DNA of 64,000 bases. Source: Candidatus Eiseniibacteriota bacterium. Lineage in GTDB: Bacteria; Eisenbacteria; RBG-16-71-46. Positions within the stretch are counted from its first letter, which is position 1, and every line of letters starts with the position of its first letter. The notes beneath the pieces are model-generated. The model was given only the letters and a program-made list of their open reading frames with translations, made no database searches and had not been told where the DNA came from. Made by a program: the position numbers and the translations under genes. Below, in pieces: positions 1 through 64,000 of this stretch. The DNA is taken from positions 18,247 through 82,246 of the forward strand of contig JANLWX010000018.1 of assembly GCA_031364845.1 (NCBI GenBank). The letters are read 5' to 3'.

Positions 1-894
1 GAGCACCACGGCACCCACCCACACGTTCACCTTGAAGAACGCGAGGTTCACGTTCTCGGCCCAGCGTTGTTCGAGGAACAACAGCACCCCCGCGACCGCG
101 AGCAGGATGCCGGTTGCGATCTGCGCCGCGACGGCGGCTCCCAAACCCGAGACATCTGCGACGGTCTGCGGAGTCGCGACGCGAAGCACGGCGAGGGCCG
201 CCCCGACCAGGCAAGCGAACGCCGCAAGGTGGAGCACCGCGGACAGCCGCAACGCGCGGTCGCGGCCGAGCCACGCCGCCATCGAATGCACGTGGTGCTC
301 GCGGTCGAACGACTCATCGAGCGTGGCGTAGATGATGTCGAACCCGCTCACCCACAAGAGCGCGAACGCCGCGAGCCACAGCGCGGGAACGATCGCGCCG
401 AGATCCGGATGCGCGGCTGCGAAGCCCGCGAGCGGTGCGAGTGCGAGTGCGACGCCGACTCCGAAGTGGCACAGCGGCGTGAAGCGCTTGAGGTAGGGAT
501 AGAGCGCGAACACCGCGAGCGGCACCGGCGAGACGAGGAGGTACCAGCGGCCGAGCAGAGCACACGCCGCGAGATAAGCGGCGATGCTCACCAGCAGCAG
601 CGTCACCGCTTCTGCGAGTTTCATCGCACCCGCCGGCAGCTCGCGAACCCGAGTGCGCGGATTGAGCGCATCGAGCCGGCGATCGACGAGCCGGTTGAGC
701 GCCATCGCCGCAGTACGCGCCGCGACCGCCGCGACCGCGATCAGCGCCCAGCGGCTCACGCTCATCGCGCGGCCCGGCGCCGAGAAGATGCCGGCGAGAA
801 TCAGCGGCAGCGAGAACAACGTGTGCTCGAAGCGCACGAACGACGCATACGTGCGCATCCGTCCGCGGGCCACCGGGATCGACGCGGTCGTCAT
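1..894 (-). CDS. UbiA-family prenyltransferase (MqnP-like 4-hydroxybenzoate/menaquinone polyprenyltransferase), truncated by window start
   Basis: Not in the ORF track; manual translation from ATG 894 gives MTTASIPVARGRMRTYASFVRFEHTLFSLPLIL...AMALNRLVDRRLDALNPRTRVRELPAG (UbiA NRxxDxxxD motif). ATGA overlap with the upstream gene stop. Confidence 0.9.
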   Translation of the reverse strand, partial: MTTASIPVARGRMRTYASFVRFEHTLFSLPLILAGIFSAPGRAMSVSRWALIAVAAVAARTAAMALNRLVDRRLDALNPRTRVRELPAGAMKLAEAVTLLLVSIAAYLAACALLGRWYLLVSPVPLAVFALYPYLKRFTPLCHFGVGVALALAPLAGFAAAHPDLGAIVPALWLAAFALLWVSGFDIIYATLDESFDREHHVHSMAAWLGRDRALRLSAVLHLAAFACLVGAALAVLRVATPQTVADVSGLGAAVAAQIATGILLAVAGVLLFLEQRWAENVNLAFFKVNVWVGAVVL

Positions 895-2168
895 CGGGCG
901 GCCGGTGCGTTACGGAGCATTGCGAGCACGACGTTGCGCAGCATTTGCGGATACACGCCGCCGCGGCGCGCGTGGCCGTTGATGACGATCGAAGGCACGC
1001 CGAGCAGCCGCATGTCGGTCGCGAGGGCGACGTCCTTGTCGAGCTCCGCCCTGCCCGCTCCGCGTTCGACGCACGCCTGGAACCGCGGCACGTCGAGATG
1101 GAGTTCGCCCAGATGGCGCGTCACGTTAGCCTTGGTGACGTCGGGGTGGGAAAGCGTATGGAACAGATAGTCGTGGTACTCCCAGAATTTCCCCTGCTCT
1201 GCCGCACACTCGCCGACCTCCGCAAGCCAGCATGCATCCACGTGCTGGTCGTGCTCCATCTTGGGATTGCACTGTGAACTCACGGGCGCGTTCAGGAACA
1301 CGACGCGAACCTGGTCGGGCAGCTGGCGGCGCAACTTCTCGATGTGACCGGACAGCGCGCGGCAGTAGTGGCACTGGAAGTCGCTCGCTACCACGATCGT
1401 GACCGGCGCGGTGGCGGGCCCGCGCGACGGCTGGCCCTCGAAGCGGGCCATGTCGATCAGCGGCGGCTGCTCGAGCTGTGCGAGGAACTCGTCGGTCTCC
1501 TCCTGCGCGAGAATCTTCACGTCTTCGAGCGATCGATAGGTCATGAACACTGCCGTGCCGATTCCTGCGAGGACCAGGAACGCCGTCAGGAGCTTCGGAA
1601 CGAGCGGCCCCGGCGAGAGGAACAGGCTGCGCCGGTCGCCCGGAGTCTTCGTGCGGCCATCGATCCACCAGAACAATCCCGCGAGCAATAGATTGATGCC
1701 GTAGGACGCCGCGCAGCCGAGGCACACGGTGCCGATGCGCGCGACCATCACCCACGCGAGGTACGCGTCGAACACCAGCGCCACACACGCCACCAACATT
1801 CCCAGTGAAGCCGCCGCCGCGCGCTCGGCCGGCCGGAACCACAGCGTCGCCAGCGCGAGTCCGCTCATGACGATGTAGAACACGAGGCCCCACAGGGCGA
1901 CCGGGTAGCCGAGCATCGTCGAATGTTCGCTCGCCGCCACCGCGTTGCAGTCGAACGCCGCGCCACCGCTGCACAGCAATCCCTCGGCGAGTCCGCCTTC
2001 GGTGACCGTGATGTATTCGCGGAGCAGGAAGATCGCGATCGCGGCACCGCCGAGCGCGACGATCAGCGCGAGCACGGAGGCGATCGGCGTGCGCGGAGCC
2101 GCGGGAGTTGCGGTGGCGGCAGTGTTCGGAAGTTCTCGGGTCATCGAACGCGTCTCCTGATCATCCAT
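891..2168 (-). CDS. VKOR (vitamin K epoxide reductase) domain fused to a DsbA-like thioredoxin domain
   Basis: TM region with loop cysteines CSGGAAFDC and CLGC; C-terminal SDFQCHYC and GVPS cis-Pro motif. Start at 2168 or 2144. Confidence 0.9.
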   Translation of the reverse strand: MDDQETRSMTRELPNTAATATPAAPRTPIASVLALIVALGGAAIAIFLLREYITVTEGGLAEGLLCSGGAAFDCNAVAASEHSTMLGYPVALWGLVFYIVMSGLALATLWFRPAERAAAASLGMLVACVALVFDAYLAWVMVARIGTVCLGCAASYGINLLLAGLFWWIDGRTKTPGDRRSLFLSPGPLVPKLLTAFLVLAGIGTAVFMTYRSLEDVKILAQEETDEFLAQLEQPPLIDMARFEGQPSRGPATAPVTIVVASDFQCHYCRALSGHIEKLRRQLPDQVRVVFLNAPVSSQCNPKMEHDQHVDACWLAEVGECAAEQGKFWEYHDYLFHTLSHPDVTKANVTRHLGELHLDVPRFQACVERGAGRAELDKDVALATDMRLLGVPSIVINGHARRGGVYPQMLRNVVLAMLRNAPAAR

Positions 2169-2220
2169 GAATCGCGAGTGCGGGCCTGCCGTGCGTGTCT
2201 GAGGCCGCGATCGAAAAGCA

Positions 2221-3018
2221 TCATCGGCGCACACCCCACACCAGCGTCGTCGCGCCGAGGCGATTCACGAGCGGCAGTGATTCCGCCACGGTTTCGAGCA
2301 CACGCCCCACCGGCAGCAACGAATCCGGCAATGTCTTGAACACCCACATGAACTGACGCGCCCCGCGCACTTCGAAGCCCGCGGTGGCGAGGCCCGAGAC
2401 CAGATCATGAGCCGTGATCGGATGATGATACCGATACGGGTGGTAGGTCGAGGAATCGTCCTGAGCTTCGGGATAGCACGAGGACGGCAACATTCGCCGC
2501 AGCGCGGGCCAGCGTGTCGCGAGCACCTTCACCTGCTCGATCGGCGAATGCGCGTTCGGCGTCGAGATCGCGATGGTTCCGCCCGGCTTGATCACGCGGG
2601 CGGCTTCGCGCAGCACCTGCGCGCGATCCGGCCGGAACACGTGCTCCATCATTTCCACCGACACGATCGCGTCGAACGCGCGATCCGGAAACGGCAGCGC
2701 CTTGGCATTGCCCTGGACCAGCGCGAAGCCGCGGTCGTCATTGAAATGGCGCTGCGCCCATTGGAGCTGATCGAGGCCGAGATCGATCCCGGTGATGCGC
2801 GCACCCATCTTCGACGCCCACATGGGCCCGAACGCCCAGCCCGGTCCCAGGTCGAGCACCCGGTCGCCGCGCTCGAATCCGCTGCGTTCGAAAACCTCAC
2901 GAATTCGCCGGACGATCATGTGTCGCTTGGTCGCCGAGGCCAGATACCAGTGTTCGACCAGGTAGGGTAACGATTCGCGATCGCGGACCGTGATCTCGGG
3001 AGGAGCGCCGAGCTTCAT
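2221..3018 (-). CDS. Class I SAM-dependent methyltransferase
   Basis: VLDLGPGWAFG motif I, GIDL, QGNAKALPFPDRAFDAIVS, RVIKPGG. Start MKLGAPP at 3018 overlaps the EamA stop. Confidence 0.88.
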   Translation of the reverse strand: MKLGAPPEITVRDRESLPYLVEHWYLASATKRHMIVRRIREVFERSGFERGDRVLDLGPGWAFGPMWASKMGARITGIDLGLDQLQWAQRHFNDDRGFALVQGNAKALPFPDRAFDAIVSVEMMEHVFRPDRAQVLREAARVIKPGGTIAISTPNAHSPIEQVKVLATRWPALRRMLPSSCYPEAQDDSSTYHPYRYHHPITAHDLVSGLATAGFEVRGARQFMWVFKTLPDSLLPVGRVLETVAESLPLVNRLGATTLVWGVRR

Positions 3019-3983
3019 GTGGCAACCGCGCGCGCGCGAAGCGATTCCGACTGCGTGAGCCAGACTCCGGCGAGCACCAGCACGGTCGACACCACGAATC
3101 CCGCGGGCAGCGGTTCGCGCAGGAACATCCACGCCATCGCGACGGTGAACAGCGGCTGGAGGTTGGTCATGATCGCGACCGAGGCTGGCTTGAGGTGCTC
3201 GAGCCCCCAGAACCAGATCACGTAATTGAGCGCCGAGGTCAGCCAGGCGAGGTACAGCAGGCCGCTCCATGCGGGCGCCGAGATTCGTGCCGGGTGAAAC
3301 TGCAGCAGGCTCACGAGGCCGATCGGCAGGAATGCGATCGTGCCGGCGAGCATGGCCTGGGCGGTGACGACCAGCGATCCGTAGCGGCGGGTCACGGTCC
3401 GGCCGAGCACGAGGTAGAGCGCCCACGTGACGACGGCGAGCAGGATGACGAGGTCACCGCGCAACGATGCCGCCTCGAAGTGCAGGCCACGCTGCAGCAG
3501 AAGCGTGAGGACTCCCGCGAACGCAAGAGCGATCCCACCGATCGCAGCCGCTGTCGGGCGGGTCGAGGCCGAACTCATGCCGAAAAGGACCACGAACGCC
3601 GGCGTGAGCGCGTAGAGGAGTGCCGCGTGCGAAGCGCTCGACCATTGCATGCCGATCAGGAACAGTCCCTGGTTGAGCAGCACGCCCAGCAGCCCGAGCA
3701 ACACGATGCGGGGCCGATCGGCCCGCGCAATCCGGACTCCGGGCCGCAGGAAGCGCGCGACCGGCCACAGCACCAGCGTGGCGAGCACGAAACGGAACAG
3801 CGCGAGCGGAAGGGGAGGAAACTCGGCGAGCGTGCCCTTGGCGACGAGAAACGTGCCGCTCGCAATCATGACGTTCAGCAACAGCGCCGGATACAAGAGC
3901 GCCGGTGGCGAGGCGGAGTTCATCACCTCCGCGGAAGCGGAGACGGATTCGGGTTGCGGGAGATGGGCATGGGTCACGCGCAT
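3015..3983 (-). CDS. EamA/DMT family transporter
   Basis: About 10 hydrophobic segments in two EamA repeats (ALFRF, NLQPLFTVAMAWMFLRE). Start 3983 or 3923. Confidence 0.9.
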   Translation of the reverse strand: MRVTHAHLPQPESVSASAEVMNSASPPALLYPALLLNVMIASGTFLVAKGTLAEFPPLPLALFRFVLATLVLWPVARFLRPGVRIARADRPRIVLLGLLGVLLNQGLFLIGMQWSSASHAALLYALTPAFVVLFGMSSASTRPTAAAIGGIALAFAGVLTLLLQRGLHFEAASLRGDLVILLAVVTWALYLVLGRTVTRRYGSLVVTAQAMLAGTIAFLPIGLVSLLQFHPARISAPAWSGLLYLAWLTSALNYVIWFWGLEHLKPASVAIMTNLQPLFTVAMAWMFLREPLPAGFVVSTVLVLAGVWLTQSESLRARAVAT

Positions 3984-4411
3984 GGACCCCGCACATTACA
4001 ACGCCGCACGCGGGCAGCGCACTTCGCGGCCATGATCGACTGCTTATGTGCGCCGGCCCCGCGATGGATGTCGTGCGTGCTGTTCCAACTCCCCGACTGA
4101 CAAGGTAGCGGTGGTGGAGTTGCTTCGGCCAATCGGCCCCCGATTGCGATCAACCTCCGCGAATCCGGTCCTCCGCTCCTTGCCCGTCGTGGTCGAGATC
4201 ATGTGGATCTCGAAGACTCTCCATCGCAATGAGCGGACCAACCGCGTCGGTCGTCATGGACTCGCGCGAAAGGCCTGCAAACACACGCGCATGTCGGTGT
4301 TCGTGCGGACGAGTCGGGTGTTCGCCGACGGACTGGGTGTCCGTGGGGTTTCCACATCCGTCGCGGCGTTGACACTCGAGACAGAGAAATCACCCCCTGT
4401 GATTTCTCTGC

Positions 4412-4441
4412 TTGACGGAGTGCACGGACGTGCACTAGCAT
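4412..4441 (+). promoter_or_regulatory. Sigma70-like lexA promoter with a palindromic operator in the spacer
   Basis: TTGACG 4412-4417, 18-nt spacer, TAGCAT 4436-4441; perfect palindrome AGTGCAC-GGAC-GTGCACT at 4419-4436. Confidence 0.7.
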
Positions 4442-4494
4442 TCCCGGGTGCCAGGTCCAAGAATGGACCCTCAACGTTTTGAAAGAAGGGATCT

Positions 4495-5097
4495 ATGCGG
4501 AGCGATCGAACGCGCGAGATTTTGAGCTTCATCGAGGACTTCACGCGCGAGCGCGGATATCCGCCAACCATTCGAGAGATCGGCAAGGCGTTTTCGATCG
4601 CGTCGACGAACGGCGTTCGCTTCCACCTTCACAAGCTCGAGAAGCAGGGCATGTTGAAACGGAGCGGAAAGATCTCCCGGGGGATCGAGAGCATGCGCGC
4701 CGTGACGCCGGTGACCGGCGGAATTCCGATTCTCGGTCGCGTGGCGGCAGGTCAGCCAATCTCGGCGGACCAATCGTATGACGGCACACTCGAAATCGAT
4801 GACCTCTTTGGTCGGCCCGGCGAACTGTTCGCATTGCTCGTGAAGGGTGACAGCATGATCGGCGCGGGCATCTACGAGAACGATCACGTCGTCGTGCGGC
4901 ATCAGGAAACGGCGGCGGCTGGCGAAATGGTGGTGGCGCTGATCGAAGACGAAGCGACCGTCAAATATTTCCAGCCCAAGAGTGATCGCGTCGAGCTGGT
5001 CCCAGCGAATCCGAAGTACCAGCCGATCGTCGTCCGATCCGATGAAGAGCTTCGATTGCTGGGAGTTGTTCGAGGAGTGGTTCGCGTCATCAACTGA
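4495..5097 (+). CDS. lexA: SOS transcriptional repressor LexA
   Basis: GYPPTIREIG winged-HTH, GRVAAG(Q)P Ala-Gly cleavage site, VKGDSM catalytic Ser, ATVK catalytic Lys. Confidence 0.97.
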   Translation: MRSDRTREILSFIEDFTRERGYPPTIREIGKAFSIASTNGVRFHLHKLEKQGMLKRSGKISRGIESMRAVTPVTGGIPILGRVAAGQPISADQSYDGTLEIDDLFGRPGELFALLVKGDSMIGAGIYENDHVVVRHQETAAAGEMVVALIEDEATVKYFQPKSDRVELVPANPKYQPIVVRSDEELRLLGVVRGVVRVIN

Positions 5098-5117
5098 CCT
5101 CGATGATGAGGTCCGAG

Positions 5118-5143
5118 AATGGGAGCTCGCGCTCCCATTTTTT
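5118..5143 (+). terminator. Intrinsic terminator after lexA
   Basis: AATGGGAGC-TCGC-GCTCCCATT hairpin followed by a T run. Confidence 0.7.
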
Positions 5144-5155
5144 CGCGGTATTAAC

Positions 5156-5169
5156 TGCACATACGTGCA
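5156..5169. promoter_or_regulatory. Second TGCAC-N4-GTGCA palindrome (candidate LexA operator)
   Basis: TGCAC-ATAC-GTGCA just upstream of the GGGAGG RBS of the TnpA-like gene. Confidence 0.6.
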
Positions 5170-5184
5170 TCGGCAAGGGAGGAT

Positions 5185-5649
5185 GTGATGGTGGACAGCA
5201 GACTGACCCCCGAAGTTACTGAGTCACTCGCAGTGCGATGGGAACCGGTATATCGGAGTCAGCTCCACTACCTCGTCACATGGGGAACGCGGGGTCGGCG
5301 GCCGGTGCTCAAGAATCGTCACGTGCGCTCATTGCAGACGCTCGTCCAGCAACTGTGCGCGGACCGTGGATACGGACTGCTCGAAGTCGCGGCAGGTGAT
5401 GATCACGTGCATGTGCTGGTCGCGATTCGACCTTCGCAGAGCATCGCGAGCGTCGTGCGCGAAATCAAAGGCCGCTCCGCCGCGACACTGCTTACGGATT
5501 TCCCCGAACTCAGAGTGTGGCTGCGCGGAAATCTCGTGTGGGACGAACGCTACTCGGTCGAGACCGTGAGCGGAGTGCGCGTCGATCGAGTGCAGAATCG
5601 GCTGCGCGCTCTGCACGGCCCTCAGGATGAGTTGGCCCGCGCGAGCTGA
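5185..5649 (+). CDS. IS200/IS605 TnpA-like (Y1 HUH) protein lacking the catalytic Tyr; no tnpB adjacent
   Basis: YLVTWGTRGRRPVL, DDHVHVLV (HUH), VREIKGRSA, VWDERYSVETVSG; the expected YIxxQ helix reads RLRAL. Confidence 0.85.
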   Translation: MMVDSRLTPEVTESLAVRWEPVYRSQLHYLVTWGTRGRRPVLKNRHVRSLQTLVQQLCADRGYGLLEVAAGDDHVHVLVAIRPSQSIASVVREIKGRSAATLLTDFPELRVWLRGNLVWDERYSVETVSGVRVDRVQNRLRALHGPQDELARAS

Positions 5650-5784
5650 TTCGCGAGGGTTCGATGATGCCTCGGTACCTCCGGGCTTTCATCGAATGAT
5701 GTTTCACGAACGACACCGCGGCGCTCCTGACGCGTGGCACCCGAAAGGTGCCGCGACGCCGGAATCACGTCTTCGCCTTCGACT

Positions 5785-6702
5785 TCATGGGGCGACGCGG
5801 GGTCGTCGTGAAAGACCGGTTCCATAGGACGCGAGCGCGGCGGCGAGGAGCACGAGCAATGCGCCGAGCCATTGAATCGCCGCCAGGCCTTCGCCGAGGG
5901 CGATCCATGCTGCTACCACGGCGACCACGGGCTCGAGGGTCGCGAGAATGCCGGCTTCAGCGGCAGGCATGCGGCGCAGTCCGGCATAGAAGAGCGCGAA
6001 CGGGATGAGAGCCGAAGTTACCGCGAGAAGCAGGAACACACCCCACATCGAGGCGTCGTAGCCGGCCGCGGCGATGCGCCATGGCGGTGTGACGATCGCC
6101 CACACCAGCCCCGCGACCAGGAACGTGTAGAAGAGGATCGTCTCGGGTGCGTAGCGCGCGAGAATTCGTTTCGAGTAGACGATGTAGAAGGCGAATGTGA
6201 AAGCGGTGCTGAAGCTGATCGCCCAGTCGATCGGACGCGCGCGATCGAGTTGCGCGCCGTTGTTGCCGACCAGGAGCGCCGTGCCGACCATTGCCGCGGC
6301 CAGCGTGATGACAATGCGGCGGGTGAGGCGTGCGCCTCGCAGCAGTTCCCACAGCACGATCAACGAGGGAGCGAGGTACTGGATCAGGATCGCGAGTCCG
6401 ACGCCGAGGACCGAAATCGAATGGTAGTAGCCACCCTGTATCGCGGCGACCCCGAGGACTCCGAGCAGCGCGAACGGTCCCCAGTCTCGCCGGTCGACCA
6501 CGAGCGTTCGCGGGCGACTCGATGCCATCCATACACCGAGGATCAAGGTCGAGAGCACGAGCCGCATCTCGACGATCGTCAGGGGTGGAATGTCGCGTTC
6601 GCGAAACATGAATCGAGCAAGGGTCGCCGAGGCGCCCCAGAACACCGTGGCCCCGAACACCATGAGGCGTCCGCGCGCGTGCTCGGTCGTAGAATCCTTC
6701 AT
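5785..6702 (-). CDS. EamA/DMT family transporter
   Basis: Two EamA repeats, ILATLEPVVAVVAAWIALGE. Start MKDSTT at 6702, just after the upstream gene stop. Confidence 0.9.
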   Translation of the reverse strand: MKDSTTEHARGRLMVFGATVFWGASATLARFMFRERDIPPLTIVEMRLVLSTLILGVWMASSRPRTLVVDRRDWGPFALLGVLGVAAIQGGYYHSISVLGVGLAILIQYLAPSLIVLWELLRGARLTRRIVITLAAAMVGTALLVGNNGAQLDRARPIDWAISFSTAFTFAFYIVYSKRILARYAPETILFYTFLVAGLVWAIVTPPWRIAAAGYDASMWGVFLLLAVTSALIPFALFYAGLRRMPAAEAGILATLEPVVAVVAAWIALGEGLAAIQWLGALLVLLAAALASYGTGLSRRPRVAP

Positions 6703-6706
6703 GAAC

Positions 6707-8398
6707 TCAAAGCAGCCGTCGCCGCTGCAGACGGACGGTACGCACGGCATCGCCGCGGCGCACTCGGAGAACCACGCGGCTCCCGGCCGGTCCTTCGAGA
6801 CGGCGCGAGGCGCCGATGACATCGAGCATGGTCGCGGGCGTCGCGTCGATCGCCACCAGTTCGTCGGCTCTTTCGATCCCGGCTAGTGCCGCCGGAGATC
6901 CGGCGGCAACGCCGACGATGCTCAGGGCAGTGCCGCGCCGTTCGAGCTGCAGGCCGACGTGTGTGTATTCGTTCGGGCGTTCGTCCACTGTGTGCGGGAT
7001 CGATTCCAACCACAGCACCTGATGGGGATAGTCGATCACGACTCGGAACCGCCGCAGGAACGAATAGCCCAGCAGGCCGTGCACCGGCTCGCCGACGTCG
7101 GCAGAGAGTGCGGATGCGAGCGGGCTCTCGATGATCGCCGCATCCATATCGCGCGTCGATACGCCGGCGGAGTCCGTGAGGATCTCGATCTTGGGCAACC
7201 GTGCGATCCGCGCCTCCGCCGAACCCACGAGCGTGGGGGCGGTCAGGCCACGCAACGATGGCCAGCCATCGAACTGCGGAGCTATCTCGGCGAGCGAGGG
7301 TCCGAACAAGGCGGTCTTGGTCGCGCCGGTGTCGACGATGAGCGTCAGCGTGTCGCTCATCGATGCGATGTTGGGATTGGCCACGCGCGCGGCAACCAGG
7401 ATCTTGTCATCGCCGCGAAGTCGGAAGGGAACCGCGCGAGCGCCGCCATGCAGCGCATCACCTAGAGCCGACCGCGAAGCTTCGACGCGCGATTGCCGGT
7501 GTGCCAGTGAGCCATCGCCACTTCGAATGTGGGATTCACTGGCAACGCGATCGACAGGCTGCGAGGTTGCGGAGTTCGAACCATCGTCCGTTGAATCGTT
7601 GACGGGAATGAGGCCGAGTTCGTCTCGGCGATAGTCGATCACCAACGCGTAGGCCGTGAGCGGATGCGCACCCAGCAGGCCGAACACAGGCCGGTCGGTG
7701 ACCTGCCGGATGATGCTCCCGTCAATCGTGAGAACCGGAGACACTTGATCGAACTGAAGGCCACCGATCTCGAGCCGGGGCAACGGGCGATCGGAGATTC
7801 CGATTGCCGCCGGCGCCGCGCCGTCCATTCCACTGCCATTGGGAATCTTCGCGTCGCTATTTTTGATCCCGATCTCGCGAGCGAACGACGCGTCCAGGGC
7901 AACGTATCCGGCACCGCTGTCCAACACGAACAACCCGGTCGTGTCACGACCGTCCGATCTCCGGACCGTGGCGCGGAGCATGATGATTCCTTCCATGTTC
8001 TCGATGGGCACGATCGTCGCGCTGGATCTCCATTGCGCGTTCTGGGCAATAGCGTTGCGCCGTTTCGCCGCGGAGCGTCGAGCTGTCTCCGCATGACTGC
8101 GATTTCGTGGCGTGGAGGCAGATCCCGGCGCGGCCTTTGATCCCTCGGCAGAGTGCGCGCCCTGAGGACTCACGGGTGCGTTCTGCGTCGCCGGATGAGT
8201 GCCAGCCCCTGCGCGCGCTGTGGCGTCGAGCCCGGGGCCTGAGAAGAGGAGGAACAACGCCCCGGACACCGCGACGGTCCAGTGCAGATCTCGAATCCGG
8301 ACCGTGGAACTAGCCCCGGGTGCGAAGGAGATCGCCACCCATCTCGACGGCTTCGGAGCCGTTCTCGAGCATGGTGCACCGGCCGGTAAAGTGAACAC
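6707..8398 (-). CDS. Secreted retropepsin-like aspartyl protease (two domains) with C-terminal PDZ; true start probably ~8270-8300
   Basis: FVLDSGA and LIVDTGA catalytic motifs, GLLG motifs, VAAGSPAALAGI...DELVAID PDZ, hydrophobic N-terminal segment. Confidence 0.85.
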   Translation of the reverse strand: MFTLPAGAPCSRTAPKPSRWVAISFAPGASSTVRIRDLHWTVAVSGALFLLFSGPGLDATARAGAGTHPATQNAPVSPQGAHSAEGSKAAPGSASTPRNRSHAETARRSAAKRRNAIAQNAQWRSSATIVPIENMEGIIMLRATVRRSDGRDTTGLFVLDSGAGYVALDASFAREIGIKNSDAKIPNGSGMDGAAPAAIGISDRPLPRLEIGGLQFDQVSPVLTIDGSIIRQVTDRPVFGLLGAHPLTAYALVIDYRRDELGLIPVNDSTDDGSNSATSQPVDRVASESHIRSGDGSLAHRQSRVEASRSALGDALHGGARAVPFRLRGDDKILVAARVANPNIASMSDTLTLIVDTGATKTALFGPSLAEIAPQFDGWPSLRGLTAPTLVGSAEARIARLPKIEILTDSAGVSTRDMDAAIIESPLASALSADVGEPVHGLLGYSFLRRFRVVIDYPHQVLWLESIPHTVDERPNEYTHVGLQLERRGTALSIVGVAAGSPAALAGIERADELVAIDATPATMLDVIGASRRLEGPAGSRVVLRVRRGDAVRTVRLQRRRLL

Positions 8399-8717
8399 CT
8401 GGCTCCATCACCACGCTCATGGCTGCAACGTCACCTTCAACGCGAGCGCCAGCCTTCAGTTCGAGAATTCCAAGCGCGCGAACGTTACCGTAAATGCGGC
8501 CCTCGATCACGGCTTCCTTGACCTCGATATCGGCACGCATGACGCCATGTTCTCCGATTTCAAGACGTTCGCAGTTAAGAACGTCGCCTTCGAGTTCGCC
8601 TTCGATTCGCAGCGTGCCGGAAACCATGAGAGTTCCACGGAAGCTGGACCCAATCCCGATCGTCGTATTGGGCATCGTCGGCGCGTCGGGGGTGCCGGCC
8701 TTGGACAGGAATCTCAT
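8310..8717 (-). CDS. Bactofilin (polymer-forming cytoskeletal protein, CcmA family)
   Basis: TTIGIGSSFRGTL...LRIEGELEGDV...IEGRIYGNV...ARVEGDV...MEPGVHFTGRC beta-helix pattern; GGAGGAG RBS. Confidence 0.93.
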   Translation of the reverse strand: MRFLSKAGTPDAPTMPNTTIGIGSSFRGTLMVSGTLRIEGELEGDVLNCERLEIGEHGVMRADIEVKEAVIEGRIYGNVRALGILELKAGARVEGDVAAMSVVMEPGVHFTGRCTMLENGSEAVEMGGDLLRTRG

Positions 8718-8892
8718 CGCCATCTCCTCCATGAACACCAGGCGACTGCTGCGCGCGACATCACGCGCGATGTCTGACGCGCGGACTAATCAGTAGTGTG
8801 AAATGTGAACGTGACTCACTTGGATCAACGGCCGTTCGATGATCACCATCTCTCGTCGGTCCGCCGACTTTTTCGCCACGATTGGGTTTGCG

Positions 8893-9753
8893 CTAGAGAA
8901 CGGCCCAGGCTTCGAGCAAGCGCTCGAGATCCTCATCTCCGTAGAACTCGAACTCCACCTTGCCACCCTTGCGCCCGCGCCGGATCGCCACGTGAGTGCC
9001 GAACTTCTGCTGAAGCTTCGTTTCCCACTCTCCGAGTCCCTGGGCTCGGCTCGCGGAAGGTCGCGTGGTGGCGCGCCGCAGCTTCCGCCGTATGTAAGCT
9101 TCGGTGCGGCGGACCGAGAAACCTTTCGCGTGCACGTACCGTGCGGCGGCAAGCATTTCTCCAGAACTCTCTAGACTCAATAGTGATCTGGCGTGTCCAG
9201 CCGTCAATGTTTCACGTGAAACCATGTCCTGGACTTCGACGGGCAGCGTGAGCAACCGGAGCATGTTGGTGATCGATGCGCGCTGCTTGCCAACCCGATC
9301 CGAAATCTGATCGTGCGTCAGCCCCGCATTTGTGCTGAGGGAGAGATAGGCTTTCGCCTCTTCAATCGGATTGAGATTCTCGCGCTGGATGTTCTCGACC
9401 AGCGACATCTCGATCATCTCGCGATCGGTGACGTCCCTGATGACGGCAGGGATCTTCGTGAGGCCCGCGGCCCGTGTAGCGCGCAGACGGCGCTCGCCGG
9501 CAACCAGCTCGTACCCATCCGCGGCCGCCCGGCGCACCAGAACCGGCTGGAGGACTCCGCTGGTCTTGATCGAAGCCGCCAGTTCCCTGATCGCCTCGTC
9601 ATCGAAGACGGTGCGGGGCTGATGAGGATTGGGCGCGATATCGTCGATATCTAATTCGACCGAACCGTTCGATCGAGCTTCGGCGATCGCGGTGGCCGAG
9701 GAGGAACCGGGGATCAACGCGTCGAGACCTCTACCTAATACTTTCCTGTGCAT
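8893..9753 (-). CDS. parB: Chromosome partitioning protein ParB/Spo0J
   Basis: [49 protein letters not shown]. Confidence 0.97.
9208..9223. promoter_or_regulatory. parS site inside parB
   Basis: TGTTTCACGTGAAACC, 15/16 match to the consensus TGTTTCACGTGAAACA. Confidence 0.85.
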
Positions 9754-10507
9754 GCTCCAGGACCTCCCGCGCCAGATCGCGATAGCTGTCGGCGCCCGTA
9801 CTATTGGGGTCGTAAAGAACGATCGGCTTGCCAAACGAAGGGGCTTCGCTGAGTCGTACGTTCCGCGGAATGACGCTGCGATAGACCCGTTCAGCAAAGA
9901 ATTTGCGTGCTTCGGCGGCAACCTGTTGAGATAGATTGAGCCGTGCGTCGAACATGGTCAGGAGGACGCCTTCGATGCGAAGACCCGGATTCAGATGATC
10001 CTGCACCAGACGAATGGCCCCGATCAGCTGACTCAGGCCTTCCAGGGCAAGGTACTCGCACTGAAGTGGAATCAAGACCGAGTCCGACGCCGTGAGGGCA
10101 TTCACAGTCAGGAGCCCCAGAGATGGCGGGGTGTCGAGGAAGATGTAGTCGTAGGAATCGCGCACCGTCGCGATGGCGTTCTTGAGCCGCGCTTCACGGC
10201 CGAGCATGCTGACGAGCTCGATCTCGGCTCCGGATAGCCGCTGCCCGGCGGGGACGAGATCCAGATTTGCCAGGGCCGTGGTCCGCGTGGCCGTCTTCAT
10301 GTCCGCGGCACCGATCAAGACCTCGTAGACGCTCGACGCCACGTCGTTGCCATTCACACCGAGGCCGCTGCTGGCGCTGCCCTGGGGATCGACGTCGATG
10401 AGCAGCACGCGCTGGCTCTCCTGCGCAAGGCAGGCCGCCAGATTGATCGCTGTCGTGGTTTTTCCGACGCCGCCCTTCTGACTGGCGACTGAAATTACTC
10501 TACCCAT
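9731..10507 (-). CDS. parA: Chromosome partitioning ATPase ParA/Soj
   Basis: [10 protein letters not shown] deviant Walker [41 protein letters not shown]. Confidence 0.97.
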
Positions 10508-10600
10508 TCCTTGAGCCTGACCTCGGGAGAGGACTTCCCTATTCGTCGGGGCGACGAGGGACGAACACTACCAACTCGTCGTCTGAATGCACAACAACAA

Positions 10601-10616
10601 TGTTTCACGGGAAACA
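10601..10616. promoter_or_regulatory. parS site upstream of parA
   Basis: TGTTTCACGGGAAACA (15/16) inside the extended palindrome ACAA...TTGT at 10597-10620. Confidence 0.85.
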
Positions 10617-10636
10617 TTGTCGTCGAATGTGTTCAA

Positions 10637-12283
10637 CTAGCTCTTACGTTTGAAGATCGCAACCGCAGTGTGCTCGTCGCCCACGGTGAGCGTTCGATCA
10701 AGATCCCACGCAAGGTTCCACGCAGAGTCTTCACCGAGCTCTTCACTGCGGCCGCTGCCCTTCCACAGAAACGCCGAACCATCCTTCTGGACAAGAGCTT
10801 CCGCAAGTTCAAGTGTCGGGGCAAGCTTCATGGTCGCGCGCGAGGTGAAACCTTCGATATCCCGGGCGCCTTCGCGCTCTTCCACGAACGCTTCGAGTCG
10901 CCCGTGATAGACCTCGAGATGTGGCATTTCAAGCTCTTGAATCGCCTTCCGCATGAACAGTGTCTTCGGTCGGCGGGACTCAACCAGGGTCCAGTGCCCA
11001 CCAACTCCGAGAATGGCGAGCGGAATCGCCGGAAAACCCGCCCCTGAGCCGAAGTCCAGCCAGCGCGTCGCTCCCGACGCCTTGAGTTCGTGGGCGCACT
11101 CCACCGACTCTCGAATGTGCCGCGTCACGATTCGCGCTTCATCGTTGCGTGAGATCAGGTTCGAAACGCTTCGGTTCCACTCGATCGCGAGCTGGGTGAA
11201 CTTCTTGAGTCGCGCAATCGTGGGCTCGACATCCGCACCGCTCTTCGCGATGTGAGGGATCAGGTCTTCCCACGGCTGCCGAGCAAGGATGTTGGGGACC
11301 GGCCCGATCCGTTCGAGACTGCGCCGAACTCGTGGACCTTGAACCCGGTCACGCACATAACCACCTGAGGGACGGCTCACCGCCCGGGCGCCATGAGCGG
11401 TCGGCGACTTGCGACGGGGACCGGAAGCCGGCGTCGAGGCACCGCCCGACGCAGGGCGAACGTCACGGCGCTGGCCGGGCTTGGTCCGACTGGAGAGCCG
11501 CGGCGACGGCGTGCCCTGCGCACGAGGCCCCCGATCAGTCGCGGGCCTCGCGTCACGCCCCCACGATCGAGCCCGGCGCTGGCCGCCCTCGCGACGCGTT
11601 TCACCAGGGCCGGGCTTTGAATCATCCGTCCGCCACGGTCCACCGAGACGCGGTTGACCGGCGCGATGGGAAGCGGGACGAGCGTTGGAAGTGCCTTCGC
11701 TGCTTGGCTTTCGGTCGGAACGCCACAGTGGTTTCCGGCGCGCATCGGGTTCTCTTCGAGCACCGCGCCGGGGGTCACGCGACAGTTCGGCACCCGATCC
11801 CGGCGTCTCGCTCCCGCCACGCTGGGCCGGTTCTGCCGGACGACGGGGACCCGAAGATTCCGGACCGCTTGCGCGTCCGGATTCGGAGCGTCCCGGGCGG
11901 CCTCGATCGCCTCCTGCTCCACGTCCCGCGAAACCGCCCCGCGAACCTTCGCGCGAAGCTCCTTCGCGAACGGGGCGCCCTTCGCGGCCAGATCCGCCTT
12001 CGCGGCGGGGTCCGCCTTCGCGAGCGGGTCGGCCTTCGCCGCCGGGCCTGCCTTCGCGAGCCGGTCGCCCTTCGCGTACACGTCCGCCTTCGCCATCCGC
12101 TCGACCTTCACGGGCGGGGCGGCCTTCGCCAACCGGCCGAGCGGTGGGTCGACTGAAGGTGTCTCTCGAGCGCGCAGGACGATCGGAAGTGGTGCCGGTT
12201 CCAGCATCGCGCCGAGGTCCTCGCGAATCGGAGCGCGGTCGCTGCGGGCGTGACGTCGGGCGACGGTTCTCGGGTGGGGTCAT
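10637..12283 (-). CDS. rsmG: 16S rRNA m7G527 methyltransferase RsmG (GidB) with a long low-complexity N-terminal extension
   Basis: C-terminal ~210 aa: EWNRSVSNLIS, RHIRES, LDFGSGAGFPAIPLA, LVESRRPK, FTSRA; position between mnmG and parA. Confidence 0.9.
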   Translation of the reverse strand: MTPPENRRPTSRPQRPRSDSRGPRRDAGTGTTSDRPARSRDTFSRPTARPVGEGRPAREGRADGEGGRVREGRPAREGRPGGEGRPAREGGPRREGGSGREGRPVREGASREGSRGGFAGRGAGGDRGRPGRSESGRASGPESSGPRRPAEPAQRGGSETPGSGAELSRDPRRGARREPDARRKPLWRSDRKPSSEGTSNARPASHRAGQPRLGGPWRTDDSKPGPGETRREGGQRRARSWGRDARPATDRGPRAQGTPSPRLSSRTKPGQRRDVRPASGGASTPASGPRRKSPTAHGARAVSRPSGGYVRDRVQGPRVRRSLERIGPVPNILARQPWEDLIPHIAKSGADVEPTIARLKKFTQLAIEWNRSVSNLISRNDEARIVTRHIRESVECAHELKASGATRWLDFGSGAGFPAIPLAILGVGGHWTLVESRRPKTLFMRKAIQELEMPHLEVYHGRLEAFVEEREGARDIEGFTSRATMKLAPTLELAEALVQKDGSAFLWKGSGRSEELGEDSAWNLAWDLDRTLTVGDEHTAVAIFKRKS

Positions 12284-12478
12284 GGCCGCACACTAGCACG
12301 GGAGCGCCATCGATGGGCATCGTGCAATTGGAGTCTGTCGACGTATTCGTAACTGCTTAGGTTGTGTGGCGAAGATTGTTGCGGGGTCGAAATTCCCCGT
12401 GGCCCACGTTGTTCTGCAATCTCTTACGCGACCCCTGATGCCACAAATCGGGCCTGCAACAATCTTCGCCGCAGGCCG

Positions 12479-14368
12479 TCAGCCTTCGACGGAGGCCGGT
12501 GCTTCATTCGCGCGGCCGCGACGCGCATGCACCATGAGCACCGCGACATCCGACGGTGACACACCGGCGATGCGACTCGCCTGGCCGACGGTTGCGGGCC
12601 GCCAGCGCCGCAGCTTCTCGCGGGCCTCGCGCGAAACACCGACGAGTTCGTCCTCCCACAGCGATACCGAAAGCAGGACGTGATCCATGGAGGCCGACTT
12701 CTCGGCGGTGCGTTGCTGGCGCTCGATGTATCCGCGATAGCGAACACGCACTTCGATGCAGTCGCTCCAGGCCGGCGGGATCTCACTCGCGACGCCACGC
12801 GCCGCGAGCCCGGCGATCGTGCCCTCGGGACGCGCAAGCAGTTCGATCGCGCGCATCGGACGTTCACCTTCGGGAACAACGACGCTGATGCGGGCGAGCC
12901 GCCGTTCCTCGGCCACGATCGCGGCGTACTTCGCGCGGACGCGCTCGATCTGCCCGGCGCTCACGAGCCCGATCGCGTGGCCGATCTCGCACAACCGCTC
13001 GTCGGCGTTGTCGGCGCGCAGCAGCAGCCGATGCTCCGCGGCGGACGTGAACATGCGATAGGGCTCGCGGTGTTCGCGGGTCACCAGGTCATCGACCAGC
13101 ACTCCGACATAGGCCTGATCGCGCCGCAGCACGAATTGGGGATCGCCGCGCACCTGGAGTGCCGCGTTGATCCCGGCGATCAGGCCCTGGGCCGCGGCCT
13201 CCTCATAGCCTGAAGTTCCGCAGATCTGCCCGGCGAGGAACAGGCCGGGCACCTGCTTCACCTCGAACGTCGCCTGCAGCTGATGCGGAAGCACGAAGTC
13301 GTACTCGACCGCATAGCCAGGCCGGATCAACTCGGCGCGCTCGAGTCCGGGGATCGTGCGCACGAATTCGCGCTGCACGTCCGCGGGCAGGCTCGTCGAG
13401 AGGCCGTTGACGTAGATTTCGGGAACATCACGCCCCTCGGGCTCGACAAACACCTGATGCGTGGTGCGCTCGGGAAACTTCACCACCTTGTCCTCGATCG
13501 AAGGGCAATAGCGGGGCCCCGCGCCCTTGATCTCGCCCGAGTAGAGCGGTGAATGGTGAATGTTCCTGCGAATCACTTCATGAGTCCGCTCGCTGGTGCG
13601 GGTCAGCCAGCACAGCACCTGGTCGAGTTCGAGCCGTTCGGTCCAGTGCGAAAACGGCTGCGGCGGATCGTCGCCCCGCTGCGGCGCCATCGCGGCCGTG
13701 TCGATCGAATCGCGATGGATCCGCGGTGGAGTTCCGGTCTTAAGACGTCCGCGCTCGAGCCCGAGCTCCGACAGGCACTCGCTCAGCGCCAGCGCGGCGT
13801 GCTCACCGATCCGGCCGCCCGCAATCTTCTCGGAGCCGATGTGAATGAGACCGTCCAGAAACGTCCCCGGCGTGATGACCGCAGCCCGGCACGCGAGGAA
13901 CCGCCCGTCCGCCAACTCGATGCCGGCCACACGGCCACGTTCGAGGCGCACGTGATTCGCGACCCCGGCGATCCGCTCCAATCCCGGCACTCCCGCAAGC
14001 AGTGCGAGCATTTCGCGGGAGTAGAGCGGCTTGTCGCACTGCGCGCGCGGGGACCACACCGCGGGACCGCGGCCGCGGTTGAGCATCTTGAACTGGATCG
14101 CCGCGCGGTCGGTGACGATGCCCATGATCCCGCCCAGCGCATCGATCTCGCGCACCATGTGTCCTTTGGCGATTCCCCCGATGGCCGGATTGCACGACAT
14201 CTTCGCCGTGTCGTCGAGGTTCACGGTGAGGAGCGCGGTATGAAGCCCAAGCCGCGCGCACGCGACCGCCGCTTCGCAACCCGCATGCCCCGCGCCGACC
14301 ACGACCACATCGAAGCGGCCTTCGGACGCGGCGTCCGGACGGGCGGCGGTTTCGATCGGGATCGTCAT
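12479..14368 (-). CDS. mnmG: tRNA uridine-5-carboxymethylaminomethyl modification enzyme MnmG (GidA)
   Basis: VVGAGHAGCEAA, MSCNPAIGGIAKG, LKTGTPPR, GPRYCPSIEDK, GTSGYEEAAAQG. Confidence 0.98.
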   Translation of the reverse strand: MTIPIETAARPDAASEGRFDVVVVGAGHAGCEAAVACARLGLHTALLTVNLDDTAKMSCNPAIGGIAKGHMVREIDALGGIMGIVTDRAAIQFKMLNRGRGPAVWSPRAQCDKPLYSREMLALLAGVPGLERIAGVANHVRLERGRVAGIELADGRFLACRAAVITPGTFLDGLIHIGSEKIAGGRIGEHAALALSECLSELGLERGRLKTGTPPRIHRDSIDTAAMAPQRGDDPPQPFSHWTERLELDQVLCWLTRTSERTHEVIRRNIHHSPLYSGEIKGAGPRYCPSIEDKVVKFPERTTHQVFVEPEGRDVPEIYVNGLSTSLPADVQREFVRTIPGLERAELIRPGYAVEYDFVLPHQLQATFEVKQVPGLFLAGQICGTSGYEEAAAQGLIAGINAALQVRGDPQFVLRRDQAYVGVLVDDLVTREHREPYRMFTSAAEHRLLLRADNADERLCEIGHAIGLVSAGQIERVRAKYAAIVAEERRLARISVVVPEGERPMRAIELLARPEGTIAGLAARGVASEIPPAWSDCIEVRVRYRGYIERQQRTAEKSASMDHVLLSVSLWEDELVGVSREAREKLRRWRPATVGQASRIAGVSPSDVAVLMVHARRGRANEAPASVEG

Positions 14369-14369
14369 C

Positions 14370-15761
14370 TCACTTCCCGATGCAGAAGCGGCCGAAGATC
14401 CGGTCGAGTACGTCGGCATCCACCGCGCGCCCGGTGACTTCGCCGATCGCCGCGAGCGACTCGCGCAACTCCAGCGCGACGATCTCGCCCGGCGATCCGG
14501 CCGCGGCCGCGGCGGTCGCGCGCGCGAGGCCCTCGGCCCCGCGCCGCAAGGCATCTGCATGGCGCGGATTCGCGAGCGCGATGGAGCGCTGTGCACCTGC
14601 GCCGTCCGCCGGCGCGGCTTCGATCAACTGCGCCAGCGCCGCGCGCAATTCGGCGAGCCCATCGCCACGCACAGCCGAGACCGAGACCGCGGCCGACCAG
14701 CGCGCATCGACCAACAAGGGTTCGAGATCGCGCGGTGCGAGCACGCACCCGAGGTCCGACTTGTTGAGCGCGACCAGCACGCGCTTGCCCGCGAACGCGC
14801 GCGCGATCTCGTGGTCATCGGCATCGATCGGTGCGGTTCCATCGATCACCCACAGCAAAGCACGGCTCTCCTCGAGGGTGTCCCACGCGCGGGCGACACC
14901 GATCGATTCGACGCGATCCGCCGACTCGCGCAGGCCGGCCGTATCCGAAAGCGTGACCCGCGCCCCGCACAGCTCGATCGACTCGGTCACTCGATCCCGG
15001 GTGGTGCCCGGCAGTTCTGTCACGATCGCGCGTTCCTCGCCGATCAGCGCGTTGAACAGCGACGACTTCCCGACGTTGGGGCGGCCCACCAGCGGCACAC
15101 GAACGCCGTCGCGGATTGCACGCCCCCACGCGGCACTCGCCAGCATCGCATTCAGCTCGCCGCGCACCGACTCGATCAGATCGACCACGTGCGGGGGCAC
15201 CTCGACGCCGCCGACGTCCTCGGCGAAGTCGACGCGCGCTTCGACCTCGGCGAGCGCGTCGGTCATGCGGTCACCGAGCGCATCCAGCCGCCGCGACAGC
15301 GCACCCGCGAGTTGCGCGAGTGCCAGCTCATGCGCGGCCTCGGTCTCCGCGTGGATCACGTCCGCCACCGCTTCGGCTTGCGCGAGGTCGATGCGTCCGT
15401 TCAAGAACGCGCGCTGAGTGAACTCGCCGGGGCCGGCGAGCCGCGCCCCGGAGGTCACGAGTGCGGCCAGCAGACGTTCGGCCGACAGCCGCCCGCCGTG
15501 ACACGAGAGCTCGACGACATCCTCTCCGGTGTAGGAACGCGGAGCGCGGAACACCGCCGCCACGACCTCATCCAGGCATCGGGCGTCGGTCGTGGCATGC
15601 GCCCAGCCGTGGTGCACCGTATGGGAGGCCGCCTCCGAAAGCGGCGGCCGCCCGCGGAATACGTGCCCGGCGACCGATAGCGCCTCGGGTCCGCTCACGC
15701 GCAGCACCGCGAGCCCGGCCCGGCCGGAGGCCGTGGCGATCGCAGCGATGGTGTCGGTCAA
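14370..15761 (-). CDS. mnmE: tRNA modification GTPase MnmE (TrmE)
   Basis: DTIAAIAT, PRSYTGEDVVE, GEFTQRAFLNG, GRPNVGKSS, DTAG, NKSD, FCIGK C-terminus. Confidence 0.98.
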   Translation of the reverse strand: MTDTIAAIATASGRAGLAVLRVSGPEALSVAGHVFRGRPPLSEAASHTVHHGWAHATTDARCLDEVVAAVFRAPRSYTGEDVVELSCHGGRLSAERLLAALVTSGARLAGPGEFTQRAFLNGRIDLAQAEAVADVIHAETEAAHELALAQLAGALSRRLDALGDRMTDALAEVEARVDFAEDVGGVEVPPHVVDLIESVRGELNAMLASAAWGRAIRDGVRVPLVGRPNVGKSSLFNALIGEERAIVTELPGTTRDRVTESIELCGARVTLSDTAGLRESADRVESIGVARAWDTLEESRALLWVIDGTAPIDADDHEIARAFAGKRVLVALNKSDLGCVLAPRDLEPLLVDARWSAAVSVSAVRGDGLAELRAALAQLIEAAPADGAGAQRSIALANPRHADALRRGAEGLARATAAAAAGSPGEIVALELRESLAAIGEVTGRAVDADVLDRIFGRFCIGK

Positions 15762-15847
15762 TCACGCCTCCTCGATCGCAGCGCGCGCAGGACGCGCCGA
15801 ACGGCACGCGTCACATCACCGCGGTCCACGGCTCGAACCGCGGCCAC

Positions 15848-15891
15848 AAAACGCCGCGGCGCCGGAGCCCGCTTCGAGCTCCGGCGCCGCG
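15848..15891 (-). terminator. Intrinsic terminator after jag
   Basis: 14-bp stem (15855-15868 / 15878-15891) followed on the minus strand by TTTT. Confidence 0.65.
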
Positions 15892-15907
15892 CGGATCCAG
15901 AACCCGT

Positions 15908-17437
15908 TTACTCTTCGTCGTCTCTCGGTCCGCCGGCGAAATCGGCCGGCGCGACGGCGACCCGTTTGATGAGCCCGGTGCCCAGGGCATAGGTCTTCAC
16001 GCGCAGATCTTCTTTGAGCGTCACATGAACGATCCGGCGTTCCTGAGAGTTGAGGTACTCGGTCACGACTTCATTTCCCGAGGTGAGCGCCTCCTCAGCC
16101 AGCGTTCGCGCGAGTTGATCCAGCTCCAGCTCCCGCTTCGCCCAGAAGTCGTTGATCTCGAGCTGCAGATGATAGCGGCCAGTCTGCCCGCGGTTGAGCA
16201 TCAGGTTGAGCAGGTGCTGAAGCGCCTGACGAACCTCGCCCTTGGGGCCAGTGAGCAGGTCGTCCTGGGCCGCGACCGTCAACGAGACATCGGCGCGTTC
16301 GGTATCCGCGGTCGCCGTCACGGTCGCTTCGAAGCCCATCGCCTTCATCACTTCCTCCGTGATGCGGCGGGCCTCCTGGGCGAGTTGATCGGGCTGCATG
16401 CCCGAAGCTCCGGATGTCTCGGGACGCTCGGTGGCAGTTGCCATGGCCGTTCCCCCTCTCGACTCCTCATCGGACGCCAGCATCGCCCCGCTCATTGCGG
16501 GAACCGGAGGCATCGCCTCGCGCGGCACCGACGGCCCGCGCTCGTCACGATCACGGCCACTGCGGCCGCGACCTCCCCGGCGCCGGCGGCGACGGCCTTC
16601 GCCGTCATCGAAGCGCGCCGGCTCTCCACTCTCGATTGGAGCACGCGGCTCGGCCGCGCGCGGATCGCGAGCGGGCTGTGATGCCGCGGCTTCGTCGACG
16701 CGCGTGTCGCGGCCACCGCGATCGCGGTCGCGGCCACGGTCGGGACGCGGGCTGCGATCGCCGAACATCGGAGCATCCTCACGGGATGGCCGGTCGTCCA
16801 ACGCCGGACGCGAATCCCGCCGTCCGCGATCTTCGGACGCCGGGCGTTCTTCGCGCGGAGCCCGATCACCGAACGCCGGACGCGCCTCGCGCGGAGCCCT
16901 ATCTCCGGCCGGGCGCGCTTCACGCGGCCCGCGGTCCTCGCGCGGTCCACGATCTTCACGCGGTGCGCGGTCCGGCCGCGGAGCACGATCGCTCCGGGGC
17001 CCACGATCCTCGCGCGGAGGACGCGCTTCACGCGGTCCACGATCGTCACGGGGTCCGCGCGCCTCGGGTAAGCCACCGCCGCCTTCGCGTCCGCCGGCCG
17101 TAACCGGCTGGCCACCGCGAGCCGGACGCCCGCCGCGATCTCCGCGGGGACGGTCTTCGCGACCTCCGCGGCCGCCACGAGCGCCGCGGTCACGTCCGCC
17201 GCGTCCACCACTGCTGCGGCGGCCGCGATCGTCTTCCGCCATCGGTTCCGCCGGCGGACCGCCCGGACGCGGGATGATACGAACCTTGTAGGGACGGGCT
17301 CCGATACCCAGGAAACCACCGGACCCTTCCTCGATCACCGCGATCGATACTTCCGCGCGGGACAGACCGAGCGCCTCGAGACCTTTGCGCACCGCGTCAT
17401 CGAGGGTCTTGCCGTCGAATATGACCCCTGTAGCCAT
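15908..17437 (-). CDS. jag: Jag/KhpB (EloR) RNA-binding protein with a long disordered linker
   Basis: Jag_N (GKTLDDAV...GFLGIG), KH (LLTGPKGEVRQALQ), R3H (ERRIVH); downstream of yidC. Confidence 0.92.
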   Translation of the reverse strand: MATGVIFDGKTLDDAVRKGLEALGLSRAEVSIAVIEEGSGGFLGIGARPYKVRIIPRPGGPPAEPMAEDDRGRRSSGGRGGRDRGARGGRGGREDRPRGDRGGRPARGGQPVTAGGREGGGGLPEARGPRDDRGPREARPPREDRGPRSDRAPRPDRAPREDRGPREDRGPREARPAGDRAPREARPAFGDRAPREERPASEDRGRRDSRPALDDRPSREDAPMFGDRSPRPDRGRDRDRGGRDTRVDEAAASQPARDPRAAEPRAPIESGEPARFDDGEGRRRRRRGGRGRSGRDRDERGPSVPREAMPPVPAMSGAMLASDEESRGGTAMATATERPETSGASGMQPDQLAQEARRITEEVMKAMGFEATVTATADTERADVSLTVAAQDDLLTGPKGEVRQALQHLLNLMLNRGQTGRYHLQLEINDFWAKRELELDQLARTLAEEALTSGNEVVTEYLNSQERRIVHVTLKEDLRVKTYALGTGLIKRVAVAPADFAGGPRDDEE

Positions 17438-17707
17438 TCCAGAACCTCCCAGAACCTCTCAACCACTTGCGACCGGAGCGAGCAACCTGAATGTGCTCCG
17501 TATGTCGCGTCGGAAACGAGCGAGCCCTGGCACCTCGAGGCCCGCCGGACCACTCGGGCGTGAGCTTGTGTCGATCCGGCTTGCGGGCCCACCGCGGGGC
17601 TCGAAGCCCGGCGCGGGTCGCCATCTCGCTAGAGTACCTGCTCCATGACCCTTTGGCCACGGCGCAGCGCAGCAATCATCCCGGGATTCCCGAGCCGGCA
17701 CTGCCGA

Positions 17708-19570
17708 TCAGGAGCGTCCCTTCCTGCGGCCGGGACCGGCGGTGGCTGCCACCGGAGTTCCCAGCACCTGCACGCCGTCGTCCCCGCGCATCACATGCCA
17801 CTGCTGGAGCGCCGTGAGCAGATTCATCACCGTCCAGTACAACACCAGCCCGGATGGCAATTTGTAGAAGAACACCAGCATCACGACGTTCATGATGTAC
17901 ATCGTCGGCTTCTGGTCGGGCGCGGTCGGCGTCACCATCTGCTGGAGCAGCCCGCTGCCGAGCATCAGGATCGGAAGCACGTGGATCGGGAACGACGCCA
18001 CGGTGAACAGGACGTCGGGAGCCGAGAGGTCGTTGATCCACGCCACGAACGGCGCCTGCCGCAACTCGATCGCGTTGAACAGCACGTTGTAGAGCGCGAT
18101 GAACATCGGCATCTGAATCACCATCGGAAGACATCCGCCCGCCGGGTTCACCTTGTGCTCTTTATACAGCGCCATCATCCCCGCGTTCATCGCCTGCGGA
18201 TCGTTCTTGTACTTCTCCTTCAGCCGGTTCATCTCCGGCTGAAGCCGTTGCATGTTGCGCATGCTCTTCATGCTCGTGATGTTGAGCGGATGGAGCACCA
18301 CGCGGACGAGGGTCGCGAGCAGCAGGATCGCGAGACCGTAGTTCAACACCATCCCGTAGATCTTATTCAACAGCCACAGCAGTCCCTTGCTGAAGGGCAG
18401 CAGCCAGTTCCAGCCGAGGTCGACCGCGCGATCGAGCCCCAGGCCGAGCTGGGACAGGCTGAAGTACTCGCACGGCCCGACATAGACGACGAACTTGTTG
18501 AGCGGTTGCGAATCGCCCGGCAGGCCGAGCACCAGCGAATTGATGGCGACTTCGTACTGGCGTCCGGTTCCCGCCGGAAGTGCGGCGAGTTCCTGGGTGG
18601 AGAAGTCCCGGCGCTCCGCGGACGAGATGACGCTGCGCGAGGTCCCGCGCTGGACGGCGACGCTGTTCAAGAAGTACCGATTCTGGACACCCGCCCACAG
18701 CGCGTTGCCCTCGAAACGCTTCGGCTCCTTGAGCAGTTTGGCCGCGTGCTCGCGGCGGATGTTGGTGCCGACCATGCTGGTCGCGCGCAGCGCGCGGGCA
18801 TCGCTCGCGATGTCCCGCTCGGTGGTCAGCGGCCACGACCGCGTCGCGATCGAGTAGTCCGACACACGCCAACCCGCCGGCACGCCGCTCAGCTCGATGT
18901 CGTAGTCGAGCGCATAGGATCCGTCGCGCACGCGCCACGTCTGCCTCACGAACAGCCCCGAAGCTCCGCGGTGCGTGAACGTGATGGCGCGCACGGCACC
19001 CGAAGCGTCGGTACTGTCCTGGACCTCGTAGACGAGATTGCCGAGCGACTGGAGCGCGGAACCCGAACCCAGGTCCATCGCCACCAGCGGCCCGCCGGCC
19101 AGCGTCACACGGTCGCCGGGCGGAATCTCCTCGTTGCGACCGTAGATCGTGCGCTTCCCGTTGCGGGTCGTTAGGCCGTGCTCCGAGGCGTAGCGCTTGA
19201 GCTCGACCGAGACCAGCCGCGCCCCGCGATTGCTGAAATGTGCCCGGTAGAGCGGGGTTTCGACTTCGATCGCGCGTTCGAGACCAGCGCCTTCGATCCC
19301 CGCGGGCGTCGCGGCGAGTTCGGCGCCGGTTCCCGTGGAGTCCTGCCGGCCGGCGACCGGCAGGCCAGAAGCGGGCGGGGAGTCGACGACCGAAGCCACA
19401 GGCGGGGCCGCCGTGGCCTCATGCCGGGTCGTGTCGGTGACCGCGGGACGCCGGGGCGGATCCAGGTAAGGGGCAAATCCCAGCATGCGCATGACCGGCT
19501 GGTAGCCGAGAATAAATGCGATACACAGGGCGATGGCGATGATCGCTTTGCGGTCGAGCTGCTTGTCCAT
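17708..19570 (-). CDS. yidC: Membrane protein insertase YidC
   Basis: NYGLAILL, SMRNMQRLQPE, VNPAGGCLPMVIQMP, WINDLSAPD, LPSGLVLYW. Confidence 0.98.
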   Translation of the reverse strand: MDKQLDRKAIIAIALCIAFILGYQPVMRMLGFAPYLDPPRRPAVTDTTRHEATAAPPVASVVDSPPASGLPVAGRQDSTGTGAELAATPAGIEGAGLERAIEVETPLYRAHFSNRGARLVSVELKRYASEHGLTTRNGKRTIYGRNEEIPPGDRVTLAGGPLVAMDLGSGSALQSLGNLVYEVQDSTDASGAVRAITFTHRGASGLFVRQTWRVRDGSYALDYDIELSGVPAGWRVSDYSIATRSWPLTTERDIASDARALRATSMVGTNIRREHAAKLLKEPKRFEGNALWAGVQNRYFLNSVAVQRGTSRSVISSAERRDFSTQELAALPAGTGRQYEVAINSLVLGLPGDSQPLNKFVVYVGPCEYFSLSQLGLGLDRAVDLGWNWLLPFSKGLLWLLNKIYGMVLNYGLAILLLATLVRVVLHPLNITSMKSMRNMQRLQPEMNRLKEKYKNDPQAMNAGMMALYKEHKVNPAGGCLPMVIQMPMFIALYNVLFNAIELRQAPFVAWINDLSAPDVLFTVASFPIHVLPILMLGSGLLQQMVTPTAPDQKPTMYIMNVVMLVFFYKLPSGLVLYWTVMNLLTALQQWHVMRGDDGVQVLGTPVAATAGPGRRKGRS

Positions 19571-19779
19571 CAGGGCACCGGGTCGTAGCCGCTCGCACCC
19601 AGCGGATGACAGCGGGCGAGTCGGCGAAGGGTGAGAACGAGGCCGCGCGCGGCTCCGTGGCGATCGATCGCCTCGAGCGCGTACGCGGAACAGGTCGGGT
19701 GGTAGCGGCAGGCTCCGCGAGCGAATGGCCCGAGAGCGAATCGATAGCCGCGGACGAGGGCGATCGCGATGAACTTCAT
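19570..19779 (-). CDS. yidD: Membrane protein insertion efficiency factor YidD
   Basis: CRYHPTCSAYA...RCHP...GYDPVP. Confidence 0.96.
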   Translation of the reverse strand: MKFIAIALVRGYRFALGPFARGACRYHPTCSAYALEAIDRHGAARGLVLTLRRLARCHPLGASGYDPVP

Positions 19780-19846
19780 GCTCGGTTCCCGAGCCGGCGC
19801 GAAAGGGACTCTGCCGCGGGGATTCGAGACCTCATCGGCAAACAGG

Positions 19847-20230
19847 TCACGACGGAAGTTCTCCGGTCGGCTGGAGCGCCCCGGCGCTAGCGAGCACCCG
19901 TTCGATGTCGTCGGCGAGATCCTGGTGGAGAGCCGTGCCGGCGGTGCGTCGTGCGATCAGGACCAGCCAGTAGCCGGTCGCGGGCACGCGCTGCCAGCGC
20001 AGGCGCACGATCTCGCGCAGACGGCGCCGCGCGCGATTACGCTCGACCGCATTGCCGACGCCCTTCTTGCTCGTGATGAATCCGACGCGGGTCATTTCGG
20101 AGGGCTTGGCGAGCACGAGCAGCAGACAGTGCGTCCCGCGCACCGCGGCGCCGCGCTCTTTGACCTCGGCATACTCCTTCGAAGTGCGCACACGCTGCGT
20201 GGAATCGTAGCGCCGCACTCGCGGGTTCAC
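19847..20230 (-). CDS. rnpA: Ribonuclease P protein component
   Basis: RVGFITSKKGVGNAVERNRARRRLRE (RNR motif); start uncertain, GTG at 20230 chosen. Confidence 0.93.
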   Translation of the reverse strand: MNPRVRRYDSTQRVRTSKEYAEVKERGAAVRGTHCLLLVLAKPSEMTRVGFITSKKGVGNAVERNRARRRLREIVRLRWQRVPATGYWLVLIARRTAGTALHQDLADDIERVLASAGALQPTGELPS

Positions 20231-20336
20231 TGCGAACTCGCGATCGGGTACGCGGAGACTGTTCCGCCGCGGATCACCGAAGTCACGCGCGGTGGGAGTT
20301 TGAAGGGCGGTAGGCAGCAAGGTGCCGCGACCGCGG

Positions 20337-20480
20337 CTACGCCGACGAAACGGTCAGGCGCTTGCGGCCCTGGGCGCGGCGCGCCGCGAGAATCTTGCGG
20401 CCGCCCTTGGTCTTCATCCGGTGGCGGAATCCGTGAGTCTTCTTCCGGTGCCGGTTACGGGGCTGGAATGTGCGCTTCAT
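20337..20480 (-). CDS. rpmH: 50S ribosomal protein L34
   Basis: Not in the ORF track; manual translation [47 protein letters not shown] (47 aa). Confidence 0.98.
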
Positions 20481-20623
20481 TGCGGATTATTCCTCGTTTC
20501 GACAAAGGGTTAGGCAAAGAGGCGGGAGATTAGGGGGCAGCGGGCCCCCAAGTCAAGCCGGAGGTATCCATGGTGAGGGACGGGGAGTCAGAACCCGCAG
20601 CCCTCAATCCGGAGTCAAACCCA

Positions 20624-21457
20624 CTACCGGCGAAGCGCCTCGTCCATCGAGTCCCGGAATTCGCCGAGCCGCTCGCGCTCCGTGGGCCGCATTTCGTCGA
20701 CTTCCGGGCCGCGGCCATCGTTGAACACGAACCGCCGGCGGCCTTCGTCGACCACGGACATCTCGCCGCCGCGCGCGCCGACGTCCACGTGCCCTTCGAG
20801 CACGCAGATGCAGGTGCCCTGCGGCTCGCAGATCACCGCCAGCGTCGTTCCGGTCACCGCGACATCGGCCTCCGGAGTATGGATGGCGAGCCGGGCGCCT
20901 TTGAAACGCGGTCCGGTGGTGATTCGAAGCTGCCCCCCGGCCAGCGTGGCCGAAACGCCGCGACCGAACCACCGGCCGGGGCTCGCCGGCATCTCCACAT
21001 CGGTGCCCGCCATCAGCACGATCGCCAGATTTCCGGGTGCCATCACTTCCACGGTGGCGCCGGGCGGAACCCGAACCCTCGCCCCCGGCAGGAGTGCTGC
21101 GGCCAGCTGCTCGGAGTGCTCGAGGGGTATCGGTAGGTTTCCGACCACGATGATCCCCGACCCCGAAACGTCTTTCACCTGCCACGCCGGGCCGCGGTTC
21201 AGCCCGATCGCGGTCACCGCGATCAGCGTGGCCGCGGCGGCCCACGCCAGCGGCGGTACCCACCGCGCCGGAAACCGGAACACGCCCGGCACCTCGCGCA
21301 CGCGGGAACGATCGAGCCCGCTCGAGATGGAGCCCGTCATGAACTCCGTCTGCAGCCGATCCCGGAATGCGCTCGACGCCCCGCGCATGCGGAGGCCGCG
21401 AACCGCGGCTGCCGCCTCGCGCTCTTCGGGAGTCAGGACGTCGATGTCGTCGATCAT
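20624..21457 (-). CDS. Putative anti-sigma factor, single TM plus FecR-like domain
   Basis: TM WAAAATLIAVTAIGL, IHTPEADVAVTGT and VLEGHVDV FecR-like motifs; directly downstream of the ECF sigma. Confidence 0.75.
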   Translation of the reverse strand: MIDDIDVLTPEEREAAAAVRGLRMRGASSAFRDRLQTEFMTGSISSGLDRSRVREVPGVFRFPARWVPPLAWAAAATLIAVTAIGLNRGPAWQVKDVSGSGIIVVGNLPIPLEHSEQLAAALLPGARVRVPPGATVEVMAPGNLAIVLMAGTDVEMPASPGRWFGRGVSATLAGGQLRITTGPRFKGARLAIHTPEADVAVTGTTLAVICEPQGTCICVLEGHVDVGARGGEMSVVDEGRRRFVFNDGRGPEVDEMRPTERERLGEFRDSMDEALRR

Positions 21458-21512
21458 CGTGGTCTTCCCGTGGCGGGCCCAGAGGCCATGATCGTGTTGC
21501 CGTAGAAGGCGC

Positions 21513-22193
21513 TCATCCGAGCGATTCCTTCAGCAATTTCGCGAGTGCGGCCAGTGCCCGTGAATAGCGCTTGCGCGCCGCCGCGTGTTCGATGCCCAGC
21601 AACTCGGCGATTTCCTGATGGCTCATTCCCTGGTACTCGTACAATAGAACCGGCGTTCGCAGCGCCTCCGGCAACTCCGCGAGGGCTGTGCGCACCAGCC
21701 GCTCGCGCTCGTTCATCAACGCATCCTGCTCGGGATCGTTCGCGGTGCTCGCGAGCGGCTCGACGATCGCCTCGTCGTCGATCGACCGGCTCTTGCCCGA
21801 CATGCGGTGGGCGCTCGAGCGCCACAGATCGCGGCAGGCGTTGTAGGCAATGGCCGTGAGCCATGGCCCGGGATCGCGCGCGGGATCGATCTGATGCGCT
21901 GCGCGGTACACCTTGAAGAACACCTCCTGAGTCACGTCCTCGGCCGCGGTGCGGTCGCCCAGCAACCGCAGGACGAGCCCGAACACCCGGTCGAAGTAGT
22001 ACTCGAAGAATTCCGCCATCGCTTGCGGCTCATGCTGGCGGACTCCGTCGATCACGACGCGCGGAGGCGGCGGGAGACTTCCCGGGGCCCGTAGCTCTCG
22101 CTCCACAGGAGTCGGGGAGCCCGAACCGCCCGTCGCCACGTTCCCAACTACGCGGGAATCGGGCGGATGTGTCGGAGGAATCTCGTCGGACAC
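21513..22193 (-). CDS. ECF RNA polymerase sigma-70 factor
   Basis: AEDVTQEVF, WLTAIAYNACRD (region 2); GMSHQEIAELLGI (region 4). Confidence 0.93.
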   Translation of the reverse strand: MSDEIPPTHPPDSRVVGNVATGGSGSPTPVERELRAPGSLPPPPRVVIDGVRQHEPQAMAEFFEYYFDRVFGLVLRLLGDRTAAEDVTQEVFFKVYRAAHQIDPARDPGPWLTAIAYNACRDLWRSSAHRMSGKSRSIDDEAIVEPLASTANDPEQDALMNERERLVRTALAELPEALRTPVLLYEYQGMSHQEIAELLGIEHAAARKRYSRALAALAKLLKESLG

Positions 22194-22330
22194 GAAGCCT
22201 CGGAATCGGTGACGGCTGGAATCGGGACGCGGGCAACGCGTTGGAGCGGCCGGCGACCGGTTGCGCAGCGGAGTATGTCACACGCTGCGCGAAAGTGGAG
22301 CACCCGCGAGCCGGCCGAGTCTTGGCCCGA

Positions 22331-23992
22331 TCAGGCCGCTTTGCGCTCCGTCGCTTCCAGGAGCGCGGTGGCGGAGAATGCCGGATGGACGGCGATCGGC
22401 GCCGTCGCATCGGCCGGAATTTCCGCGTCGTTGGCCAGCGTCAGCGGCAGTCGCACCCAGAAGCGGCTGCCATCGCCGGGCGTGCTGTTCACCCCCACGT
22501 GTCCCCCGTGGAGTTCGGTGATGCGCTTCACCAGATGGAGCCCGATCCCGATACCGGCATTCGGTTGCTCGCTCGGCGTCACGCCCTGCCCGAACAGCTC
22601 GAAGATGTGCGTCGCTTCCTCGGGCTTGATTCCCGGGCCCTGATCGCTGACCTCGATGCGGACGCAGCGGGGCTCGCGATCGGTCGTCACCGTGATCGTG
22701 CTGCGCTCGGGACTGAACTTGATCGCGTTCACGATCAAATTGACGATCACCTGCCGGAGCTTCACTTCGTCGATCGACAACGCCGGCAGCTCGCCGTGGA
22801 ACTCCTCGCGAATCTTGATCCGGGCGCGAGCCGCAAGCGGAGCCGACGTCTCCACCGCGCCGTGCGCCACCTCGTTCACCGACAGCATCGCGCGCTTGAG
22901 CGTGAACTTGCCGCCCTCGAGCTTCGACAGATCGAGAATGTCGTCGATCAGCCCGAGCAGCCGCTCCGCTTCGCCGCGGAGCCGGTTCAGGAACTCGGTA
23001 CGCTGAGCCTTGGTCAGATCCTTCCGGTTCTCGTCGAGCAATTCGGCATACGCGATCACCGACGTCAGCGGCGTCTTGAGTTCGTGGCTCGCGGTCGAGA
23101 GGAACAGATCCTTCATGCGGTTGGTCTCCGCGAGCTGCTCGTTCACGACTTCGAGCTCGCGCGAGCGGGAGCCGAGGCGCTCCATGGTCTCCGCGCGCTC
23201 GATCACCGCACCCACGTGTTCCGCGAACAGATTGAGCATGTCGCGGTGCCGCTCCTGGAACGGCTCGGGATGATTGATGCGGTTCACGTTCAGAACCCCC
23301 ACACAGCGCTCGCCGAATCGCAGCGGCATCGACAGGGCCGAGGTGATGTTGCGGTCGTTCTTGAAGTGGATGCCGAGCCGGTCGCGCGTCTTGTCGTCGA
23401 GCAGAATTCCCTTCTCCTGCTGTGCAACCCAGCCGGCGATGCCCTCGCCGAGCTTCTTCTTCGCATTGCGCGCGAACTCGCTCTCGAGGCCGTATGAAGC
23501 GCGCGTCTCGAGATCGCGCGTCTCGGGGTTGTAGATCATGATCGATGCCTGCTGCGCCTTGAGCGTCGAAACCACGCGGCGCACGATGATCTCGAGGATC
23601 ATGTCGAGGCCCAGGTGCAGATTGAGCGTGGTCGAAACCTGGAACAGCGCGGACAGCTCCGAAAGCCGCGTGCGCACGTCCTCGGAATCGATTTCCTCCT
23701 GCTCCATGCGGCGCCGCAGGGCGTTGAGTTCGCGATGCCGCAGCGCGGTGAACAGGCACAGCAGGAGCACCAGGCCCGACAGTCCCACCATCGAGTAGTA
23801 GGCCTGCCCGAACATCTCGGGCGACAGTTCGGCGCCGGACTCGCGAACCAGCGGCAGGTAGAGGATCGCCACCGCGGCGGTGAGCCCGACCAGCACCAGA
23901 CAGGTCACGGCCCACAGCACCCAGCCCTTGCGAACCAGCCGTTCGCCACGGTCGTGGGAGGAACTCTGCTGCCGGGAATCGTTTCGGTGCAC
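22331..23992 (-). CDS. Membrane GAF-sensor histidine kinase
   Basis: Two TM, GAF (GEGIAGWVA, GVLNV), SHELKTPLTS H-box, NLIVNAIKF, DQGPGI, GIGIGL. Confidence 0.95.
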   Translation of the reverse strand: MHRNDSRQQSSSHDRGERLVRKGWVLWAVTCLVLVGLTAAVAILYLPLVRESGAELSPEMFGQAYYSMVGLSGLVLLLCLFTALRHRELNALRRRMEQEEIDSEDVRTRLSELSALFQVSTTLNLHLGLDMILEIIVRRVVSTLKAQQASIMIYNPETRDLETRASYGLESEFARNAKKKLGEGIAGWVAQQEKGILLDDKTRDRLGIHFKNDRNITSALSMPLRFGERCVGVLNVNRINHPEPFQERHRDMLNLFAEHVGAVIERAETMERLGSRSRELEVVNEQLAETNRMKDLFLSTASHELKTPLTSVIAYAELLDENRKDLTKAQRTEFLNRLRGEAERLLGLIDDILDLSKLEGGKFTLKRAMLSVNEVAHGAVETSAPLAARARIKIREEFHGELPALSIDEVKLRQVIVNLIVNAIKFSPERSTITVTTDREPRCVRIEVSDQGPGIKPEEATHIFELFGQGVTPSEQPNAGIGIGLHLVKRITELHGGHVGVNSTPGDGSRFWVRLPLTLANDAEIPADATAPIAVHPAFSATALLEATERKAA

Positions 23993-24183
23993 CGTGGAGC
24001 CTCCAGATGTAGGGCCGGGATCGGCCTACGGCGTTATCGGCCGTTCGCGGGCCGGGCGTGAGCGGCCTCACGTGACGGGCCGGGCGGGAGCGGCCCGCGG
24101 TATCGATCCATCGGAGGACCCGGCCCGCGCCGAACGGCCTCTGGCTCGCCCGAAACGCGGACCTCCTGTTAGATTGCGCGTCC

Positions 24184-26271
24184 GTGACGCACTCCCCGCA
24201 ATTCCCGCGCCTGCCGTGGGCTGCACTCGCCGTGGCATTTCTCGCGCTGACCGGGCTCTACTGGGACGCGATCCACACGCCGTTTCTGAACGACGACTTC
24301 CTGTTCCTCGAGGAAGCACGCACCCGTTCGCTTTCAGCTTCGCTGAGCGACCTCGGCTCGCTCGGCAACTATTTCCGGCCGCTCTCCCGCCAGATCTACT
24401 TCGCGGTCCTGACGCCGATCGCGAACGGCCATCCGCTCGTGTTCCATCTGGTGAACTACGCGCTGTTTCTCGGCGCGCTCGTGCTGGTCGCCGATCTGCT
24501 CGCGAGCCTGATGCCGCGCGCGGGCGTGCTCGCCGGTACGATCTATTTCGCGCTGCTTCCGCTTCAGCGCGTGAATCTGATGTGGGTGTCGTGCAGCCAG
24601 GATCTCCTGGCACTCGCCGGAGCACTCGGGGCGCTCGCATTGCATCGCCGCGACCGCATACTGCCGGCGCTCGCGTGTGCGGCGGTGGCCTTCACAAGCA
24701 AGGAGACCGCACTCGCGTTGCCGCTCGGCCTCGCGGCGTGGGATCGCTTCGTCGCCGGGCGCGAAACGCGCGACGTCGTGCGACGCGTCGCCCCGGTGAC
24801 CGTGCTCGCGCTGGTGTGGACGGCGATCGCGTTCACGATGCGCGCCCGCCACGCGGCCGCCCAGCCGCTCGACTTCCACCCGCTCGCCTTCGCGGCCGGG
24901 TTCGCTCATCTGTTCCAGAGTCTGCTCGGCCTCGAACACCCGTCCGGGTTCGGCGCCGCACTCGCCGCGAACGGACCGGCGTTGCTGCCGCTCGTGATTC
25001 TCGCTTCGCTGGCGCTCTTCTATGCGCCTCGGCGATCGGGCGCATCGGCGGAGACGCAGACGGCCGCGGGGACCGCGACGGTGCCCGGCCCGGTCCGCGC
25101 AGAGGCGTCGCCGGGCGCGCGTCGCGGGCTCGTCACATTCGCCGTGCTGTGGCTCATCGCGTTTGCGATCCCCGCCGGTCCCGTCGCTTCGGGTTGGAGT
25201 TCCTACTACTACACGCTAGCGGCCGTGGGTGCGGCTCTGCTGTTCGGTCTCGCTTTTTCGCGCGGCGATCGATGGACGTGGTTCGCGCTCACCGCAGGGC
25301 TCCTGTGGTGGCATGCGGCGGGCTCGAACTCGCAGGCGTTCGCCGTCAGCGAGCGTCGCTGGGTGTGGACGTCGCACCTCACGCCGTTCTATTTCCAGCG
25401 CGCTGCGTTGCTCACCGACTCGCTCTCGCGCGAATTGCGCCGCGTGGTTCCCGACCCCGAACCGCACACGCGCTTCTTCTTCGCGTCCCTGCCCCCCTGG
25501 GCCGGATTTCAGATGGGCAACGGCGCCCTGATCCGCTCGCTCTATCGCGACACGACGCTCGCGTCCCACTTCTACTCGCAGTTCTCCGACTCGACCGCGG
25601 GCGATCTGCCGGCGCGGTTCCTGTTCTGGGACGGGCGGAAGCTGATCTCACTCTATGAGAAGACGCGCGATCCCTGGTTCCAGGTCGGTAGCGACCTGCT
25701 GCTGCTCGATCGTCCGGCCGGCGCGCGGCACGCATTCCTGCGCGGCCTGAGCTCGGGCGGCGAACGCATGGACCTGCTCTACTGGCTCGGCTGGGCCGAA
25801 TTGTGGACCGGCCGTCGCGATCGCGCCGAGGCGACCTGGACGATGTTCGGAGCCATCGACGACTCGCTGGCGTGGAGGGCGCATCTGCGCGCGGCGCACA
25901 ATTCGCTCGTCGAGCGCGACACGCTCGAATCGCGCCGCCATCTGATCAGTGCGATCGAGTACGGCATGGGGCGTCCCGATGCGCACGCAGTGCTCGGCGA
26001 GTTGATCATGAACTCTCCGCACTCGCCGAACCTCAAGTACGGGCTCATGGAATTGAAGGTCGCCGCCTGGCTCAACCCGAAAGACTGGTGGGCGCGACGG
26101 CAACTCGCGGCCGGCCTCGCGCGCGTGCGTCTCGACGACGCCTCGCGCGCCGAACTGGAATCGCTGGTGCGCGATCATCCGGAGGCCGCGAACGACACGA
26201 CCGTGGCGCGACTGTGGAATCGCTACCGCGCACGCGCGACGCAGGTCATCGAGATGAACGGAGGACGTTGA
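24184..26271 (+). CDS. Polytopic membrane protein, GT-C glycosyltransferase-like, with C-terminal TPR-like region
   Basis: PFLNDDFLFL...NYFRPL, FHLVN, SKE motifs and many TMs; helical C-terminal region. Confidence 0.6.
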   Translation: MTHSPQFPRLPWAALAVAFLALTGLYWDAIHTPFLNDDFLFLEEARTRSLSASLSDLGSLGNYFRPLSRQIYFAVLTPIANGHPLVFHLVNYALFLGALVLVADLLASLMPRAGVLAGTIYFALLPLQRVNLMWVSCSQDLLALAGALGALALHRRDRILPALACAAVAFTSKETALALPLGLAAWDRFVAGRETRDVVRRVAPVTVLALVWTAIAFTMRARHAAAQPLDFHPLAFAAGFAHLFQSLLGLEHPSGFGAALAANGPALLPLVILASLALFYAPRRSGASAETQTAAGTATVPGPVRAEASPGARRGLVTFAVLWLIAFAIPAGPVASGWSSYYYTLAAVGAALLFGLAFSRGDRWTWFALTAGLLWWHAAGSNSQAFAVSERRWVWTSHLTPFYFQRAALLTDSLSRELRRVVPDPEPHTRFFFASLPPWAGFQMGNGALIRSLYRDTTLASHFYSQFSDSTAGDLPARFLFWDGRKLISLYEKTRDPWFQVGSDLLLLDRPAGARHAFLRGLSSGGERMDLLYWLGWAELWTGRRDRAEATWTMFGAIDDSLAWRAHLRAAHNSLVERDTLESRRHLISAIEYGMGRPDAHAVLGELIMNSPHSPNLKYGLMELKVAAWLNPKDWWARRQLAAGLARVRLDDASRAELESLVRDHPEAANDTTVARLWNRYRARATQVIEMNGGR

Positions 26272-27287
26272 TGGACACCCGATCGTGCGGACGCGTGGTC
26301 ATCGAATCCTTCGAGAGCGCCGCACTCGCCGGCAACACCGCGGCCGATCCGGCGCTGCGCCGTGTCCCGGTCTACCTGCCGCCGTCATACGACGCGAACG
26401 GCTCGCGGCGTTATCCGGTGCTCTACGTCCTCACCGGCTTCATGGGACGCGGACGCATGCTGCTCAACGACTCACCGTGGTCGCCGTCGCTCGACGATCG
26501 CATGGACGATCTGATCGCTCGCGGCGCGTGCGACGAAATGATCCTCGTGATGCCCGACTGCTTCACGCGCTTCGGCGGCTCGCAGTATCTCAATTCGAGC
26601 GCCACCGGCCGCTACGAAGATCATCTCCTCCACGAACTCGTCCCGCACATCGACGCGCGCTATCGCACGCGCGCCGACCGCGCGCATCGGGGCCTGGTGG
26701 GCAAGTCGTCGGGCGGCTACGGGGCGCTGCGGCTCGGCATGCGGCATCCGGAAGTGTTCGGGGCGCTCGCCTGCCACAGCGGTGATCTGTACTTCGACTA
26801 TTGCTATCGCGGCGACATCGCCCCCGCGTGCGCTGCGCTTCAGCGCTCGGGCGGGCTCGAGCCGTGGCTCACGGCGTTCGAAGCGAAGCGGCAGAAGAAG
26901 CACGAGGACTTTCTCGTGCTGAACGTGCTTGGCATGGCGGCGGCCTACTCGCCCAACCCCGCAACACAGCCATTCGGTTTCGATCTGCCGTGCGATCTCG
27001 AGACGGGAGCGTTTCGCAACGACGTGTGGCAGCGCTGGCTCGCGAACGATCCGCTCGCACTGCTCGATGCTCACGCGGACGCCCTGCGCGCCATGTCGCT
27101 CGTCTATCTCGACTGCGGAATCCGCGACGAGTGGAACCTGCATCTCGGCGCCCGCATGTTCGCGCGGCGTCTGACCGCACTCGGCATCGCCCACGAACAC
27201 CAGGAATACGACGACGGCCACATGGGCGTGAGCTACCGGTACGACGTGAGCCTGCCGCGCATCGCGCGCGCGCTGTCGTCCGCATGA
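26271..27287 (+). CDS. Alpha/beta-hydrolase (enterochelin-esterase-like putative esterase)
   Basis: VYLPPSY, RYPVLY, GKSSGGYG nucleophile elbow, DCGIRDE, EYDDGH. Confidence 0.88.
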   Translation: MDTRSCGRVVIESFESAALAGNTAADPALRRVPVYLPPSYDANGSRRYPVLYVLTGFMGRGRMLLNDSPWSPSLDDRMDDLIARGACDEMILVMPDCFTRFGGSQYLNSSATGRYEDHLLHELVPHIDARYRTRADRAHRGLVGKSSGGYGALRLGMRHPEVFGALACHSGDLYFDYCYRGDIAPACAALQRSGGLEPWLTAFEAKRQKKHEDFLVLNVLGMAAAYSPNPATQPFGFDLPCDLETGAFRNDVWQRWLANDPLALLDAHADALRAMSLVYLDCGIRDEWNLHLGARMFARRLTALGIAHEHQEYDDGHMGVSYRYDVSLPRIARALSSA

Positions 27288-28045
27288 CCCGCGCACCGAT
27301 CGCCGGGGCACCGCCGCTGGTGGTGCGCGGTCTCGTACGCCGCTACGGGGAGTTCACCGCGGTCGACGCGCTCGACCTCGACGTGCGCCCGGGCGAGATC
27401 CTCGGATTTCTCGGCCCCAACGGCGCGGGCAAGACCACCACGATCAAGTGCTGCGCCGGATTGTTGCCCGCCCATGCCGGCACGATCGAGATCGCGGGCT
27501 ACCCGCTCGCGCGCCATCCGATGCTAGCGCGCGCATCGTTCGGGTACGTCCCCGATCGGCCGTTCTTCTACGAACGCCTTAGCGCGCGCGAGTTCATCGA
27601 GTTCATCGCGGCACTCTACGATGTGCCGGGCGACGTGGCCGGTCCGCGCGCGCAGGAACTGTTCGAGCGGCTCGATCTGCTCGATGCCGCCGACGACCTC
27701 ATCGAAACCTACTCGCACGGCATGCGCCAGAAGGTCTCGCTCGCCGCCGCTCTGATCCACGATCCCGCGCTGCTGATGCTCGATGAGCCGATCACCGGTC
27801 TCGACCCTCACGGCGCGCGCATGTTGAAGGATCTGTTGCGCGAACGCGCCTCGCGCGGCCTCGGCGTTCTCGTATCGACGCACCTGCTGGACGTCGCCGA
27901 GCGCCTGTGCGATCGCGTCGTGATCCTCGATCACGGCGTGAAACGCGCCGAGGGAACCCTCGCCGAGCTGCGTGGCACCGACGCCGCGGCGACGCTCGAG
28001 GACGTGTTCCTGGCACTGACCCGCGACGACGCGCCGGAAGCATGA
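27284..28045 (+). CDS. ABC transporter ATP-binding protein
   Basis: GPNGAGKTT, YSHGMRQK, MLDEP, STH. Confidence 0.95.
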   Translation: MTRAPIAGAPPLVVRGLVRRYGEFTAVDALDLDVRPGEILGFLGPNGAGKTTTIKCCAGLLPAHAGTIEIAGYPLARHPMLARASFGYVPDRPFFYERLSAREFIEFIAALYDVPGDVAGPRAQELFERLDLLDAADDLIETYSHGMRQKVSLAAALIHDPALLMLDEPITGLDPHGARMLKDLLRERASRGLGVLVSTHLLDVAERLCDRVVILDHGVKRAEGTLAELRGTDAAATLEDVFLALTRDDAPEA

Positions 28046-29646
28046 TCTGGAGCGGCGTGCTGCTGAGCCGCGCCCGGCTCGCGCGCAACCAATTTCTCCC
28101 GCGCCCGGGACGCGGCTCCACGACCGGGCGCCCGCTGTTCGCCGCTACGCTCGCACTGGTGCTCGCAACCTTCGTCGCGTTCGCACTCGGCGGGCTGTTC
28201 CTCCAGCTCCAGAGCGAAGGCGCCGACGCGCGCGACGCTTCGGTGGGCCTGGCGCTCGCGCTCACCGCCTCGCTCGTCGGACTGATCGCCTTCGATCTCC
28301 ACGAAGTCGTATCGACGGTAGTGCTCGACTCGGATCTCGAGTTGCTGCGCCGCGCGCCGGTTCCGGCGTGGTCGTCGTTCGCGATCAAACTGCTCGATGC
28401 GTTCCCGCGCACGTCTGCATTGCTCGTGATCCTCGCGGTGCCGGCGCTCGTGGGCTACGCCGTGATCTATCCGGTGCCCGCATGGTGCTGGGGGCTGGTG
28501 CCGCTCGCGCTCGTGTCGCTGTGGGCGATCGCGCTCGGCCTCGGCGTCGCGGTCGCGCTGCTGCTGCTGCGCGTCGTGCCCGCGACCACCGCGCGCGAGG
28601 TGCTCGGGTTGCTCTCGACGTTCGCGGTGTTCGTGCTGTGGATCGGAAATTCGTTCGTGCTCCCGCGCCTGGCACTCGACAGCGCCTCGCCGCTCGCGAT
28701 GCTGCACGCGATCGAAGCGAAAGCCCCGTGGGGCTACCGGCTTTCGCCCGGCACCTGGATCGCCGAGATGATGGGTGCCGCGAGTGCCGGCGACGCCGCG
28801 CACGCGTTACGCGCGCTCGCCAGCACGCTCGCTGCCGCGGCGGCAGCCGTGGTGCTGGCCGGCGTCGTCGCGGCGCACCATCTGGGCTCGGTGCAGGCGC
28901 GGGTGAGCAACGCGCGCGGCCGCGCGACCCGCGGCCCGGCGCGTGCGATGCGCTTCGCACGGCGACCGGGCCTGCTGGGGGCGCTGTTGAGCCGCGATCT
29001 CAAATTGTTCCTGCGCGACTGGACGGTGCTCGGCGACATCGTGGTCGCGAGCGCGCTGTGGACGCTGCTGCCGCTCGTCGGAGCGCCGCTCTACACGCTC
29101 GAACGCGCGCTGCTTGCGCGCGCGATGCTGCTCTCGCTCACCGTCGCACTCGGCTACGAAGTCGGAACGCGCGCGATCCCATTCGAACGCCGGGGCCTCG
29201 TGTGGGCGCGGCTCGCCCCCGTTCCCGCATGGCGCTGGATCGTTGGACGCGCGGTGTCGACGCTCGCCGTCGCGTTACCCGTGGTCGCGATCGCGGCGAC
29301 CGGCGTGATCGGCGCACTCGGACTCACCGCACTCGAGATCGTGACCACACTCGCGATCGTGCTGCCGGCGCTCGCGATCGCACTGGCGATCGGACTGTGG
29401 ACGGGCACCGCACATGCGAACTTCGAATGGACCCATCCCCGCGCGATGCTGACGCTCACCGGCCGCACGTTGGCGACGGTCCTGCTGCTGGCGCAGGCGG
29501 TCGGGTGGTTCGCGTGGGCGATGTACGGCACCCACGTCGCCACGGGACTCTCCGCCACGCTGTTGCCGCTCGCACTCGCCACGGTGCTGGTGCCGGCACT
29601 GCTCGCCCTGACCGCGCGGGAACTGCGGCGCCGGACGCTCGGGTAG
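28042..29646 (+). CDS. Putative ABC-2 type permease (two-repeat)
   Basis: Highly hydrophobic, DLELLRRAPVP and RDLKLFLRD; coupled to the ATPase by ATGA overlap. Confidence 0.78.
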   Translation: MIWSGVLLSRARLARNQFLPRPGRGSTTGRPLFAATLALVLATFVAFALGGLFLQLQSEGADARDASVGLALALTASLVGLIAFDLHEVVSTVVLDSDLELLRRAPVPAWSSFAIKLLDAFPRTSALLVILAVPALVGYAVIYPVPAWCWGLVPLALVSLWAIALGLGVAVALLLLRVVPATTAREVLGLLSTFAVFVLWIGNSFVLPRLALDSASPLAMLHAIEAKAPWGYRLSPGTWIAEMMGAASAGDAAHALRALASTLAAAAAAVVLAGVVAAHHLGSVQARVSNARGRATRGPARAMRFARRPGLLGALLSRDLKLFLRDWTVLGDIVVASALWTLLPLVGAPLYTLERALLARAMLLSLTVALGYEVGTRAIPFERRGLVWARLAPVPAWRWIVGRAVSTLAVALPVVAIAATGVIGALGLTALEIVTTLAIVLPALAIALAIGLWTGTAHANFEWTHPRAMLTLTGRTLATVLLLAQAVGWFAWAMYGTHVATGLSATLLPLALATVLVPALLALTARELRRRTLG

Positions 29647-29648
29647 AC

Positions 29649-30998
29649 GTGCCATCCGTTTCCGCACCCTCCGCACCGCCCGCCGGCGCCGAGGGTCGCC
29701 GCAACTTCAGGCTCGCGGTATGGAATGGCGTGCTGTTCCAGGCCGCCGAAGGATTCGTCGACCCGGGCACCGTGATTCCGGTGCTGCTGTCGCGGCTCAC
29801 GGCTTCGAATGCGTTGATCGGATTCGCCTCGGCGATGAGCGACATGGGCTGGCTGCTCCCGCAGATATTGGTGGCACCGTGGGCATCGCGGCATCCGCGC
29901 CAGATGTGGCTCTACCGGCGTGCCGCGATGGTACGCGCGGTTGGCCTGTTCGCGGTCGCCGCACTCGCGATTCCACTTGCCGGTCATCCGGCAGCAATGC
30001 TCGCCGTGTTCTTCATCGGCTACGGCTCGTACTCGATCGCGGCGGGTGCCGGAGCGGTCGCGTTCATGGAAGTCGTGGGGCGCACGGTGCCTCGCGAACA
30101 GCTCACGCCGCTGTGGGCGCAGCGCCTGTTCTGGGGCGGGATCCTGAGCGCGGTCGGCGCGATCGGCGTGCGGCAGGTGCTCGAGCTGGAATCGCACGGC
30201 CTGCGTTTTACGATCCTGTTCAGCGGGGCACTCGTGTTCGCGACGAGCGGATGGATGATGTTCACGCGCATTCGCGAACCCGCCCACGCTCCCGGGGCGG
30301 GCGGCGCCTCGCCGTTCGGACTGCTGCGCGAAGGCATCGAACTCGTGAAATCGGACACCGTGTTCCGGCGGCTGCTGATCGCGCGCTCGGTGCTCAACGT
30401 GTGGTTCGCCGCGAGCCCGTTCATGGTGCTGTTCGCGGTCAACGATCTCGGCGGCCAGCTGCGCGCCGCCGGCACGTTCCTGATCGCGCGCATCGCGGGC
30501 TTCGTGCTCGGCAATCTCGTGTGGATGCCGCTCGCGCGCCATCACGGCAATCGCGCGATCATGCTCACCGGCACGGTGCTCGCCGGCGTGCTCGCGCTGC
30601 TCGCCGCGGCGATCGCGCTCGCTTCGCCATGGAAACTCGCATGGATCTCGGCGCACGCGGCCGTCATCTCGCTCGAAGTGCTCGCGTTCTTCGGAGGTGT
30701 GGTCCACAGCGCGCTCAGCGTGGGCTACGCGAGCCTGTCGATCGAACTCGCCCCACCCGGACGGCGGCAGGCGTTCGTGAGTCTGCTCAACACGTTCGTC
30801 GGACCGACGATGCTGCTTCCGATGTTGGGCGGCGCCCTGCTCGACGTGACGAATGCGCCGGTGTTGTTCACTCTGTGCGGCGTGCTCGCGCTGATCGGCA
30901 GCCATGCCGCGGCGAAGCTACCGCGCCCGCATGAGATCGGTCACGATGGCCAAGCACCGCTGACGGACTCGGGCGTTGCGATCGCCGAGAGCACTTAG
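29649..30998 (+). CDS. MFS transporter
   Basis: About 12 TMs; RRNFRLAVWNG...FVDPGTVIP, ELAPPGRRQAFVSL. Confidence 0.82.
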   Translation: MPSVSAPSAPPAGAEGRRNFRLAVWNGVLFQAAEGFVDPGTVIPVLLSRLTASNALIGFASAMSDMGWLLPQILVAPWASRHPRQMWLYRRAAMVRAVGLFAVAALAIPLAGHPAAMLAVFFIGYGSYSIAAGAGAVAFMEVVGRTVPREQLTPLWAQRLFWGGILSAVGAIGVRQVLELESHGLRFTILFSGALVFATSGWMMFTRIREPAHAPGAGGASPFGLLREGIELVKSDTVFRRLLIARSVLNVWFAASPFMVLFAVNDLGGQLRAAGTFLIARIAGFVLGNLVWMPLARHHGNRAIMLTGTVLAGVLALLAAAIALASPWKLAWISAHAAVISLEVLAFFGGVVHSALSVGYASLSIELAPPGRRQAFVSLLNTFVGPTMLLPMLGGALLDVTNAPVLFTLCGVLALIGSHAAAKLPRPHEIGHDGQAPLTDSGVAIAEST

Positions 30999-31029
30999 GC
31001 CGGCCCACTGGCTTGAATGGAGGCTTCCG

Positions 31030-31383
31030 ATGAAGACCCGCGAAGTGCTGGTCGCCGTCCCCGATCTGTTCTTCTCGACCCGCATCATGTCGACGGCACA
31101 GCAGCTCGGCGTCCAGGTCGTGGCCTGCGCGCCGTCTGAACTCGCGGCATGCGCCCGCAGCGCGATTCCCGATGTCGCGATCGTCGATCTGCACGCCGAA
31201 GGCGCGCTCGAAGGGGTTCGAGCGCTGCGCGCCGATCCGGTGATCGCGAACGTGCGCGTGGTGGGTTTCTATTCGCATGTGGACAACGCGCTGCGCGCCG
31301 CCGCCATCGAGGCCGGCGTCACCGAACCCATGCCGCGCTCCGCATTCACCGCGAAACTCGCAACAATCCTTTCGGGGATCTGA
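31030..31383 (+). CDS. Stand-alone atypical response-regulator receiver protein
   Basis: CheY-like pattern VLVAVPDLFF...PDVAIVDL...VVGFYSH...AIEAG. Confidence 0.7.
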   Translation: MKTREVLVAVPDLFFSTRIMSTAQQLGVQVVACAPSELAACARSAIPDVAIVDLHAEGALEGVRALRADPVIANVRVVGFYSHVDNALRAAAIEAGVTEPMPRSAFTAKLATILSGI

Positions 31384-31433
31384 AACGTGCGTTGTTTTCC
31401 GGCTCCACCGGGAGCGGGCTATACTCCGCCGCA

Positions 31434-32222
31434 ATGACTCCTTCACGATTGCTGCTCTCGGTGGCCGCGCTGTGTTTCGCGCTGTGCGCCGCTTCCGCGC
31501 ACGCCGCGGATGCGCCCGCCGTCACCGACTCGGCCCGCACTTCGGATCCGCAGGCGATCGAGATCGCCGACCGCGTGATCGCCGCCCTCGGCGGCACCGA
31601 CCGCTGGAACAAGCTCCGCGGTCTGCGCTGGTCGTTCGAGTCTGCGTTGCGCGACACGGTCCGCAGCTCGCGCCGGCACAGCTGGGACAAGTACACGGGA
31701 TGGCACAAGGTCTCGGGCACGATGCGCGATGGAACCGCATTCACGTTCATCGACAACATCAACACGGGCGAAGGCCGCGCATGGATGAACGGGCAGGCGA
31801 TCGAAGGCGATTCGCTGGCGAAGTTAATGAAGCGCGCGAAATCGCTGTGGACCAACGACACCTATTGGATGCTGATGCCGTACAAGCTGCGCGATCCCGG
31901 CGTGGTCCTGCGCTACGAGGGCCCGGTGCGCGAGGGCGACTACATCTGGGACAAGCTCGCGCTGTCGTTCCATCAGGTCGGCGAAACCCCCGGCGATCGC
32001 TACTGGGTGTTCGTGAACCGCGCCACGAGTCGGGTCGAGAAGTGGGAGTTCGTCCTGCAAGGTGATGCGCCTCCGGCCAACGTCTACGCCTGGGAAGGCT
32101 GGGAAGAGCACGGCGGCCTGTGGTTCCCGACCGCGAAGCGCGGCGCGGAGGGGCGCGTGATCTACACCCGCAACATCGAGACGATGGACGCGATACCCGC
32201 CTCGGAGTTCGCTCAACCCTGA
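31434..32222 (+). CDS. Secreted hypothetical protein (possibly LolA-like fold)
   Basis: Signal peptide, ALGGTDRW, NDTYWMLMPYKLRDPGV, GETPGDRYW. Confidence 0.7.
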   Translation: MTPSRLLLSVAALCFALCAASAHAADAPAVTDSARTSDPQAIEIADRVIAALGGTDRWNKLRGLRWSFESALRDTVRSSRRHSWDKYTGWHKVSGTMRDGTAFTFIDNINTGEGRAWMNGQAIEGDSLAKLMKRAKSLWTNDTYWMLMPYKLRDPGVVLRYEGPVREGDYIWDKLALSFHQVGETPGDRYWVFVNRATSRVEKWEFVLQGDAPPANVYAWEGWEEHGGLWFPTAKRGAEGRVIYTRNIETMDAIPASEFAQP

Positions 32223-32900
32223 ATGTCACGACCCGACGTCACCACCTTGCGCGTGAGCGAGTGCTTCCTTTCGATCCAGGGCGAAGGTCCGTCGGCCGGG
32301 GTCCCCGCGCATTTCGTGCGGCTCCAGGGTTGCGATGTCGGCTGCCACTGGTGCGACTCCAAGTACACATGGGGCGTGAGCGGCGGTCGCGAATCCACGG
32401 TCGATGACATCCTCGACGAAGTACGCGCCCTCGGCGATGCGCCGCTGCTGGTCGTTACCGGTGGCGAGCCTCTGCAGCACGACGGCGTCTATGGACTGCT
32501 CAAGCAGGCGCTCCTGCGCTGGCCGCGCGTCGAAGTCGAGACCAGCGGCATCATCGGTCCGCGGATGCACGACGAGCGTCTGTATTGGAACGTGTCTCCC
32601 AAACTACCCGGGGTCACGGCGCGGTGGGAAGAAACGTGGCGGCACGCGGGCGAATGGGCCCGCGCTGAGAACGCCACGTTCAAGCTCGTCGTCGGCAACG
32701 AGCAGGATCGCGACGATGCGTTGCGCCTCGTCGCCGAGCATGGGGTCCCCGCATCGCGCGTGATGCTGATGCCCGAAGGCCTCACCGATGACCAGGTGCT
32801 CGCGCACGCTCCACTCGTCGTCGATACGTGCAAGGCTCACGGATTTCGCATGAGCCCGCGGCTCCACATCTGGCTGTGGGGCGCGCGGAGAGGCGTATGA
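32223..32900 (+). CDS. queE: 7-carboxy-7-deazaguanine synthase (radical SAM)
   Basis: [30 protein letters not shown]. Confidence 0.95.
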
Positions 32901-33601
32901 GCGAACGCGCGGTCGTGCTGCTGTCGGGTGGGCTCGATTCGACCACGTGCCTCGCGTGGGCGCGCGCGCAGGGATACGAGTGCCACACGCTCGCGATCGA
33001 CTACGGCCAGCGCCATCGGGGCGAGCTGGCGGCTGCGCGAACCGTCGCCGGCGCACTCGGTGCCTCAGAGCATCGCGAAGTGCGCGTGGATCTCCGCGCG
33101 ATCGGAGGGTCGGCGCTCACCGGCACGCTCGCGATGCCGCGCGATCGCGAGATCGAGGAGATCGGCGCGGGCATTCCTTCGACCTACGTGCCTGCACGCA
33201 ATACCGTATTCCTCTCGATCGCCCTGGGATGGGCGGAAGTCCTGAACGCGCCGCATCTGGTGGCGGGGATGAACGCGATCGATTACTCCGGATATCCCGA
33301 CTGCCGTCCCGAATTCGTACGCGCGTTCGAGCGCCTCGCGCGGCTCGCGACGCGGGCCGGCATCGAAGGCGTCGAGTTCCGCGTCCACACGCCGCTCATG
33401 GAGCTCGACAAGGCCGGCATCATCCGGATGGGCCTGGTACTCGGCGTCGACTATGCGCTCACGCACTCCTGCTACGATCCGTCACCCGACGGTGCCGCGT
33501 GCGGGCGTTGCGATGCATGCGTGCTGCGGCTCAAGGGTTTTCACGAGGCCGGGCGCACCGATCCCATTCGGTACTCGGCGAACGCGGGCGGCGCGGCATG
33601 A
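32897..33601 (+). CDS. queC: 7-cyano-7-deazaguanine synthase
   Basis: [35 protein letters not shown]. Confidence 0.97.
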
Positions 33602-33680
33602 GGCTCGCCGAAACGCGCCGCGCCCGAACCCCATTGATCCGATTCGCAGCGCGCCACCCGATCCCATAGAGGTTCCGACC

Positions 33681-34046
33681 ATGCGCATCGATCTGACGAA
33701 GGACTACACATTCGAAGCGGCGCATCGGTTGCCGCGCGTGCCGCCCGATCACAAGTGCTTTCGCATGCACGGTCACTCGTTCCGCGTCGAAGTCGTGGTC
33801 GCGGGCGAGATCGATCCCGAACTCGGATGGCTGCTCGACTTCGCGGACATCACCGCTGCCGTCGAACCGTTGATCAAGCGTGAACTCGATCACCGATCAC
33901 TGAACGACGTGCCGGGTCTCGAGAATCCGACCTCTGAATTGCTGTGCATGTGGTTGTGGAATCGTCTCGTCCCCGCACTACCGGGACTGGCCGCGATCAC
34001 GGTCGCCGAGACGTGCACGGCACGCTGCACCTATCGCGGCGAGTGA
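33681..34046 (+). CDS. queD: 6-carboxytetrahydropterin synthase
   Basis: FEAAHRL...CFRMHGHS, LDH, ENPTSE. Confidence 0.96.
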   Translation: MRIDLTKDYTFEAAHRLPRVPPDHKCFRMHGHSFRVEVVVAGEIDPELGWLLDFADITAAVEPLIKRELDHRSLNDVPGLENPTSELLCMWLWNRLVPALPGLAAITVAETCTARCTYRGE

Positions 34047-34375
34047 CTTCGCGGCACGAACCAGGGCCGCTGTCCGGCCGCCGGCGTTGTAATAAAGGCG
34101 CTCCGATTGCGGATCGCATGCGCGATACGGGCATCATAGAAAGCGTTCCGGGCCGTAAATCCCCCTCCAGCATGCGAATTCCCCCTTGGAATGCGCTTTG
34201 CTCTACTGCCAGTGAGGCAACCCTCAGTGGTGGTCCGTGAAACTACGGAGCCACGGGAGCGCTGCTCCCGCGGGCGCGGATTTTCCGGTGCGAGCGCGGT
34301 GACGTCCGGGTGCCCGCTGTGGAAGGATATCGCTTCCGCAGCGTACATCGAGTGGAAGGGAGAAACACCAACACC

Positions 34376-35296
34376 ATGAATACGAACTCGAGAGTCTTCA
34401 TCACCGGAGTCAGCGGATATCTCGGAAGTGCGATCGCCACCCGGCTGGTCCGGTCCGGCTACGAAGTCCATGGCCTGACCCGCAACGTCGATCGCACCTC
34501 CGATCTCTCCGCGCGCGGCATCCACCCGGTGGTGGGCACACTGTCGAAGCCTGAGACGTTTCTTCCGGCACTCAAGAATTGCGACGTCGCGATTCACGCC
34601 GCGTTCGACCCGTCCGATGTCGCAAACCAGGACCGGCTCGCGCTCGAGGCAATTCGGATCGGCGCTCTCGACGGCCGCGTCCGGCAGCTGCTCTATACCA
34701 GCGGCGCGTGGGTTCATGGCGACACCGGCGGACAGTCGATCGACGAATCGTCACCGCTCAACCCGATCGATCTCGTTCGGTGGCGCGCGGCGCACGAGGA
34801 CGTGGCCATCGACCTGAGCGAGCACGACGTCAAGGTCGTGGTGCTGCGGCCGGGCACGGTGTACGGAAGCTCGCGCGGCATAATCGGTTCAATGTTCGCC
34901 GAAGCGCACGATCATGGAACGCTTCACTATGCCGGCACCGGTGCCCAGCACTGGGGTTTGATCCATCGCGACGATGTTGCCGAGGCCTACCTGCGTGCGC
35001 TTGAACGCGCGACCGGCGGCGAACGGTATCTGTTGAGCGATGGGTCCCAGTACACGGTTCGCCAGATCGCCGAAGCGATCGCCAAGGTCACCGGAGCGCA
35101 GTTGCGTCCGCGCGACTCGAGCGAGGTCCTCAAGCAATTCGGCCTGTTTGGCCGGGCGCTGCTCACCAGCCAGAAGCTCGACGCATCCAAGGCGCGTCGC
35201 GATCTGGGGTGGACGCCCAAGCACACATCGGTGATCGACGAAGTGGCACAACTAAATCAGGACTGGCTCGCGTCGCGGGGCACGCCGGTCGCATAA
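34376..35296 (+). CDS. NAD-dependent epimerase/dehydratase (atypical SDR)
   Basis: VFITGVSGYLG, YTSG, LRPGTVYG, IHRDDVA, LGWTPK. Confidence 0.9.
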   Translation: MNTNSRVFITGVSGYLGSAIATRLVRSGYEVHGLTRNVDRTSDLSARGIHPVVGTLSKPETFLPALKNCDVAIHAAFDPSDVANQDRLALEAIRIGALDGRVRQLLYTSGAWVHGDTGGQSIDESSPLNPIDLVRWRAAHEDVAIDLSEHDVKVVVLRPGTVYGSSRGIIGSMFAEAHDHGTLHYAGTGAQHWGLIHRDDVAEAYLRALERATGGERYLLSDGSQYTVRQIAEAIAKVTGAQLRPRDSSEVLKQFGLFGRALLTSQKLDASKARRDLGWTPKHTSVIDEVAQLNQDWLASRGTPVA

Positions 35297-35405
35297 ATCC
35301 TGAAGACACCGGCTCACATCGCCTGACGGCGCACCCTCACAAGGGTGCGCTGTTTGCGTTGGGCAGACACCGCCCTCATTACGACGGGCCCTGCGCTGGC
35401 GTAGG

Positions 35406-36419
35406 ATGACGCGCATGGCCCACCGCCTCCGCTTTCCACCACAGTCGCTCATCCACGGGTGCGCTCGATTCGCGCTCGCCTTCATGGCCATTGCGACCCC
35501 GCTCGTGGCCGACGCCGCCGCAAGCCGCCCGGCGGTTCGCGCGCCGGCGGATCCCGCATTCGGTTCGCACTGGCACGATGGACGGGCAGAGCTCGATGGG
35601 TACGGCTTCGCCGTCCGGCGCTACGGCGAGCCGCGCACGGGACAGGCGACGATGGTGTTCGTCACCGAGCCCTTCCGCGCGAGCACGCGCGTCAAGATCG
35701 ACGATCCTTCGCGCGCGCCCGCCGATGTGTTCGAAGCGCTCAAACTCAACCTCGTGCGCGATTTTCAGACCGGTATCTACGACTACAACACGATGGTCTC
35801 GCTGTTTTCACGCAGTGACTCGTTCGATCCGGTGAAGCTCACCTTCACGAGCGCCGAATGGTGCGGCAATGTGTACGAAGAGCTGCTCATCGATCCGCAG
35901 AACATCCAGCACCGCGTGTTCAGCTACTTCGAAGGCGAGACCTCACTGGGCACACTGCCGCGTCCACCAGGCGGCGTGATCGAGGAGGAACTGTTCGTGC
36001 GGCTGCGAGGACTCCGTGGCGAGTATCTGCGCCCGGGCGAGAAGCGCTCCGTGGCCTTCCTGGCCGGATCCTTTCACCGCCGTCTCACGCATGCACCTGC
36101 AACCTGGACGCGGGCGGAGATCGAGCGCACCGCAGCTACCGAGCGCGTGCAGGTACCGGCAGGAAGCTTCGCAACGCGGCTCTACGTCGTGCGCGTGACG
36201 GGCGGGCGCGAAGGCCGCTTTCATATCGAAGCTGCCTATCCCCATCGCATCGTGAAGTGGGCATGGAGCGGCGCGCGCGGTGCAGATGCCGAAGCCAGCG
36301 AGTCCGGCGAACTGACCGGCACAGAGCGCGTCGCGTACTGGAAGATGAACGGCAGAGGCGGAGAGCGCGGGCTCGAGAAGCTCGGATTGCAGCCTTCGCC
36401 GGGCGCTTCAGGTCGCTAG
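35406..36419 (+). CDS. Secreted hypothetical protein
   Basis: Signal-like N-terminus; WHDGRAEL, VFVTEPF, LKLN...FQTGIYDY, EWCG; typical coding usage. Confidence 0.7.
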   Translation: MTRMAHRLRFPPQSLIHGCARFALAFMAIATPLVADAAASRPAVRAPADPAFGSHWHDGRAELDGYGFAVRRYGEPRTGQATMVFVTEPFRASTRVKIDDPSRAPADVFEALKLNLVRDFQTGIYDYNTMVSLFSRSDSFDPVKLTFTSAEWCGNVYEELLIDPQNIQHRVFSYFEGETSLGTLPRPPGGVIEEELFVRLRGLRGEYLRPGEKRSVAFLAGSFHRRLTHAPATWTRAEIERTAATERVQVPAGSFATRLYVVRVTGGREGRFHIEAAYPHRIVKWAWSGARGADAEASESGELTGTERVAYWKMNGRGGERGLEKLGLQPSPGASGR

Positions 36420-36431
36420 CCGACTTCCTCG

Positions 36432-38288
36432 ATGGAGCCCACCCCCGCACCTCCCGCGCGCCGCCCACGTCCGGGCGTCCTGCCCATAGTCCTCGCGGTG
36501 ATCGGCGTGGCCGCCATCGGAGTGTGGGTGCTGCGGCCGATCATCACGAACCTGGTCGCCGGCAAGTTGCGCGCGGCCGCCGCCGCGCGTGATCTCACGG
36601 CAACGTGGCGTTCGCTGGAAGTCGGGTTCGGTACCGCGCGGATCGGCGATCTCTCTCTTTCATCGGCGGTGGGAGACACCGTGCTCGCGGTGCGGAACCT
36701 GTCGGTCGCGATCGCCCCGCTCTCGATGCTGGTGCTGCGACCGCGGCCACGCTCGATCACGCTCGACAGCGCGCGCTTCACGATTCGCGCGCGAGGCCCG
36801 GCGGATTCCGACACGCTCGATCCGAATCCACCGCCGCCGCCTTCACCGCGCCGCGGGCGAACTGATCACCCGGAGCGATCCCGGCGCCTCGTGAACGCGG
36901 TGCATCAGGCGGTGCGCCTGCTGTTCATCCCTGCACACCAGCTGCCGCGCGTGCGCATGGCGCACCTCACGATCACTCAGGCGTCATCCGAGCCGGGCAC
37001 GGCAACGCGCACGGTCGACATCGACACGCTCACGGCCGATCCCACCGCCGCGGGCATCGGTCTCGGCATCCGCGGAACGCTGCGGGCGGATCAGGTGGTC
37101 CCGTTCTCGGCAACCGCCACGTACGGCCGCGACGATCGCCTCGCGGGTCACGCGCGTTTCATGCTGCCCGCGGCTCGCGGCGGTGAACGCGAAACCCTGG
37201 CAATGGAGATCGACGGGGTGCTCTCGCAGGACCGGCGCGCCCGCGTCGCGCGCCTCGGCGAAGCGACGCGCGTGAGCGTGGGCGCGCTGCCGATCGGAGT
37301 CGCGGGCGCGGTGTGGCAGCGCGGACCGCGATTCGAACTCGCGATCACCGCCGACAGCGTCACCTCGGACCAGATCCACCGGAGCCTGCCCGCGTCGCTG
37401 CTGGGCCCGTTGCTGGATGTCTCGACGCGCGGATCATTCGACTACCGCCTGCACTTCGATCTCGACCTCGCGCGACCCGAGGCCGTCGACTTCACCGCCG
37501 ACGTGATCCCGAATGCGCTGCGTCTGGATTCGTCGACACGTCTGCGGCTCACGGGGCTCGCCGCTCCTTTCACCGCCGTGATCCATCTGCCGCGCCACAC
37601 GACCACGCGCGATCTCTCGCCGGCCAATCCGCACTACCGCGCGTTCGACGACATCGATTCGCTGCTCACGCACGCCGTCGTGACGAACGAGGACGGGGGC
37701 TTCTTCCGCCATCGCGGCTTCAACACCGAAGCGGTGAAGCAATCGATCGCCGAGAACCTGCGGGCCGGGGCGTTCCGGCGCGGCGCCGGCACCATCACGA
37801 TGCAGCTCGCGCGCAATCTGTACCTCGGCCACCAGCGCACGCTCGCGCGCAAGATGCAGGAGGTCGTGCTGGCATGGGTGCTCGAACACCTGACCGGTGT
37901 CGGCAAGCGCCGCCTGTTGGAGATCTACTTCAACATCATCGAGTGGGGTCCGGGGGTTCACGGCGCCGACGAAGCGGCGCACTACTACTTCGGTCGCGAC
38001 GCTTCGCGCCTGACGATCGACGAGTCGCTGTTCCTCGCGACGATCGTTCCCTCGCCGTTGAAGTGGCGCTACCGCTTCGACTCGGAAGGCGCGCTGCGCC
38101 CGTTCGCGCAGGCGCAGATGCACTTCATCGGCCGCGCGATGATCGCGAAAGGCTGGCTCGATGCGGCCATGCTTCCCGCAGCGGATCAATTACGAGTCGA
38201 GCTGCGAGGTCCCGCGCGCGACGTGCTGCACCCGCCCGCGCCCGGCGCGCCTCGAACCGTCGAAGCGCTGGTGCCGTTCCTGCCATGA
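36432..38288 (+). CDS. Peptidoglycan transglycosylase (GT51 domain, no transpeptidase)
   Basis: EDGGFFRHRG, GAGTITMQLARN, RKMQE, KRRLLEIYFN; N-terminal TM. Confidence 0.92.
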   Translation: MEPTPAPPARRPRPGVLPIVLAVIGVAAIGVWVLRPIITNLVAGKLRAAAAARDLTATWRSLEVGFGTARIGDLSLSSAVGDTVLAVRNLSVAIAPLSMLVLRPRPRSITLDSARFTIRARGPADSDTLDPNPPPPPSPRRGRTDHPERSRRLVNAVHQAVRLLFIPAHQLPRVRMAHLTITQASSEPGTATRTVDIDTLTADPTAAGIGLGIRGTLRADQVVPFSATATYGRDDRLAGHARFMLPAARGGERETLAMEIDGVLSQDRRARVARLGEATRVSVGALPIGVAGAVWQRGPRFELAITADSVTSDQIHRSLPASLLGPLLDVSTRGSFDYRLHFDLDLARPEAVDFTADVIPNALRLDSSTRLRLTGLAAPFTAVIHLPRHTTTRDLSPANPHYRAFDDIDSLLTHAVVTNEDGGFFRHRGFNTEAVKQSIAENLRAGAFRRGAGTITMQLARNLYLGHQRTLARKMQEVVLAWVLEHLTGVGKRRLLEIYFNIIEWGPGVHGADEAAHYYFGRDASRLTIDESLFLATIVPSPLKWRYRFDSEGALRPFAQAQMHFIGRAMIAKGWLDAAMLPAADQLRVELRGPARDVLHPPAPGAPRTVEALVPFLP

Positions 38289-40195
38289 GCCGGGCTTCTC
38301 AGATCCGCGACCGTCAGGCAGCGCCACGACCGACGCCGCCCGCGGAACTTCTTGCGCCGCCGGCGGACTCGGCGCTTCGCGACACGGCATGGCTCGTCTG
38401 TGGCGGCCTCGCGCTTCTGGTATTGCTGTGGACCTGCCGCGGATATCCGCGTGGCATTCCGGTCGCTGACGACTACAGCTTCCTCGCGTGGCGCGCGTTC
38501 CATCCACTCGACCTGTTTGATTCGATGGGCGCGACGTACTACTGGCGACCGCTGAGCCGTCAGCTCTACTTCTCCGTGTTCGGCCGCACGCTGCTCGAAG
38601 CGCCATGGATCGCGGCATTCGCGCATGCCGGCATGCTGCTTCTTACCTACGCCGCGCTGTGGCGCATCGCGCGGCGCGGCTTCTCCGCTCCGATCGCGAC
38701 GGCGATCGCCGTGTTCCCGCTGCTGTCCGAGCCGGCGCGCGCGCTGCTCGCGTGGCCGAGCGGAGCGCAGCATCTGCTCGCCGGAATGTTCGCGGCACTG
38801 GCGCTTCACGAAGCATTTGCCGCGCGCGCGATCACCGCACTCCTCTTCGCGGGACTGGGCATGTTGTCCCACGAGTCGGGGGCACTCGCGCTGTGCGCGG
38901 TGCCCGCGATCGCCGGGTGGCAACGATATCGCGCCGGGAACGAGGCATCTTCGGATGCGCGCCGCATGACACGTCACGTCGCGGCGGCCATGATCGGGGC
39001 GCTCGCGATCGGCGCGCTGTGGGTGTTCGGCTACAGGACCGCGCAGGTGCACGGCGTCGCGTTGCCACCTCGAGCGCCGGAAGGTCTTTCGCTCTTGCGC
39101 CTCGCCGATCTCGGTTCGCGCGCGATCCCGGCCGCGCTCGATCTCGAAGACCTCGCGCCGGTCGCGCGCACCACGCTCTCGATCGGCTACGTGTTGATCG
39201 CAGCGCTCGCGCTGATGTGCGTCATCGCGCTGCCCGCGCGCCGCCGGGTTCGCGCGCTCACGTTCGGTGCTGCGGGACTCGCGTGGTTCGTGCTCGGAGC
39301 TCTTCCGCTTTCGCAGTTGCTCCCCGACTGGAACGCGTGGCGCGCATGGTTGCCGACCCTCGGCCTCGGATTGGGACTGGGCGCGGCGCTCGCGTCCCTG
39401 CATCCGGGTCTTGCGATCGGATTCGCGGGATTGCGTCTGGTGGCGCTGGTGTTCGCTTCGCCTGGCCCGGCGATGGTCGCCATCGCGGCACCCGCGACCC
39501 CATCGCACATGTCGTACCGCCGACTGGTTCGGCTCCAGCGCACGGTCGAGTCGACTCGGCAAGCCATGCTCGCCATGCACCCGGCGCTGCCACGCGATGC
39601 CGCGGTCCGGTTCTGGAACCTGCCGCGGCTCGCCGAAGTCGGCTTTCAGGAGCATGCAGCACTGCGCGTGTGGTACCGCGACTCCACGCTCACATGGGGC
39701 CGCTTCGGCGGCGTCGGGGGGCTGGACCAGAAAGTCGATGCGCTCGTGGAATATCGGGACAACACGGCTGCGCCGGCCCAGGCCCTCGAAAGCCCGGCGT
39801 TCGAAGCCTTCCTGCGGGGAGGCAATGCAATGATGGCGGGCCGCCTCGAAGAAGCCGAAGCCGAGTTCCAGCGCGCCGAGGGCGCAACCCGAACGCGCGG
39901 CCTGCTCTACGCCTCGCTCGCGTTCAATCGCTCGTGGCTCGCGGTCGATCGCCGGGAACCGGCGCGCGCGGAGTCGTTGCTTCGGGTTTCGCGGGAGTCC
40001 GGCCAGAAGGCAGATGCCGACTACTGGGCGCTCGTGGCCCGCATCGCCATCGAACGCAACAATCGGCCAACCGCGACCGCGGCGCTCTCTCGCTGCCTGG
40101 CACTCGAACCCAACCACGTGATGGGGCGCGAGATCGCCCGTGTTCTGGCGGCAAACGGAAGCCCGCCGGGCAATGCCGGGGAACAAACGCGTTGA
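38285..40195 (+). CDS. Polytopic membrane protein, GT-C-like/TPR, paralog of 24184..26271
   Basis: PVADDYSFL...YYWRPLSRQLYF, LSHE, LRVWYRDSTL; C-terminal TPR-like helices. Confidence 0.6.
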   Translation: MSRASQIRDRQAAPRPTPPAELLAPPADSALRDTAWLVCGGLALLVLLWTCRGYPRGIPVADDYSFLAWRAFHPLDLFDSMGATYYWRPLSRQLYFSVFGRTLLEAPWIAAFAHAGMLLLTYAALWRIARRGFSAPIATAIAVFPLLSEPARALLAWPSGAQHLLAGMFAALALHEAFAARAITALLFAGLGMLSHESGALALCAVPAIAGWQRYRAGNEASSDARRMTRHVAAAMIGALAIGALWVFGYRTAQVHGVALPPRAPEGLSLLRLADLGSRAIPAALDLEDLAPVARTTLSIGYVLIAALALMCVIALPARRRVRALTFGAAGLAWFVLGALPLSQLLPDWNAWRAWLPTLGLGLGLGAALASLHPGLAIGFAGLRLVALVFASPGPAMVAIAAPATPSHMSYRRLVRLQRTVESTRQAMLAMHPALPRDAAVRFWNLPRLAEVGFQEHAALRVWYRDSTLTWGRFGGVGGLDQKVDALVEYRDNTAAPAQALESPAFEAFLRGGNAMMAGRLEEAEAEFQRAEGATRTRGLLYASLAFNRSWLAVDRREPARAESLLRVSRESGQKADADYWALVARIAIERNNRPTATAALSRCLALEPNHVMGREIARVLAANGSPPGNAGEQTR

Positions 40196-40221
40196 CAGGA
40201 CACCCCCCGAGGCCCCAATCT
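40192..40221 (+). promoter_or_regulatory. his operon promoter
   Basis: Perfect TTGACA 40192-40197, 18 nt, CAATCT 40216-40221, 7 nt before the leader ATG. Confidence 0.65.
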
Positions 40222-40228
40222 TCGGCCC

Positions 40229-40294
40229 ATGCAGACGACACACCGGCACCATTCGCATAGTCATCACGGCCCGACAGGCCGTGGATGCATGTGA
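40229..40294 (+). CDS. hisL: his operon leader peptide
   Basis: MQTTHRHHSHSHHGPTGRGCM* (6 His in 9 codons) immediately upstream of hisG. Confidence 0.88.
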   Translation: MQTTHRHHSHSHHGPTGRGCM

Positions 40295-40344
40295 TTGCCC
40301 GGTTGAACGTCTGAACTAGCTCGACCTCGTAACCGCACGAATTC

Positions 40345-40380
40345 ACGGCCTGTCCCCCAGGGACGGGTCGTTTCTGTTTT
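40345..40380 (+). terminator. his attenuator terminator
   Basis: ACGGCCTGTCCC-CCA-GGGACGGGTCGT + TTCTGTTTT; its 5' arm can instead pair with GACAGGCCGTG in the leader. Confidence 0.85.
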
Positions 40381-40441
40381 CCCCCCAATAAGATGCCCAT
40401 GCCGTCGACGACGTCGTCACGGGCCATATCAGGAGTTGTCG

Positions 40442-41308
40442 ATGCTCAGAATCGCATTGCCCAACAAGGGCCGGCTCGCCGTAGAGACCCGGGAGCTGTT
40501 CGAGGACGCCGGCCTAGATGTCCGCCTCACCAGCGATCGCGCGCTCACTGCGTCGCTCGGCGGCGAGTTCCAGGCGCTGTTCGTGCGCGCCCAGGACATT
40601 CCGGTGTTCGTCGCCGACGGCGCCGCCGATGCCGGCGTGACCGGACGCGATCTGATCTGCGAGTCCGAGTGCGGGCTCGATTCGCGCATCGACCTCGGCT
40701 TCGGGCGCTGCCGCATGGTCGTCGCCACGCGCGAGGACAGCAGCGTGCGATCGGTCGAGGATCTCGAGGGCCGGCCCCGCGTCGCCACGTCGTTCCCGCG
40801 CATCACCCGGCGGTTCTTCGAGGGGCTCGGACGCCCGGTCGAAATCGTTCCCGTGAGCGGCGCGACCGAAGTGGCTCCGCTGCTCGGCGTCGCCGACATC
40901 GTGGTCGACCTCACGTCCACCGGCTCGACGCTGCGGGTGAACGGACTGCGCGAGATCGGAACCATCCTCGAATCCACCGCACAGCTCGTCACCGGGCGCG
41001 ACGCGTTCGCGGACGGCTCCGATCGCGCCCGCGCGCTCGACGAGCTGATCGCCGCGCTGACATCGGTGCTGCGCGCGCGCGGCAAGCGCTACCTCATGGC
41101 GAACGTGCCGCGCGTCGCACTCGAGGACATCAAGCGGGTGCTGCCCGGGCTCAACGGCCCGACCGTGGTCGACATCCTGAACCACGGCGCCCACGTCGCC
41201 GTGCACGCCGTGGTGCAGGCAGCGGGCATCTATCGCACGATCGCCGAGCTCAAATCGCTCGGCGCCGAAGGTATTCTCGTCACCCGCATCGAGAGGCTCA
41301 TGCCATGA
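40442..41308 (+). CDS. hisG: ATP phosphoribosyltransferase (long form)
   Basis: IALPNKGRL, RAQDIP, GATEVAP...IVDLTSTGSTLR, C-terminal regulatory domain. Confidence 0.97.
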   Translation: MLRIALPNKGRLAVETRELFEDAGLDVRLTSDRALTASLGGEFQALFVRAQDIPVFVADGAADAGVTGRDLICESECGLDSRIDLGFGRCRMVVATREDSSVRSVEDLEGRPRVATSFPRITRRFFEGLGRPVEIVPVSGATEVAPLLGVADIVVDLTSTGSTLRVNGLREIGTILESTAQLVTGRDAFADGSDRARALDELIAALTSVLRARGKRYLMANVPRVALEDIKRVLPGLNGPTVVDILNHGAHVAVHAVVQAAGIYRTIAELKSLGAEGILVTRIERLMP

Positions 41309-43854
41309 GAATCTCCGAGGACCGCAAGGAGAACGTCGGGCTTCCGGTCGCGGCGAGTGCGGCGTTCCTGAGGCGGGCGGCACTGCGCGCGGCACCGGCG
41401 TTGCGGTTCACCGGCACGCTCGAAGGCCTCGGCGAATCCGATCGCGCGCGGCTGCTCGATCGCGGGAACGCATCGGTGAACCCCGCCGTGGCGCAGGTCC
41501 GCGCGACCGTCGCGGACATCGTTGTCCGCGTGCGGCGTGACGGTGATGCGGCGTTGCGCGAACTCGCGCGCGCCTACGATGGCGTCGATCTCCAAAGCTT
41601 CGAAGTGCCGCGCCCGGTCATCGATGGGGCACTCGCCGCGCTCGATCCGGCGCTGCGGTCCGCACTCGAGCGATCGGCGCGCAACCTGCGCCGCTTCCAC
41701 GCCGCGCAGTTGCCGGCGCCGTTCGAAACCGAGACCGAGCCCGGTATCACGCTCGGCTGGCGCGCGGAGCCGCTCGATCGGATCGGCGTGTACGCGCCCG
41801 GCGGCACCGCGAGCTACCCGAGCAGCGTGCTGATGGCCGCGATCCCCGCGCGGGTCGCGGGTGTTCGAGAGGTCGTGCTGTGCTCCCCGCCCGATCGCTC
41901 CGGAGCGCCCGCGCCCGCCGTGCTCGCGGCCGCCGCGATCGCTGGCGTCGATCGCGTGTTCGCACTGGGAGGAGCCGGAGCGATTGCAGCACTCGCCTAC
42001 GGCACGGCGAGCGTGCCCCGCGTCGATCGCATCGTCGGGCCCGGCAATCTCTATGTCGCCGCCGCGAAGCTCGCCGTCTCGCGCGACGTGCTGATCGACT
42101 CACCGGCCGGGCCGAGCGAGGTCCTCGTGATCGCCGATGCCACCGCCGACCCCGTGCGCATTGCGCGCGAGTTGCTCGCCCAGGCCGAGCACGACCCGCT
42201 CGCGTGCGCCGTGGCGGTGGCTATCGGCGAACGCGTCGCGGTCTCGATCACGGACGCGCTCACGGACCTGCTCCGCCGCGAGTCCGATCACGGCGGCCGG
42301 AACGACATCGTCGCCGCCGCCTTGAACGACCACGGCGGCGTGCTCGCCGCCGCATCGCTCGACGAGGCGATCGCATTCGCCAACGACTACGCGCCCGAGC
42401 ATCTGCTGCTCGCGATCGCGGAGCCGCGCGCGGCACTCGCGCGCGTGCGCCACGCGGGGACCGTGTTTCTCGGCGACGGAGCATCGGTCGTGTTCGGCGA
42501 CTACATGACCGGCGCCAATCATGTGCTGCCCACCGGCGGGACCGCGCGCGCACGCGCGGGACTCTCGACTTTCGATTTCATTCGCACGACGACCTGGCAG
42601 GAGATCAGTGCCGGGGCCGCCGTTCGACTTGCGGACGATGTGGCCTTGTTCGCAGACGCCGAACGGCTCCCCGCACATTCCGCGGCCGCGCGCGCATTCG
42701 CAGGGGGTGAGCTCGCTGATCTCACCGATCTGCCGCACGCGCGCGTCGCGGACCCGATGGCGGACGAGTCCCGGCACCTGCGCCCGCGCGCGTCTTACGC
42801 GGCGATCGCGCTCTACGGCGGCGAACACATTCCGTGCGCGATCGATCTCTCCGACAACACGAATGCATTCGGCACTCCGCCCTCGGCGCGCCGCGCAATG
42901 CGGAGCGCGCCGCGCGATGCCGCCACGCGCTATCCGTCGGCCTACGCCGACGCGTTGCGCCGGGAACTCGCGCACTACGCCGGCGTGACGCCGGCCGAGA
43001 TCGTGACGGGATGCGGATCGGACGACATCCTCGATGCGGCGCTGCGCGCGTTCGCAGAGCCGGGCGATCGGGTGGCCCACATGGATCCCACGTTCAGCAT
43101 GGTGCCGGAGTTTGCCCGCATGAACGGTCTCGAGCCGGTCGCAGTGCCGCTCGGCCCGGACTTCGACGCGGACTCCGACGCGCTGCTCGCGACGCGCGCG
43201 CGCGTCATCTATCTATGCTCGCCCAACAATCCGACCGGTACGCGGGTGTCCGCGCAGGCGATCGAACGCGTGGTGGCCGCTGCCCCAGGCCTCGTGATCC
43301 TCGACCGCGCCTACGCCGAGTATTGCGCGCTGGCGCCGCTCGCGGGGATCGCATCGGACCGCCTGCTGGTCGTGCGTACGCTGTCCAAGGCGTTCGGGCT
43401 CGCGGGGCTGCGGATCGGCTACGGCATCGGGGCGCCTTCGATGATCGAGGCGATCGCCAAGGCACGCGGGCCGTACAAGGTGAATGCGATCGCGGAGCGC
43501 GCGGCGATCGCGGCACTGACGCACGATCGTGCATGGGTCGAGGCCGGCGTGCGCGCGGTGCGGCGCAACCGCCACCGTTTCGTGTCCGAGCTTCGATCGC
43601 TCGGCTTCGCCCCGCTGCCGTCGCGCGCGAACTTCGTGCTGCTGCCGGTGCCCGACGCGGCCCACACCGCAGCGCAGCTGCGGGCTCATGGCATCGCGGT
43701 GCGCCCGTTCCATGCGCTCACCGGCATCGGCGATGCACTGCGCATCACGATCGGTCGCCGGCGCGATCTCGACCGCGTTCGCGACGCGCTCGCGGAACTC
43801 GTGGGTGAGCGCGCTCCGGCCGCATCGGGCCCTCCTCCTCAGGAGGCGACGTGA
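41305..43854 (+). CDS. hisD-hisC: Fused histidinol dehydrogenase (HisD) / histidinol-phosphate aminotransferase (HisC), 849 aa
   Basis: HisD: GVYAPGG, YPSSVLM, GPGN, AGPSE, QAEH, APEHL, NHVLPT. HisC: DLSDNTN, CSPNNPTG, RTLSKAFGLAGLRIGY. No stop codon between them. Confidence 0.93.
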   Translation: MRISEDRKENVGLPVAASAAFLRRAALRAAPALRFTGTLEGLGESDRARLLDRGNASVNPAVAQVRATVADIVVRVRRDGDAALRELARAYDGVDLQSFEVPRPVIDGALAALDPALRSALERSARNLRRFHAAQLPAPFETETEPGITLGWRAEPLDRIGVYAPGGTASYPSSVLMAAIPARVAGVREVVLCSPPDRSGAPAPAVLAAAAIAGVDRVFALGGAGAIAALAYGTASVPRVDRIVGPGNLYVAAAKLAVSRDVLIDSPAGPSEVLVIADATADPVRIARELLAQAEHDPLACAVAVAIGERVAVSITDALTDLLRRESDHGGRNDIVAAALNDHGGVLAAASLDEAIAFANDYAPEHLLLAIAEPRAALARVRHAGTVFLGDGASVVFGDYMTGANHVLPTGGTARARAGLSTFDFIRTTTWQEISAGAAVRLADDVALFADAERLPAHSAAARAFAGGELADLTDLPHARVADPMADESRHLRPRASYAAIALYGGEHIPCAIDLSDNTNAFGTPPSARRAMRSAPRDAATRYPSAYADALRRELAHYAGVTPAEIVTGCGSDDILDAALRAFAEPGDRVAHMDPTFSMVPEFARMNGLEPVAVPLGPDFDADSDALLATRARVIYLCSPNNPTGTRVSAQAIERVVAAAPGLVILDRAYAEYCALAPLAGIASDRLLVVRTLSKAFGLAGLRIGYGIGAPSMIEAIAKARGPYKVNAIAERAAIAALTHDRAWVEAGVRAVRRNRHRFVSELRSLGFAPLPSRANFVLLPVPDAAHTAAQLRAHGIAVRPFHALTGIGDALRITIGRRRDLDRVRDALAELVGERAPAASGPPPQEAT

Positions 43855-44564
43855 TCGTCACGATCTTCGACTACGGCGCGGGTAATCTGCACTCGCTCGA
43901 AAAGGCGCTCGCCCTGAGTGGTCACCGTGTGCGCATCGAACCCGATCCCGAGGCGGCCCTCGACACCGACGTCCTCGTGCTTCCCGGCGTCGGCGCGTTC
44001 GCGAGTGCGGCGGCGCGCCTCGCTCCGGGCCGCATCGCCATGCGCCGCGCGATCGACCGCGGGCTGCCGTGCCTCGGCATCTGCCTCGGCATGCAGTTGC
44101 TGTTCGACGGCAGCGACGAAGGCCCGGGTGCCGGACTCGGCGTGATTCCCGGCCGCGTCACGCGGCTCGACGCGCCGTGTGTTCCGCACATCGGATGGAA
44201 CACGATCGAACCCGGCACCTTCACATCCGATCCCTTGTTGCGGCGCGCCCCGCTCGAGTACGTCTACTATGCTCACAGCTTCGCCTGCCGTCCTGCCGAC
44301 CCGGCCGTGACGACGGCGTGGAGCCGGCATCACGACGACCACTTTGCGGCGGTCGTGCGTCAGGGCTCGGCCGTGGGCGTCCAGTTCCATCCCGAGAAGA
44401 GTTCGCGCGCCGGCGTGGCTCTGCTGCACGCGTATCTCGCCGCCGCCTGCCTCGCGCACGACACCGGGACCCCGCTGGGAACGTGCGCCGACATCGATTC
44501 CGACGGCCGCAGCACCTTCGACGATCACAGGGCCATGGGCCCGGGGGCGATGCCATGCTCGTGA
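43851..44564 (+). CDS. hisH: Imidazole glycerol phosphate synthase glutaminase subunit
   Basis: DYGAGNL, LPGVG, GICLGMQ, VPHIGWN, QFHPEKS. Confidence 0.96.
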   Translation: MIVTIFDYGAGNLHSLEKALALSGHRVRIEPDPEAALDTDVLVLPGVGAFASAAARLAPGRIAMRRAIDRGLPCLGICLGMQLLFDGSDEGPGAGLGVIPGRVTRLDAPCVPHIGWNTIEPGTFTSDPLLRRAPLEYVYYAHSFACRPADPAVTTAWSRHHDDHFAAVVRQGSAVGVQFHPEKSSRAGVALLHAYLAAACLAHDTGTPLGTCADIDSDGRSTFDDHRAMGPGAMPCS

Positions 44565-45283
44565 TTCCCGCGATCGACCTGCGCGATGGCGCGTGTGTCC
44601 AGCTCGTCGGCGGCTCCTATGAAAAGGAGCGCGTGCGGCTCGAAGATCCGATGGCCGCGGCACAACAGTGGCTGGACCACGGCTTCACGAATCTGCACGT
44701 CGTCGATCTCGACGCAGCACTCGACCGCGGCTCCAACGCCGCGATCGTCGAGCAGTTGGCTGCACTCGACGGCGCGCAGGTCCAGGTCGGCGGCGGCATC
44801 CGTTCGGGCGGAGCAATCGCGGGCCATCTCAATGCAGGCGCCGAGCGCGTCGTGGTCGGCACGCGCGCGATCGAGCAACCCGACTGGCTCGCCGCCACCG
44901 CGCGCGCGTTTCCCGGCGCGATCGTGGTCGCCGCCGATTCGCACGGGCATCGCGTCGTGACCCGCGGTTGGACCCGCGAACTGGCGACCGACGTGCGCGA
45001 CCTCGTTCACGAGTTCTCGCGCCTTCCGCTTGCCGGGGTGCTCGTGACGGCGGTCCATCGCGAAGGCCGCATGGAAGGCATCGACCTCGAACTCGTGCGT
45101 TCGGTGATCGAGCGCTGCTCGCTGCCGCTCTACGTCGCCGGAGGCATCACGACGCTCGACGACCTGCGAGCGCTGGATGCGGCCGGCGCGCACGCGGCGA
45201 TCATCGGCATGGCGCTCTACACCGGCACGCTCGATCCGCGGAAAGTCGCGGCCGAATTCGCTTCGCAGGAGCCACGATCATGA
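44555..45283 (+). CDS. hisA: ProFAR isomerase
   Basis: IPAIDL, LHVVDLD, QVGGGIR, VAGGI, GMALY. Confidence 0.96.
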   Translation: MLVIPAIDLRDGACVQLVGGSYEKERVRLEDPMAAAQQWLDHGFTNLHVVDLDAALDRGSNAAIVEQLAALDGAQVQVGGGIRSGGAIAGHLNAGAERVVVGTRAIEQPDWLAATARAFPGAIVVAADSHGHRVVTRGWTRELATDVRDLVHEFSRLPLAGVLVTAVHREGRMEGIDLELVRSVIERCSLPLYVAGGITTLDDLRALDAAGAHAAIIGMALYTGTLDPRKVAAEFASQEPRS

Positions 45284-45861
45284 TCGAGATCATCCGCAAC
45301 ACCGCCGAGACCGAGCTCACGCTGTCACTCCGGCTGGGGCCCGATCCGGTGTCACGCATCGCGACCGGAGTCCGCTTCCTCGACCACATGCTCGAAACGC
45401 TCGCGCGCTACGGCGGGTTCGAACTCTCGCTCGCAGCGACCGGCGACCTCAAACATCATCTGATCGAAGACGTCGGCATCGCGTTCGGCCAGGCGGTGCG
45501 CCAACTGTCCGAAACGCCCCGCGCGCGCTACGGCGACCGCACCGTTCCGATGGACGATGCGCTGGTCCACGTCAGCCTCGATCTCGGCGGGCGCGCGTAC
45601 TACCGCGGCCCGTTGCCGAGCAGCTATTACGAACACTGGATGCAATCATTCGCGATGAACGCTGCGGCCACGCTTCACGTGCGCCCGTTGCGCGGGCGCG
45701 ACCGCCATCACGTCGTCGAGGCGGCGTTCAAGGCGCTGGGTCTCGCGCTGTCCGACGCGCTCGCGCCGGCACCGGGCATCTTCAGCACCAAGGGTGCCGT
45801 GCAGATCGAACAACGCCGCGCGGCAAACGCCGAACCCGCCGTGCCGCCGGAGCGTGACTGA
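45280..45861 (+). CDS. hisB: Imidazoleglycerol-phosphate dehydratase
   Basis: FLDHML, HHLIED, PMDD, HHVVEAAFK, STKG. Confidence 0.95.
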   Translation: MIEIIRNTAETELTLSLRLGPDPVSRIATGVRFLDHMLETLARYGGFELSLAATGDLKHHLIEDVGIAFGQAVRQLSETPRARYGDRTVPMDDALVHVSLDLGGRAYYRGPLPSSYYEHWMQSFAMNAAATLHVRPLRGRDRHHVVEAAFKALGLALSDALAPAPGIFSTKGAVQIEQRRAANAEPAVPPERD

Positions 45862-46715
45862 TGCTTGCGCGCCGCGTCATCGCGTGCCTCGACGTGCGCG
45901 GCGATCGTGTGGTAAAGGGCCACCGCTTCGTGGATCTGCGCGATGTCGGCGATCCGGTGGCGCTCGCGCTGCGCTACGAGGCGCAGGGCGCCGATGAGAT
46001 CGTGTTCCTCGACATCTCGGCGACCCCCGACGAACGCGCGTCGCTGCTCGACGTCGCGCGCCGCACCGCGGAGCGTCTGTTCGTGCCGCTCACGATCGGC
46101 GGCGGCATCCGCACGTCCGACGATGCCGCTCGCGCGCTGCGCGCGGGCGCAGACAAGATCAGCATCAACTCCGCGAGTGTGGCGCGGCCCGAACTCTTGA
46201 GTGAATGTGCAGCGCGCTTCGGCGCGCAATGCGTGGTTGCGAGCATCGACGCGCGCCGTGATCCCGCGCGTGAACCGGAACACGGCCTCAATGGACAACA
46301 CCCACCGCGGCCCGGCGAACCGGACGACGGCGAGTCCGCCGTGCGGCCGCCGACGACGTCCGGGTGGCGCGTCGTCACGCACGGCGGGCGCACCGCCACC
46401 GATCTCGACGCCGTCGCGTGGGCGCGCGAATGCATCGCGCGCGGCGCAGGCGAAATCCTGCTCACCAGCATCGACCGCGACGGAGCGCGCAGCGGTTACG
46501 ACCTTCCGCTCACGCGCGCGATCGCGGACGCCGTGTCGGTTCCGGTGATCGCCTCGGGCGGCGCGGGCAGCGCGAGCGATCTGAGCGATGCGATCCGCAT
46601 CGGCGGCGCCGACGCCGTGCTCGTCGCGGGCATCCTCCACGACGGGCTCGTCACGATTGCCGAGCTGAAACTCGCGCTCGCGCGTGATGCCATCCCGGTC
46701 CGACGGGTGGCATGA
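45861..46715 (+). CDS. hisF: Imidazole glycerol phosphate synthase cyclase subunit
   Basis: RVIACLDV, VVKG, GADEIVFLDISA, GEILLTSIDRDG, IASGGAG. Confidence 0.97.
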   Translation: MLARRVIACLDVRGDRVVKGHRFVDLRDVGDPVALALRYEAQGADEIVFLDISATPDERASLLDVARRTAERLFVPLTIGGGIRTSDDAARALRAGADKISINSASVARPELLSECAARFGAQCVVASIDARRDPAREPEHGLNGQHPPRPGEPDDGESAVRPPTTSGWRVVTHGGRTATDLDAVAWARECIARGAGEILLTSIDRDGARSGYDLPLTRAIADAVSVPVIASGGAGSASDLSDAIRIGGADAVLVAGILHDGLVTIAELKLALARDAIPVRRVA

Positions 46716-46814
46716 TGCGCCGGGAGTTCCCCGCGGCGGCGGAACCGGATCGAACGTCCGCATCGCGCACGAGCGGTAACCGGCGCAGCACCATGTCATC
46801 ATGAGGAGGCCGCG

Positions 46815-47624
46815 GTGAACATGCGCGAAACATCCCAGTCGCTGATGCAGGCCGCCGCCGAGGTCGCCCGCGCCGCCGGACTCGTGGCTCTCACATCCCA
46901 CGGCCGGCACCTCAACGTCGAGACCAAGTCCGACGGCAGTCCGGTGACCATCGCCGACCGCGCTGCCGAACAGCACGCGCGGGCGTGGATCGAGAAGCAC
47001 TTCCCTGAGGACGGCATCCTCGGCGAGGAGTTCGGCCTCACGCGGCCGGAGGCGAAGCGGCGCTGGATCCTCGATCCGATCGACGGAACGAAATCGTTCG
47101 TGCGCGGCGTGCCCCTGTGGGGAACGCTGATCGCGATCGCGGAAGGCGACGACGTGCTCGCCGGAGCCGCGTTCTTCCCCGCGATCGACGAACTCGTGGT
47201 CGCCGCCCGCTCGTGCGGCTGCTGGTGGAACGGCCGGGCGTGCGAAGTCTCGAACATCGCCGATCTCGCGGCGGCGACCGTGCTCGCAACCGACGATCGA
47301 TTTCCGGAACGCCGCGCGCGGCGCGATGCGTGGAACATGCTCGCGGGCCGCGCGGCGATCTCCCGCACCTGGGGCGACTGCTACGGCTACCTGCTGGTGG
47401 CGACCGGGCGGGCGGAAGTCATGGTCGACGACATCGTCTCGGCGTGGGATGCGGCCGCGTTCATGCCGATCCTCGAGGAGGCGGGCGGCGTCCTCACCGA
47501 TTGGAGCGGCGCCCGCACCGCGTTCGGAGGCGATGTGATCGCGACCAACGCGCTGCTCGCGACATCCGTGCGCGAATTACTGATCCGCGATGTAGAGCGC
47601 GCGGAACATCCCGCGGTGTCGTAA
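46815..47624 (+). CDS. hisN: Histidinol-phosphate phosphatase (inositol monophosphatase family)
   Basis: SPVTIAD, GEE, LDPIDGTKSF, WGDCYGY, WDAAA; inside the his operon. Confidence 0.9.
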   Translation: MNMRETSQSLMQAAAEVARAAGLVALTSHGRHLNVETKSDGSPVTIADRAAEQHARAWIEKHFPEDGILGEEFGLTRPEAKRRWILDPIDGTKSFVRGVPLWGTLIAIAEGDDVLAGAAFFPAIDELVVAARSCGCWWNGRACEVSNIADLAAATVLATDDRFPERRARRDAWNMLAGRAAISRTWGDCYGYLLVATGRAEVMVDDIVSAWDAAAFMPILEEAGGVLTDWSGARTAFGGDVIATNALLATSVRELLIRDVERAEHPAVS

Positions 47625-47690
47625 GCTCCCCGCCTTCCTCGCTTCGCGCGCGGGTCCCTAGTCCCTTCAGTCGTACGTTCCGGAGAACTC

Positions 47691-48317
47691 ATGCTCGACT
47701 TGAAGCAGCTCGACTTCGAAAAGCGCGGCGGTGTGGTAGCCGTCGTCACGCAGGATGCGCGCACCGGCGTCGTGCTGATGGTCGCCCACGCCGACCGCGA
47801 GGCCTTACAGCGCACGATCGCGACGCGGCAGATGCACTATCGCTCGCGCCGGCGCGGCCTGTGGCACAAAGGAGCGACGAGCGGAAACACACAGGCGGTG
47901 GTTTCGCTGAGCCCGGATTGCGACGGCGACGTCGTCCTGGCGCGCGTGATCCCGGCCGGCCCGGCGTGCCACACCAACGACACGTCGTGTTTCGGCCTGA
48001 CCGCGCTCGGCGCCGACGCGCTTGGCGAACTCGACGCGACGATCGCGAACCGCGCCATGACCAAGGACGGCTTCGCCAAGCCGAGCTACACGCGCGAGTT
48101 GCTGGACGACCGCAACAAGCGGCTGAAGAAGCTGGGCGAGGAAGCTGCCGAACTCGTGGCGGCGTGCGCCGACGGCGATCCGAAGAAGGCGGTCGCGGAG
48201 GCGGCGGACCTCATCTATCACACGCTCGTGGCGTTGCGCGCGCTCGGCGCGGGGCTCGACGAGGTGCGTGAAACGCTCGCGGGCCGCGCGGCGGTGGAGC
48301 GGTCCGCGGGGAAGTAG
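47691..48317 (+). CDS. hisIE: Bifunctional PR-AMP cyclohydrolase / PR-ATP pyrophosphatase
   Basis: WHKGATSG, DCDGD, ACH...SCF; SYT...KKLGEE...EAADLIYH. Confidence 0.96.
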   Translation: MLDLKQLDFEKRGGVVAVVTQDARTGVVLMVAHADREALQRTIATRQMHYRSRRRGLWHKGATSGNTQAVVSLSPDCDGDVVLARVIPAGPACHTNDTSCFGLTALGADALGELDATIANRAMTKDGFAKPSYTRELLDDRNKRLKKLGEEAAELVAACADGDPKKAVAEAADLIYHTLVALRALGAGLDEVRETLAGRAAVERSAGK

Positions 48318-48386
48318 CCCTCATCACCTTCCACGAAGCGTCCCGCGTCGCGCGGCCCGTCCCTTCAAGAGGGCGCTCGCCTCGCT

Positions 48387-50012
48387 TCACCCCACCACGA
48401 TCTCGCCCTCATCCGTCAGATCGAAGCGTCCCGCAAGCGGCTCCCGCGGAAGCCCCGGCATCCTCAAGATTTCGCCCGTGATCGGAACCAGGTAGCCCGC
48501 TCCCGCGGCGAGCTGGATCTCGCGCACCGTCACGAGAAAGTCCTTAGGGCGCCCGAGCAGCGCGGGATTGTCGCTCAGCGACTGCTGCGTCTTCGCGATG
48601 CAGATCGGAAGTCCGCCGTATCCGAGCTTCTCGAACTGCGTCCGGTCGCGTTTCGCGCGCACGGTGTAGTCGACGGCTTCGGCGCCGTACATCCCGTGCG
48701 CGACCTTCTCGATCTTGGTCTCGATCGAATCGCTCCACTCGTAGAGCGGCCGGAAGTGCGGCTTCGATTGCTGCGTCATCGTCCACACGATCTCAGCCAG
48801 TTCGGTGCAACCGTCTCCGCCCACCGAGAACGGCTTCGCGACGACCGCCTGAATTCCCAGCTCCGCGCAGCGGTTCCGGACGACCGCGACTTCATCGGGC
48901 GTGTCGGTCGGGAAGTGGTTGACCGCGACGACACACGGCTGCTCGAACTTCTGAATATTCTCGAGATGCTTCTCCATGTTCGCGAGTCCGTTCGCGACCG
49001 CTGCGGCGTCCGGCTCGGCGATGCTCGCGAGCGGCACGCCGCCGTGCATCTTGAGCGCGCGCAGCGTGACCACGAGCACCGTGCCGCTCGGCGCGAAATC
49101 GCCGTAACGGCAGTTGATGTCGAAGAACTTCTCGGCGCCCAGCTCGAAAGCGAATCCCGCCTCGGTCACGACGATGTCGGAGTACGCGAGCGCAAGGCGA
49201 GTCGCGGTGATCGAATTGGTTCCGTGCGCGATGTTCGCGAACGGACCGCCGTGAAGGATCGCGGGCACACCTTCGACCGTCTGCACCAGATTGGGCTTCA
49301 CGGCATCACGCAGCAGTGCGGCCATCGCGCCGACCGCCTTGAGATCGGAAGCGAAGACCGGCGTGCCGTCGGGCCGATAGCCCACCACGATGCGCGCGAG
49401 GCGAGCTTTCAAATCCGGCACGCCCTGCGCGAGGCACAGGATCGCCATCACTTCACTCGCGGCACTGATATCGAAACCGGTCTCGCGCGGCACGCCCTCG
49501 CGGTGGCCGCCGAGTCCGATCACGATGTCGCGCAACGCGCGATCGTTCATGTCCATCACGCGCCGCCACAGGATGCGGCGCGAATCGAGCCCGAGCGCGT
49601 TGCCGAAATGGAGATGATTGTCGACGAGGGCGGCGAGCAGATTGTGGGCGCTCGACACCGCGTGAATGTCGCCGGTGAAGTGGAGGTTGATGTCGTCCGA
49701 CGGAACCACCTGCGACATGCCGCCGCCGGTTCCGCCGCCCTTCATCCCGAGAAACGGACCGAGCGAAGGCTCACGCAGCGCGACCGCGCTGCGCTTGCCG
49801 ATCTTCGCGAGCCCCTGGGCGAGCCCCACCGAGCACGTGGTCTTGCCTTCGCCCGCCGGAGTCGGCGTGATCGCGGAGACCAGCACCAGCTTTCCGCGCA
49901 TGGGCTGGCCCTCGAGGGCTTTGAGGGCGATCTTGCCCTTGTGGTGTCCGTAGGGTTCGAGATGTGCGGGATCGAGTCCGAGTTCGCGCGCGACCGTCAT
50001 GATGGGTTTCAT
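48387..50012 (-). CDS. fhs: Formate--tetrahydrofolate ligase
   Basis: TPTPAGEGKTT, NLHFTGD, HGGPFANIAHG, TEAGF, CIAKTQ, MPGLP. Confidence 0.97.
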   Translation of the reverse strand: MKPIMTVARELGLDPAHLEPYGHHKGKIALKALEGQPMRGKLVLVSAITPTPAGEGKTTCSVGLAQGLAKIGKRSAVALREPSLGPFLGMKGGGTGGGMSQVVPSDDINLHFTGDIHAVSSAHNLLAALVDNHLHFGNALGLDSRRILWRRVMDMNDRALRDIVIGLGGHREGVPRETGFDISAASEVMAILCLAQGVPDLKARLARIVVGYRPDGTPVFASDLKAVGAMAALLRDAVKPNLVQTVEGVPAILHGGPFANIAHGTNSITATRLALAYSDIVVTEAGFAFELGAEKFFDINCRYGDFAPSGTVLVVTLRALKMHGGVPLASIAEPDAAAVANGLANMEKHLENIQKFEQPCVVAVNHFPTDTPDEVAVVRNRCAELGIQAVVAKPFSVGGDGCTELAEIVWTMTQQSKPHFRPLYEWSDSIETKIEKVAHGMYGAEAVDYTVRAKRDRTQFEKLGYGGLPICIAKTQQSLSDNPALLGRPKDFLVTVREIQLAAGAGYLVPITGEILRMPGLPREPLAGRFDLTDEGEIVVG

Positions 50013-50174
50013 GGCGCGCACACTACCGCAGGTCCGTGCAACTTCCGAGCTATCCTCGCTAGACCGCCCCGCTCGCGCCGCGTAGAATCCAGAGCACATG
50101 CCCGGCTCCACGCGCCCCGCTCCACGATTTCCAACGGCGGGGCGTCACGATATGCGCCGGAATCCGGAGGTGGA

Positions 50175-50645
50175 TTGAACCTGAACGGGCTGTGGCAACT
50201 GCTTCATCTGCTGTTCGCGTTCAGCTACGTGGGAAGCCTGACCCTCGCCGAATGGAACAGCCGCGCCGCGCGCCGGACTCAAAGCTGGCCCGAACGCGCC
50301 CGCCTGTTCGAGATCATCCACGTCTCCTCCCGCGTTGCGGGCGCGGGCGCGTTGTTCGCGACCGGCCTGCTCGGACACGCGGCAGCGAACGCCGCGGGCT
50401 ATCGCATGGGCGAGGACCGCTGGATGATGGTGGTCACCGGCGTGTGGCTCCTGGCACTGGCCGGCATGTTTCTGCTCAACCTTCCGCTCTCCGCGCGGCT
50501 CGCGGCTATCGCCCGTGAGGCGGCCGGGAGCGGCTCGTCCGACGGCTGGGCGTCGGCGCTCGCGCGCTGGCGGTTTGCGAACGTGCTGCAGAGCCTGCTC
50601 TATCTGGTGATGCTCGGCCTGATGGTATTTCCATGGCGCTCATGA
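50175..50645 (+). CDS. Small 4-TM membrane protein (DUF2269-like)
   Basis: LHLL N-terminal helix, four hydrophobic segments, C-terminal LMVFPW; GGAGG RBS and TTG start. Confidence 0.65.
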   Translation: MNLNGLWQLLHLLFAFSYVGSLTLAEWNSRAARRTQSWPERARLFEIIHVSSRVAGAGALFATGLLGHAAANAAGYRMGEDRWMMVVTGVWLLALAGMFLLNLPLSARLAAIAREAAGSGSSDGWASALARWRFANVLQSLLYLVMLGLMVFPWRS

Positions 50646-51577
50646 CCGGCGCGCGGATCGCCGCCACCTGTGCCGGACTCGCCGTGTTCGCCGCCACGGT
50701 GACCGGGGCGGCGGCCGACTCCACCGGCACTTCGGTCGCGTCCGACCCGTTCCTCGCCGCGATCGGTCTGGCGCAAACCGGGCCCGCGGCACTGCCGCCA
50801 TCACAGCCAATGCTCGGCCTCCTGCTCGCGGGCTTTGTGCTGCTCGTGATCGGACTCGCGGCACTCACCGTGCGCCGGCTGCCGCGGCCCGAGCCCAACA
50901 CCTCGGCCGCCGGACGGCGCGCGCTGATGTACGCGATCGTCTACGGGCTGTGCACGGCGTGCTTCCTGCGCGTGATCGGACCGGCGCTGATCGGACAGTC
51001 GCGCAGCCCGTGGCTGTTCGCGCTCGGCGATGTGATCTTCGTCACGCTCGGCCTGTTCGTGTGGGTCATGGTCCTCGCCGAAGGCCACGACTTGAAAGTC
51101 TACGGATTCCACGGCGGGCGCACGGCGCGGCTTCCGCTCGCGCTCATCATGGGCCTTGGTGCCGTGATCGTGACCGCGTTCGACTCCTACTACGCGCTGT
51201 TCACGGGACGTGTGATCGTGACGGCCGACAGCCTCGTGTTCTCGCTGCTGTTCGCCCTGGTCGCCTCGGCACTGCCCGAGGAGGTCATTTTCCGCGGATA
51301 TCTCCAGAGCTCGCTCGACCGCCGGACTCAACGCTGGGCCCGCGTCGTGGCCCCGGCGCTGGCGTTCACCGCCATTCGGGCGATGAGATCCTTCCCCGGA
51401 ATCCCGCTGGGATCCCCCGAGTGGATGGTCTACATTTTTGGCGTGGTCCTGCCGCTCGGACTCTGGTGGGGACTGATGCGAGATCTTGCCGGGGGCTCGC
51501 TGTGGCCGAGCCTCGTGTCGCACTTCTTCGTGGCGTTCGGCACCACGCTTGCCAGCACGTCATCGACGCCGTCGTAA
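50642..51577 (+). CDS. CPBP (Abi/CAAX) family intramembrane metalloprotease-like protein
   Basis: PEEVIFRGYLQ, GSLWPSLVSH. Confidence 0.8.
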   Translation: MTGARIAATCAGLAVFAATVTGAAADSTGTSVASDPFLAAIGLAQTGPAALPPSQPMLGLLLAGFVLLVIGLAALTVRRLPRPEPNTSAAGRRALMYAIVYGLCTACFLRVIGPALIGQSRSPWLFALGDVIFVTLGLFVWVMVLAEGHDLKVYGFHGGRTARLPLALIMGLGAVIVTAFDSYYALFTGRVIVTADSLVFSLLFALVASALPEEVIFRGYLQSSLDRRTQRWARVVAPALAFTAIRAMRSFPGIPLGSPEWMVYIFGVVLPLGLWWGLMRDLAGGSLWPSLVSHFFVAFGTTLASTSSTPS

Positions 51578-51619
51578 CCCTTTCTTCCCATCCGCCGCCA
51601 TTCAGAGGACGAGCCCGCC

Positions 51620-54217
51620 ATGTCGTTGAAAGCCTTGCGTTTGGTCACCGCCCTCACCCTGGTCGTGACGGTTCTGACTGTGGCCCCAAGTCTCTCGAGT
51701 GGCCAGACCGCGACCCCCACGCGGCCCGATCGCACTGAACTCTTGCGCCGGGTGAAGAAGATCCAGGTGAAGCTGATGCTCCAGCGCGCGCAGGCGCGCC
51801 TCGCTCGCGCCAAGAAAGAAGCTCGTCAGGCCCGCATCGATCGATCGCGTGGCAAGGCGAAGCCGGCGCCCACGGCAGCCGTCCGCCAGCGCCGCAACGA
51901 AATTCCCGAGGTCGGATTCGGCCGGCCCGCGCGTCCGTTCACGAGCGCGCCCAGTCTCGGCAACTCGCTCAATGCGCTGGGCCCGAACGTGCTCGTCAAC
52001 GACACCACGGGCGATCGGAACAGCGCCGCGGGTCAGGCAGAGCCCGCGATCGCGGCGTGGGGAAACTACGTGCTCGTCGCCTGGAATGACGGCCAGGGTT
52101 TCGAGGACGGACCGGGCAACGACCTCATGGGGTACGGCTACTCGACCGATGGCGGTGTGACGTTCCGGGACGGCGGCGACATCCCGCGTCCGACCGTCAA
52201 TGCGCGGTGGTCGAGCGATCCGGTGCTGACCGTCAACGAGAAAACCGGCGAGTTCTACTTCGTCGGCCTGATCGAGCCGAGCGGCAGCACGAACGGGCTC
52301 GGGATCGCGCGCGCCACGTTCGCGGGAAACTCGATCAGCTGGAGCGGGTCGCACATCATCCGCTCGGTGAGCAATGCGACCGACTTCATCGACAAGCCGT
52401 GGGTCGCGGCCGACTCCTCGAGCGGCCGGCTCTACCTTTCCTACACGCGCTTCTTCGCTGACGTCGACGTGATCGAATTCCAGCGTTCGACCACGGCCTG
52501 GAATGCATGGGGACCGGCAGCCGCAATGAACGACGCCGGCAGCAACGGCCGCGTGCAGGGCTCGCGCCCCGCGGTCGGACCGGGCGGCGAAGTCTATGTG
52601 GTGTGGAAGGAGATCGGCCTCATCGACGTCGACTACTTCCGCATCCGCAAGTCCACGAATCAGGGCGTGAGTTTCAGCAGCCCGGCGACCGCGGCCACGA
52701 TCTTCGACAACTTCGGCACCGGAGCCCCGGGCTTCAATCGCGAGCGCGGGATCACGTTCCCCGCGATCGCCGTTGACCGCAGCCACGGCCCCAACAATGG
52801 CAGGGTCTACGTGGCGTGGAACGAGTGCATCAACTGGTACAAGGACTTCGACGTGTTCGGTTCGGCGGGTGTGCGCAATGAGATCGAGCCCAACGCGGGC
52901 CCCATCACCGCCACGGCGTTCACGCCCGGCGAAGAGCTGATCGCGTCGTTCACCAATGTCGGCGACGTCGATTTCTGGAAGTTCAATCCGACGCAAGGCA
53001 CGACCTACACGTTCTGGTGCGACTCGATCCCGAATTCGCTCTACAGCATGCGCATCATCTGTTCGGACGACACCACGCGCTTGAACCTCGCGGGCGATCT
53101 CGACCCGCCGGCCAGCAACCAGAACGGATTCATCACGTGGACGTGCCCGAGCAATGGCGAGTACTACCTGCGGATGTTCAACAACATCACCGACAACACG
53201 TCGGGCAGCTACTACCGGATCCAGACCGGCGCGAACACGACCGGCCCCGAGCCCGGCCGCGATCAGCGCGACGTGATGGTGGCCTCGGCCGCCGACGGTT
53301 TGAGCTTCGGAGCGCCCACGCGTCCCAACTCCGATCCCCCGTGGTTCGACAACTGGCTGCCCGAAGTCGCGGTCTCGGGTGACGGGCGGCTGTATGCGTT
53401 CTGGTACGGCTGGCACGAGGCGTTCCCGACCACGTGCGGCGGCGAGTCGAACGTATACGTCGCGCGCTCCGACGACGCCGGCCAGACGTGGCGCGACGTC
53501 GGAAAGATCAGCGACACGACCACGCCGTGGACCTTCACGTTCTCGAACATCCAGCCCAATCAGGGCGACTATCTGGCGCTGTTCGCGAACGACCTCACGC
53601 TGTATCACGCGTGGAGCGATGGACGCCTCGGCAATCCCGACATCTACACGCTCGCGCTACCGCTGAGCGCGACGCCGACGCTGGTGTCACTGCTCAACGC
53701 CGACGCCCAGCCGAACCGAATCACCGTGAACTGGTATTCGGCCGCCGAGCAGGTACGCGAGGCGTACGTCTACCGCCTCGAAGGCGTCGAGTGGGAGTTG
53801 AAGGGCGTGATCCAGCGCGACGGCCAGAACCGGCTCACGTACGTCGACAACGATGTGTCGCCGGGCGTGCGCTATACGTATCGGCTCGGCGTGCGCGAGG
53901 GGAACTTCGAGCGCTACATGGGTCAGGTGTCGGTGATCGCTCCGAGTCTGCAGAAGCTGCGCATCGAAGCGGTGCGTCCGAATCCGACGGTGCGTGAGGT
54001 GTGGGTGTCGTTCACGCTTCCGAAGGCGGGGGCGGCGCGGTTGTCGTTGGTGGACATCACGGGGCGGCGGGTGCGGGAGCGCGAAGTGGGCTCGCTGGGG
54101 CAGGGGAAGCATCTGCTGGATCTGGGAACGGGGCCGGAGCTGCCTGCGGGCGTGTATGTCGTGCGGCTCGAGCAGGGCGACCGGGTGGAGACGGCCCGGG
54201 TGAGTGTGGTTCGGTAG
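51620..54217 (+). CDS. Secreted BNR/Asp-box (sialidase-like) beta-propeller protein with PPC-like domain and T9SS/FlgD-like C-terminal domain
   Basis: Signal peptide; YSTDGGVTF, KSTNQGVSF, RSDDAGQTW Asp-boxes; DVDFWKF; PNP...DITGRRVR...LPAGVYVVRL. Confidence 0.82.
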   Translation: MSLKALRLVTALTLVVTVLTVAPSLSSGQTATPTRPDRTELLRRVKKIQVKLMLQRAQARLARAKKEARQARIDRSRGKAKPAPTAAVRQRRNEIPEVGFGRPARPFTSAPSLGNSLNALGPNVLVNDTTGDRNSAAGQAEPAIAAWGNYVLVAWNDGQGFEDGPGNDLMGYGYSTDGGVTFRDGGDIPRPTVNARWSSDPVLTVNEKTGEFYFVGLIEPSGSTNGLGIARATFAGNSISWSGSHIIRSVSNATDFIDKPWVAADSSSGRLYLSYTRFFADVDVIEFQRSTTAWNAWGPAAAMNDAGSNGRVQGSRPAVGPGGEVYVVWKEIGLIDVDYFRIRKSTNQGVSFSSPATAATIFDNFGTGAPGFNRERGITFPAIAVDRSHGPNNGRVYVAWNECINWYKDFDVFGSAGVRNEIEPNAGPITATAFTPGEELIASFTNVGDVDFWKFNPTQGTTYTFWCDSIPNSLYSMRIICSDDTTRLNLAGDLDPPASNQNGFITWTCPSNGEYYLRMFNNITDNTSGSYYRIQTGANTTGPEPGRDQRDVMVASAADGLSFGAPTRPNSDPPWFDNWLPEVAVSGDGRLYAFWYGWHEAFPTTCGGESNVYVARSDDAGQTWRDVGKISDTTTPWTFTFSNIQPNQGDYLALFANDLTLYHAWSDGRLGNPDIYTLALPLSATPTLVSLLNADAQPNRITVNWYSAAEQVREAYVYRLEGVEWELKGVIQRDGQNRLTYVDNDVSPGVRYTYRLGVREGNFERYMGQVSVIAPSLQKLRIEAVRPNPTVREVWVSFTLPKAGAARLSLVDITGRRVREREVGSLGQGKHLLDLGTGPELPAGVYVVRLEQGDRVETARVSVVR

Positions 54218-54231
54218 GTTCACCCGCGATG

Positions 54232-56907
54232 CTACCGTGGGCGATCACTCCAGCGGCGCTTGATTTCCGTATTCCAGTTCTGAATCACTGAGAGAGGTTC
54301 GGTGGGGTTATCTGCCTGAGTGATGATCAGGAAACGCTGGCCGTCGCCCGATGGGGCGTAGATCGAAATCGCTTGCGAAACACTGATGCGAGTGTTGAAG
54401 AGAGCAATGGGAGCGCTCGCAGCGAAGCCGAGATCGGTGGTGATAGTGACGGCCATCAGCCTGCCGTCGATTCCCAGGTAGTACAACTCGCGGCCGTCGG
54501 CGCGCCAGGTCGGCTGGTACCCGCCGCTGGTCGAAATCTGCCACTTGCCGCCCGGGCCCGGAAAGTCCTGAACGTAGACTTCCAATTGTCCGGACTCGTC
54601 ACAGGCGTAGGCGAGCCAGTGTCCGTCGGGCGAAAAGCGAGCGTGGCCTTCGATAAACGCCGTGTGCGCGAATGGGATCGGCTTGCGGTCGCCGAACAGC
54701 GGGAGAATCCATATGTCGGTGCTCGTGGTCGGATTCGCCTCCTGGTAAGCGAGAAAGCGGCCATCACTGGACCAGCTCGTGAGGTTTTTATCGAAGGGTG
54801 AAGTGAGCAACGTCGATTCTGTTCCCGCCCCGCTTGAGGGTTTCTGATAGAGATTGTCGATCCCGCCATTTCGATCGGATGAGAACGCGATCCGGGAGCC
54901 ATCGGGAGACCATAGGGGCGAGTTGTCATTGGACGCGTCGAAGGTGAATCGCGTTTTGGTTCCGCGGTCCGGGTCGATGATCCAGAGGTCGCGATTTGTG
55001 GTCTCAGTGTCCCGAATCCTCAGGACCACGCGCCTCTGATCAGGAGACAGGGAGAGATTGGTGAGGTCTCCTGATGAGCCCACCGGCTTTCCAATTCCCC
55101 CGCTCCGCTCCATCCAGATCATTAGAGAGCGCCCGTCAAAATCTGAGTCGTAATAGACCAGCGTGCCGTTGTCGGAAACCGAGAAGTCGGCGAGCCCATT
55201 GCTGCCCGCACCGACTCTATCGGCGACCGGCACGATTTCTCCGGTGACCTTCAAACTCCGGGCGTCGAAGGGCTGCGCCACCAGCATGCGGTCCTTCACA
55301 TACATCAAATAACCCGCGGGGGAATACTCGACCCGGCTGCCGCCCACACCGAGAAGCTTCTGCTTGCCGGTCTTGAGATCCATGACCCACATCTCGTTCG
55401 AGCCCGAAGTACGCTGGCGCTGGTAAAGCATGTGGCGTCCGTCGGGCAGGAACTCCGGCCAACCCAGGCTGCCCGAGTCGGGGGACACGAGAATGTTCAC
55501 CGCGCCTCCCACGGCCCGGACACTCCTGAGGGGATCGGCGCGGCGGCCATCAAAAACGATCAACCCGTCACGGCTCCACGTCCCGTCGAACCCGCTCGGG
55601 GCATCGCAGATCGTCTGTACCGGGCCACCGGTCACGGCGACTTTCTTGAGCTTCCCGGACGCCATGAATGCGATGAAGCGGCTGTCCGGTGACCAGAACG
55701 GACGCGCGGTGATGCCATCCGTAGAGGGGATCGGTTCGGCGGTCGACGAACCCATCGGGCGCAACCAGACCATCGATCGACCGTCCGTGCCCATCCCATT
55801 GAACGCGACGAAGCGACCGTCGGGCGAAATCCTCGGCGAACCGATACGCGCGAGGGTACGCGGCAACGTGATCTGCAGGCGCACCGACTCGACGGGGCGC
55901 TGCGGGCCGCGAAACGTCACGAACGTGAGCACGGTCGCCGAAAGCGCCGCCGCGGCGGCCACACCCCATGCGATGCGCTCGCGGCCTTTCCGTCGTGGCG
56001 CGACTGGAGCCGGCACGCCGGCATATGAACCGCCCTCGACGATCCACTTGAGCTGGAGCATCACGTCGTGCGCACTCTGCACACGGTCGCCCGGATCCTT
56101 CGCAAGACACGTGCGGATCACCCGGTCGAGGGCGGGAGGGGCGAGCGGCTGCAACGCGACAATCGACTGCGGCTCCGTCGACATGATCGACGATATCAGG
56201 CTCGCGCGGCTCTTGCCCTGAAACGCGGGGCGGCCGGTAGCCATCTCGTAAAGCACCGAGCCGAGCGCGAACACGTCGCTGCGCGCATCAGCCTCTTCGC
56301 CCTCGAGTTGCTCGGGCGCCATGTACTGAAACGTGCCGAGCAACGTGCCTTCCGTGGTGAGCGGCGAGGTTCCCGCCATCTCGGTCGGAAGCGATGTGAG
56401 CGCGTGCCGCGCCGACCCCGCCACCGGACTTGCGGCGACCTTGGCAAGGCCGAAGTCGAGCACTTTGGCGCCGGTGCGGGTGAGGATGACGTTTCCTGGT
56501 TTGAGATCGCGGTGAACGATTCCCTGGCGATGGGCCTTGTCGAGCGCCGCGGCGATCTCGATGCCGTATCGCAGCGCCTGCTCCGCAGGCAGCGCGCCGC
56601 GCGCCAAGCGGTCCGCGAGCGTCTCACCTTCGAGATACTCCATGACCAGATAGTCGACACCGGACTCGTGGCCGACGTCGAACAGCGCGCAGATGTTCGG
56701 GTGCGACAGGCTCGAGATCGCTTTCGCCTCGCGCTCGAAACGCTGGCGCAGCTCGGGGCGGTCCGCCAGATGCGAAGGAAGCACTTTGATGGCGACGATG
56801 CGATCGAGCCGGGTGTCGCGCGCCTTGTACACCTCGCCCATGCCTCCGGCGCCGATGGGGGCGAGAATCTCGTAGGGCCCGAGCCGCGACCCGGTGACGA
56901 GCGGCAT
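54232..56907 (-). CDS. Hanks-type Ser/Thr protein kinase with TolB/PD40 repeats
   Basis: GAGGMGEVY, VAIK, HRDLKPGN, DFGLAK, YMAPE, TM, repeated SPDG. Start MPLVTG at 56907. Confidence 0.95.
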   Translation of the reverse strand: MPLVTGSRLGPYEILAPIGAGGMGEVYKARDTRLDRIVAIKVLPSHLADRPELRQRFEREAKAISSLSHPNICALFDVGHESGVDYLVMEYLEGETLADRLARGALPAEQALRYGIEIAAALDKAHRQGIVHRDLKPGNVILTRTGAKVLDFGLAKVAASPVAGSARHALTSLPTEMAGTSPLTTEGTLLGTFQYMAPEQLEGEEADARSDVFALGSVLYEMATGRPAFQGKSRASLISSIMSTEPQSIVALQPLAPPALDRVIRTCLAKDPGDRVQSAHDVMLQLKWIVEGGSYAGVPAPVAPRRKGRERIAWGVAAAAALSATVLTFVTFRGPQRPVESVRLQITLPRTLARIGSPRISPDGRFVAFNGMGTDGRSMVWLRPMGSSTAEPIPSTDGITARPFWSPDSRFIAFMASGKLKKVAVTGGPVQTICDAPSGFDGTWSRDGLIVFDGRRADPLRSVRAVGGAVNILVSPDSGSLGWPEFLPDGRHMLYQRQRTSGSNEMWVMDLKTGKQKLLGVGGSRVEYSPAGYLMYVKDRMLVAQPFDARSLKVTGEIVPVADRVGAGSNGLADFSVSDNGTLVYYDSDFDGRSLMIWMERSGGIGKPVGSSGDLTNLSLSPDQRRVVLRIRDTETTNRDLWIIDPDRGTKTRFTFDASNDNSPLWSPDGSRIAFSSDRNGGIDNLYQKPSSGAGTESTLLTSPFDKNLTSWSSDGRFLAYQEANPTTSTDIWILPLFGDRKPIPFAHTAFIEGHARFSPDGHWLAYACDESGQLEVYVQDFPGPGGKWQISTSGGYQPTWRADGRELYYLGIDGRLMAVTITTDLGFAASAPIALFNTRISVSQAISIYAPSGDGQRFLIITQADNPTEPLSVIQNWNTEIKRRWSDRPR

Positions 56908-57299
56908 CAGTCGGGCAGCTGCATGAGGGCGATCGAGGCGCCGGCGGGGTCGCGGACGACTCCCATGGTGCCGTAAGAGCCGAGCTCCCGCGGGCCGGCG
57001 AGGACGGTGCCGCCGTGTTTGCGGCATTGTTCGAAGCTCTCGTCGAGGTTGGCGACGATGACGTAACTCAGCCACTGGGCGGGCAGGCCTAAGTTGTGGC
57101 CGCGGGCGTGGCAGATACCGGCGACGACGGCGCCGGTTTCGGGTTCGTTCATGGTCCAGTCGTTGTACTCGCCCATGTCCACGGCGGTGGCCTTCCAGCC
57201 TGTGACGGCAGAGTAGAACTCCCTGAGCTCGTTGGCGTCGGGGGCGGTCAGATCCAGCCATGCGATCGAACCGATCGCGGCGCGCGTGGATTCGCTCAT
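56907..57299 (-). CDS. VOC family (glyoxalase-like) protein
   Basis: IAWLDLTAPD...FYSAVTGW...WLSYVIV...GG...DPAGA; GAGGAGG RBS. Confidence 0.9.
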   Translation of the reverse strand: MSESTRAAIGSIAWLDLTAPDANELREFYSAVTGWKATAVDMGEYNDWTMNEPETGAVVAGICHARGHNLGLPAQWLSYVIVANLDESFEQCRKHGGTVLAGPRELGSYGTMGVVRDPAGASIALMQLPD

Positions 57300-57411
57300 G
57301 AGTGTCCTCCTCGGATCGGGGGGTCGGGCGCCGGATGTAGCGCCTGCAACACCCTCGCAAACTGCCCCACCAAGACCACCGGGGCAAGTTTTCCATTGAC
57401 GCGCGGGGCGG

Positions 57412-57449
57412 TATGTCGTTTCATACACGGCCCCGCATAATTATTCATC
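57412..57449. promoter_or_regulatory. ARG box(es) at the argR-arg operon promoter
   Basis: CGCATAATTATTCA at 57434-57447 fits TGnATwwwwATnCA; degenerate partner TGTCGTTTCATACA at 57414-57427; TTGACG at 57396. Confidence 0.7.
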
Positions 57450-57479
57450 CTGGGGTCCGGGAACGCCACGAGGGTCCCA

Positions 57480-57974
57480 ATGAACCGTTCACGCCGTCTC
57501 ACGCTCGTCGCCCAACTGCTCGGTGGCAAGCGATTCTCGAGTCAGGAAGAGCTGGTGAAGGCGCTCGCGCGCGCGGGCGTCGAGGTCACGCAGGCGACGC
57601 TGTCGCGCGACCTGCGCAGCCTCGGCGTGCTCAAGCGCCACGACGGCGAAGGACGCGCGACGTACGAACTGTCGGGACCGGCCGTAGAAACTCTGGATCG
57701 CGAACGCCGGCTGCTCGATCTGAAGGCGTTCGTCAACGACGTGCGCGTGGCGCAGAACCTCGCGATCGTGCGCACGCCGCCGGGTCACGCGAACGGCGTG
57801 GCGCGCGCGATCGATCTCGCCGAGTTCCAGGGCGTGATGGGATCGGTGGCCGGCGATGACACGGTGCTGGTGGTGATGCAGGACGCGGTGCTTGCACGGA
57901 AGCTCAAGAAGCGGCTCGACGCCATCGGGGCGACGGGAGTCGATCATTCCGCCAACGGAGGGTCCGCCAGGTGA
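57480..57974 (+). CDS. argR: Arginine repressor
   Basis: SQEEL, VTQATLSRDL, RTPPGHA, GSVAGDDT. Confidence 0.97.
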   Translation: MNRSRRLTLVAQLLGGKRFSSQEELVKALARAGVEVTQATLSRDLRSLGVLKRHDGEGRATYELSGPAVETLDRERRLLDLKAFVNDVRVAQNLAIVRTPPGHANGVARAIDLAEFQGVMGSVAGDDTVLVVMQDAVLARKLKKRLDAIGATGVDHSANGGSAR

Positions 57975-59053
57975 GCGCGACGGTGTCTTCGGTCTCCAAT
58001 CCGGTTGCACAGGATGCGCACGGGCAGCGTGATGCCGGGCAACAGCGCGCGAAGATCGCGGTGCTGGGTGCCAGCGGCTACTCCGGACAGGAGTTCACGC
58101 GCCTCGCACTCGTGCATCCCGGACTGGAGATCGTCGCTTTGTGCTCGCGCGAACTGGCGGGGCAGCCCGGGGCTGCATTGCTGCCGGGGCTCGATGCGCG
58201 CGGCTCGTCACTTCCCGACGTCGTTGCGCCGGACGCCGTCGCCGGGCTGCTCGAAGCCGGCGCGTGCGACACGGTGATCGCGTGCCTTCCGCATCAGACG
58301 TGGCGCACGCTCACCCACGCCACGCCGGCGCTCGGCTCGGCACCGGCGCGCGTGATCGACCTGTCGTCCGATCATCGCGACGGCGAGGGCGGCTACATAT
58401 ATGGATTGCCGGAAGCATTTCGCGCCGCGATCAAGGGTGCTTCGCGCATCGCCAATCCCGGTTGTTATCCGACCGCTGCTGCACTCGCACTCCTGCCCGC
58501 ACTCGAAGCCGGCTGGGTCGCGGGGCCGGTCATGGTGAGCGCGCTGTCGGGCGTGAGCGGCGCCGGCCGCGGCGCCTCGCTGCGCACGTCGTTCGCGGAA
58601 CTCGACGGCGGTGCCGCGATGTACAAGGCGGGTGAAGCGCATGCGCACGTGGCCGAGATGGCGCGCACGTGCGCGGCGCTCGGCACCGCGGTTCCCGTCG
58701 CGTTCGTACCGCATCTTGTACCGATGGCGCGCGGCATCGTACTGACCGCGAGTGTGGCGCTCGATCACGCCGTGTCGCCCGACGAGGCGCATGCAGCATA
58801 CGTCGCGCGCTATCAGGACGAACCGTTCGTGCGCGTACTCGCGCAAGGCGTGTGGCCCGAGACGCGCACGGTGCGCGGATCCAATCGCTGCGATGTCGCC
58901 GTCACCACGGTTCATGGCGGCACCACGCTGCTCGCGACCGCGGCCCTCGACAACCTCGTGAAGGGCGCGGCGGGTCAGGCGATCCAGAACCTCAATCTCA
59001 TGCTGGGCTGGCCCGAGGCTACCGGTCTTCCGGTGAGCGGCACACCGTGGTAA
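57971..59053 (+). CDS. argC: N-acetyl-gamma-glutamyl-phosphate reductase
   Basis: GASGYSG, IANPGCYPT, SGVSGAG, DNLVKGAAGQA. Confidence 0.97.
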   Translation: MSATVSSVSNPVAQDAHGQRDAGQQRAKIAVLGASGYSGQEFTRLALVHPGLEIVALCSRELAGQPGAALLPGLDARGSSLPDVVAPDAVAGLLEAGACDTVIACLPHQTWRTLTHATPALGSAPARVIDLSSDHRDGEGGYIYGLPEAFRAAIKGASRIANPGCYPTAAALALLPALEAGWVAGPVMVSALSGVSGAGRGASLRTSFAELDGGAAMYKAGEAHAHVAEMARTCAALGTAVPVAFVPHLVPMARGIVLTASVALDHAVSPDEAHAAYVARYQDEPFVRVLAQGVWPETRTVRGSNRCDVAVTTVHGGTTLLATAALDNLVKGAAGQAIQNLNLMLGWPEATGLPVSGTPW

Positions 59054-59892
59054 CCAACTCGAACGACGCGCTCCGGGTGATCGATCCGGCTCCGTTCGTG
59101 GTCAAGATCGGCGGTCGCGCGCTCGAGGGCGAGGCGCGCGGCGAGTTGGCGCGCGAGATCGCAGTACTGACGGGACGCGTCGTGCTCGTTCACGGCGGCG
59201 GTGCCGACGTCAGTACCTGGTGCGCCCGGCTCGGCATCGAACCGCGCTTCCACGACGGCCTGCGCATCACCGATCCCGAGACGCTCGACGTCGCGGTGGC
59301 CGTGCTCGGCGGGCTCTCGAACAAGCGCTGGGTCGCGCTGCTCGCCGAGCACGGCGTGCGTGCCGCGGGTCTGTGCGCGCACGATGCGGGCATCGCGGAC
59401 GTCGTTCCGCACCCGCAGTCGGCGGTGCTCGGGGCCGTAGGAGAAGTGCGCGCGATCGATACCGCGGTTCTGCGCACGCTGCTCGGCGCCGGCATCACGC
59501 CGGTGCTCGCCAGCATCGGCGCGTGCGAAGGCGCGCTCGTCAACATCAACGCGGACGACCTCGCTTCGGCGGTCGCCGGGGCACTCGCCACGCCGGCGCT
59601 GGTGCTGCTGAGCGACACGCCGGGCCTCGTGCTCGACGGAGCGGTCGTGCCTCAACTCGACGCACGCGGCCTCAGCAAAGCCCTCACGCATCCTCAGGTC
59701 AAAGGTGGCATGCGGCCCAAGCTGCTCGCCGCTCAACGGGCACTCGAATCCGGCGCCGCGCGCGTGATCATTGCCGCGTGGAGCGGCCCGGGATCTCTTA
59801 CGTCGATTCTCACCGGGAACGGCCACGGCACCACGCTCGTGAATGAACACGCGCCGTCGTTCGCCGCCGCACCTTCCGGAGGTCGTTCATGA
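59047..59892 (+). CDS. argB: Acetylglutamate kinase
   Basis: VKIGG, VHGGG, GLRITD, NINAD, GGMRPKL. Confidence 0.95.
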   Translation: MVTNSNDALRVIDPAPFVVKIGGRALEGEARGELAREIAVLTGRVVLVHGGGADVSTWCARLGIEPRFHDGLRITDPETLDVAVAVLGGLSNKRWVALLAEHGVRAAGLCAHDAGIADVVPHPQSAVLGAVGEVRAIDTAVLRTLLGAGITPVLASIGACEGALVNINADDLASAVAGALATPALVLLSDTPGLVLDGAVVPQLDARGLSKALTHPQVKGGMRPKLLAAQRALESGAARVIIAAWSGPGSLTSILTGNGHGTTLVNEHAPSFAAAPSGGRS

Positions 59893-61126
59893 CGGCTACA
59901 CTCGAAAGCCCGCCCACGACTCCCACCTCGCCCGAGGTTGGCCTGTTCGCGCCGCTCTATCCCCTGCCGCGACTCGAGATGGTTTCCGGCAGCGGCGTAT
60001 GGGTGAAGGATGCCGCGGGCGAGACCTATCTCGACTTCGTGAGCGGCATCGCCGTGAACGCGCTCGGTCACGCGCCCAAGGGTTTCGCGCAGGCGATCGC
60101 GCGCCAGGCGAAGCAGCTCGGCCAGGTCTCGAACCTGTTCGGCCATGCGCCGGGGCTCGCACTCGCGCGTGATCTCACCGCCGCCACCGGATACGAGCGC
60201 ATCTTTTTCTGCAACTCCGGCACCGAAGCGGTCGACGCCGCGCTCAAGTTCGCGCGCGCGCGGGCCGGCGCCAAGGGGCTGGCGGGCCGCGACATCGTCG
60301 CGTTCACCGGCGGCTTCCATGGCCGTACCGGCTTCGCGCTGTCGGCCACGCACAACCCGCCGTATCGCGCGCCGTTCGAGCCGCTGATTCCGGGTGTGCG
60401 CTTCGCGCCGTTCAACGACGTGAAGGCTCTCGGCGAAGTGCTCGATCAGAACGTGTGTGCGGTGATCGTCGAACCGGTCCAGGGCGAAGGAGGCGCGGTG
60501 CCCGCGACCCGCGAGTTCCTGCGCGCGCTCGCCGCGCGCTGTTCGGCGCTCGGCGCCGCGCTGATCTTCGATGAAGTTCAGTGCGGCATGGGCCGCTGCG
60601 GACATCTGCTCGCGGCCACGCACTACGGCGTGCGTGCGGACTATACGGTGCTCAGCAAGGCGCTCGGCGGCGGATTGCCGCTCGCCGCGGTCCTGATGAC
60701 CGCCGAGTGCGCGGAGTCGCTCGCTCCCGGCATGCACGGCTGCACGTTCGGCGGCGGTCCGGTCGCGACCACGGCGGGCTCGTTCGTGCTCGCGCGCGTC
60801 AACAAGAAGTCGCTGCTCGGACGCGTGCGCTCGCGCGGCAAGGAACTGGGTGCCGCACTCGAAGCGCTGGTCGCCAAGCATCCGTCGCTCGCCGAAGCGC
60901 GCGGCCTTGGCCTCCTGCGCGGAATCGAAGTGAAGCCGGACGCATCCTACGGCCCCGCCGATCTCGTGCAGGCGGCGCGCGCCGAGAAGCTGTTGCTGAT
61001 TCGTGGCGGCGAACGCGCCGTGCGGTTGCTGCCTCCACTCACCGTTTCCAAGGAAGAGATCGCCGAAGCGATCACGCGCCTCGATCGCGCCCTCACGAAA
61101 CTCGAGAACACGAAGGAGGCGTCTCA

Positions 61127-61130
<4 letters not shown>
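59889..61130 (+). CDS. argD: Acetylornithine aminotransferase
   Basis: YLDFVSGIAVNALGH, NSGTEA, FHGRT, EPVQGEGG, DEVQCG, SKALGGG. Confidence 0.95.
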
Positions 61131-62435
<1,305 letters not shown>

Positions 62436-62446
<11 letters not shown>

Positions 62447-64000
62447 CGACCGTCACGAAGTGTGGCGCGGCCGGCTCGCCGGCGGCCTCGACCCACGCGC
62501 GCAGAAGCTCAACGACTCGCTGCCGATCGACCGGCGGCTGTGGCCGGAGGAGCTTGCGCTCACGCGTGCCTATGCACTGGCATTGGTCGAGTGCGAGGTC
62601 ATGACGGCGGACGAAGCGGCCTCACTCACGGTGGCGGCGGATGCGCTCGAGGAGGATCTCGAGCACGGCCGCGTGACGCTCGAAGGCGAAGACGTGCACT
62701 CGGCGGTCGAGGCCGAGCTGACGAAGCGCTGCGGCGATCCCGCGCGCCGGATCCACACCGGACGCAGCCGCAACGATCAGGTCAGCACGCTCATGCGCAT
62801 GCATGTCATGCAGCAGTGCGACGTGGCGATCGAAGCGATCCGCGATCTCGAGCGCGCGATCGCTCGCCAGGCGCGGCTCGCCGGCCAGAGCGCCGCGGCC
62901 GCCTACACGCACCTCCAGCCCGCGCAGCCGGTGCTGATGGCGCACTCGTGGCTTGCGCACGCCGCCGCGTTCGAGCGCGATGAAGCGCGTTTCGAAGAAG
63001 CACGCGAAGCCGCGGGCGTGATGCCGCTCGGTTCGGGTGCCGTCGCCGGAACGCCGCTCGACTACGACCGCGCCTCGGTCGCGATGCGGCTCGGATTCTC
63101 GCGCCTCGCCACCAACAGCCTCGACGCCGTCGGCGATCGCGACTTCGCGCTCGAGTATCTCAATGCCGGTGCCGTGCTCGGCGTGCATCTGTCGCGCCTC
63201 GCCGAAGATCTCGTCATGTGGTGCTCGCCGATGTTCGGCTGGTACGCCGCACCCGACGGCTTCTCGACCGGCAGCTCGCTGCTGCCGCAGAAGCGCAATC
63301 CCGACGTGTTCGAACTGTCGCGCGGCAAGTCCGCGCGCCTGATCACCAATGCCCAGCGTCTCGCCGTCCTACTCAAGGGCCTTCCGAGCTCGTATCAGAA
63401 GGATCTGCAGGAGGACAAGGAAGCCGTGTTCGACACCGCGGACACGGTGAACACGCTGCTCGCCGCCCTCGCCCCCGCGATTGCCGCCCTGGCGCCCGAC
63501 ACCGCGCGCATGGCCGCCACGCTCACGCCCGATCTGCTCGCCGTGGAACTCGCCGACGCCCTCACCGCCGAAGGCGTCCCGTTCCGCGAAGCGCACGCCA
63601 AAGTCGGCCAGCTGTGGGCCGCCGCCGAAACCCAGGCCATCGAACCGATCGACCTTCCCGAGTCCGAACGCCTCGCGATCGACGCGCACTTCACCACCAC
63701 GCGCCTCGCCGCACTCACCGTCGAAAAAGCCCTCAACCGCCGCAACCACTCCCCCGGCGCCGGCCCCACCTCCGTCGCCCGCCAGCTCGCCCGCGTCGAA
63801 GCACGCCTGGGCCTGGCCGCAGGAGACCCAGAAGCCTCTGATAGGGAAACGAGCAATGGCGGTCGCTCCACCAGTACACGCGCGGCGGGATCGAGCGGCG
63901 ATCGCGCAGCGACGCTCCCGCGACAGAGGCAGCCAGGGATGGCTGCCGACAGAGCCGGGGGAGCGGAGCGCGACAGGATGTCGCGCGCAGCGGGCGGCGC
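62436..64000 (+). CDS. argH: Argininosuccinate lyase; reading frame stays open to the window end
   Basis: Not in the ORF track; manual translation from GTG 62436: WRGRL, EDVHSAVE, HTGRSRNDQ, YTHLQPAQP, GSSLLPQKRNPD, YQKDLQEDKE, GVPFREAH. Confidence 0.95.
63913..63986. repeat. REP-like palindromic element with two GGA-loop hairpins
   Basis: GGCAGCCA-GGGA-TGGCTGCC (63928-63947) and GCGCGACA-GGA-TGTCGCGC (63968-63986); CGACAGAG direct repeat. Confidence 0.5.

Follow-up and report, generated by a model that had tools for sequence, protein, structure and literature searches.

A TnpA homologue without the catalytic tyrosine is encoded next to lexA and is probably a domesticated, SOS-linked protein in an order of Candidatus Eisenbacteria

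Introduction

The active site of IS608 TnpA, a transposase of the IS200/IS605 group, consists of a tyrosine, a glutamine and two histidines, as described in PMC5934647. Exchange of the tyrosine for phenylalanine (Y132F) alone is reported to inactivate ISDra2 TnpA (PMC3479197), which agrees with the premise of an initial annotation of the DNA studied here that Y1 transposases need this residue. The same source reports that in TnpAREP, a domesticated Y1 transposase, helix C inserts into the minor groove of a hairpin. IS608 TnpA was further reported to localise to stalled replication forks, to bind fork-like DNA and to contact DnaN (PMC5027513). A survey of the superfamily dropped members lacking the motifs as non-functional, by which the set was reduced from 924 to 722 sequences (PMC6006769). 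Since this survey removed motif-less members, and databases label the gene described below a transposase, similar cases may be overlooked.

Here, we analysed tnpA*, a gene located directly downstream of lexA in a genome of Ca. Eisenbacteria. The window, i.e. the whole stretch of DNA under analysis, comprises 64,000 nucleotides. The source genome belongs to f1, one of three families (f1, f2 and f3) of a single order of uncultured bacteria. Our results suggest that tnpA* likely encodes a host damage-response protein, which is predicted to bind structured DNA rather than to cut it.

Results

The tnpA* open reading frame (5185-5649, forward strand) is intact and, as initially annotated, comprises 154 aa when counted from GTG 5185. 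Alternative start codons are ATG 5188 and GTG 5191, and because most orthologues start at the codon equivalent to GTG 5191, the protein probably has a length of 152-153 aa. The gene is preceded by the ribosome-binding site AAGGGAGGA (5175-5183, forward strand) that the initial annotation had proposed, and its GGAGG is kept in relatives. The protein matches Pfam Y1_Tnp (PF01797) with 83.7 bits (cut-off 23) and the NCBIfam IS200/IS605 transposase profile NF033573 with 84.7 (cut-off 55), and it carries the motifs H74/H76, KGRS and W119..Y123..TV, so that its assignment to the Y1 TnpA fold was confirmed. Structure prediction, which had been recommended, led to the same family: the best Foldseek match of the AlphaFold2 model (pLDDT 80.9) was ISDra2 TnpA (E 8e-11, TM 0.66, 28% identity), and an ESM Atlas search returned Y1_Tnp clusters only.

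The alignment with ISDra2 TnpA (2xm3) is ungapped over residues 23-144. It pairs the catalytic Y132, which is Phe in the inactive mutant structure 2xo6, with R139 of tnpA* (codon CGG, 5599-5601), Q136 with L143 and the YH-motif His with L30. The claimed losses (Tyr to Arg139, Gln to Leu143, YH to YL) were thereby borne out, with H74 and H76 kept. Among 87 ordinary TnpAs, the catalytic column holds Tyr in 73. The initial annotation had named Y123 as a tyrosine that might support cleavage instead. This candidate was rejected because Y123 aligns with a tyrosine of β5 that is found in ordinary TnpAs in addition to the catalytic residue (77/87). No other Tyr was found on helix D in columns 132-147 of a 121-sequence alignment, and a Tyr pattern test gave three matches, all of them N-terminal mismatches. 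As stated earlier, no tnpB adjoins the gene, and all matches to PF07282 in the genome were below the cut-off. The pI was 8-11 in eight sampled family members. The C-terminus reads L/F/W-A-x-A-S in most f1 members (LAxAS in the window) and resembles the tmRNA tag of the same genome, which ends in LAA; speculatively, it may act as a ClpXP-type degradation tag.

A search with the tnpA* protein gave 778 matches, of which the best 120, with 64-95% identity, were examined. Arg139, His74, His76, Tyr123 and His144 are invariant (121/121, query plus the best 120 of 778), and D73 is present in 117 of these 121 f1-type sequences. LexA is encoded directly upstream of tnpA* in 38/38 loci from GTDB contigs as well as in the 30 best genome loci, a set that overlaps the 38 and has R139 in 30/30. 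The lexA-adjacent orthologues with conserved loss of the tyrosine that had been proposed as a check thus exist. In the 38 loci, tnpA* is mostly followed by eamA, bactofilin and parB-parA; most of these loci are labelled Ca. Eisenbacteria or unclassified, and four have other labels. The copy number, also proposed as a check, is one: tnpA* is the sole PF01797 match in its 97%-complete genome. Because the region adjoins parAB and gidA, it probably lies near the replication origin. The locus is flanked by a VKOR-DsbA fusion (891-2234, reverse strand) and a double aspartyl-protease-PDZ protein (6707-8398, reverse strand). After gidA, a long open reading frame (10637-12283, reverse strand) begins with about 330 low-complexity Arg/Pro/Gly-rich residues; its C-terminal part is presumably rsmG-like, and the start call may be over-long.

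The median dN/dS was 0.30 for tnpA* compared to 0.32 for lexA (Nei-Gojobori, 666 pairs of 37 sequences, with the frameshifted rows L031 and L037 left out; dS is underestimated at a GC3 near 0.85), and the four closest tnpA* pairs had values of 0.03-0.15. The neutral evolution that had been named as a possible refutation is not supported, as the ratio is below 1 and matches that of lexA. Among 25 loci with all four genes, patristic distances of tnpA* correlated with those of lexA, parA and parB at 0.78-0.85, and those of the three host genes among themselves at 0.76-0.88; of 22 gene-tree splits, few were shared in any pair of genes, with 7-9 between tnpA* and host genes and a similar 9-11 among host genes. 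Broken copies were observed as well. At locus L037 (same DNA as G162), tnpA* is frameshifted and the box described below is absent. The metagenome-assembled genome G096 has three lexA-tnpA* loci, two of which (L102 and L103, on contigs C7 and C6) are frameshifted in both genes; these extra loci probably reflect assembly or long-read error or a strain mixture. Phage records held only ordinary or partial TnpAs (best 35% identity) as relatives, and viral contigs gave only two weak partial matches. Overall, comparative sequence analysis lends good support to tnpA* being single-copy, vertically inherited and under purifying selection.

We surveyed 206 genomes of the phylum, 102 in the order of the source genome and 104 outside. 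TnpA* was found in 94/102 genomes of the order (81/89 in f1, 10/10 in f2, 3/3 in f3). Of the eight genomes without it, seven likewise gave no match to lexA, and the remaining one, G085, has a lexA that runs off the contig, so that no clean loss was seen. The initial annotation would have been contradicted by relatives lacking the gene or keeping the tyrosine in many IS-like copies; the frequency of 94/102 and the single copy speak against both. Outside the order, seven genomes gave weak matches. The six that were fetched (L096-L101, not G001) are ordinary TnpAs or fragments, none of which adjoins lexA, and the tyrosine is present wherever the C-terminus is reached; a phylum-wide range was rejected on these grounds. 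At 20 outgroup lexA loci, two of which end within about 400 bases of lexA, a broad profile HMM with filters off found no tnpA* at E<1. In a tree with 45 ordinary TnpAs, a branch with 99/99 support separates these from the 20 tnpA* rows, and the sampled f1 rows and the f3 rows each form a supported group (the bootstrap had not settled, at 0.951, and support refers to branch values). Judged by this survey, the family is order-wide, not phylum-wide.

The lexA gene (4495-5097, forward strand) encodes 200 aa and is the single lexA of the genome (TIGR00498, 180 bits, cut-off 111). Its promoter (4412-4441, forward strand; -35 TTGACG at 4412, -10 TAGCAT at 4436-4441, 18-nt spacer) was the sole promoter-like site in 4300-5850. 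The initial annotation had pointed to a palindrome shared by lexA and tnpA*. We found this putative LexA (SOS) box, TGCAC-N4-GTGCA, between the -35 and -10 elements of lexA (4421-4434) and again ahead of tnpA* (5156-5169), and the repetition proved to be conserved: TG[AC]AC-N4-GT[GT]CA occurs in 39/39 lexA promoters and 38/39 tnpA* upstream regions of f1 (one base relaxed at one position), with TTGAC 8-9 nt ahead of the lexA box in 39/39 loci, and has no further copy within the roughly 406 kb that these loci span. By these counts, its placement at lexA and tnpA* is far beyond chance. The lexA box is also present in 11/11 f2/f3 and 12/20 outgroup lexA loci (at most one mismatch), and the second box is recognisable in f2/f3 loci, with mismatches in some. 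Genome-wide, 14 exact matches were seen compared to 17.8 expected, i.e. there is no enrichment, and several of the 14 fall inside genes. In the source genome, an exact box precedes a DUF6504-like/dinB pair and a radical-SAM gene, a box with one mismatch precedes a second DUF6504-dinB pair and one with two mismatches precedes recA. Because it lies ahead of lexA, tnpA* and dinB, the palindrome very likely represents the Ca. Eisenbacteria SOS box; its sequence is similar to boxes of the GAAC-N4-GTTC type. With a conserved box and the same motif before SOS genes, tnpA* has the sequence hallmarks of an SOS regulon member.

Further observations concern the other boxed genes. The radical-SAM gene behind an exact box (C97:461, L040) resembles, we assume, spore photoproduct lyase-like proteins. 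Another exact box lies upstream of a 162-aa open reading frame, which we take to be mraZ, before mraW (C190:12044, L042) and hints at SOS control of the cell-division cluster. Two RecA matches (C87:24580 and C206:6161-6784) are both located at contig ends and may represent two genes or a split assembly.

A promoter scan of 4300-5850 found no consensus promoter for tnpA*; transcription from a weak -10 inside the box or by read-through of the upstream hairpin is possible. The initial annotation had placed tnpA* just after the lexA terminator. Its position behind lexA and behind a hairpin with a T run (5115-5145, forward strand; stem GGGAG..CTCCC) was confirmed, and the hairpin is conserved in sequence (32/38 loci), with a distance of 24 nt between CTCCC and the second box in 24/38 loci. 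A terminator scanner made no call at the hairpin (5115-5142), so that the term terminator rests on the predicted folding (-18.9 kcal/mol over 5110-5150) and the T run that follows. The 5' leader of lexA contains a further conserved stem (4448-4469, forward strand; GTGCCRGGTYC..GRACC, with compensatory GGTTC..GAACC variants), which is a candidate ligand and is given as a lead only; it was found in 33/39 f1, 6/11 f2/f3 and 0/12 boxed outgroup loci. Rfam gave no match to E=1 over 4200-5900. Genome-wide, the terminator-stem pattern occurred at the tnpA* locus only and the leader pattern at this locus and in one loose match. Between tnpA* and the convergent eamA lies a GC-rich 3' hairpin (5659-5697, folding at -21.0). 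Relatives commonly have a long stem there, but without sequence conservation. It was thus rejected as an IS right end, and the hairpin that had been suggested as a ligand (5660-5696) is for the same reason a poor candidate.

The gene order in the sister families gives an indication of the origin of tnpA*. In all 11 f2/f3 loci, lexA is directly upstream of tnpA* and dinB follows within about 1 kb downstream. A small gene between tnpA* and dinB was extracted in 7/9 loci tried and matched DUF6504 in 3/3 tested, two over the cut-off, which gives the order lexA-tnpA*-DUF6504-dinB; the tnpA* stop codon overlaps the DUF6504 frame in 3/3 loci inspected. Outgroups have the order lexA-(DUF6504)-dinB, with a DUF6504 profile match just after lexA in 7/20 loci and dinB-like frames in many. 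In f1, dinB was found in 0/39 tnpA* loci, and the source genome has its DUF6504-dinB pairs on two other contigs (C49:6308-7762 and C227:43562-45230), each behind a box. The simplest reading of these arrangements is apparently a single insertion of a TnpA gene between lexA and DUF6504-dinB of an ancestral SOS operon, followed by domestication; f2 and f3 would have retained the resulting order, and f1 would have moved DUF6504-dinB away and kept tnpA*. As tnpA* has remained beside lexA in the absence of the downstream genes, selection acts on tnpA* itself. Operons with an SOS box in which a small DUF6504 (PF20114) gene immediately precedes dinB are found throughout the phylum (L134-L153, L084-L094), which suggests that DUF6504 is a DinB accessory or split subunit.

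The HUH motif is broken in all eight f2 and three f3 sequences. In f2, the motif has the sequence D-R-V-H or T/G-Q-I/V-R/K, and the Tyr column holds Arg or Lys; in f3, the protein ends at or just after W119, by which β5 and helix D are lost. H144 is missing from the f2/f3 orthologues, as are one or both histidines of the HUH motif. As sister families lost HUH and one of them the whole Tyr helix, catalysis is, on this comparison, dispensable in the family. Other positions are kept across f1-f3: V41, L42, R92, K/R95, G96, P107, L109, R110 and W119 in 48/48 sequences and E93 in 46/48. R92-G96 correspond to helix C. R92, E93 and R110 vary among the 87 ordinary TnpAs, as does the family-specific ELRVWLRGNLVW stretch. 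Acidic residues invariant in f1 are E20, E108, D120, E121 and E126. β5 builds the TnpA dimer. Since f3 is without β5 and helix D, the dimer, and perhaps the function, would differ across the order, and the very divergent f3 protein may do something else. P73 and T115, named in PMC3479197 as dimer determinants of IS608 TnpA, map to P83 and T127, both of which f1 and f2 retain and f3 has lost.

Discussion

The above results make it very probable that tnpA* is a domesticated, non-canonical protein linked to the SOS response. Single copy, vertical inheritance, purifying selection and the conserved box thus give good support to what the initial annotation had proposed, i.e. domestication under LexA-type control with loss of canonical catalysis. 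Concerning its activity, we favour a damage-induced, non-cleaving binder of hairpin or fork DNA that acts via helix C, and we infer this with a probability of about one half. RecA-driven cleavage of LexA would free both boxes, upon which tnpA* would be transcribed from a weak promoter of its own or by read-through of a leaky terminator. The basic protein would use helix C (R92, K95, G96) together with a T-R-G-R patch, for which residue-level hairpin contacts are taken from TnpAREP, to bind stem-loops or ss/ds junctions where forks have stalled and would help damage tolerance alongside DinB. Several points do not fit well: the ligand could instead be RNA or protein, the acidic residues invariant in f1 misfit a pure DNA-binding surface, broken copies exist (L037 and the two extra loci of G096), the box is not enriched genome-wide and tnpA* is without a consensus promoter.

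A somewhat unlikely alternative is that tnpA* is a feedback regulator that binds RNA or DNA stem-loops, namely the lexA leader stem or its own upstream hairpin, and tunes lexA translation, stability or read-through. The compensatory variants of the leader stem and its absence from boxed outgroup loci point in this direction, as do the conserved sequence and spacing of the intergenic stem and the persistence of tnpA* with lexA after DUF6504-dinB had left. However, shared ancestry alone explains the co-occurrence, 5/11 f2/f3 loci are without the leader stem, 5' stems and terminators serve ordinary functions as well, and Rfam gave no match. A prediction of a LexA-tnpA* complex scored 0.00 and carries no weight either way. 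It is unlikely that the TnpA fold is a mere scaffold and the protein an accessory factor that acts by protein-protein contacts with DinB/DUF6504, the beta clamp, RecA or LexA. Its place as first gene of tnpA*-DUF6504-dinB in f2/f3, with overlapping frames, would agree with such a role, as would the invariant R92, E93 and R110 and the ELRVWLRGNLVW stretch, all variable in ordinary TnpAs, and the contact of IS608 TnpA with DnaN (PMC5027513). Against it, f1 lost the dinB linkage (0/39 loci) while tnpA* became more conserved, and the surface that is conserved best is that of the known hairpin-reading helix.

The remaining alternatives concern transposition and nuclease activity. The initial annotation had suggested a dominant-negative brake on IS200/IS605 elements during SOS, which would poison TnpA dimers or occupy IS ends. 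Damage raises the level of ssDNA, the IS200/IS605 substrate, and the dimer residues P83 and T127 are kept in f1 and f2. Yet the source genome has no further Y1_Tnp, extra IS200 TnpA matches were found in only 4/102 genomes of the order and 9/104 outside (metagenome-assembled genomes under-assemble IS, and kin genomes are not independent), f3 is without β5, and, with an identity of about 30% to any active TnpA, tnpA* is unlikely to form heterodimers broadly. Given the scarcity of targets, we consider such a brake very unlikely. That the f1 protein is still a nuclease with altered chemistry, using a metal at H74/H76/H144 and water or a His as nucleophile, is highly improbable. HUH relaxases with a His nucleophile exist. 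The three histidines are invariant and D73 nearly so among the query and the best 120 of 778 matches, and TnpAREP is reported to use three His ligands (PMC3479197), but ISDra2 already has a His (H137) at the position of H144, f2/f3 orthologues have neither H144 nor the full pair of HUH histidines, and Y132F alone inactivates ISDra2 TnpA. That tnpA* is an IS remnant in decay, or else an active IS, is finally refuted by conservation, range, fixed locus and dN/dS and has next to no probability. The gene does pass the NCBIfam IS200/IS605 cut-off and is labelled transposase in databases, and one frameshifted, box-less copy exists (L037); against this stand the single copy, the selection like that on lexA, and the lack of tnpB, of conserved ends and of any close phage or viral relative.

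Beyond the binder of hairpin or fork DNA that we favour, the history of the locus leads to a broader proposal. TnpA* would be the first host protein derived from a catalytically dead Y1 transposase, captured in an ancestral lexA-DUF6504-dinB operon, and would now belong to the core of the SOS response, where it would recognise hairpins or forks (or the leader RNA of lexA). Living intermediates would mark its path, with loss first of Tyr, then of HUH and then of the whole catalytic helix. We consider this reasonably likely. If true, a dead TnpA under selection as strong as that on lexA across a bacterial order would represent a new way in which a transposase becomes a host factor for repair or regulation, and tnpA* would add a new component to the SOS response, of a size suited to in vitro tests. 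A likely SOS box for Ca. Eisenbacteria and a link between DUF6504 and dinB operons are further outcomes of the analysis. No published description of the family was found in a full-text search judged by titles and starts of abstracts, with subscription papers outside its coverage, and full-text searching found no paper linking Eisenbacteria with LexA or the SOS response.

Compared to known systems, the locus is related to lexA-dinB translesion cassettes, in which an SOS-boxed lexA forms an operon with a Y-family polymerase gene, as in the outgroups and in f2/f3; lexA-imuABC is another lexA-linked translesion cassette. None with a TnpA-fold member is described in the literature searched. With IS200/IS605 TnpA (ISDra2, 2xm3/2xma; IS608, 2a6m/2vju; IS200, 2f4f), tnpA* shares the fold, the HUH of f1, the KG motif, W119 and P83/T127. 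It differs in Tyr to Arg, Gln to Leu and YH to YL, in having neither IS ends nor tnpB, in its single, fixed, vertically inherited locus with an SOS box, and in sister families that lost HUH (f2, f3) and helix D (f3). With neither a catalytic Tyr nor a mobile-element context, it falls outside the active IS200/IS605 transposases. TnpAREP/RAYT (4er8) is likewise a host-retained, single-locus TnpA relative. However, RAYT keeps Tyr and HUH, cuts DNA and is flanked by REPs, whereas tnpA* has no Tyr, and the hairpin motifs at its flanks do not form genomic repeats. It scores 32.8 against the RAYT profile NF047646 (cut-off 80) and is closer to class-1 TnpA; with this score, without Tyr and without dispersed flanking motifs, it is not a RAYT. 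In the parts of the literature available to us, domesticated TnpA (RAYT) keeps its chemistry, and dead IS200/IS605 proteins derive from TnpB. TldR, a nuclease-dead TnpB exapted as a regulator (PMC13622181), resembles tnpA* as a catalysis-dead IS200/IS605 protein kept by the host, but according to this source TldR derives from TnpB and is RNA-guided, whereas tnpA* derives from TnpA.
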